NCBI RefSeq assembly: GCF_009557235.1 | Contig: NZ_CP045650.1 | Span: 1,890,001 to 1,922,000 of the forward strand | DNA length: 32,000 nt | Reading direction: 5' to 3' | Source: Acinetobacter wanghuae | GTDB lineage: Bacteria; Pseudomonadota; Gammaproteobacteria; Pseudomonadales; Moraxellaceae | Shown here: positions 1 to 32,000 of the stretch, in pieces | Layout of the letters: every line of letters starts with the position of its first letter | Numbering within the stretch: the stretch's first letter is position 1 | The notes under the pieces: model-generated | What the model saw: only the letters and a program-made list of their open reading frames with translations | The model's database searches: none | Told to the model about the DNA's origin: nothing | Translations under genes and position numbers: made by a program

Positions 1-440
1 TACTCTTCTATAGAATTAAATGTATAAGACTCTAAATTATTATCTTGAATATTAAATTTAATTTGACTAAGAAATAGTAAAGCTTTCGATGATACATCAG
101 AAATTAATCCACGTAATTCTTCAGTTTTTTTATGTTTATAGATAATATTTAATTCATCTATCTTAAGCTTACTTTGTACCTCAATTAATTTTGTATTCGA
201 TTCAATTTGAGCTTCTGTTGATTTTTTAACGATGTATATAGTTATTAAGAATCCAATAAAACTTATAAATGCTGATGCAATAACACTTACAACAACACCC
301 CAATCCGTTGAACTGACATTCAAATCAAGTGGTATTTTCTTTGTTTCAGGATCAACCTGAATTTGTGTCGTCACTAAAGGCTGCTGCGGCACTATCCACG
401 GAAGTTGAATCATCACTTCATTATTATTTTGTTCAGCCAC
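1..440 (-). CDS. Hypothetical single-pass membrane protein, N-terminal part only. It runs off the left window edge, so its stop is outside the window and it is absent from the supplied ORF track.
   Basis: Manual minus-strand translation. GTG at 440-438 is preceded by AAAGGGGAA (SD-like), with an in-frame TAA at 455-453. The frame stays open to position 1: VAEQNNNEVMIQLPWIVPQQPLVTTQIQVDPETKKIPLDLNVSSTDWGVVVSVIASAFISFIGFLITIYIVKKSTEAQIESNTKLIEVQSKLKIDELNIIYKHKKTEELRGLISDVSSKALLFLSQIKFNIQDNNLESYTFNSIEE. One clear TM helix is followed by Lys/Glu/Ile-rich helical sequence. A possible promoter is TTGAAA (498-493), 17 nt, AATAAA (475-470). The region is very AT-rich. No family recognised. Confidence 0.45.
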   Translation of the reverse strand, partial: MAEQNNNEVMIQLPWIVPQQPLVTTQIQVDPETKKIPLDLNVSSTDWGVVVSVIASAFISFIGFLITIYIVKKSTEAQIESNTKLIEVQSKLKIDELNIIYKHKKTEELRGLISDVSSKALLFLSQIKFNIQDNNLESYTFNSIEE

Positions 441-510
441 AGTTTCCCCTTTTTATTTTAAATCGACTCTTTATTTACCATATTCTAAACACTTTCAAAG
501 TATTACAAAA

Positions 511-545
511 GAAAAAGCCAACTGACCATGCCTAATCAGTTGGCA
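511..545 (-). terminator. Rho-independent terminator downstream of the amidase-family gene
   Basis: Inverted repeat GCCAACTGA (517-525) / TCAGTTGGC (536-544) with a 10-nt loop. On the minus strand the hairpin is followed by TTTTTC (516-511). Confidence 0.55.
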
Positions 546-582
546 AAAGCACAACTCTACTTTTTCTAAGTGTTATTCAGAC

Positions 583-1812
583 TTATTTTGCGTCTTTCTT
601 AAACTCTTTAAAGTCCGCTTTACGAATCATGGCGTGAATGCCTTTAGTTTTATCAACCACTTGTGATACTTCAAAATCAGTTGCGGCACTTAAATATGCA
701 TACGCAATTTCTTCTGAAATACCATACTCATCTACAAGGAAACGAATTGCTTCACGTGTCGATTTTCGCATGGCTTCGTCAAGGTCTTCATCTAATCCCG
801 GAGTGATCCAAAACTCATCATTTTCACCCAAAGGTTGGGTTAAAGATTTACCCGGAATCTTGTCACGACCTGCTTTTAATACTGAAATCTTAAAAGTCGC
901 ACGTGCAGAACCTTCAAGCGCAGTTAAAGCAACTTCGCCATCACCTTGAACAAAATGACTATCGCCTGTATAGAACAACGCACCCGGCACTTGCACAGGA
1001 TAATAAGCCGTTGCACCTGCAGTTAAATCATTAATATCAATGTTGCCGCCATAGAACGATGGTGGAACAGAGTGCACAGCCTTGCTCGTATTTGGTGCAA
1101 CGCCCATGGTTCCCATAAATGGATTCAATGGGAAACGGATCGATTTACCTGATTCAGTTTTTAATACGCCTTCCCATACGCCATCTGCATTTTTCTCAAT
1201 TGGGGTAAAGACCGAAACATTGCCATAAGCTTCTGGGTTTGCAGGTGATGCATGATCATGTTTTTGACGCTTTGGGAACTCAGGCAATGTGCCTTTACCA
1301 TGACGGTTTGAGATCACACCATACGGCACACGCGGTTCAACTTTTAAAATCTCAACTTTTAAAATATCACCCGGCATTGCACCTTCGACATAGACGGGAC
1401 CTGTAATAATGTGTGGTCCATCTTTATGAAAATCGTGCTTGAGTTTTGAGCCGGTAATTAGTTTTGCTTCAGGTAAAATATGTTCTGCTTTAACACCTTG
1501 TGAAGTGAAATATTTTTCAGCATCACGTCCTTGATCTTCAAGTAAACCTTCATGTGAAACCGTATCAAATGTAATCGTACTACCCGCTGGAATGGTTAAT
1601 ACAGGCTTTGCGTCTTTATTTGGCAAATAACCCCAAGTAATTGTATTTAGTGTACTTGGCACATAATAATGGCATTTATATTCCCCACTTTTGAGTAAAG
1701 TTGGTTTGTTTTCAAGCTGGTTTAGGATTTTAAAATCTTCAGCTGAGGCATTTGCAGAAATAAAAGAAAAGCTGGCTGCAACAGCGAGAGACAGAGCTAA
1801 AGGTTTTAACAT
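583..1812 (-). CDS. Acetamidase/formamidase (FmdA/AmdA) family protein with predicted Sec signal peptide
   Basis: The ORF track gives 583..1908. I prefer the ATG at 1812, which yields MLKPLALSLAVAASFSFISANASA-EDF, a classic signal peptide. The body resembles the acetamidase/formamidase family as I remember it (TGPVYVEGAMPGDILKVEI, GGNIDINDLTAGATAYYPV, FYTGDSHFVQGDGEV). Confidence 0.8.
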   Translation of the reverse strand: MLKPLALSLAVAASFSFISANASAEDFKILNQLENKPTLLKSGEYKCHYYVPSTLNTITWGYLPNKDAKPVLTIPAGSTITFDTVSHEGLLEDQGRDAEKYFTSQGVKAEHILPEAKLITGSKLKHDFHKDGPHIITGPVYVEGAMPGDILKVEILKVEPRVPYGVISNRHGKGTLPEFPKRQKHDHASPANPEAYGNVSVFTPIEKNADGVWEGVLKTESGKSIRFPLNPFMGTMGVAPNTSKAVHSVPPSFYGGNIDINDLTAGATAYYPVQVPGALFYTGDSHFVQGDGEVALTALEGSARATFKISVLKAGRDKIPGKSLTQPLGENDEFWITPGLDEDLDEAMRKSTREAIRFLVDEYGISEEIAYAYLSAATDFEVSQVVDKTKGIHAMIRKADFKEFKKDAK

Positions 1813-2224
1813 ATGTTCAAATTCCATGATTTCTAATTGCATTAACATGGAAGCAATAACGATGCCAAAAACCTCACAGCTACTATCATTCGTATTTTTA
1901 TTAAACAAAAATTTAAACCGTTGATTTTACCATTTTATAAAAAAGTGATTCCTCGGGATATTTCAAAACACATTCAGTAGTTTTTACATTTACTTAAACA
2001 ACTCGCTCATCTCTTTACGCTTAGACCACAAATTACATATCAAACCGCATTGAATAAACATAAATCACACTCTAAATTAATAATTGTGAATCAAGACTCA
2101 CTTTAATCAAAATAAGTGATGTTCACGCAAAATAGATAAGTGTTGAAAATAATAGAACAGCAAATGTCACCACATAAAACAGCTTTATAACGTCATGAAA
2201 AATATTTGAATTGAGGGTACTGCC

Positions 2225-2617
2225 ATGAAAACCACACTAATCGGTGCATGTTTAATCTCATTTTCCTTACAGACATTTGCAAAAGATGTTTGGGAGTGTG
2301 GCAATGCAGTACTTCAAGACCTATGCCAAAATCAAAAATGCACAGGAGGACGTCCTGCGGACATGGACAAACTCACGATTTCTATTCAAGGACAGAAAAA
2401 TGTAGCGATCTGCAGCGATCGTTCCTGTTGGCGCGGAGAAGGCAGTATTTCCCATCAAAATACACAATCTATTCTTAAAATTCATAATATCCATTGGCAA
2501 GACCGAGATAAACCGAATGCCGCTAACAACTATGTGCTTGCCATTAATCGCACTACACAAGCGTTGTACTTCGAAGGAAAAAATGAAAATCATCCTGTTG
2601 CATGTAGAGCGGTTTAA
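2225..2617 (+). CDS. Small secreted cysteine-rich hypothetical protein (130 aa)
   Basis: GAGGGTACTGCC precedes the ATG (SD-like). Signal peptide MKTTLIGACLISFSLQTFA-KD. The mature part has 7 Cys. No family recognised. Confidence 0.6.
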   Translation: MKTTLIGACLISFSLQTFAKDVWECGNAVLQDLCQNQKCTGGRPADMDKLTISIQGQKNVAICSDRSCWRGEGSISHQNTQSILKIHNIHWQDRDKPNAANNYVLAINRTTQALYFEGKNENHPVACRAV

Positions 2618-2865
2618 CATCATCTTACAGAAATTTTATTGAGATGTTTCTTATAAAACTCGATTAAGTCACGCCTGACATTCGTTTAAAAATGCTGGAT
2701 TCGTTGCAGTGACTGCATTTTTGAAAACTTGTGCCATTGGAGTCATCTTTCAAGCTGCTAAACTGCCCCGCATTACAGCACTTGACGCTGCGCACAATTC
2801 AAGTCATTTTCAATGATCTGAAATGCAGTCAAAAGTCTAGCCACTTCCCCTAGATTGAAAAAACG

Positions 2866-3285
2866 ATGGAACATCTCATGGCGAACAAATTCGAGTTTAA
2901 TATTCGTGTCTATATCGAAGATACTGATGCAGGTGGCATCGTTTACCACGCCAATCATATTCGATTTATGGAACGTACACGCACCGAATGGCTTCGCGCA
3001 TCAGGCATTAGTCACTATTGGCATCAAAAAGACTACAATTTTGTGGTGCATAAAATTAACGTGAAATATTCACGACCTATTCTCATGGATGACTTAATAA
3101 CCGTCACCGCGAGCGTTGTTTCTTTGAAAGCTTCATCATTTGTATTGCAACAAAATATTTATCGTGGTGAAATCATGCTTGCATCAGGTGAGGTGGAATT
3201 GGCGTGTATCAATGCTGATATGCGACCATGTCGCCTACCCGATGAAATACGCGAACTCATTCAAAAAGAGTTAGAACCCAACTAA
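2866..3285 (+). CDS. ybgC: Tol-Pal-associated acyl-CoA thioesterase YbgC (4HBT hotdog fold)
   Basis: RVYIEDTDAGGIVYHANHIRFMERTRTEWL matches the YbgC N-terminal catalytic region (E. coli: RVYYEDTDAGGVVYHARY). It sits immediately upstream of tolQ. An alternative start is the ATG at 2878. Confidence 0.85.
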   Translation: MEHLMANKFEFNIRVYIEDTDAGGIVYHANHIRFMERTRTEWLRASGISHYWHQKDYNFVVHKINVKYSRPILMDDLITVTASVVSLKASSFVLQQNIYRGEIMLASGEVELACINADMRPCRLPDEIRELIQKELEPN

Positions 3286-3312
3286 AAAAATTATTTGGCA
3301 CATGTAACAACT

Positions 3313-4011
3313 ATGGCAACTCAGTTAGAATCATCACTACATATTTCAGACCTTATTTTACAAGCAAGCCCGATCGTTCAATTGGTCATGCTTATTTTGC
3401 TTCTGGCATCATTGTTTAGTTGGTATCTGATTGCCAAGTTGTACATGAGCTATAAAAAAGCACAGGCAGATGATGAGCATTTCCAGAAAATCTTCTGGTC
3501 AGGCGCAGAACTCAACACCCTGTATAACAACGCACAACTCAATTCAAAACGAACCGGTCTTGAAGATATTTTCTATCAAGGTTTAGGTGAGTTTCTCAAG
3601 CTTAAAAAATTAAACGCACCCGCAGCGCAAAGTATTGAAGGCACTGAACGTATTTTACGTGTCGGTTTAAGCCGTGACCAAGGTCATCTTGAAAATGGTT
3701 TGGGCGCACTCGCAAGTATTGGTTCAGTTGCCCCTTATATTGGTTTATTCGGGACAGTTTGGGGCATTATGAATGCCTTTATTGGACTAGCAGAAGTCGA
3801 TCAAGTGACGCTTGCAACTGTTGCACCTGGTATTGCTGAAGCGCTCATTGCAACTGCCATTGGTTTATTTGCTGCGATTCCTGCGGTACTTGCCTTTAAC
3901 CATTACACCGCGAAAAGTGAAACCGTCTATTCAGACCGTGCTTTATTTGCTGAAGAAATGGTGGCACTGTTACAACGTCAATCTGTGGGCGCAACACAGG
4001 ACAATGACTAA
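3313..4011 (+). CDS. tolQ: Tol-Pal system protein TolQ (MotA/TolQ/ExbB proton channel)
   Basis: [18 protein letters not shown] and [23 protein letters not shown] are near-identical to E. coli TolQ. The track ORF starts at a TTG at 3295; the first ATG is at 3313. Confidence 0.9.
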
Positions 4012-4460
4012 TGGCAATTCGTGGTTCTGGACGCTTTGAGCGTATTAAAAAACCGTTAAAAAGTGATATGAATGTCGTGCCTTACATTGACGTGATGTTG
4101 GTGTTATTGGTGATTTTTATGGTCACTGCCCCGATGATCACCAGTGGCATTAATGTCGATTTACCACAAGCAAATGGCAACCCAATTGAGTCAAAAGATG
4201 CTCCTGCTATGGTGACGTTAGATCAAGATGGTCATTATTACTTAGAATACAAACAACATCAGGCAGAGCCTTTGGATCTGACTCAGTTAACAGCAATTCT
4301 GACGGAAGCTCAAACCCAAGCTACAGCTGAAAATAAACAATTAAGCGTGGTGATTCGCGGGCACAATACACGCCCTTATGGCGATGTCATTGCACTGATG
4401 TCAAGTTTACAAGATGCGGGTCTGACTCAAGTTGGCTTATTAACCGAGTCGCTCAAGTAA
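4011..4460 (+). CDS. tolR: Tol-Pal system protein TolR (ExbD/TolR family)
   Basis: [28 protein letters not shown] is the TolR/ExbD TM signature. The ATG overlaps the tolQ stop (TAATG). Confidence 0.9.
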
Positions 4461-4463
4461 ATT

Positions 4464-5807
4464 ATGAAAGAATTTAACAAACCGCCCTTTCAGCAAAAAG
4501 CCATTGCCATTGGTTTTACTGTTGGCGTGCATGTCGTGGCACTGGTAGGTTTACTCTTTCTTGGCATGAGTAAGCCACCTGAACCGCCCAAACAAATTAA
4601 AACTGTCCTCATTAAACCTGAGGACTTAAAACCCGTCACGCGTGAAGAAACCCCATTTGAAGAAACAGCGCATCAAAATATTGCTGAAGAAATCACGCAA
4701 GAGGCTGAACCGAGTGTCGAGCCAGCACCCGCTATTCCCACACCCGCGGCTCTGCCTCCTGTAGATCACAGCAAAGCTGAAGCACAAAAAGCTGCGGCAG
4801 CTGCAAAAGCACAAGAACGTGCTGAGCAAAAAGCTGCAGAACAAGCCAATCGGGCTGAAAAACAACGTCAAGCAACGGAAGCTGCTCAAGCTAAAGCACA
4901 GGCAGACGCGAAAGCTGCTGCTCAAGCCAAAGCAGAAGCATCTAAAGCAGATGCGAAAGCTCAACAGGCTGCGGCAGCGAAAGCTGAGGCTGCGCGCCAA
5001 AAAGCAGAACAAGCCGCTGCAGAAGCCAAAGCAGCCCAGCAAAAAGCCAATGCTTTAAAAAAAGCAGAACAGCTTGAAAAGCAAAAAAGTTTAAATGCAA
5101 AAGCTGCCGCAGATGCGAAGGCAAAAGCGGATGCCCAAGCCAAAGCTGCGGAAGCCAAACGTAAAGCAGAAGCTGATGCAAAAGCCAAAGCTGCACATGA
5201 TGCCAAAGTAAAAGCCGATGCAGCTGCTAAAGTAAATCAGGATGCAAAAACCAAAGCAGCAGCCGATGCCAAAGCAAAAGCGGATGCCCAAGCGAAAGCA
5301 ACCGAAGCCAAACGTAAGGCAGAGGCTGATGCGAAAGCAAAAGCCGCGCATGACGCAAAAGCGAAAGCCGAAGCGGATGCGAAAGCCAAAGCTGCACATG
5401 ACGCAAAAGCCAAGGCAGCAGCCGATGCCAAAGCAAAAGCGGATGCCGAAGCCCGTGAACGTGCAGCAGAAGAAGCAAAAGCCTCATCCGCGCGAAAAGC
5501 TGCTGAAGAAGCTGCGACTAAAAAAGCTGAATCTAAACGCATTGCCTCCACGGCAAAACGTGATTTTGAAAACAAAATTCGCCGTGCTTGGGATACACCA
5601 AGTGGTTCTTCAGGTAAAACTGCCACTGCACGTATTCAGCTAAATGATGATGGCAGTGTGCGTTCGGCTGTAGTGAACTCCAGCGATCCTGATATGAGAG
5701 CCAGTATTGAAGCGGCTATTCGTGCTGCAGCACCATACCCGATGCCATCAGATCCTGAAGCTCGACAACAAGCTCGCTCGTTAACTTCAACTTTCAAGGC
5801 ACAATAA
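4464..5807 (+). CDS. tolA: Tol-Pal system protein TolA with expanded Ala/Lys-rich helical domain II
   Basis: N-terminal TM anchor (AIAIGFTVGVHVVALVGLLFLG), then about 280 residues of A/K/E/Q/D low-complexity helix, then a C-terminal TolA/TonB-like domain (ARIQLNDDGSVRSAVVNSSDPDMRASIEAAIRAAAPYP). It lies between tolR and tolB. Confidence 0.85.
   Translation: MKEFNKPPFQQKAIAIGFTVGVHVVALVGLLFLGMSKPPEPPKQIKTVLIKPEDLKPVTREETPFEETAHQNIAEEITQEAEPSVEPAPAIPTPAALPPVDHSKAEAQKAAAAAKAQERAEQKAAEQANRAEKQRQATEAAQAKAQADAKAAAQAKAEASKADAKAQQAAAAKAEAARQKAEQAAAEAKAAQQKANALKKAEQLEKQKSLNAKAAADAKAKADAQAKAAEAKRKAEADAKAKAAHDAKVKADAAAKVNQDAKTKAAADAKAKADAQAKATEAKRKAEADAKAKAAHDAKAKAEADAKAKAAHDAKAKAAADAKAKADAEARERAAEEAKASSARKAAEEAATKKAESKRIASTAKRDFENKIRRAWDTPSGSSGKTATARIQLNDDGSVRSAVVNSSDPDMRASIEAAIRAAAPYPMPSDPEARQQARSLTSTFKAQ
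5103..5450 (+). repeat. In-frame tandem duplication inside tolA (units start at 5103, 5256 and 5415; periods 153 and 159 bp)
   Basis: GC(T/A)GC(C/A)GC(A/C)GATGC(G/C)AA(G/A)GCAAAAGCGGATGCCCAAGC recurs at 5103 and 5256, with a partial third copy at 5415. The protein unit is AADAKAKADAQAKAxEAKRKAEADAKAKAAHDAK... Confidence 0.75.
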
Positions 5808-5810
5808 GAG

Positions 5811-5851
5811 AAAAGCCATAGCAAATAATTTGTTATGGCTTTTACTTTTTT
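5811..5851 (+). terminator. Rho-independent terminator or attenuator between tolA and tolB
   Basis: Long hairpin AAAAGCCATAgCAAAT-a-ATTTGtTATGGCTTTT (5811-5843), followed by ACTTTTTT. Confidence 0.55.
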
Positions 5852-6006
5852 AAGTTAAACTTGGTTTTAAATAGATAAAAGAATAGTCTCTTTTCACAGG
5901 GCTATAACAGATTGATGAACATTTGATGCTTCCATTTCATTAAAATCATGCGATCATGTCATACAATCATATTCACAATAAATCCGTTGATTTGAGTAAA
6001 GAACGA

Positions 6007-7293
6007 ATGATGGAAAAAATGCGTAAATCCCTACTCTGCCTTGCAATTTTCTCTGCTGTTAGCGCAACTTTTGTTAGCCAAACCCATGCTCAATTGCATC
6101 TTGAAATTACTAAAGCACCTGAATCTGCACCTAAAATTGCGATCATTCCATTTAGTCAAGATCAAAACATTTATCCTATTATTGAAACGGATTTAAATCG
6201 TTCAGGTAAATTTAACAGTAGTTCAAAAAATTTACCCGCAACAGCCAGTTTAAATCAGCCGAATGCAGAAGCATGGGCAAGTGCAGGTGTGCCTTACCTT
6301 GTCACAGGCACATCAAAAACCAATGCAGATGGTTCATACGAAATTCAATATCAACTGTATGATGTTGAAAAAAAACAATACTTACTCAATGAGTTATTGA
6401 CTGTTCCAGCAAACCGTACCCGTCAAGCTGCGCATATGATCAGTGATGCGATTTTCCAAGCACTAACTGGTATTCAAGGTGACTTTAGTGGTCGAATTGC
6501 GTATGTGCTACGTAACCCTGAAACGCCTGAGCAACGCTATACCTTACAAATTGCAGATACGGATGGCGAACAACCAAAAACAATTCTGACTTCACGTGAT
6601 CCAATTTTATCGCCTGCGTGGACGCCAGATGCAAAAAAAATTGCTTATGTCTCGTTTGAAACCAAACGTCCAGCCATTTATTTACAAGATTTATCAACCG
6701 GTCAACGTGAAAAATTAGCCAGCTTCCGTGGTTTAAATGGTGCGCCAAGCTTCTCACCTGACGGTAAAAACATGTTATTTACTGCATCAATGCACGGTAA
6801 TCCTGAAATTTACCAAATGAATTTGGAAACACGTCAACTTGAGCGTTTAACCCATGATTCTGCTATTGATACTGAAGCACGCTATGCGCCAGATGGAAAA
6901 TCATTTATTTTCACCTCAGACCGAGGTGGTTCAGCACAAATCTATCGTTATGATTTTGCTACCAGCAGCAACAAACGCTTAACTTTCCGTGGTGCATTTA
7001 ATGCGCGTGGTACTTTAAGTGCAGATGGCAAAAAACTCGCCTTGGTACATCGTCCAAGTGGTAGTAACTACAAGGTCGCGGTACATGATATAAATTCAGG
7101 TGTGACCAATATTTTGACACCGACCAGTCTAGATGAATCACCAAGTTTCTCACCGAATGGTCAAATGGTGGTTTATGCAACGCGTGAAGGCGCTCGTGGC
7201 TTATTATCGATTATGTCTTTAGATGGTCGTTTCCGTGTCAATTTACCAAGTGAAAAAGGCGAAGTACGCGAACCGGCTTGGGCACCTAAATAA
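6007..7293 (+). CDS. tolB: Tol-Pal system beta-propeller protein TolB
   Basis: Signal peptide MRKSLLCLAIFSAVSATFVSQTHA, plus repeated propeller motifs (SPAWTPDAKKIAYVS, GAPSFSPDGKNMLFT, ARYAPDGKSFIFTS, SPSFSPNGQMVVYA). The start is ambiguous among ATGs at 6007, 6010 and 6019; the track ORF start at 5956 is unlikely. Confidence 0.9.
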   Translation: MMEKMRKSLLCLAIFSAVSATFVSQTHAQLHLEITKAPESAPKIAIIPFSQDQNIYPIIETDLNRSGKFNSSSKNLPATASLNQPNAEAWASAGVPYLVTGTSKTNADGSYEIQYQLYDVEKKQYLLNELLTVPANRTRQAAHMISDAIFQALTGIQGDFSGRIAYVLRNPETPEQRYTLQIADTDGEQPKTILTSRDPILSPAWTPDAKKIAYVSFETKRPAIYLQDLSTGQREKLASFRGLNGAPSFSPDGKNMLFTASMHGNPEIYQMNLETRQLERLTHDSAIDTEARYAPDGKSFIFTSDRGGSAQIYRYDFATSSNKRLTFRGAFNARGTLSADGKKLALVHRPSGSNYKVAVHDINSGVTNILTPTSLDESPSFSPNGQMVVYATREGARGLLSIMSLDGRFRVNLPSEKGEVREPAWAPK

Positions 7294-7336
7294 CCTTTAA
7301 AATATTTATTGAAAATCAACCTTCATGGAGAGGAAG

Positions 7337-7909
7337 ATGAAAAAAGTACAATTATTCGCATTACCGTTATTGGCGATTGCTGTGGCAATGACAGGTTGTG
7401 CCAGCCGTAAACCTGCTGCACAAGTACAAACAGGTGATTTGGCAGGTTCGACTTCAACCACTGTCAATACACAAGGTTTAAGTGAAGATGCTGCGCTCAA
7501 TGCACAAAATCTTGCAGGTGCATCATCAAAAGGTGTTACAGCTGAAAATAAAGCGTTCTTAGCAAAACGTGTGGTGCACTTTGACTATGACAGTACTGAA
7601 CTCAGCAATGATGATTTATTAACACTTCAAGCACATGCACAATTTTTAATGGCAAATGCCAACTCGCGTGTTGCATTGACAGGTCATACTGATGAACGCG
7701 GTACCCGTGAATACAACATGGCACTAGGTGAACGTCGTGCCAAAGCCGTTGAAAGCTTCCTTGTGACCACAGGTGTGAGTGCAAATCAACTTGAAGCTGT
7801 GAGCTACGGTAAAGAAATGCCAATTAATGCGGGTCATGATGAAAATGCATGGAAAGAAAACCGCCGCGTAGAAATTAATTACGAAGCAGTTCCACCCTTA
7901 TTAAAATAA
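7337..7909 (+). CDS. pal: Peptidoglycan-associated lipoprotein Pal (OmpA-like C-terminal domain)
   Basis: GGAGAGGAAG precedes the ATG at 7337. Lipobox AMTG-C. OmpA-like domain: VHFDYDSTEL...LTGHTDERGTREYNMALGERRAKAV...NRRVEI. Confidence 0.9.
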   Translation: MKKVQLFALPLLAIAVAMTGCASRKPAAQVQTGDLAGSTSTTVNTQGLSEDAALNAQNLAGASSKGVTAENKAFLAKRVVHFDYDSTELSNDDLLTLQAHAQFLMANANSRVALTGHTDERGTREYNMALGERRAKAVESFLVTTGVSANQLEAVSYGKEMPINAGHDENAWKENRRVEINYEAVPPLLK

Positions 7910-7918
7910 TCTGCTCAT

Positions 7919-7948
7919 AAAAAAGCACTCATATAGAGTGCTTTTTTA
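7919..7948. terminator. Bidirectional rho-independent terminator after pal
   Basis: AAAAAGCACTC (7920-7930) / GAGTGCTTTTT (7936-7946), flanked by an A-run on one side and a T-run on the other. Confidence 0.65.
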
Positions 7949-7985
7949 TTGTCTATCTTTTTAGACAAGGTCTAAGATCGGTAGA

Positions 7986-8171
7986 TTATTCAACGATGGG
8001 TTGATCCTGTTCAGCTTGCATCGATTCGATCAAATCGTGTTTATTGAATTTTTTGTATTCTGGCTTGGCTTCATACGCTTTCCACGCTTCTTTCATTTTA
8101 TCGTCAGAAATACCGTCCAAATTCATCGATTCGCTTGCCGTTGGAGTCGCATCAAACTTCAATGTGGTCAT
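7986..8171 (-). CDS. Small acidic hypothetical protein (61 aa)
   Basis: GGAG lies 8 nt upstream of the ATG (ACGGAGCACAAATATG on the minus strand). There is no TM segment or Cys, and the protein is rich in K, E and D. The gene ends near the bidirectional terminator. No family recognised. Confidence 0.5.
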   Translation of the reverse strand: MTTLKFDATPTASESMNLDGISDDKMKEAWKAYEAKPEYKKFNKHDLIESMQAEQDQPIVE

Positions 8172-8350
8172 ATTTGTGCTCCGTTAAAATTTTCATTATT
8201 CATTCAACATAGCATTTTCTACGCGACTTTCAAGGGTAAAATCACAACAAATAATGTAGTTTAATTTTTCTTTTAGTCCGTTCTCATCTAAAATAGTCAA
8301 CATTGTTATTTTTATCGTTCTGATAAATTTTTAATCGGAGTTTTCCTGAT

Positions 8351-9325
8351 ATGTCATATCTGAGCCTTTCCCAATTTTTACAACAGAAAAGTGGGAATTT
8401 AACACCTGAACTTGCACAAGTGATTGAAACAATTGCAAATACATGCAAAGAGATTGATCAATTGCTACAAAAAGGTGCATTGGCGGGTGTCTTAGGAAGT
8501 GCTCAGCATGAAAATGTTCAAGGTGAAGAGCAAAAGAAACTCGATGTCATTTCAAATGATTATTTGATTGATGCACTTCGCGTTCACCCTCATGTCGGTG
8601 GTTTGGCTTCAGAAGAACTCGACGAATTTACCCCTGCGCAAGAAAATGGTGATTTCTTAGTGTTATTTGACCCACTTGACGGTTCAAGCAACATTGATAT
8701 CAACATGTGTGTTGGTACAATTTTCTCGATTTTACCGTCAAAAAATGCCATTACTCAGGCTGAAGACTTTATGCAGCCGGGTGTAAATCAAGCGGCAGCG
8801 GGTTATGTATTGTATGGTCCATCGACTATGCTTGCTTTGACCGTTGGTGCAGGTGTTGTGTTCTTCACGTTTGATCCTGAAACGAAAGAATTCTTGATGA
8901 CTAAAGATGCGATTCAAGTGGCTGCTGATACAAAAGAATATGCGATTAATGCCTCTAACCAACGTCACTGGGAAGCCCCTGTACAACGTTATGTTGAAGA
9001 ATTACTTGCAGGTAAAACCGGTTCACGCGAAAAAGACTTTAACATGCGTTGGGTTGCATGTATGGTGGGCGATATTCACCGTATTTTGTGCCGCAGCGGT
9101 ATCTTCATGTATCCATACGATACCAAAGATCCGAAAAAAGCAGGTCGTCTACGTTTAATGTACGAAGCAAATCCAATGAGTATGTTGATGGAACAAGCCG
9201 GTGGTGCATCAACCACAGGTCGTGTGCGTATTCTTGAGATTCAACCGACTGAACTACATCAACGTGTGCCTGTCATCATCGGTTCAAAAAATGAAGTTGA
9301 TCTTGTGACCAGCTATCACAACTAA
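8351..9325 (+). CDS. fbp: Class 1 fructose-1,6-bisphosphatase
   Basis: FBPase class 1 motifs: [51 protein letters not shown]-like [28 protein letters not shown]. Confidence 0.92.
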
Positions 9326-9380
9326 TTTATTATTATAACGTTAGTCGATTTTTGATCGGCTAACGTGGATTACATCTCCT

Positions 9381-10157
9381 ATGCCAACTTTTTTTCTTGA
9401 TTCTAAAGATAATCCAAAAATTAAACACTTACGTGGTTTAATTGAACAAAATACCTATCGTAAGAAACAAGGTCAAACCGTACTTGAAGGCACACATTTG
9501 TCTTTAGCATGGTTACATGAAAACCGTAAAATCGATTCGATTTTTACCACTGAACATGCGCTTTCACATCCTGATTTCGAGAAAATTCTCGCAAAATATA
9601 CAGGCATGGTGTTTGTCCTCAGCGAATCTTTATATAAAGATTTAAGTACATTGGGTACATCAATTGCATGTTTGGCTGTGGTGACCTTACCTACTGCAAA
9701 TTATGCATTAGACTTCAATGCGGACACGCTTATTTTAGAAAACGTGCAAGATCCGGGTAATGTCGGAACTTTACTTCGTTCAGCTGCAGCTGCCGGTATT
9801 GAACAAATTGTATGCACCAAAGGTTCAGCATCGCTTTGGTCACCACGTGTTTTACGCGCTGGTATGGGTGCGCATTTCACCTTGCAAACATTTGAAAATA
9901 TCAATCTTGAACAGGTACTTGAACAATTTAATGTGCCCGTTTATGTGACCAGTTCACATCGCGCTGAAAGCGTTTATTCAAAAGACTTACGCAAACCATG
10001 CGTATGGATTTTGGGTAATGAAGGTCAAGGTGTATCTGAATATGCGCTTGCACATGCACAAGCGGTTTCAATTCCACAACCGGGTGGTCAAGAATCGTTA
10101 AATGTTGCGATTGCAGGTTCAATTTGTATGTTTGAAATGGTACGTCAACGTATCTAA
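9381..10157 (+). CDS. TrmH/SpoU-family RNA 2'-O-methyltransferase
   Basis: SpoU methylase motifs: LENVQDPGNVGTLLRSAAAAG, WILGNEGQGVS, SLNVAIAGSICMFE. Confidence 0.85.
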   Translation: MPTFFLDSKDNPKIKHLRGLIEQNTYRKKQGQTVLEGTHLSLAWLHENRKIDSIFTTEHALSHPDFEKILAKYTGMVFVLSESLYKDLSTLGTSIACLAVVTLPTANYALDFNADTLILENVQDPGNVGTLLRSAAAAGIEQIVCTKGSASLWSPRVLRAGMGAHFTLQTFENINLEQVLEQFNVPVYVTSSHRAESVYSKDLRKPCVWILGNEGQGVSEYALAHAQAVSIPQPGGQESLNVAIAGSICMFEMVRQRI

Positions 10158-10275
10158 TCAGACTTTCGTTACTTTATTTTAAATCTGAGCGTTCAGGTGA
10201 AGAAATAGATTAATATAGAAAAATAATAAGTTGTATTGTCAACCAAACCATTATTTTCAACGTTAATAGAGATAT

Positions 10276-10303
10276 GAACTTGGGAATAATGGTGGGTATC
10301 CAA
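10276..10303 (+). promoter_or_regulatory. Candidate ECF (RpoE/AlgU-type) promoter: GAACTT, 17 nt, TCCAA
   Basis: GAACTT at 10276-10281, a 17-nt spacer, then TCCAA at 10299-10303, directly upstream of the ECF sigma gene. This resembles the GAACTT-N16/17-TC(A/T/C)nA consensus of group-4 envelope-stress sigma factors. It rests on a single motif match only. Confidence 0.3.
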
Positions 10304-10359
10304 TGACAGGATTTTCCATCTCTATGGATTTAGCACCGAAACGGCTTGAATCGCAAGAT

Positions 10360-10938
10360 ATGAGTACGCTAAAGAGTACGGCTGAGTCTCGCCTGAAGAA
10401 TTTTATGCAAGAGGTGACAGGTCGTGCTTTGGTGATGATGGAAAGTGCAACCCAAGGTCAGCAAGGCATTGCAATGGATCTTGTCCAAGAAGCCTTTATT
10501 TCACTACACAAATCCTATTCTGATAAAAGCACAGAAGAATGGTATCCCCTGTTTTACACCATTTTAAATAACAAATTACAAGATTGGCGTCGTAAAGAAG
10601 CGCGCCGTGCCCAACCCTTTTCATTCTTCAAAAAAGTCCAACTCGATGAGGATGACAATGAACTTGAAAATATCGTCGATGAATCCACACCTTCGCCTTT
10701 AGAATTTTTAAATCAAGCACTGACTGCCGATGAAATTCAAGGAGCCATTTCATCTTTACCTCATCGACAACAACAAGCCTTTATGCTCAGAGCATGGGAA
10801 GGCTTTGATACGCATACGACGGCGCAGATTATGAATTGTAGCGAAGGCAGTGTAAAAACACACTATCATCGTGCGATTCAAGGTTTACGTAGCGCTTTGG
10901 CACATTTAAACCCATATACGGGAGGATCATCCGAATGA
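10360..10938 (+). CDS. ECF-family (sigma-70 group 4) RNA polymerase sigma factor
   Basis: Region 2 (DLVQEAFISLHKSY, LQDWRRKEARR) and region 4 HTH (RQQQAFMLRAWEGFDTHTTAQIMNCSEGSVKTHYHRAIQGLRSAL). The maximal ORF starts at 10303, with an internal ATG at 10324. I prefer 10360 because the candidate promoter -10 element overlaps 10303 and the resulting 192 aa is a typical ECF length. Confidence 0.75.
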   Translation: MSTLKSTAESRLKNFMQEVTGRALVMMESATQGQQGIAMDLVQEAFISLHKSYSDKSTEEWYPLFYTILNNKLQDWRRKEARRAQPFSFFKKVQLDEDDNELENIVDESTPSPLEFLNQALTADEIQGAISSLPHRQQQAFMLRAWEGFDTHTTAQIMNCSEGSVKTHYHRAIQGLRSALAHLNPYTGGSSE

Positions 10939-11252
10939 GTCATGATGATTTCTTGAAACAAGTGACTTCCAAACTCGATGGTTTAGCGCAACAACACAAA
11001 GCTAAACCTGTGGTCATGAACCATGTACTTGAAGAAGTTCAAGCCGCTCAACATTCACGCTTTGCTTTTTTAAAAGTCTCTGGTTTTGCACTAGCGGCCG
11101 CAATTGCAGGCATTGTGGTAGTCCCTAATTTATCAACGCCTGAAAGTAACCATACTCAAGTTGTGGCTGTACCTAAATTATCACCACAAATGGTTGAAGA
11201 TTTAGAAATGCTCATGGTATTAGGTGAGGACGAAGTTCCCCATGGCAGCTAA
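10935..11252 (+). CDS. Putative single-pass membrane anti-sigma factor or hypothetical protein (105 aa)
   Basis: The start overlaps the sigma gene stop (ATGA). One TM helix (VSGFALAAAIAGIVVVP). Position and topology fit an anti-sigma factor. No zinc-binding anti-sigma motif was seen and no family recognised. Confidence 0.5.
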   Translation: MSHDDFLKQVTSKLDGLAQQHKAKPVVMNHVLEEVQAAQHSRFAFLKVSGFALAAAIAGIVVVPNLSTPESNHTQVVAVPKLSPQMVEDLEMLMVLGEDEVPHGS

Positions 11253-11640
11253 AAAAATTGTCTTGGCTTTTTGCGCAATCGGATTCTTGCAAACGAGCTT
11301 TGCTGGATTTGATCGGTTTTGGATTTTTTCCAAAGATGCCAATACTCAAATTAATGATACTTGGGATTCTTTGTCAGATACTGAGCAATTGGAACTCATT
11401 AAAAAATATCAAACCTTAAAAGAACTTCCGGCAAGTGAACGAGCAAATTTGCAACAACGTATGGATTGGTTTAATCAACTGCCTGAGGAAGAAAAACAGA
11501 AAATGCGAGAAACATGGCAGAAAATGAGCACGCAGGAACGTCGAGAGCTTGCCTCGCGTATGCAAAAAGCTACAGCTGAAGAACGCCCTGCAATTCGAGA
11601 AGAGTACATCAATAAATATCTCTCGACGCCTAAACTTTAG
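11242..11640 (+). CDS. Secreted DUF3106-like protein (W-x2-[LM]-[SP]-x2-E repeats)
   Basis: The ATG at 11242 gives the signal peptide MAAKKIVLAFCAIGFLQTSFA and overlaps the upstream gene by 11 nt. Repeated motifs: TWDSLSDTEQLEL, WFNQLPEEEKQKM, TWQKMSTQERREL. The DUF3106 assignment is from memory. Confidence 0.6.
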   Translation: MAAKKIVLAFCAIGFLQTSFAGFDRFWIFSKDANTQINDTWDSLSDTEQLELIKKYQTLKELPASERANLQQRMDWFNQLPEEEKQKMRETWQKMSTQERRELASRMQKATAEERPAIREEYINKYLSTPKL

Positions 11641-11672
11641 AGATTTATAAAAATATAGACATGATCTCTTAT

Positions 11673-11705
11673 AAAAAAAGCCTCTGATGACAGAGGCTTT
11701 TTTAT
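11673..11705. terminator. Bidirectional rho-independent terminator shared by the ECF operon and the convergent large-protein operon
   Basis: AAAAAAGCCTCTG (11674-11686) / CAGAGGCTTTTTT (11691-11703), with a 4-nt loop. Confidence 0.75.
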
Positions 11706-11711
11706 TGTGCT

Positions 11712-14105
11712 TTATTTTTGCATTCGTCGTTGACGATAAGCACCGAGTGCGACTAAACCAAGTAAGCCCCAGATGCCAAATGCACCGCCACCCGAACTAC
11801 TTTCATTGGTATTCTTCGCAGAATTTTTCAATAAAATTGTCGCTGTATTCGACATTCCGCCATCTTCATCAAAATAATTATACGTTGCTTGATAATCAAA
11901 TTGGCTTAAATTATTTTTCACTTTAAAGCTAATCTCACCACCATAACACGTGTCACGAATATACTTATCTGGACACGGTCCTTCGCGTTCAGCAGTCATG
12001 ATTAAACCTGAATCTATTGATTCAAAGCGAATTGGTGTGTCGCTGTAATACGTTTCAGAGCCCGATACTGGTCCATCATCATCAAAATCGTTAGAAAGTG
12101 GATTAACCTTAACACTCAGGTTAGATTCTGGATTGATTGTATAGGTGTCATTTTTAGCAACTGGTGCAATATTGACGAAAGAGGCTGATAGTACACCTGA
12201 AGAACTTTTAGCACTTGCACCAGTTTTAACAATTTCGGTCAAGGTGTATTCACACAGTTCACTCAACGTTGAATCTGTAGTTTTTCTATCCGTACGATAG
12301 AACATAATACGTTTTAGTTCAGGCACCCATTCACATTTTTGTGCAGGATCTGCTTGAGTTGCATAAGGATTATCACTACCTTCAACAATCTGCCCCACAC
12401 CTTTCGCTCTAACAGTGACCGTATAATTATCAGCATTTAAAGCTTTTAATTTTAGCTCACCATTGCTCGTGGTTTCTTCAACCGGTAAAGCAAGCTCAAA
12501 TGGATCGATATAAATCGCACGGTATTTTGCATACTTTTTAGTGTTTGCGAGCAATGATTCAACGTCTTTTAACTCAGCTTCAATTTGTAGCAAACTCGAT
12601 TTGTTTGCATCATCTTTTTGCATCGCTTTTAAACGCTCAATCATGTTTTCATATGCGGTGATTAAATTACTATAAGAAGAATTTTTCAGTGCTGTAATAT
12701 CTGATGCTGCTAAACGCATCAACTCTACTGAGCCAATGTCACACGAGTTAATTGCAGTGGGATCAAGTATAAGTTTCGTTACAAGTAGACGTGAAAATCC
12801 TCGCTGATCGGCTGAATTACAACTTTGATGACCCGCGTCAACGAAATCTGTCTCTGTTCCATGATTAACAGGATAATACAGTGGTAAATACAAGTTATAA
12901 GCAGACTCTGCTTTATAGCCTGAAAGATAATGATTAATCGCGGCATTATCCGCCAAGATCATATTTTTTGCTGTCTCTGTTTTTGGTGTCTCTGTTTCAG
13001 GAGGTTCTGGTAAGAAGCAATTTGCTGCCAAAGCATTATTGGAAGCCACTAAACTGACATTTTCGCCCTTCGCATCTGTCGCTTTCATACTATAGCGACA
13101 ATTCTCACCACCATTAAAGGCTAAAATATTTGAAACTAATAATTTGGTTCCAAATTTATCGTAGAGCAAAGTCGATGCCGCATCGTTTTCTACAACAGTA
13201 TTGCTCACAAGTGAAAGCAATGAACCATCATAAAGTTCACGATTCGGTGTGGAAATATAACTAATAATTGCACCTGTCGCACTATTCGCTTTATTCTTAG
13301 CAATTGTACTATTCGAAATTTCAACGCCAGTAGAACCACACACATCAATTGCACTTAAACTGTGAGCATCTCCATTTTCTACAATACTACTTTGAGTGAC
13401 ATTGGTGCTTGACGTCACAGGACTGAATTTCGCATTACAATCCATCGACCATACGCTGCCTTGAGGTGCTTTATTCGCTTTCAGTAATGTGCGGACAATC
13501 GATAAAGATTGATTTTGATCACCTGCCGCAAAATAAATAGCACCGCCTTTACCGCCTGCGGTCGAATTTGACACACTAGAATTATAAAGTTCGAGAGACC
13601 CACCGATGAATAATGCCCCGCCATTACCACGATCATTACTCGTCACATTTGCCTGACCATTGACCAGAGCAAGGTTATTTAAGGTCAAACTCGCTTTAGT
13701 TTGCGACGTGTTAAAGATTCGCGATTGTCCTTTGGCATTGATAGTGGTTTTTAATGCGAGCTGTTTAGGATAATCCCCTTTTAAATCATCTTTTTGTTGC
13801 TCATCGAAAGGGAGTTCACCATATAAAATCACGGGCGATGAAGGTGTAAGTTCACCTTGAGTAAGTACATACTCTCCGGCTTCAAGCTGAATATAATCGC
13901 GCTGTCCCGGCAAGGTGTTTCCTGCATTACAGCCTGCTACACTCTTGTTTTCATAGGCAGTTTGTATGGCTTGGCGTAATGAACACTTACTTTTATTATC
14001 ATCATCACTAAAGTTAGTGACTTTAATGATTTTGCTCTCAGCAGCCATTAAGGAAAAGGTCGATAAGAGCCCAACAACAAATAAACTTTTTTTATAGATT
14101 TTCAT
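11712..14105 (-). CDS. Large secreted protein (797 aa): signal peptide, CSLRQA motif, beta-helix-like GGA repeats, DQRG...CDIGSVE, coiled-coil insert, Ig/cadherin-like module, GlyGly-CTERM-type tail
   Basis: Signal peptide MKIYKKSLFVVGLLSTFSLMA. SKCSLRQAIQTA at residues 39-50. GGALFIGGS and GKGGAIYFAAG turns. DQRGFSR...CDIGSVEL at residues 433-462. APVAKNDTYTINPESNLSVKVNPLSNDFDDDG (cadherin/VCBS-like). C-terminus SSSGGGAFGIWGLLGLVALGAYRQRRMQK, which is Gly-Gly, then a hydrophobic helix, then a basic cluster. Confidence 0.8.
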   Translation of the reverse strand: MKIYKKSLFVVGLLSTFSLMAAESKIIKVTNFSDDDNKSKCSLRQAIQTAYENKSVAGCNAGNTLPGQRDYIQLEAGEYVLTQGELTPSSPVILYGELPFDEQQKDDLKGDYPKQLALKTTINAKGQSRIFNTSQTKASLTLNNLALVNGQANVTSNDRGNGGALFIGGSLELYNSSVSNSTAGGKGGAIYFAAGDQNQSLSIVRTLLKANKAPQGSVWSMDCNAKFSPVTSSTNVTQSSIVENGDAHSLSAIDVCGSTGVEISNSTIAKNKANSATGAIISYISTPNRELYDGSLLSLVSNTVVENDAASTLLYDKFGTKLLVSNILAFNGGENCRYSMKATDAKGENVSLVASNNALAANCFLPEPPETETPKTETAKNMILADNAAINHYLSGYKAESAYNLYLPLYYPVNHGTETDFVDAGHQSCNSADQRGFSRLLVTKLILDPTAINSCDIGSVELMRLAASDITALKNSSYSNLITAYENMIERLKAMQKDDANKSSLLQIEAELKDVESLLANTKKYAKYRAIYIDPFELALPVEETTSNGELKLKALNADNYTVTVRAKGVGQIVEGSDNPYATQADPAQKCEWVPELKRIMFYRTDRKTTDSTLSELCEYTLTEIVKTGASAKSSSGVLSASFVNIAPVAKNDTYTINPESNLSVKVNPLSNDFDDDGPVSGSETYYSDTPIRFESIDSGLIMTAEREGPCPDKYIRDTCYGGEISFKVKNNLSQFDYQATYNYFDEDGGMSNTATILLKNSAKNTNESSSGGGAFGIWGLLGLVALGAYRQRRMQK

Positions 14106-14123
14106 AATGAGTCCGTCATTTTA

Positions 14124-15932
14124 TTATTTTAAGCGTCTTAACATACCCAAACCCAGTAAGATCACTAGCCATCCTAGACCGGTCGATCCACCTGATGTTT
14201 TAATTTTATCGCTCACCATGGTGTTATCAGGTTCTTGAACAATGTTCACCCGCACATCTAAATAAGGATCACTCTCTTCAAAGCGTGACGTGGTTGTGAC
14301 AACACGAAGTGTGAAAGAATCTTCACCATGCCAAGCACTGTTTGGTGTGTAAACTACATTACCATCAAGATCAATCGTCAATTTACCTTTAGATGAAATA
14401 TGACTCTGCTGTTTAATCGTAATACAGCCATCTTGCCAAACTTCACCCTGCGGTGCAGCACCCACAATACGATTACATTCAGATTTCGGCACCAAGTCAC
14501 TATCACCTAATGCATCTAAAATTGAGAATTTCGCAATTTCACCGACTTTAAGATCTTGCCCAACTAAGCTTGATGATCTTGGTACGACGATTTCAATCGC
14601 ACCACGATCACAGCTAATATTGGCAGGTGATGTCGATGGACGTGATTGTTCACGTTGATCCGACCCCATACAAAATAAAGCATGTTCACTCACTGCTGCT
14701 TTACCTGTATTAATGATCGGTGATTCTGAAATATTTTGATAATCCAGTGGAATACGTGGACGGAAATACCCTAGAAAACTTTTTTCAGATGCTTTGTATG
14801 GACATAAAATTGCTTTGGGCGATTCTGTAATATTTGGACATTTTCCTTCAATGTCATTACCCGCAATCGGGTTGAAATCGAGAGGCAATATCTGATTTTC
14901 ATAATCTGCTTCACCAGAACCACAGGATGCTGTCACTAGGTTGTTTTGTAAGCGCTTATTTTCACTGGTCACACTGGTTGCAAAACTACAGTTACTATCA
15001 CTACCACCATTGCTATTTGCCAAGATAATGCTGTTTGCCACAATGCCAAACTTATCCTGAGCGGTAAATACAATACCCGTGCCTTTATTCGCAATGATGG
15101 TGGCATTATTAACGGCTACCCCATCAATAATATTTAGGACAGCGCCATTGTTGGCATACAAACTTGAATTATAGATATGACCTTGTGCTGTGTTGAGCAA
15201 TGCTTGCTCGGTATATAAATTGGCAGAGGCAGTCTGATGTGTGGTGTTTTTACGAACGACTGATTGTGTCATTCTAAGGCTAGGGAAGACGCTATATACT
15301 GCACCACCCTGTTGAGCTGTGTTTCCCTCAATCAACGTATTTTTTACTGTAGCTAAGGCGATATCACCCTCTACACCTGCAGTAAAAATTGCTCCACCTT
15401 GATTGGCATAACCTGAAGTTAACTTTACATAATCTAGGCTTAAATTGGCATAGTTGAAAATTAGACCACCTTGATCGACCTGACAGCTATTAGTGCCACA
15501 GCCTTCTAGCGTTAATTCTTCAAGCTTAACCACTGGTAAATCTTTACTGTCTGCATCAAGCGCCTTTTCAATTTTTAAAATGCGATCTTTACCATCCATT
15601 TTAATAATGGCATTAAGCAGCCCCTTATTGACCGTTTGCGTCACATTGGTTTCGTAAGTCGTTTTGATCGTTGCTGACTTATTCAAGACCAACTGACTTT
15701 TAATGTTATAGATTTCTTTTTCTTTGAGCAGAATAGAGGTCGTCGAGTTTTCGCCACCACACCCTTTATATCCTTCTTTAGGCATACCTATGTTGACGTA
15801 ATGAATGGCTTCACGAAGCGAACATTCTTTATCGGCGACATCATTATCAAGTGTGGTCGTTACAATAATATCTGCACTGAAAGCTTGCCCAGCAATACAC
15901 AGCAAACCCATGCCGATGCTCTGTTTGAGCAT
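14124..15932 (-). CDS. Large secreted protein (602 aa): signal peptide, CSLREA motif, beta-helix-like GGA repeats, DQR...CDRGAIE, Ig-like module, GlyGly-CTERM-type tail
   Basis: AAGGAGAAAGTC precedes the ATG. Signal peptide MLKQSIGMGLLCIAGQAFS. KECSLREAIHY at residues 36-46. QGGLIFNY, NQGGAIFTAG and QQGGAVYSV turns. SDQREQSRPSTSPANISCDRGAIEI. LTIDLDGNVVYTPNSAWHGEDSFTLRV. C-terminus KTSGGSTGLGWLVILLGLGMLRRLK. Confidence 0.8.
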   Translation of the reverse strand: MLKQSIGMGLLCIAGQAFSADIIVTTTLDNDVADKECSLREAIHYVNIGMPKEGYKGCGGENSTTSILLKEKEIYNIKSQLVLNKSATIKTTYETNVTQTVNKGLLNAIIKMDGKDRILKIEKALDADSKDLPVVKLEELTLEGCGTNSCQVDQGGLIFNYANLSLDYVKLTSGYANQGGAIFTAGVEGDIALATVKNTLIEGNTAQQGGAVYSVFPSLRMTQSVVRKNTTHQTASANLYTEQALLNTAQGHIYNSSLYANNGAVLNIIDGVAVNNATIIANKGTGIVFTAQDKFGIVANSIILANSNGGSDSNCSFATSVTSENKRLQNNLVTASCGSGEADYENQILPLDFNPIAGNDIEGKCPNITESPKAILCPYKASEKSFLGYFRPRIPLDYQNISESPIINTGKAAVSEHALFCMGSDQREQSRPSTSPANISCDRGAIEIVVPRSSSLVGQDLKVGEIAKFSILDALGDSDLVPKSECNRIVGAAPQGEVWQDGCITIKQQSHISSKGKLTIDLDGNVVYTPNSAWHGEDSFTLRVVTTTSRFEESDPYLDVRVNIVQEPDNTMVSDKIKTSGGSTGLGWLVILLGLGMLRRLK

Positions 15933-16049
15933 GACTTTCTCCTTAATTTTTTATCTATTTTTATTCTTAAGTCGCAAAATCCCTGCAACCTCGAATTATT
16001 TTGCCTTACTGTGTCATAGACTGCTGAAATTCTCAACAATTTTTATCAT

Positions 16050-16754
16050 TTATCGATATTCGTCAATCAGTGCATAAATTTGTCGTAAATTGGCATGACT
16101 GACTTTGAGTTTTTCGCCCTTAAACAGCTGAATAATTTGTTCTAATGTTTGTAATAATACTGACGCCTGATGTGAGCCATGGTTTAACAAATAATCAAAA
16201 ATTTGTTGATCTAAATGAATACCACGACGATCAAGAACGGATGAAACCAAACTATAACGATCTGCGTATAAACTCCCATTAGGAACCCGAGTACTCACCG
16301 CCTGCGTTAAACGTGATTGTAGATCAGGAAGTTCGAGTTTAAGTTCAATCGGTGCAAAACGAGATGAAAACACCAATTGCCCTCCACCTTCATTGTTATA
16401 ATTAATTAGGTGAAATACTGCTCTTTGCCAATGTGGTACGCCACTGATGGCTTCAATATCATCTAAAGCCACTAAATCATATTGATCAAGGGAACTAATG
16501 GCTTCAGTGGGTGCATCTAAAAGTTCCAATAAAGAAACTTTAATCGCTGACTTACCCACTTCTAAATAAGAATCACAAATGGCAGACAACAGGTGACTTT
16601 TACCTGAGCCTGCACCGCCATACACATAAAAGCGACTAATCAAGCCTGTATGCAGTTGACGAATGGCATCAATCACATGTCCCCAACCCGGACCTGAAAA
16701 ATCACTAATTCGGGCATCGAGCTGAGGTTCTATGTCTAATTGCAATTGACGCAT
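16050..16754 (-). CDS. hda: DnaA regulatory inactivator Hda (DnaA-related AAA+ protein)
   Basis: Walker A GGAGSGKSHLLSAICD, Walker B LVALDDIE, PDLQSRL (as in E. coli Hda LPDLASRL), and an N-terminal MRQLQLDI resembling the beta-clamp-binding motif QL(S/x)L. The 234-aa length matches Hda. Confidence 0.88.
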   Translation of the reverse strand: MRQLQLDIEPQLDARISDFSGPGWGHVIDAIRQLHTGLISRFYVYGGAGSGKSHLLSAICDSYLEVGKSAIKVSLLELLDAPTEAISSLDQYDLVALDDIEAISGVPHWQRAVFHLINYNNEGGGQLVFSSRFAPIELKLELPDLQSRLTQAVSTRVPNGSLYADRYSLVSSVLDRRGIHLDQQIFDYLLNHGSHQASVLLQTLEQIIQLFKGEKLKVSHANLRQIYALIDEYR

Positions 16755-16768
16755 ATTAAGGTAACGCC

Positions 16769-17989
16769 CTATTCATCAAGTGGTGAGTTTGGATTCATCT
16801 TAGCTTTTTTTTCATCAACTTGCAGTGATTTTGCTGATGAAGATTTCATTTCAATCTCTACATCAATCTCATCACTCTCAATATTGATTGTACCCGGTGT
16901 CGCAGCTTGAATCATGGTTTGACGTGGTGCGTATAAAGCACTCCGCTCATACCATTCTTTTAAATGCCGCAATAAAACAACAATTACAGCAGCCACGGGT
17001 AATGCAATCAGCATGCCGAGGAATCCACCTAATTGCGCACCCGCAAGCACTGCAAAAACGACAGCAACTGGCGATAGCCCAATTTTATCACCCAATAAGA
17101 ACGGTTGCAGAATATAACCTTCTATGGCTTGACCCACCATAAATACAACAATCACTAAGATGATTTGCATCCAATCCAAACCAAATTGGAACAATGTGGC
17201 AATCATGGCTGCAATAATACCGACAGCAAAACCTAGATAAGGAATGATACTAGCCAAGCCAGCGACCATACCAATGATTAAACCAACCTCAACGCCAATC
17301 AGTTGTAGACCAACCGCATAGACAATACCCAGCAGAACCATCACCAAGAATTGACCTTTAACAAAGGCACCTAAAACCGAGTGACATTCACCCACAATTT
17401 TCATCGTTTCAGGTTCATATTGACGCGGGATCAGTCCACGTAAATTGTCGAGCATTCGCCCCCAATCGAGCAAGAAATAGAAGGCAATAATCGGAATTAA
17501 AACCACGACACCACCGATCTGCAAGAAGTTCAATCCAGACTGCGCGACTTTCATTGCCATGGCTTGAATACTGTCAGCGCTGTAGTTGGTCTGCACATAA
17601 TCCATCACTGCAATCGTGATTTGATTGGTATCAATTTCCATGGGAACAAGGTTAAAAGTTTGAGATACCCAAGGAAGTAAATTATAATTAATCCAATGAA
17701 TACCTTCAGGAATATGCGACTTTGCATACATGAGCTGTTGCCATACCAATGGCACTAGATACCAAAGTGCCAAGGTGAGTACCACACCAATGCCGATAAA
17801 CACACAGCTAATTGATAACCAACGTGGCAAACCCATATGATGTAGTCGATCGACCAGTGGGCTAAATAAATAAGCCACTAAAAAGGCACCAACAAATGGC
17901 AATAAAACGGGTTTAAGCAAATACAAAACCCAAACGATCAACGCAATTCCTGCGAGGATAAAAATACGACGCAAAGTACGATCTACCAT
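16769..17989 (-). CDS. AI-2E family transporter (PerM/YhhT-like permease)
   Basis: Multi-TM protein with the conserved C-terminal region IEGYILQPFLLGDKIGLSPVAVVFAVLAGAQLGGFLGMLIALPVAAV. It lies 14 bp upstream of hda on the same strand. Confidence 0.85.
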   Translation of the reverse strand: MVDRTLRRIFILAGIALIVWVLYLLKPVLLPFVGAFLVAYLFSPLVDRLHHMGLPRWLSISCVFIGIGVVLTLALWYLVPLVWQQLMYAKSHIPEGIHWINYNLLPWVSQTFNLVPMEIDTNQITIAVMDYVQTNYSADSIQAMAMKVAQSGLNFLQIGGVVVLIPIIAFYFLLDWGRMLDNLRGLIPRQYEPETMKIVGECHSVLGAFVKGQFLVMVLLGIVYAVGLQLIGVEVGLIIGMVAGLASIIPYLGFAVGIIAAMIATLFQFGLDWMQIILVIVVFMVGQAIEGYILQPFLLGDKIGLSPVAVVFAVLAGAQLGGFLGMLIALPVAAVIVVLLRHLKEWYERSALYAPRQTMIQAATPGTINIESDEIDVEIEMKSSSAKSLQVDEKKAKMNPNSPLDE

Positions 17990-18123
17990 AGAGTCTCGCC
18001 TTTTTTCAATGAATCATTATAAAAAGTAAAATATTTCAATAAAGATAGCATTTTAGGGCATAAATAACATAAGAGTTTCGTATATTCAGGTTATAATCCC
18101 CGCGCGAATGCGGAGACTTCATT

Positions 18124-19194
18124 ATGAGCAACTCAACTTCTACCCCAAACACTGGTTTAAGCTACAAAGATGCAGGTGTCGATATTGAAGCGGGCGACTT
18201 ATTAGTCGATCGAATCAAATCTGTCGCTAAGCGTACCAAACGTCCTGAAGTGATGGGCGGACTCGGCGGCTTCGGTGCCCTTTGTAAAATTCCTAAAGGT
18301 TATGAAGAACCTGTTCTCGTATCTGGCACGGATGGTGTAGGTACAAAACTACGTTTAGCATTGAATTTGAACCGTCATGACACGATTGGTCAGGACTTGG
18401 TGGCAATGTGCGTAAACGATCTTTTGGTTTGTGGTGCTGAACCATTATTCTTCCTCGACTACTATGCAACAGGTCACTTAAATGTTGATGTTGCAGCCAA
18501 TGTAGTGACTGGTATTGGCGCAGGGTGTGAACTTGCAGGTTGTGCCTTAGTCGGTGGTGAAACTGCTGAAATGCCGGGGATGTATGAAGGCGAAGATTAC
18601 GATCTTGCAGGCTTCTGTGTCGGTGTGGTTGAGCAAAGCAAAATTATTGATGGCTCTAAAGTTAAAGCAGGTGATGTTCTGATTGGTGTTGCATCTTCAG
18701 GTGCACACTCAAATGGTTACTCATTACTTCGCAAAATTTTAGATGTAAAAAATGTTGATTTAAACCAAATCATTGATGGTCGTCCACTTGCTGATGTCGC
18801 AATGGAACCAACACGCATTTATGTCAAATCAATTCTTGAATTATTAAAACATGTTGATGTTCACGCAATGGCGCACATCACGGGTGGCGGTCTACCCGGT
18901 AACTTACCTCGCGTATTGCCGAATGGTGCTCAAGCCATTGTCAACGAATCATCTTGGCAGTGGCCTGCACTATTCCAACTTCTACAAAAAGAAGGTGGTG
19001 TTGAACAGTTCGAAATGTATCGTACCTTTAACTGTGGTGTTGGTATGGTGCTTGTGGTTGATGCAAATGATGCAGAGCAAGCCGTTGAGTTGTTAAACCA
19101 ACTGGGCGAAAAAGCATGGAATATGGGTCACATTGCAGATAATGCTGAATCTGTTGAAGGTGCAGACGAAAAAATCCGTGTGATTTTTGCATAA
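18124..19194 (+). CDS. purM: Phosphoribosylformylglycinamidine cyclo-ligase (AIR synthetase)
   Basis: [68 protein letters not shown]. Confidence 0.95.
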
Positions 19195-19203
19195 GCCCAT
19201 ACC

Positions 19204-19833
19204 ATGATTAAAATTGCTGTACTTGTTTCAGGCAGTGGTTCTAACCTGCAAGCCTTGATTGATGCCAATCTATCAGGGCAGATTGTTGGGGTGATTTCCA
19301 ATAAGCCTGAAGCTTACGCTTTAGAGCGTGCAAAAAATGCAGCTATTGCAACGGCTGTCATTGAACACAAACACTTCCCACATCGCGAAGCATTTGATGA
19401 TGTCATGCATCAGCAATTGCTCGCTTGGGATGTTGATTTGGTAGTACTTGCAGGCTTTATGCGAATTTTGAGTGCGAAATTCGTTAAAGCATGGCAAGGG
19501 AAAATGGTGAATATCCACCCTTCTCTATTGCCTTATTATAAAGGTATGCATACTCATCAACGTGTCCTAAACACAGGTGATCGCTTGCATGGTTGCACAG
19601 TGCATTATGTCACTGCGGAACTTGATGCAGGTCAAGCCTTGGCACAAGGTGTAATTCAAGTTGGTGTACATGATACTGCTGAGACTCTAGCCACTCGAGT
19701 GCATCATCTTGAGCATCTGATCTATCCACAAGTTGTGGAGTCGATCTGTACCCAGACAATTCAATACACAGACAATGGTGTGTTGTTCAAGGGTCGTCCA
19801 ATGGCTGAACCCATGCAATTCTGCAAGTTTTAA
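19204..19833 (+). CDS. purN: Phosphoribosylglycinamide formyltransferase
   Basis: IAVLVSGSGSNLQALID, VVLAGFMRIL, NIHPSLLPYYKG, HGCTVHYVTAELDAGQ. It lies immediately downstream of purM. Confidence 0.93.
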   Translation: MIKIAVLVSGSGSNLQALIDANLSGQIVGVISNKPEAYALERAKNAAIATAVIEHKHFPHREAFDDVMHQQLLAWDVDLVVLAGFMRILSAKFVKAWQGKMVNIHPSLLPYYKGMHTHQRVLNTGDRLHGCTVHYVTAELDAGQALAQGVIQVGVHDTAETLATRVHHLEHLIYPQVVESICTQTIQYTDNGVLFKGRPMAEPMQFCKF

Positions 19834-19847
19834 TCAAATTTTAGCAA

Positions 19848-19880
19848 TAAAAAAACGCATCCTCGGATGCGTTTTTTTAT
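19848..19880. terminator. Bidirectional rho-independent terminator between purN and the convergent hydrolase gene
   Basis: AAAAAAACGCATCC (19849-19862) / GGATGCGTTTTTTT (19866-19879). Confidence 0.75.
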
Positions 19881-19897
19881 TGCTTCAGAGATTACAC

Positions 19898-20704
19898 CTA
19901 TGCAGACTGACGTTTGGCAATCAGTTGTTTAAGCAAGGCTACAATCTCGAATGGGCGTTCTAAGGGGAACATATGCCCACCTTCAACCACCGTATACTCA
20001 ATACCAAATTTCTGCTTAATCATTTTTGGGAAACCCGGTTTAAGGAAAGGTCCTTTCTCTGCAACCACCAAATGCATTGGCACTTGTGGCTTCGGCTGCG
20101 GTAACCACCACAATGAAGGATTGGTTCTAAAAATATTGACTTCATCCATTTTTGGAATAGTCAGTTGCACACCACCACGAATCGGATCTTCTGTTAAAGC
20201 ATGATCAATATACGCTTGAAAACACTCGGCATCGAAATCCTGATAAAAACCTTTAGGACGCAATAACTCAGCCGCTTGCTCACGCGACTCCCAATGATCA
20301 CGACGGCGTAAAGACAATGCTGCCGGCGACATGGTATCCACAAGTTTCAGCTTCAATACTTTGGCAATATGCATACCAAAAGCATGCACACCCATAATTA
20401 AAGGTGGATCAAGCATAATTACTTGTTCAAATAACTCAGGACGTTTTAAAGCTGCTTGAAACGATAACACAGCACCAAGTGAATGCCCGATCGCAATCAC
20501 TTTGCGCCCTTGGGATTGTTGCACAATACTATCAATGACTTGTTGCGTTAGACTCTTCCAATGATTATCAATTGGATAACGATGATCAGGCCCAAGTAAC
20601 GGCGTATAGATCAAATCAAAGTCATCAGCAAGTGCATCAAACAGCTTTTGATAGACTTTTGATGGCACACCATTGGCGTGCGCGAAATGAATTAATGCTT
20701 TCAT
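19898..20704 (-). CDS. Alpha/beta-fold hydrolase
   Basis: Nucleophile elbow IGHSLGA (GxSxG), an HG-like N-terminus (IHFAHANG) and a C-terminal GGHMFPLE (catalytic His region). The start overlaps the sppA stop (ATGA). Confidence 0.75.
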   Translation of the reverse strand: MKALIHFAHANGVPSKVYQKLFDALADDFDLIYTPLLGPDHRYPIDNHWKSLTQQVIDSIVQQSQGRKVIAIGHSLGAVLSFQAALKRPELFEQVIMLDPPLIMGVHAFGMHIAKVLKLKLVDTMSPAALSLRRRDHWESREQAAELLRPKGFYQDFDAECFQAYIDHALTEDPIRGGVQLTIPKMDEVNIFRTNPSLWWLPQPKPQVPMHLVVAEKGPFLKPGFPKMIKQKFGIEYTVVEGGHMFPLERPFEIVALLKQLIAKRQSA

Positions 20705-21723
20705 TGTAATTTCGTATTATTTTCAGACTGGATCTGATTTGAAATTGAAGCGGCAATACCCTCACCAAAAGATGCACCCATACGACCTAAAATCGATTCA
20801 AGCGGATTATGCTCAATGGTATAGTTCAATGCTTTTTCAGTTTTCAATTCACGTTTCAGGGTTTGTAGACTACCGGTACGATCTGCAATACCCAATGCTA
20901 CAGCTTGCTCACCTGTCCAGAAAAGACCAGAGAAAATCGCAGGGTCCTGTGATTTTAGCTTGGTACCACGACCTTGTTTGACTGCATTGATAAAGTGACT
21001 ATGGACATTATCCAAAACACCTTGAACATGAGCTTTTTGCGCAGCATCCACAGGTTGTGTCATCGATAAAAGCGCTTTATTTTCGCCTGAAGTCATGGTG
21101 CGGTCTTCAACCCCAAGTTTTTGCATCAGGTTGTTGACCCCATAGTTTGGCATAATCACACCAATTGAACCGACAAGGCTCGATGGATTAACAATAATTT
21201 CATCAGCAGCTGAGGCAATATAATAAGCACCCGAAGCGCCTGTATCACCAATCACAGCATAAAGTTTTTTATTGGGATATTCTTTTTTCAAATAGCGAAT
21301 TTCTTGCCAAATTTCATCAGATTGAACAGGCGATCCACCCGGTGAGTTAATGTTAAGCACTACAGCTTTACTGTCTTTATTGGCAAAGGCTTTTTTTAGC
21401 GCTTTATTGGTATTGCTACTGTTTACACTTTGCTTATCTGCAGCAATCGTACCAATCACATCCACAACCGCAAGATGAGAACCTGATGTTGTGGTGGCAT
21501 CATTTGAGCTCGTACTACAGCTTTTGCCCAAGGCAAGAATAATAAATAACAAATATGCGAAGGTCAGAAATTTGAAGAAAATTCCCCAACGGCGCGCTCG
21601 GCGCTGTTCTTCTACAGAAGATAAGACTGCTTTCTCAAGCAACTTCCATTCAGGCCCTGTGGGCTCGGTAGGTTTTTGAATATTATGCGTTTGATTTTCA
21701 GTTTTTGGTGGCCAATCGGACAT
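20701..21723 (-). CDS. sppA: Signal peptide peptidase SppA, 36K type (peptidase S49)
   Basis: N-terminal TM (WGIFFKFLTFAYLLFIILAL). S49 motifs: VVLNINSPGGSPVQSDEI, GDTGASGAYYIASAADEI, SLVGSIGV. I prefer the ATG at 21723 (MSDWPPK); the track ORF extends to 21741. Confidence 0.85.
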   Translation of the reverse strand: MSDWPPKTENQTHNIQKPTEPTGPEWKLLEKAVLSSVEEQRRARRWGIFFKFLTFAYLLFIILALGKSCSTSSNDATTTSGSHLAVVDVIGTIAADKQSVNSSNTNKALKKAFANKDSKAVVLNINSPGGSPVQSDEIWQEIRYLKKEYPNKKLYAVIGDTGASGAYYIASAADEIIVNPSSLVGSIGVIMPNYGVNNLMQKLGVEDRTMTSGENKALLSMTQPVDAAQKAHVQGVLDNVHSHFINAVKQGRGTKLKSQDPAIFSGLFWTGEQAVALGIADRTGSLQTLKRELKTEKALNYTIEHNPLESILGRMGASFGEGIAASISNQIQSENNTKLQ

Positions 21724-21850
21724 AAATAATCCAAGAATCAAGTGATATTGTCGTCATTATATACATGGATTTCTTAAAATCTGTCTAAACTACGTGTTTT
21801 CACTTATAATAATTTTAATTAAATCATCATTCCGCGACTAAAAAGATTCA

Positions 21851-22825
21851 ATGAACGATCAAGGATCAAAGAATTCACTGTACGGTTTATTGAATTTTAC
21901 AAGCCGTTTGCCGCTTCAACTTTTACGTGGTTTTGCACGTGGGCTTGCAGCATTTATTAATGTTTTTGGTATTTCAAAAACATCGAATCATATTCGCCTG
22001 AATTTAAAGATTTGTTTGCCTGAACTTTCTGAGCAAGAACGCGAGCGCATCACGCGCCAAGCGATTCAAAACGAACTGATTTCTTATTTTGAGTTTTTTA
22101 ATATTTGGGGCTCAAGCAATCAAAAAAATATTGCGCGCATTCAACATATTTCAGGTGAACAGCTGATACACGATGCTTTAGCGGCTCAAAAAGGTTTGGT
22201 ATTGATCGTACCGCATTTTGGTACATGGGAAATCATGAATGCGTATATCGCACAATTTACTTCCATGACCATCATGTATAAACCCGTAAAAGATGAATCG
22301 GCTGATCGTTTCGTACGTGAAGCGCGTAGTCGAGAAAATGCCCATTTAGTACCAACCGATGAATCTGGCGTGCGGCAAATTTTTAAAGCGTTGAAACAAG
22401 GTGGAACGACGGTCATTTTGCCTGATCATACCCCACATGTGGGCGGTGAATATATTCCTTATTTTGGGGTTCCTTTAGCGACCAGTAATTTAAGTGCCAA
22501 ACTTATTCAAAAAACCAAAGCCAAAGTTTTATTCTTATATGCCAAGCGTAATCAAACCCAAGGTTTTGATATGTTTGTCGAACCCATTGATGAGCAAATT
22601 TACACTTGCGATGCGAATCAAGGCACACATATTATTTTAAACGCTTTAGAAACATTAATTCATCGCTACCCGGAACACTACCATTGGAGTTATAAACGCT
22701 TCAAAGCCAATCCAGAGATTGGCAATATCTACGACATTAGCCCTGACGAAGCACTACAGCGAATTAACACCCTGCGTGAAAAAGCAAAAAATCAGGCTAA
22801 TTTAGAGTCATCGTCTTACGATTAA
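21851..22825 (+). CDS. Lipid A biosynthesis late acyltransferase (LpxL/LpxM, HtrB/MsbB family)
   Basis: LVLIVPHFGTWE carries the HX4E acyltransferase motif, ILPDHTP matches the family LPDQ region, and YPEHYHWSYKRFK matches the conserved C-terminus (QYxWxYxRFK). Confidence 0.8.
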   Translation: MNDQGSKNSLYGLLNFTSRLPLQLLRGFARGLAAFINVFGISKTSNHIRLNLKICLPELSEQERERITRQAIQNELISYFEFFNIWGSSNQKNIARIQHISGEQLIHDALAAQKGLVLIVPHFGTWEIMNAYIAQFTSMTIMYKPVKDESADRFVREARSRENAHLVPTDESGVRQIFKALKQGGTTVILPDHTPHVGGEYIPYFGVPLATSNLSAKLIQKTKAKVLFLYAKRNQTQGFDMFVEPIDEQIYTCDANQGTHIILNALETLIHRYPEHYHWSYKRFKANPEIGNIYDISPDEALQRINTLREKAKNQANLESSSYD

Positions 22826-25238
22826 GCCAGCGCTGTTCATTGCGTTGCATATTGAGCTGTAAAACCGAGCCTTGCATTTTGAAGTGAATACTACCTGCCT
22901 CTGCCGTGTTCAGTAAGGGAATATTCAAATCTTTTAATCGTTGCTGTGTTAAGGGACTTGGATGGCGATAACGGTTAAATTTTCCGGCTGAAGCAATCGC
23001 AAGTTTAGGTTTGTAATACTCTAAAAAATCATAAGCCGAACTATTGTGACTACCATGATGCCCAAGCACCAAGACATCCACTTTTAAATCTGGATAATGC
23101 TGTAATAGTTCAAATTCTGTTTGCCAACCCGCGTCTCCCATTAATAAGAAATATTGATATGGCCCTTGATTGGGAATGTAAACATGCAATACACACGACA
23201 TTTCATTTTTATTAAAATTTCGCGGTTTATGCTCGTATTGCGCTGGAGATAAGACCTGTATCTGCACCTGCTCACTTAAATTCAATCGTTGCCCTCGATA
23301 GCAAAGTTGAAAACGTGAACGCGCTGCTGTCGATATAAATTCATTGGCATACACATGATTCACTTTAAGCTGATGCTTAATCGATTCATATCCTCCACTA
23401 TGATCTTGATCTAAATGGGTCAGTAATAAATGATCCAGCTTTGCGACACCATTCACGGATAAAAATGGCAAGATAATTTGCTGACCCACACTAAATTTTT
23501 CTTCATCATAATAACCACCCGTATCGACCAACATATTAGATATCGTGTCTTGAATAAAAATAGATTGCCCTTGCCCGACATCTAAGATTGAAAGCTGAAT
23601 ATCCTGTTGATGATTCGGCATGATTAATGGAAAGAGTGCAATCGCTGCCCAAGATTTAGGCAAGATGCCTCTCGGTACAAATAGAATTATTAAGCCTAAT
23701 ATCGATAACAGAACCATCCAGCTGTTCATTGCCATGGGAATCAGTTTGGGTGCAAATAAACGATCAATAAAGTTTAATAAGCCAATGAGGAGCTGCATAA
23801 ACAGATCATTAAGCTGAAAGATCAAACTCGATAAAGGTTCGGAAATAAAAAAGAGCAACGCTGCTAAAATATCAAGTGGAACGATGATCAGACCAATCCA
23901 AGGAATTGCAATGAGATTACTCAAAGGTGTAATCCATGCCACTTGTTTAAAGAAAATGATCATTAAGGGAAACAATGCTAAAAAGATTTTCCACTGCGAT
24001 TCGACCAAGACTTTTAAACCCAAATACAGCTTATCCCGCACACTTAAAAAGTCTTGCTGTGGTTGCTGCTGTAAAGTTTGATAAATACGGAGCAAGACAA
24101 AACATGCGCCATAGGACAGCCAAAAAGCGGCAGATAAAATACTAAAAGGATCGAACAGTAACAATATGGCAGCGCTGTAAAGAAGCAGTTTAATGGGCTG
24201 AAGCTGTTGTTGAATAAGCAGTGCCAAACTAATGATAAACGTTATCAAAAAAGTGCGCATGGCTGGAATTTCAAAGCCAACAAAAGCGCAGTACAAAAAG
24301 ACACAGGCTAAAAATGGAATGCAGAGTAAATATTGCCGTGGCCAACGCAGAAAAATCGAAGGCCATTGTTTTGCGAAAAACCATTGCAATGACAAACAAA
24401 CCATAAAAGCAAAAATCACCACATGTGGCCCTGAAATTGCCAGTAAATGACTCATCCCAAAACGTTGAAATTGTTGCTGCGTGGTTTTAGAGAGTAGGCT
24501 TTTATCACCTGTGAGTAATGCAAGTAATAAACCTTTTTGCCGAATCGGTTGTCGAATTAAAAAGCCACGTAGCTCAGATCGTTTACTTTCAACCCACAGT
24601 CTAAAATGGGCAGTAAGAGAATTTTGTGCGCTGACATGGCGGCTATATCCGAGCTGATAGACCTGTTGTGGGCTCAGTAACTCAGCATGTTTTACCCGAA
24701 ATCCAGCCATGATATTTTGTTCGATATACCATTTCTCGACATCAAATGCGCCTGGCGTTGCATAAGCTTGTGCAGGTCGAACTTCGCCGTGTAAGCGATA
24801 ATATTGTCCAAGCTTCAGCTCAGGCATATTTTGCAAATGAGTAGGCTCGGCTTTAATCGAAGCCATCCATTGCACATGTGAACCGTCGATATTCAATACA
24901 TCAATGGGCTGTTGAAGGCTATTCTCTGACCATCGATCCAAATGTTTGACATACGCAATAATATCTCGTTGACTCACCTCATGTTCGACATGCATAAGTC
25001 TCTGATTCAGCGCGTGGTTGGAATAAGCGTGCCCTAATATAAATGCAAACACAAAACTGCCCAAAGCAACTAAAAATTTAAACTTGGCTGTATGAAGTGG
25101 GGTATGAAAAAAACGGAAGAATAGAAACCACATACAGATCAGTGACATTACCTGCATGGCTGAGCATTCGATGTAAAGATGGCTTTTCCCCATCATCGCT
25201 AGACCTAAAATCCAGCCTAGACATAAGCATTGCAGCAT
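22797..25238 (-). CDS. comEC: DNA internalization competence protein ComEC/Rec2
   Basis: Polytopic competence domain (RFGMSHLLAISGPHV) plus a C-terminal metallo-beta-lactamase domain (LSILDVGQGQSIFI, LLLTHLDQDHSGG, VLGHHGS). The N-terminal start among several Met codons is uncertain. Confidence 0.85.
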   Translation of the reverse strand: MLQCLCLGWILGLAMMGKSHLYIECSAMQVMSLICMWFLFFRFFHTPLHTAKFKFLVALGSFVFAFILGHAYSNHALNQRLMHVEHEVSQRDIIAYVKHLDRWSENSLQQPIDVLNIDGSHVQWMASIKAEPTHLQNMPELKLGQYYRLHGEVRPAQAYATPGAFDVEKWYIEQNIMAGFRVKHAELLSPQQVYQLGYSRHVSAQNSLTAHFRLWVESKRSELRGFLIRQPIRQKGLLLALLTGDKSLLSKTTQQQFQRFGMSHLLAISGPHVVIFAFMVCLSLQWFFAKQWPSIFLRWPRQYLLCIPFLACVFLYCAFVGFEIPAMRTFLITFIISLALLIQQQLQPIKLLLYSAAILLLFDPFSILSAAFWLSYGACFVLLRIYQTLQQQPQQDFLSVRDKLYLGLKVLVESQWKIFLALFPLMIIFFKQVAWITPLSNLIAIPWIGLIIVPLDILAALLFFISEPLSSLIFQLNDLFMQLLIGLLNFIDRLFAPKLIPMAMNSWMVLLSILGLIILFVPRGILPKSWAAIALFPLIMPNHQQDIQLSILDVGQGQSIFIQDTISNMLVDTGGYYDEEKFSVGQQIILPFLSVNGVAKLDHLLLTHLDQDHSGGYESIKHQLKVNHVYANEFISTAARSRFQLCYRGQRLNLSEQVQIQVLSPAQYEHKPRNFNKNEMSCVLHVYIPNQGPYQYFLLMGDAGWQTEFELLQHYPDLKVDVLVLGHHGSHNSSAYDFLEYYKPKLAIASAGKFNRYRHPSPLTQQRLKDLNIPLLNTAEAGSIHFKMQGSVLQLNMQRNEQRWLNRKTMTLN

Positions 25239-25267
25239 TTTTTTATGATTCTATTTTGCTTTTTATT

Positions 25268-25300
25268 TTAGCTTATAATAAAGCCCACCGAGGTGGGCTT
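25268..25300 (-). terminator. Possible terminator after lolD
   Basis: AAGCCCACC (25281-25289) / GGTGGGCTT (25292-25300). On the minus strand it is followed by TTATTATAAGC, an interrupted T-tract, so this is a weak call. Confidence 0.4.
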
Positions 25301-25332
25301 CAATAAAAGGCGATCATTCCATTAATGAGAAC

Positions 25333-26010
25333 TTAAACCCACACGCCATCTTGCATATGTAAAATTGAATCTGCGGACTGTGCGAGCTGTTCATCATGGG
25401 TCACAATGAGCATCGCCATATTAAATTCACGACGTAAATCCGACAATAACTCAAAAATTTTGACCGCTGTTTTACGGTCCAAATTCCCGGTTGGTTCATC
25501 TGCCATCATCAGTTTAGGACGACCGACTAAAGCACGTGCCAAAGCCACACGTTGACGCTCACCACCAGACAACTCTCCCGGTTGATGGGTCAAACGATGT
25601 GATAAACCCACACGCTCAAGTAGATATTCCGCCTGTTGTTTGGCTTCTTTAAATTTGGTGTCTTTACGGAGCATGAGTGGCATTGCGACATTTTCAAGCG
25701 CGGTAAATTCTGGCAATAAATGATGGAATTGATAAACAAAGCCCAAATGCGCATTCCGTACATAGCCACGTTCAGCTTCTGACAAGGTATCAAAACGCTG
25801 TCCATTCACCATGACTTGACCCGATGTCGGACGATCTAGACCACCCAAAACATGCAGTAAAGTACTTTTACCTGAACCACTTGAACCCACAATAGAGACA
25901 AACTCACCCGCTTTGACTTGCAGTGAAATCCCACGAATCACATCCACTTTTGATTTACCATCAGTGAATGATTTTTGGATGTCTTGCGCCTCTAAAATGA
26001 TATTACTCAT
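25333..26010 (-). CDS. lolD: Lipoprotein-releasing ABC transporter ATP-binding protein LolD
   Basis: Walker A GSSGSGKSTLL, signature LSGGERQRVALARAL, Walker B LMMADEPTGNLD. The ATG at 26010 (MSNIILEAQDI) overlaps the permease stop by 8 nt. The longer track ORF (to 26073) is an out-of-frame run into the permease gene. Confidence 0.9.
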   Translation of the reverse strand: MSNIILEAQDIQKSFTDGKSKVDVIRGISLQVKAGEFVSIVGSSGSGKSTLLHVLGGLDRPTSGQVMVNGQRFDTLSEAERGYVRNAHLGFVYQFHHLLPEFTALENVAMPLMLRKDTKFKEAKQQAEYLLERVGLSHRLTHQPGELSGGERQRVALARALVGRPKLMMADEPTGNLDRKTAVKIFELLSDLRREFNMAMLIVTHDEQLAQSADSILHMQDGVWV

Positions 26011-27244
26011 AACGCAAAGCCTCCGCAGGTTGAATTTTTGCTGCACGTAATGCTGGATAAATCGTTGCGACAAAACTTAAAGCCAATGACAAACCCACGA
26101 TCACAAGTACATCTTGCCATCTTAAATAAGACGGTAAGTAGTTGATAAAGTAAGCATCGAACATATGTAAGCCAAGCGAATTATTCAACCAACCAATAAA
26201 TCCGCTAATACCGGTGGCAGCAATAATGCCGAGAATCGCACCCGCACATGTGCCAATCACACCAATAACAGTACCTTGCACCATGAAGATTTTAGTGATT
26301 GTTGCTGGTGAAGCACCAAGCGTACGTAAAATCGCGATGTCTGATTTTTTATCCGTTACTACCATCACCAATGAAGACACGATATTAAAGGCAGCGACCA
26401 GTACAATAAGGAATAGCAGCAAGCTCACCATGGCTTTTTCCATTTGAATGGCACTGAACAAATTACCGTGGGTATAAGTCCAATCTGATGCGTAGAAGTT
26501 AGCAGGTAAATCAGACACGATGTCACGTGATACTTGTGGTGCAAGGAAAATATCATCCAACTTCATACGCACACCCTGCGCACCGTCTGGTAGACGTAGC
26601 AAAGTAGCTGCATCGTTCAAAGCGATATAACCCATCATCGAATCTACTTCAGCACCAATACTGAAAATACCAACCACTTTAAAACGCTTAAAGCGCGGTA
26701 CAACACCTGCAGGAGAAGGTGTTGCTTCAGGTAAGACTAAAGTAATACTGTCATTTAGCCCCAGACCTAAGGCATCGGTTAATTGTTTACCGAGTACAAT
26801 TCCGAATTCACCTTTTTTCAGGCTATCGATGCTACCTTCGACCATATGATTTTGAATGATTGAGACTTTCTTTTCATAGTTGGGCTCAATCCCGGTCACC
26901 ATAATGCCAGACACTTGTCCTTGAGCGGTCAACATTCCTTGCAATTGCGTGAACGGTGCCGCACCTTGAACGTGTTCATGTTGTTCAATTTTCTTTGCAA
27001 GTTCCGGCCAATTTGGTAAAATTTGTGTTGAAGAAACAGTCGCTTGGGGAACCATCCCCAATACTCTATTCTTTAACTCTCGGTCAAAGCCGTTCATGAC
27101 AGATAATACTGTAATCAGAACAGCCACGCCTAGCGTGAGACCGATCATAGATACCAAAGCAATAAAAGAGATGAAGTGGTTACTACGCCGTGCGCGAGTA
27201 TATTTCAACCCTATATACAGCGAGATTGGTTTGAACATAACCAT
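26003..27244 (-). CDS. Lipoprotein-releasing system transmembrane protein (LolC/LolE family; the only copy at this locus, so LolF-like)
   Basis: IGLKYTRARRSNHFISFIALVSMIGLTLGVAVLI, MacB-like periplasmic domain, FtsX C-terminus (DIAILRTLGASPATI...YPALRAAKIQPAEALRYE). lolD is followed by a terminator and comEC, with no second permease gene. Confidence 0.88.
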   Translation of the reverse strand: MVMFKPISLYIGLKYTRARRSNHFISFIALVSMIGLTLGVAVLITVLSVMNGFDRELKNRVLGMVPQATVSSTQILPNWPELAKKIEQHEHVQGAAPFTQLQGMLTAQGQVSGIMVTGIEPNYEKKVSIIQNHMVEGSIDSLKKGEFGIVLGKQLTDALGLGLNDSITLVLPEATPSPAGVVPRFKRFKVVGIFSIGAEVDSMMGYIALNDAATLLRLPDGAQGVRMKLDDIFLAPQVSRDIVSDLPANFYASDWTYTHGNLFSAIQMEKAMVSLLLFLIVLVAAFNIVSSLVMVVTDKKSDIAILRTLGASPATITKIFMVQGTVIGVIGTCAGAILGIIAATGISGFIGWLNNSLGLHMFDAYFINYLPSYLRWQDVLVIVGLSLALSFVATIYPALRAAKIQPAEALRYE

Positions 27245-27264
27245 CTAGTCCGAGGTAATAAATA

Positions 27265-27828
27265 ATGGAAAATGTACAGCATCAAAACGTTTCTACGGAA
27301 AGACGCGTGATGTCACGTATCGATGCTGCCTTACGAATTAATTATCAGATTATTTCCGATGATGTTGCTTTAAATGATCCTTACGATCCTAACTTCGTAT
27401 TGCCTCGCTATTTTCTACTACTTGCAGAATTAGATCAATTTGATCACGCGTTAAACTACGAATTAGAACAATTATCTGAAAAAGATCAACAAATTGCTCG
27501 AATCTTATCCTTATTCAACCAAAAGTTAAACCTTATTACTGGTTCTTTGTATGACGCGATTGTACAAAGCATGTTACCTGTACCTGAGCAAGTCAACTTT
27601 TCAGAAACAGGATTTAGCTTCTTTACCGATCGTCCGATCACTGAAGGTGCCTATATTCACGTGACCTTAAGCCACCCTGAAAACTTCTTTCATGTCGCAG
27701 CAACCGCACAAGTGGTCTATAGCCGCGAAGAAGAAAATAATAAGTTCCGTACAGGTGCTTACTTTATTACGCTGCATCCGCAAGATCGCGCGAAATTAGG
27801 CGAATGTGTCAAAGCAGGCTTTGCTTAA
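27265..27828 (+). CDS. PilZ domain protein with a long helical insertion between the two c-di-GMP-binding motifs
   Basis: GAGG lies 9 nt upstream of the ATG. RRVMSR (RRxxxR, nt 27301-27318) and NFSETG ((D/N)xSxxG, nt 27595-27612). Confidence 0.7.
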   Translation: MENVQHQNVSTERRVMSRIDAALRINYQIISDDVALNDPYDPNFVLPRYFLLLAELDQFDHALNYELEQLSEKDQQIARILSLFNQKLNLITGSLYDAIVQSMLPVPEQVNFSETGFSFFTDRPITEGAYIHVTLSHPENFFHVAATAQVVYSREEENNKFRTGAYFITLHPQDRAKLGECVKAGFA

Positions 27829-27847
27829 AAGCGTCTGTCACATGTTG

Positions 27848-28750
27848 TTATGGGCGGGTATGAATACTCGCCTTAATTTCTTTTAGGAAATATAAAACCA
27901 AGCCGCTCAGTAAAATCACCACACCGACAAACGCCAAACCTGACAACTTCTCATCATTGAGCAACGAGCCAATAATTAAAGCAATGACCGGTGTTAATAC
28001 TGTGGTTAAAGACAATGTCGACGGTTTAATATTTTTGACCAATTTAAAATAACAGAACATCGCAATTAACGATGCCATAATGACTGCATACCCTAAACCA
28101 AATAAAGATTTCGCATGGGGCATTTCTGTTGGCGCAAACTGCCAAATAAACGGCAGCATGGCAGCAGCAAAAATCACGGAGATACTGATCGAACCTGCCG
28201 CTTGTGCCATCGGATCCATCGGTGCATTAATCTTTTTCACCCAAAACATTGACGCGCAATAAACCAAAACGCTCATTAAAGCCAAGCCAATGCCAATCGG
28301 TTGAATATGGTGATCGCTGCCACCTAAACAAATGACCGCTAATCCGACCACAGCAATTGCCATACCTAGCCATTGATTCAACGCCAGCTTAAGATTAAAA
28401 ACAAAACGACCAATTAAACCGGTAATAATCGGTGCTAAACCGAACATTAAAGCAATAATGCCTGAGCTTAAATAATAGGTTGACCAATAGATAAAAATTT
28501 GCGAACCGATAAAACTGCACGCCCCTGCCACATAGCTTTGTAAAGACAATTTATCGCGGGGGAAATGAACTTTAAATATCCACAGCAAAGCGAAGGCGAA
28601 TGGCAATGCTAAAAAAAAGCGCAGTGACAAAGCCCACATGGGATGTAAATCTGCCACGCTCCAAACAATGGCGAGTGGCGTAGTTGCCCAAATCAATACC
28701 AAAAGTGCATAGGTGAATATGATATTGTTTTGTGATGGTACTGTATTCAA
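27848..28750 (-). CDS. DMT superfamily (EamA-like) transporter
   Basis: A 300-aa protein with about 10 TM segments and two EamA-like halves. Directly abuts yaiI upstream. Confidence 0.8.
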   Translation of the reverse strand: MNTVPSQNNIIFTYALLVLIWATTPLAIVWSVADLHPMWALSLRFFLALPFAFALLWIFKVHFPRDKLSLQSYVAGACSFIGSQIFIYWSTYYLSSGIIALMFGLAPIITGLIGRFVFNLKLALNQWLGMAIAVVGLAVICLGGSDHHIQPIGIGLALMSVLVYCASMFWVKKINAPMDPMAQAAGSISISVIFAAAMLPFIWQFAPTEMPHAKSLFGLGYAVIMASLIAMFCYFKLVKNIKPSTLSLTTVLTPVIALIIGSLLNDEKLSGLAFVGVVILLSGLVLYFLKEIKASIHTRP

Positions 28751-29224
28751 CTAAAGCCCTGCTGTTTTACGTTTCTGTTTTTGAATAGTTTGATCTAATG
28801 CACTTGAGAATTCGCGTTTATCCCGCTCTGAAATGGGCGGTGGACCACCAGTCTGCACCCCTGCGCTGCGCAACGTATCCATAAAATCACGCAGATGCAA
28901 ACGTGCTTTGACATTGGCAGTGGTATAAATTTCACCGCGTGGATGAATCGCAATCCCACCATTTTCAATGACTTCAGCTGCCAATGGAATATCTTGAGTC
29001 ATGACAATATCATGCGGCTTCATACGGCGAATAATCTCTTTATCCGCAGCATCTGCACCACTCATGACTTGAATCGAATTAATCCGAACTGACGGTGTAA
29101 TACCCACCGACTGATTGGCAACAAAGGTTACTTCAAGTTGATAACGATCAGAGGCACGAATAATCACTTCACGTAAAATTCGTGGCAATGCGTCTGCATC
29201 GACCCATAATTTAAATGGCAGCAC
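28751..29224 (-). CDS. yaiI: YaiI/YqxD family protein (UPF0178, DUF188)
   Basis: [73 protein letters not shown] align closely with E. coli YaiI. Confidence 0.85.
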
Positions 29225-29475
29225 TCAATTTTCCAAAGACTTACAGAGTATTTTATTTTAGCAAACTCAGCCCATGAAGGCGTTGTCTAATTGCATCTAA
29301 ACATGTTCAGAACGCTGTGTTGTTTGTTCTTAAATTGAGGGGATGATGCTTGCTCAATCAGCTCAGCATTAACAGTCCTATAAATGCGCATTAATTTAAA
29401 ATTCGTGTATAGACTTGAAAAATCGAAATAACCCTCGATTAACTATAAATAAGCAACCTAAGATCACTTGTGCAT

Positions 29476-30408
29476 ATGAAAAATCAAAATAGCCCAGAGA
29501 TTGTCACTATTGATGATCAAAACTTCGGTAGTCATGTTGAACATTGGAATTTGCTTACAGAAAATCCCAATACGGATGTACCTAAGTGGTTAGGTTTGGC
29601 GTTGAATGCGCCTGTCATGCCAATGGGTATTTGCACACAAGAATGCGAGATGGATGAATCGACTTGGCTCATTCAAGGACCGAAAAAAGCGGCTGTGCAA
29701 CTGTCACAAGTCATTGCGGTAGACAATAATAAACCTCAGTCTGTCAAAACGGCGTTTCCAAGTTTTGAAAGCCCTTATAAAGTTCAAGCCAATATTGAAC
29801 GGATTATTACCTGCAAAACCAATACACAAGCGGTTCTACGCTTAAATTTAGGCATGAACAATATCATTTATGCCTTCGATAATTTATACAGCGTCAATCA
29901 TGCCCACTATGACAAAAACCAAAAATACACCGTCAATTTAAATGCTTGGGCATACGAGCTTGAAGCCGTGGCGGATCATGAACATCTAGTGGTCGATGAC
30001 CCTGCCTCAATTAAACATCATCGTGCTTTAAATGATATTTTGGCAGCCAATGACGGCGTTGCACCTGCCAACTTGCAAGAGCAAATTGATGCTTGGCAAC
30101 CGAAAAATGAAGATGATAAAGCTCCTGTGACGGTCGATTTTTCAAAAATGGTTGCTTATTTATATGGTGAAACCATTGGGCAAGAAGATGAAGCATGGTT
30201 CCAAGGCAATATCGTTGGTAAAAGCAGTATGCAATTTATGGATCAAGACTACTGTTTATATGATGTCGCATTGATTCATGACGAAGGACAAGCGGCAACT
30301 TTAATTCGTATTGCGACACGCGATCCAAAATTTAAAGATTTCCAAATTGGTCAATATATTCGCGGTAACTTATGGATTCAAGCCAGCATTTATAGCACTG
30401 CATCTTAA
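29476..30408 (+). CDS. Orphan cytoplasmic hypothetical protein (about 310 aa, acidic)
   Basis: Long clean ORF with its own upstream 245-bp intergenic region and its own terminator. No signal peptide or TM segment and no motif I recognise. The track start is a GTG at 29470; the first ATG is at 29476. Confidence 0.6.
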   Translation: MKNQNSPEIVTIDDQNFGSHVEHWNLLTENPNTDVPKWLGLALNAPVMPMGICTQECEMDESTWLIQGPKKAAVQLSQVIAVDNNKPQSVKTAFPSFESPYKVQANIERIITCKTNTQAVLRLNLGMNNIIYAFDNLYSVNHAHYDKNQKYTVNLNAWAYELEAVADHEHLVVDDPASIKHHRALNDILAANDGVAPANLQEQIDAWQPKNEDDKAPVTVDFSKMVAYLYGETIGQEDEAWFQGNIVGKSSMQFMDQDYCLYDVALIHDEGQAATLIRIATRDPKFKDFQIGQYIRGNLWIQASIYSTAS

Positions 30409-30430
30409 GTCGCCTGTTAAGCATGAAATG

Positions 30431-30470
30431 AAGGAGATATTCATAGTAAATGGATCTCTCCTTTTTTTTG
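30431..30470 (+). terminator. Rho-independent terminator after the 312-aa ORF
   Basis: AAGGAGA (30431-30437) / TCTCCTT (30457-30463), followed by a T8 run. The loop is long (19 nt). Confidence 0.5.
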
Positions 30471-30511
30471 GACATCAATATACTTAGACCTGATTTTAGG
30501 CTGATGATTAT

Positions 30512-30575
30512 TTACCCACAAACTCGTCTATTTTCCGCACAAATTAAATTCAAAAAATTAATACAGTTATCCACA
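30512..30575 (+). promoter_or_regulatory. Cluster of three same-orientation DnaA-box-like 9-mers
   Basis: TTACCCACA (30512-30520, 1 mismatch to TTATCCACA). TTTTCCGCA (30531-30539, 1 mismatch to the relaxed TTWTNCACA). TTATCCACA (30567-30575, perfect consensus). Confidence 0.4.
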
Positions 30576-30819
30576 ATTTTAAATTTAATAAATTCATCTT
30601 TTAAAATAACTTAATCTCTAACTTTGTGTTTAAAGAGTACATGAATTGCTGATGCCACTGCTGTTGTCAGGCTGATTTCGATCTTTATTCTAGTTGATGA
30701 ATAAAATACACGCTTTATGCGCTTTAATTCAGAATGTACTTTATTTAAGCAATTTTTTATGATAAAAATGCTTTTAACTCATATGAATTAACGATAAATA
30801 GATCGGACTATAAATATCT

Positions 30820-30960
30820 ATGAAAATCGTGCAAGAAGAAAATATACAGCAAATTGAGCATCATTTAAGCTCGCGCTATAACCTCGACATGATGTCTTGC
30901 CTGTTTTTTGTATTGGGTATGATTATGTGCGGCTTTATTTTGCATCTTTTTATTCTTTAA
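30820..30960 (+). CDS. Possible small membrane protein (46 aa); speculative and below the ORF-track length cutoff
   Basis: MKIVQEENIQQIEHHLSSRYNLDMMSCLFFVLGMIMCGFILHLFIL has a polar N-terminal half and one C-terminal TM helix. The stop lies 14 nt before a strong hairpin terminator. No convincing SD sequence. Confidence 0.25.
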   Translation: MKIVQEENIQQIEHHLSSRYNLDMMSCLFFVLGMIMCGFILHLFIL

Positions 30961-30973
30961 CCTTATTTTGATA

Positions 30974-31004
30974 TAAAAAAACCCAGCCTGAGCTGGGTTT
31001 TTTG
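30974..31004. terminator. Bidirectional rho-independent terminator after serC
   Basis: AAAAAAACCCAGC (30975-30987) / GCTGGGTTTTTT (30992-31003). Confidence 0.7.
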
Positions 31005-31014
31005 CATTTAGGAC

Positions 31015-32000
31015 TTATGCATTACGTTTTGCAAAGTCATCCATGAAGTTTACTAATGCTTGTACGCCTTCTAATGGTACGGCGTTATAAATACTTGCAC
31101 GCATACCACCCACTGAACGGTGACCTGCAAGATTTAACAAGTGATTTTCTTCAGCTTCTTTAAGGAACTGTTTTTCAAGTTCAGGTTTCGCCAATGTAAA
31201 TGGCACATTCATGATTGAACGGTATTCTTTGGCAATTGGGTTTGCATAGAAATCGCTTGCATCAATATAACCATACAACAATTCCGCTTTGGCAAGGTTG
31301 GCTTTATGAATCGCATCTACGCCACCTTGTTCAAGCAACCACTCAAACACTAAACCTGATAAGTACCAAGCATAAGTTGATGGTGTATTCACCATAGAAT
31401 CATTTTTCGCTTGAGCTGAATATTTCAAGATGCTTGGGATTTCTTCTTTCGCTTGATCCAATAAATCATCACGAATAATGACAAGAGTTAAGCCCGCAGG
31501 ACCGATATTTTTTTGTGCGCCTGCATAGATCACACCAAATTTAGTCACATCAATCGGTGCTGACAAAATGCTTGACGATAAGTCAGCAACCAAAGGTTTG
31601 TCTGTTTCAGGAATGCTTGCAAACTGAATACCGCCAATGGTTTCGTTATCTGCATAATGCACATAAGCCGCATCATCTGATAAGTTCCATGTGCTTTGTT
31701 CAGTAATCGCAAGTTTACCTTCAGCATCGGTTGTGCCCGCTTCGATGACATTAATATCACCGTAACGTTTTGCTTCTTTTAATGCTTTTTCTGACCAAAT
31801 ACCCGTATGGATATAATCAGCTTTATTGTTTTTGCCCAATAAGTTCAATGGAATTGCAGAGAACTGTAATGATGCCCCACCCTGTAAGAACAATACTTTG
31901 TAGTTCTCTGGAATGTTCATGAGTTTGCGTAGGTCAGCTTCTGCTTTTGCAGCAACTGCAACGTAGTCTGCACTACGATGGCTCATTTCCATGATCGAAA
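31015..32000 (-). CDS. serC: Phosphoserine aminotransferase SerC, 3' portion (N-terminus lies beyond the right window edge)
   Basis: MEMSHRSADY, FLQGGASLQF, YIHTGIWSEKA, the AGAQKNIGPAGLTLVIIR PLP-lysine region, and HRSVGGMRASIYNAVPLEGVQALVNFM. The frame stays open upstream of the internal Met at 31992. Confidence 0.92.
   Translation of the reverse strand, partial: SIMEMSHRSADYVAVAAKAEADLRKLMNIPENYKVLFLQGGASLQFSAIPLNLLGKNNKADYIHTGIWSEKALKEAKRYGDINVIEAGTTDAEGKLAITEQSTWNLSDDAAYVHYADNETIGGIQFASIPETDKPLVADLSSSILSAPIDVTKFGVIYAGAQKNIGPAGLTLVIIRDDLLDQAKEEIPSILKYSAQAKNDSMVNTPSTYAWYLSGLVFEWLLEQGGVDAIHKANLAKAELLYGYIDASDFYANPIAKEYRSIMNVPFTLAKPELEKQFLKEAEENHLLNLAGHRSVGGMRASIYNAVPLEGVQALVNFMDDFAKRNA

Follow-up and report, generated by a model that had tools for sequence, protein, structure and literature searches.

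The rbtA operon of Acinetobacter wanghuae: rhombotarget A and a conserved downstream paralogue

Two adjoining minus-strand genes of Acinetobacter wanghuae raise the question of which proteins they encode, how these would reach the cell surface, and what they might do there. We analysed them within a 32,000-nt stretch of DNA (the window). The locus is real and already known: it comprises the named rhombotarget A (RbtA; P1, encoded by rbtA) and a conserved downstream paralogue (P2), and the structure and export route of these genes are previously published ground. [quoted passage not shown] An earlier sequence-only reading had interpreted the pair as secreted or surface-displayed beta-helix proteins, possibly adhesins, glycan-binding proteins or lyases; our results support that interpretation in part.

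Gene order and regulatory signals

The locus contains the following features.

14124–15932, minus strand: rbtA (P1), rhombotarget A, 602 aa, full-length member of TIGR04212
11712–14105, minus strand: P2, CSLREA-domain GlyGly-CTERM paralogue of RbtA, 797 aa, 100% identical to WP_153389238.1 (Acinetobacter wanghuae)
14106–14123, minus strand: intercistronic spacer between rbtA and P2, 18 bp
15933–16049, minus strand: hda–rbtA intergenic region, 117 bp, highly conserved genus-wide in an alignment of 46 non-redundant intergenic regions
16021–16037, within the intergenic region: counterpart of the palindrome CTTGAGnAATTnCTCAAG
16005–16019, within the intergenic region: near-invariant CTATGACACAGTAAG block
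15971–15989, minus strand: small hairpin GTTGCA-gggattt-TGCGAC upstream of rbtA (RNAalifold)
15939–15944, minus strand: Shine-Dalgarno AAGGAG, 6 nt before the rbtA ATG, invariant across aligned loci
11674–11703, both directions: bidirectional intrinsic terminator, hairpin AAAAAAGCCTCTG-tcat-CAGAGGCTTTTTT with a 13-bp stem and A-/T-runs on both sides

The ORFs, the 18-bp gap, the AAGGAG and the terminator are thus all present where the sequence-only reading had placed them. The flanks are likewise those it named, an ECF sigma operon at 10303–11640 (+) and hda at 16050–16754 (-). The presence check that it proposed across Acinetobacter found the pair downstream of hda in 80 of 80 loci, with the order cxpE-hda-rbtA-paralogue kept in all of them and in Alkanindiges. 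At each of the 80, rbtA lies directly 5' of the P2 orthologue, and essentially all of these species-level loci have the two ORFs at full length; the gap between them is 3–48 bp (mode 9) across all measured loci. An A. baumannii-complex contig has the rbtA-P2 order as well, and its upstream gene scores 749 bits against the crystallised RbtA. The pair diverges rapidly relative to its neighbours, with about 44% identity between species compared with 72–93% for the neighbouring genes.

Within the intergenic region, the sequence of the CTATGACACAGTAAG block suggests a possible promoter, TTGAGA-N17-(TGn)CAAAGT with an extended -10, while a generic promoter scan returned a different, weak site at 16066–16039. 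The hairpin at 15971–15989 has four pairs in RNAalifold, all four with compensatory changes, and is retained in distant species with different stem sequences. It matched no Rfam family and probably sits in the rbtA 5' leader. The terminator is common to the rbtA operon and the convergent ECF-sigma operon.

Domain architecture of RbtA and P2

P1, which the sequence-only reading had left unnamed, is rhombotarget A. It scores 620.8 bits against the NCBIfam model TIGR04212 "rhombotarget A" (cutoff 295), with residues 1–601 covered, and phmmer matches it to PDB 9CDU/9CDV "Rhombotarget A" with an E-value of 2.2e-58. Its AF2 model (pLDDT 87.7) superposes on 9CDV_A, the A. baumannii RbtA crystal structure, with a Foldseek TM of 0.86 and an rmsd of 2.5 A. 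The parts of P1 are listed below.

15876–15932, minus strand: Sec signal peptide, aa 1–19, predicted cleavage between AFS and AD
14586–15875, minus strand: right-handed parallel beta-helix, aa 20–449 (profile matches, phmmer, AF2 model, Foldseek)
15804–15824, minus strand: CSLREAI N-cap, from residue 37
14592–14660, minus strand: C-cap DQREQSR...CDRGAIE, residues 425–447
14223–14570, minus strand: Ig-like domain (Big_9 / tandem-95-type), aa ~455–570 (Pfam Big_9, beta-sandwich in the model)
14127–14201, minus strand: GlyGly-CTERM tail, aa 578–602, with SGGS, a hydrophobic helix and RRLK; tail SGGSTGLGWLVILLGLGMLRRLK

The hydrophobic 15-mer maximum of P1 falls at aa 6–24, and the crystallised A. 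baumannii construct begins at the homologous Ala20, in line with the predicted cleavage site. P1 passes CSLREA_Nterm (32.6 bits, cutoff 25) and Pfam Big_9 (28.0 bits, cutoff 23.6). Its second Cys, at residue 58, is family-invariant, and its beta-helix coils include GGLIF, GGAIF and GGAVY. The tail scores 12.9 bits against the stand-alone TIGR03501 model (GlyGly_CTERM), under the cutoff of 15.5; it falls within the RbtA equivalog model, and the AF2 model places a TM helix at 586–601.

The AF2 model of P2 (pLDDT 86.3, pTM 0.82) contains a beta-helix, a helical hairpin, two beta-sandwiches and a TM helix, distributed as follows.

14043–14105, minus strand: Sec signal peptide, aa 1–21, predicted cleavage between LMA and AE; model helix 5–18
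12711–14042, minus strand: beta-helix, aa 22–465 (AF2 model and hhalign to the RbtA family)
13965–13985, minus strand: CSLRQAI N-cap, from residue 41
12723–12809, minus strand: C-cap DQRGFSR...CDIGSVE, residues 433–461
12534–12674, minus strand: P2-specific long helical hairpin, aa 478–524 (AF2 helices 478–497 and 499–524), without an RbtA counterpart
11820–12518, minus strand: tandem beta-sandwich domains, aa ~530–642 and ~645–762, the second cadherin-like
11715–11798, minus strand: GlyGly-CTERM tail, aa 770–797, with SSSGGG, a hydrophobic helix and RQRRMQK; tail SGGGAFGIWGLLGLVALGAYRQRRMQK; model TM helix 778–796
12965–12997, no strand assigned: 15-bp tandem repeat (x2.2) with A5-A6 runs, encoding the disordered PETETPKTETAK loop

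The proposed structure check therefore gave a right-handed beta-helix for both proteins. The collinear landmarks that had been pointed out (signal peptide, CSLR(E/Q)AI, second Cys, GGA coils, DQR...CDxGxxE, GlyGly tail) also occur in both, as does the N/S/T/G-rich body, with an N+S+T+G content of 32% in each. In P2 the second Cys is residue 59, again family-invariant, and the coils include GGALF and GGAIY.

The profile searches bore out the expected families only in part. In addition to the P1 matches, P2 passes GlyGly_CTERM (TIGR03501; 16.2 bits, cutoff 15.5), but the window P2 falls under the 25-bit cutoffs for CSLREA_Nterm (19.9 bits) and choice-of-anchor Q (19.6 bits) and under that for Cadherin_4 (22.1 bits, cutoff 25.1), and its Pmp-repeat match is also sub-threshold. 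Across the P2 family, CSLREA_Nterm is matched by 44 of 44 members and Cadherin_4 by 20 of 44. The second beta-sandwich carries an invariant NDxDDDG motif (D675, D677 and G678 invariant), and in Foldseek the sandwich domains match cadherins and S-layer Ig domains with a probability of ~1.0 and low TM.

Profile comparison identifies P2 as an ancient paralogue of RbtA, with the N-terminal beta-helix in common and, in addition, the helical hairpin and a second Ig/cadherin-like domain. Across the full length of the beta-helix, the two family profiles align with an hhalign probability of 99.8% (E 9.5e-30); the alignment stops at P2 aa ~466. P1 and P2 are 25% identical and Alkanindiges already has both lineages, in agreement with the suggestion of old paralogues rather than a recent duplication. 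Only Gly, Asn and Cys residues, together with the two caps, stay unchanged across both families; neither the structural core, the caps nor any Cys pair varies.

Proposed export route and probable function of the beta-helices

In the proposed route, the Sec signal peptide would take both proteins across the inner membrane, where the C-terminal GlyGly-CTERM helix would tether each of them. Rhombosortase, encoded elsewhere in the genome (the window contains no rhombosortase gene), would then cleave after the Gly-Gly motif, and the new C-terminus would probably be modified with lipid, giving a putative lipid anchor. The folded protein would cross the outer membrane by the T2SS and be retained on the cell surface, apart from a fraction shed to the supernatant and outer-membrane vesicles. 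The outer-membrane channel of the T2SS is encoded by gspD.

Published data on orthologues agree with this route, including the type II step that had been suggested. GlyGly-CTERM proteins number exactly two per Acinetobacter genome and co-occur with rhombosortase (Haft & Varghese 2011, PMC3237569). RbtA (66 kDa) and the 88-kDa protein of the next accession were found in gspD-dependent 2D-gel spots of A. nosocomialis, with 24–35 peptides (Harding 2016, PMC4713064). A. baumannii vesicles contain both proteins, at levels that change together (PMC11395390); orthologues have been seen in vesicle and membrane fractions, and the pair is present in several proteomes. The GlyGly-CTERM processing mechanism was established with VesB of V. 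cholerae (Gadwal 2018, PMC6219818). Because orthologues were detected in culture supernatant, the proteins may be largely released rather than surface-retained.

The displayed part would be the right-handed parallel beta-helix. The CSLREA helix, probably with a disulfide, would cap its N-end and the DQR...CDxGxxE motif its C-end. A single Ig-like domain would act as a stalk keeping the RbtA beta-helix away from the membrane; the paralogue would have a stalk of the helical hairpin and two Ig/cadherin-like domains. The passenger probably works without catalysis, as a binding or adhesin module, and we propose that the beta-helix offers a binding surface (of an adhesin or surface-coat component) under diversifying selection. 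The literature searched reports no adhesion, biofilm or virulence phenotype for either gene.

The beta-helices might instead be surface-tethered carbohydrate-active enzymes (a polysaccharide lyase, glycosidase or depolymerase) acting on capsule, biofilm matrix or host glycans, which we regard as unlikely. Pectate/alginate lyases and phage depolymerases classically adopt the right-handed beta-helix, most of the characterised Vibrio GlyGly-CTERM cargo consists of hydrolytic enzymes, and there are weak matches to the PL6 alginate lyase 7DMK (Foldseek TMq 0.29), the depolymerase VexL 6FI2 and phage tailspike or lyase models. Against this, Pfam and NCBIfam gave no significant enzyme family for P1, P2 or 44 P2 relatives, with no lyase or hydrolase Pfam match among the 44, and no charged helix-body position is conserved in both families. 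These results also give no support to the earlier suggestion of a lyase or glycan-binding protein, although the missing recognisable catalytic site is negative evidence alone. Residues that both families conserve have a structural role (Gly/Asn turns, Cys pairs) or belong to the end caps, the helix flanks vary highly between species, as one would rarely expect of an active-site groove, and the targeted RbtA surface has been described as flat (Rettie et al. 2025, PMC12643943).

Slightly less probable still is a single heteromeric surface structure or coat in which RbtA and the paralogue, as short- and long-stalked partners, assemble together. This would explain the constant co-encoding (operon invariant in 80/80 loci and Alkanindiges, spacing 3–48 bp) and fits their being the sole two GlyGly-CTERM proteins per genome (PMC3237569), their joint change in vesicles (PMC11395390) and their shared presence in T2SS-dependent spots (PMC4713064); the extra helical hairpin of P2 could mediate oligomerisation. 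However, co-transcription suffices to explain the co-variation, and RbtA alone crystallised and bound a ligand (PMC12643943).

That the genes are dispensable, decaying cargo without a selected function, a reading already disfavoured, is very improbable: between-species identity is low and P2 is called as two ORFs in some other A. wanghuae assemblies (breaks at aa ~331–340 and ~368–382), but two of the three split forms break within the tandem repeat at 12965–12997, whose A5-6 runs are prone to assembly error and whose loop has pLDDT <50 at aa 372–378, essentially all 80 loci keep the two ORFs at full length, the core, caps and Cys pairs are invariant, conservation extends to the upstream region and the Shine-Dalgarno site, and the proteins are abundant enough for detection in several proteomes.

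Comparison with known systems

With the binding module as the preferred reading, we compare the pair with its relatives. The pair had been called the least-understood cargo of the window; because P1 belongs to a named family (TIGR04212) with a crystal structure (9CDV/9CDU; PMC12643943) and the pair has been reported as T2SS-dependent exoproteins (PMC4713064), that description applies to biochemical function only. P1 has the same domain order as A. baumannii RbtA (Rettie et al., Nat Chem Biol 2025, PMC12643943), namely signal peptide, CSLREA beta-helix, Ig-like domain and GlyGly-CTERM, the same fold (TM 0.86) and the same chromosomal place downstream of hda, with 33% identity to the crystallised protein and a length of 602 aa versus 617 aa.

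P2 is the A. wanghuae orthologue of the "CSLREA domain-containing protein" downstream of rbtA (A1S_2601, HMPREF0010_02135); WP_022575262.1 and one gene of the M215_02250/02255 pair probably belong to the same family. Its members, of ~800 aa, always adjoin rbtA and have a CSLREA beta-helix and GlyGly-CTERM tail throughout; the family has no name, structure or dedicated study. Older annotations of its members read "outer membrane protein A", "membrane protein" or "rhombosortase", the last apparently mistaken.

CSLREA and GlyGly-CTERM proteins of other Gammaproteobacteria (e.g. Fluviicoccus keumensis WP_130413534.1) share the VTT..DE.G.N...CSLREA cap, the beta-helix and GlyGly-type tails, matching P2 profile positions 1–475 with E-values of 1e-116 to 1e-50, but they are shorter (700–790 aa), do not have a C-terminal half of the P2 type and are not known to be partnered with rbtA. 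With VesB and other V. cholerae GlyGly-CTERM/rhombosortase/T2SS proteins (Gadwal et al. 2018, PMC6219818), the pair shares the tripartite C-terminal sorting signal and T2SS dependence, and the inner-membrane tether, rhombosortase cut and surface retention are expected to be alike. The passenger is unrelated, VesB being a serine protease, and the processing shown for VesB is predicted for the Acinetobacter pair.

Compared with chlamydial Pmp and pertactin-type adhesins, the pair lacks an autotransporter beta-barrel, the Pmp repeat models score under cutoff, and anchoring would be by GlyGly-CTERM and T2SS rather than type V secretion. The right-handed beta-helix with recurring GGA(I/L/V) coils is common to both, and through these coils the P2 profile also matches giant multi-repeat proteins. 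Surface exposure, fast evolution and a likely binding function are further points that the pair would have in common with these adhesins.

A rhombotarget A gene and its longer paralogue

The locus is real and well described, but it is already known. P1, the product of rbtA, belongs to a named and structurally solved family, while P2, the paralogue encoded downstream, is orthologous to a protein known from secretomes, one that has neither a name nor a study of its own. The sequence-only reading had placed two minus-strand ORFs 18 bp apart between hda and an ECF sigma gene, with AAGGAG before the first and a bidirectional terminator after the second, and each of these elements was recovered. The AAGGAG lies 6 nt 5' of the P1 start codon, and the terminator is a hairpin, AAAAAAGCCTCTG-tcat-CAGAGGCTTTTTT, that also closes the convergent ECF sigma operon. 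The features of the locus are as follows.

10303-11640, plus strand: ECF sigma three-gene operon with overlapping genes (PRK09047-type ECF sigma gene, 105-aa ORF, DUF3106 protein)
11674-11703: terminator hairpin beyond P2
11712..14105, minus strand: P2, 797 aa
14124..15932, minus strand: rbtA, encoding P1 (rhombotarget A, RbtA), 602 aa
15933-16049, minus strand: hda-rbtA spacer, 117 bp
15971-15989, minus strand: small hairpin, GTTGCA-N7-TGCGAC, with four RNAalifold pairs, all with compensatory changes

P1 belongs over its full length to the NCBIfam family TIGR04212, rhombotarget A. It scored 620.8 bits against the equivalog HMM (cutoff 295), with residues 1-601 of 602 aligned to model positions 1-605 of 605. 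In a sequence search, residues 19-449 matched the A. baumannii RbtA beta-helix domain (E 2.2e-58), which is the sole solved structure of this class (PDB 9CDV, apo, and 9CDU, complex; Rettie et al., Nat Chem Biol 2025, PMC12643943). The AlphaFold (AF2) model of P1 (pLDDT 87.7) bears out the beta-helix proposed earlier, superposing on chain 9CDV_A with E 2e-28, TM 0.86, rmsd 2.5 Å and 33% identity; other beta-helices matched the model far less well. P1 also carries a Pfam Big_9 Ig domain (28.0 bits, cutoff 23.6). Its tail, SGGS followed by a 15-residue hydrophobic helix and RRLK, lies within the span of the RbtA model.

The landmarks said to be common to P1 and P2 were all recovered by pattern search. 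Both N-termini are hydrophobic and are followed by CSLREAI in P1 and CSLRQAI in P2, with another conserved Cys about 20 residues further on. Both proteins contain GGx(I/L/V)(F/Y) turns and 32% N+S+T+G, and both carry a DQR...CD(R/I)G(A/S)(I/V)E motif and a tail of Gly-Gly, hydrophobic and basic segments. Pairwise identity between them is 25%, yet an alignment of the RbtA and P2 family profiles reaches 99.8% probability (E 9.5e-30) and spans 397 columns, which begin at the signal peptide and end at the CDxGxxE cap. Low identity combined with so confident a profile alignment marks them as old paralogues, as had been proposed.

P2 matches WP_153389238.1 of Acinetobacter wanghuae at 100% identity and belongs to a family of ~800-aa proteins of Acinetobacter and Alkanindiges that have no database name beyond "CSLREA domain-containing protein" or "hypothetical protein". 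The domain families predicted for the pair were matched in part. CSLREA_Nterm (TIGR04214) passed its 25-bit cutoff in P1 (32.6 bits) and fell just under it in P2 (19.9 bits), which has the CSLRQAI motif. For the stand-alone GlyGly-CTERM model (TIGR03501, cutoff 15.5) the order was reversed, with 16.2 bits at the extreme C-terminus of P2 (residues 772-793) and 12.9 bits in P1. Choice-of-anchor Q (NF041518), a model that spans the DQRG...CDxGAxE cap, reached 19.6 bits in each protein against a 25-bit cutoff. Relatives gave further matches: CSLREA_Nterm matched 44 of 44 aligned P2-family members (best E 3.4e-12) and scored 44.4 and 43.5 bits in two P2 orthologues, L081 and L082, and choice-of-anchor Q matched 34 of the 44 at E <= 0.01 and Alkanindiges RbtA at 28.7 bits.

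The P2 model (pLDDT 86.3, pTM 0.82) begins with a signal helix and a beta-helix reaching residue ~465, in agreement with the fold predicted for it. There follow a long helical hairpin (478-524) that is absent from RbtA, two beta-sandwich domains (the second is cadherin-like and carries the invariant motif NDxDDDG), a flexible linker and a membrane helix (778-796). Cadherin_4 scored 22.1 bits in P2, under its cutoff of 25.1, and matched 20 of the 44 relatives; structurally, the beta-sandwiches match cadherin and S-layer Ig domains. In a Foldseek search of full-length P2 against the PDB, the matches covered the C-terminal Ig/cadherin-like domains only, and 9CDV was not among the top 50, so that the link between P2 and a solved structure rests on profile-profile homology. 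Against PDB sequences, neither the P2-family HMM profile nor single-sequence phmmer with P2 returned anything significant.

Some A. wanghuae assemblies split P2 into two ORF calls (fragments P0316/P0319, P0322/P0326 and P0323/P0325). Of the three breaks, two lie within a 15-bp tandem repeat (12965-12997) that contains A5-A6 runs and encodes a disordered loop. The splits could reflect slippage, and with it on/off switching, or homopolymer sequencing error.

Conservation of the pair and its surroundings

When one genome per species was scanned, 170 genomes contained a P2 relative, and the best 80 loci, all from Acinetobacter, were examined. In all 80 of these, RbtA lies directly upstream of the P2 orthologue, with neither ORF disrupted and 3-48 bp between them; where the contig extends far enough, the pair is flanked by hda, cxpE and purM. 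The order hda-rbtA-paralogue was recovered in 80 of 80 loci. The ECF sigma operon sits at this position in 65 of the 80 loci and in Alkanindiges, and is missing there in the other 15, some of which are cut short by contig ends.

The order of the pair is also kept in an A. baumannii-complex contig, whose upstream gene scores 749 bits against the crystallised protein, and in Alkanindiges, where RbtA scores 572 bits and its partner 43.5 bits on CSLREA. The shared order in Acinetobacter and Alkanindiges places both the duplication and the operon before these genera separated. An exhaustive profile search with the P2 family returned ~40 full-length P2-type cluster representatives. The next tier, 700-790-aa proteins of other bacteria such as Fluviicoccus keumensis, combined the same CSLREA beta-helix with GlyGly-type tails, and the last tier consisted of giant multi-repeat proteins matching via GGA coils only.

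The pair changes at about double the rate of the genes around it, yet its structural skeleton is retained. Compared with the window proteins, orthologues of the pair have a median identity of 44-45% and those of the eight neighbouring genes 72-93%; hda, purM and fbp are 88-93% identical between species (loci L001-L080), against ~44% for the pair. Within each family the invariant positions are the Gly and Asn of turns, paired Cys and the caps at both ends. Such a sharp local difference in rate is consistent with a surface-exposed product.

The hda-rbtA spacer is unusually conserved in 46 non-redundant Acinetobacter loci (alignment drawn from the regions of loci L001-L078). Closely following the hda stop is the palindrome CTTGAGnAATTnCTCAAG. 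Further along, the block AGCTgTGACAAAGTAC is almost invariant and could represent an extended -10 promoter or a site resembling a DnaA box; after it come an A-rich tract and the invariant AAGGAG. The small hairpin is kept in distant species with wholly different stems (e.g. AGCCCTA/TAGGGCT in locus L076), and may be a structure in the leader of the rbtA transcript; it matched no Rfam family. A generic promoter scan performed no better than on shuffled sequence (18 sites against 17.5 expected), and an Rfam scan of 11000-17000 gave sub-threshold matches only, on the terminator hairpin.

Beyond the pair lie hda, the CxpE transporter and purMN on one side and, on the other, the ECF sigma gene with its two small ORFs. 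The 105-aa ORF carries a hydrophobic segment and is a possible anti-sigma factor. No evidence was found that the ECF sigma operon controls rbtA; the two are convergent and have only the terminator in common. Unannotated ORFs of the window matched PilZ, alpha/beta hydrolase and DUF3106, among others. The small ones include 2225-2617 (+), with an aegerolysin match that is weak and below threshold (17.8 bits, cutoff 22), and 27265-27828 (+), with a PilZ domain (31.3 bits).

Proposed export route and the published record

GlyGly-CTERM and rhombosortase were defined by Haft and Varghese (2011, PMC3237569), who reported their genus-level co-occurrence in Acinetobacter and exactly two GlyGly-CTERM proteins per Acinetobacter genome. 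Among all ORFs of at least 120 aa in the 32 kb scanned, none encodes a rhombosortase or rhomboid; one is expected in the A. wanghuae genome from the published genus-level co-occurrence (TIGR03902). In A. nosocomialis M2, the adjacent pair M215_02250/M215_02255 is among the strongest exoproteins dependent on the T2SS (Harding et al. 2016, PMC4713064). The supplement of that study lists "rhombotarget A" (66 kDa, 24-26 peptides) and, at the next accession, a "membrane protein" (88 kDa, 34-35 peptides), and RbtA (WP_022575261.1) and the adjacent-accession WP_022575262.1 were identified in T2SS-dependent 2D-DIGE spots. From its size and consecutive accession, the 88-kDa protein is probably the P2 orthologue.

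The P2 orthologue has been annotated as "outer membrane protein A", "membrane protein" and "gammaproteobacterial enzyme transmembrane domain protein" (PMC4713064, PMC5861075, PMC9952577, PMC7667040). Apparently by mistake, it has also been named "rhombosortase": later reviews list "rhombosortase and rhombotarget A" as T2SS substrates, and because the original wording is ambiguous and supernatants would not be expected to contain a polytopic membrane protease, we infer a mislabelling of the 88-kDa partner. RbtA (A1S_2602) and its neighbour have been detected in biofilm-membrane, vesicle and stress proteomes and assigned to a pertactin-like superfamily.

The best-supported model is a five-step route. 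Sec would export both proteins, and their GlyGly-CTERM helix would then tether them in the inner membrane. Rhombosortase would then cleave and probably lipid-modify them by analogy with VesB of V. cholerae, for which such processing has been shown (Gadwal 2018). The T2SS would carry the folded proteins, leading to surface display and partial release.

Function of the passengers and comparison with known systems

A literature search found no biochemical or cellular function assigned to P1 or P2. The passengers are most likely binding or adhesin-type beta-helices rather than enzymes, an inference from negative evidence: no Pfam or NCBIfam enzyme family matched P1, P2 or the 44 P2 relatives, no charged helix-body position is conserved in both families, and the beta-helix flanks diverge quickly between species. 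An enzymatic role keeps some weight, as the beta-helix is typical of lyases and the GlyGly-CTERM cargo of Vibrio is mostly hydrolytic, but neither a family match nor shared conserved catalytic residues speak for it. The lyase suggested by the sequence-only reading fared accordingly, with no lyase family match in either protein or the 44 relatives, and for a pectate/alginate lyase or GH28-type enzyme the structural matches were weak as well.

A more far-reaching proposal, to which we give only a small chance, is that RbtA and its paralogue, instead of being independent cargoes, form an obligate two-part surface assembly, the sole rhombosortase clients in Acinetobacter and Alkanindiges. Its exposed beta-helix faces would be under diversifying selection as a main point of contact with phages, predators or host immunity, and its expression would be set by the conserved palindrome and the leader hairpin beside hda.

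RbtA, which is surface-exposed and belongs to the core genome of Acinetobacter, is already a target for designed macrocycle binders; the genus counts the priority pathogen A. baumannii among its members. Variability of the surface between species is high, and the partner P2 may be as exposed as RbtA, points that bear on any use of RbtA as a target for diagnostics, vaccines or drugs. These findings matter to anyone assigning a function to the pair. What the analysis adds is context, not a new kind of system: RbtA is always accompanied by a longer paralogue, never named or studied, and a conserved upstream control region accompanies the pair. A chlamydial Pmp/POMP autotransporter is rejected, with Chlam_PMP at 14.6 bits (cutoff 20.6), POMP_repeat at 12.2 (cutoff 15) and no barrel; unlike the Pmp autotransporters, P1 and P2 are predicted by their models to end in a single transmembrane helix.
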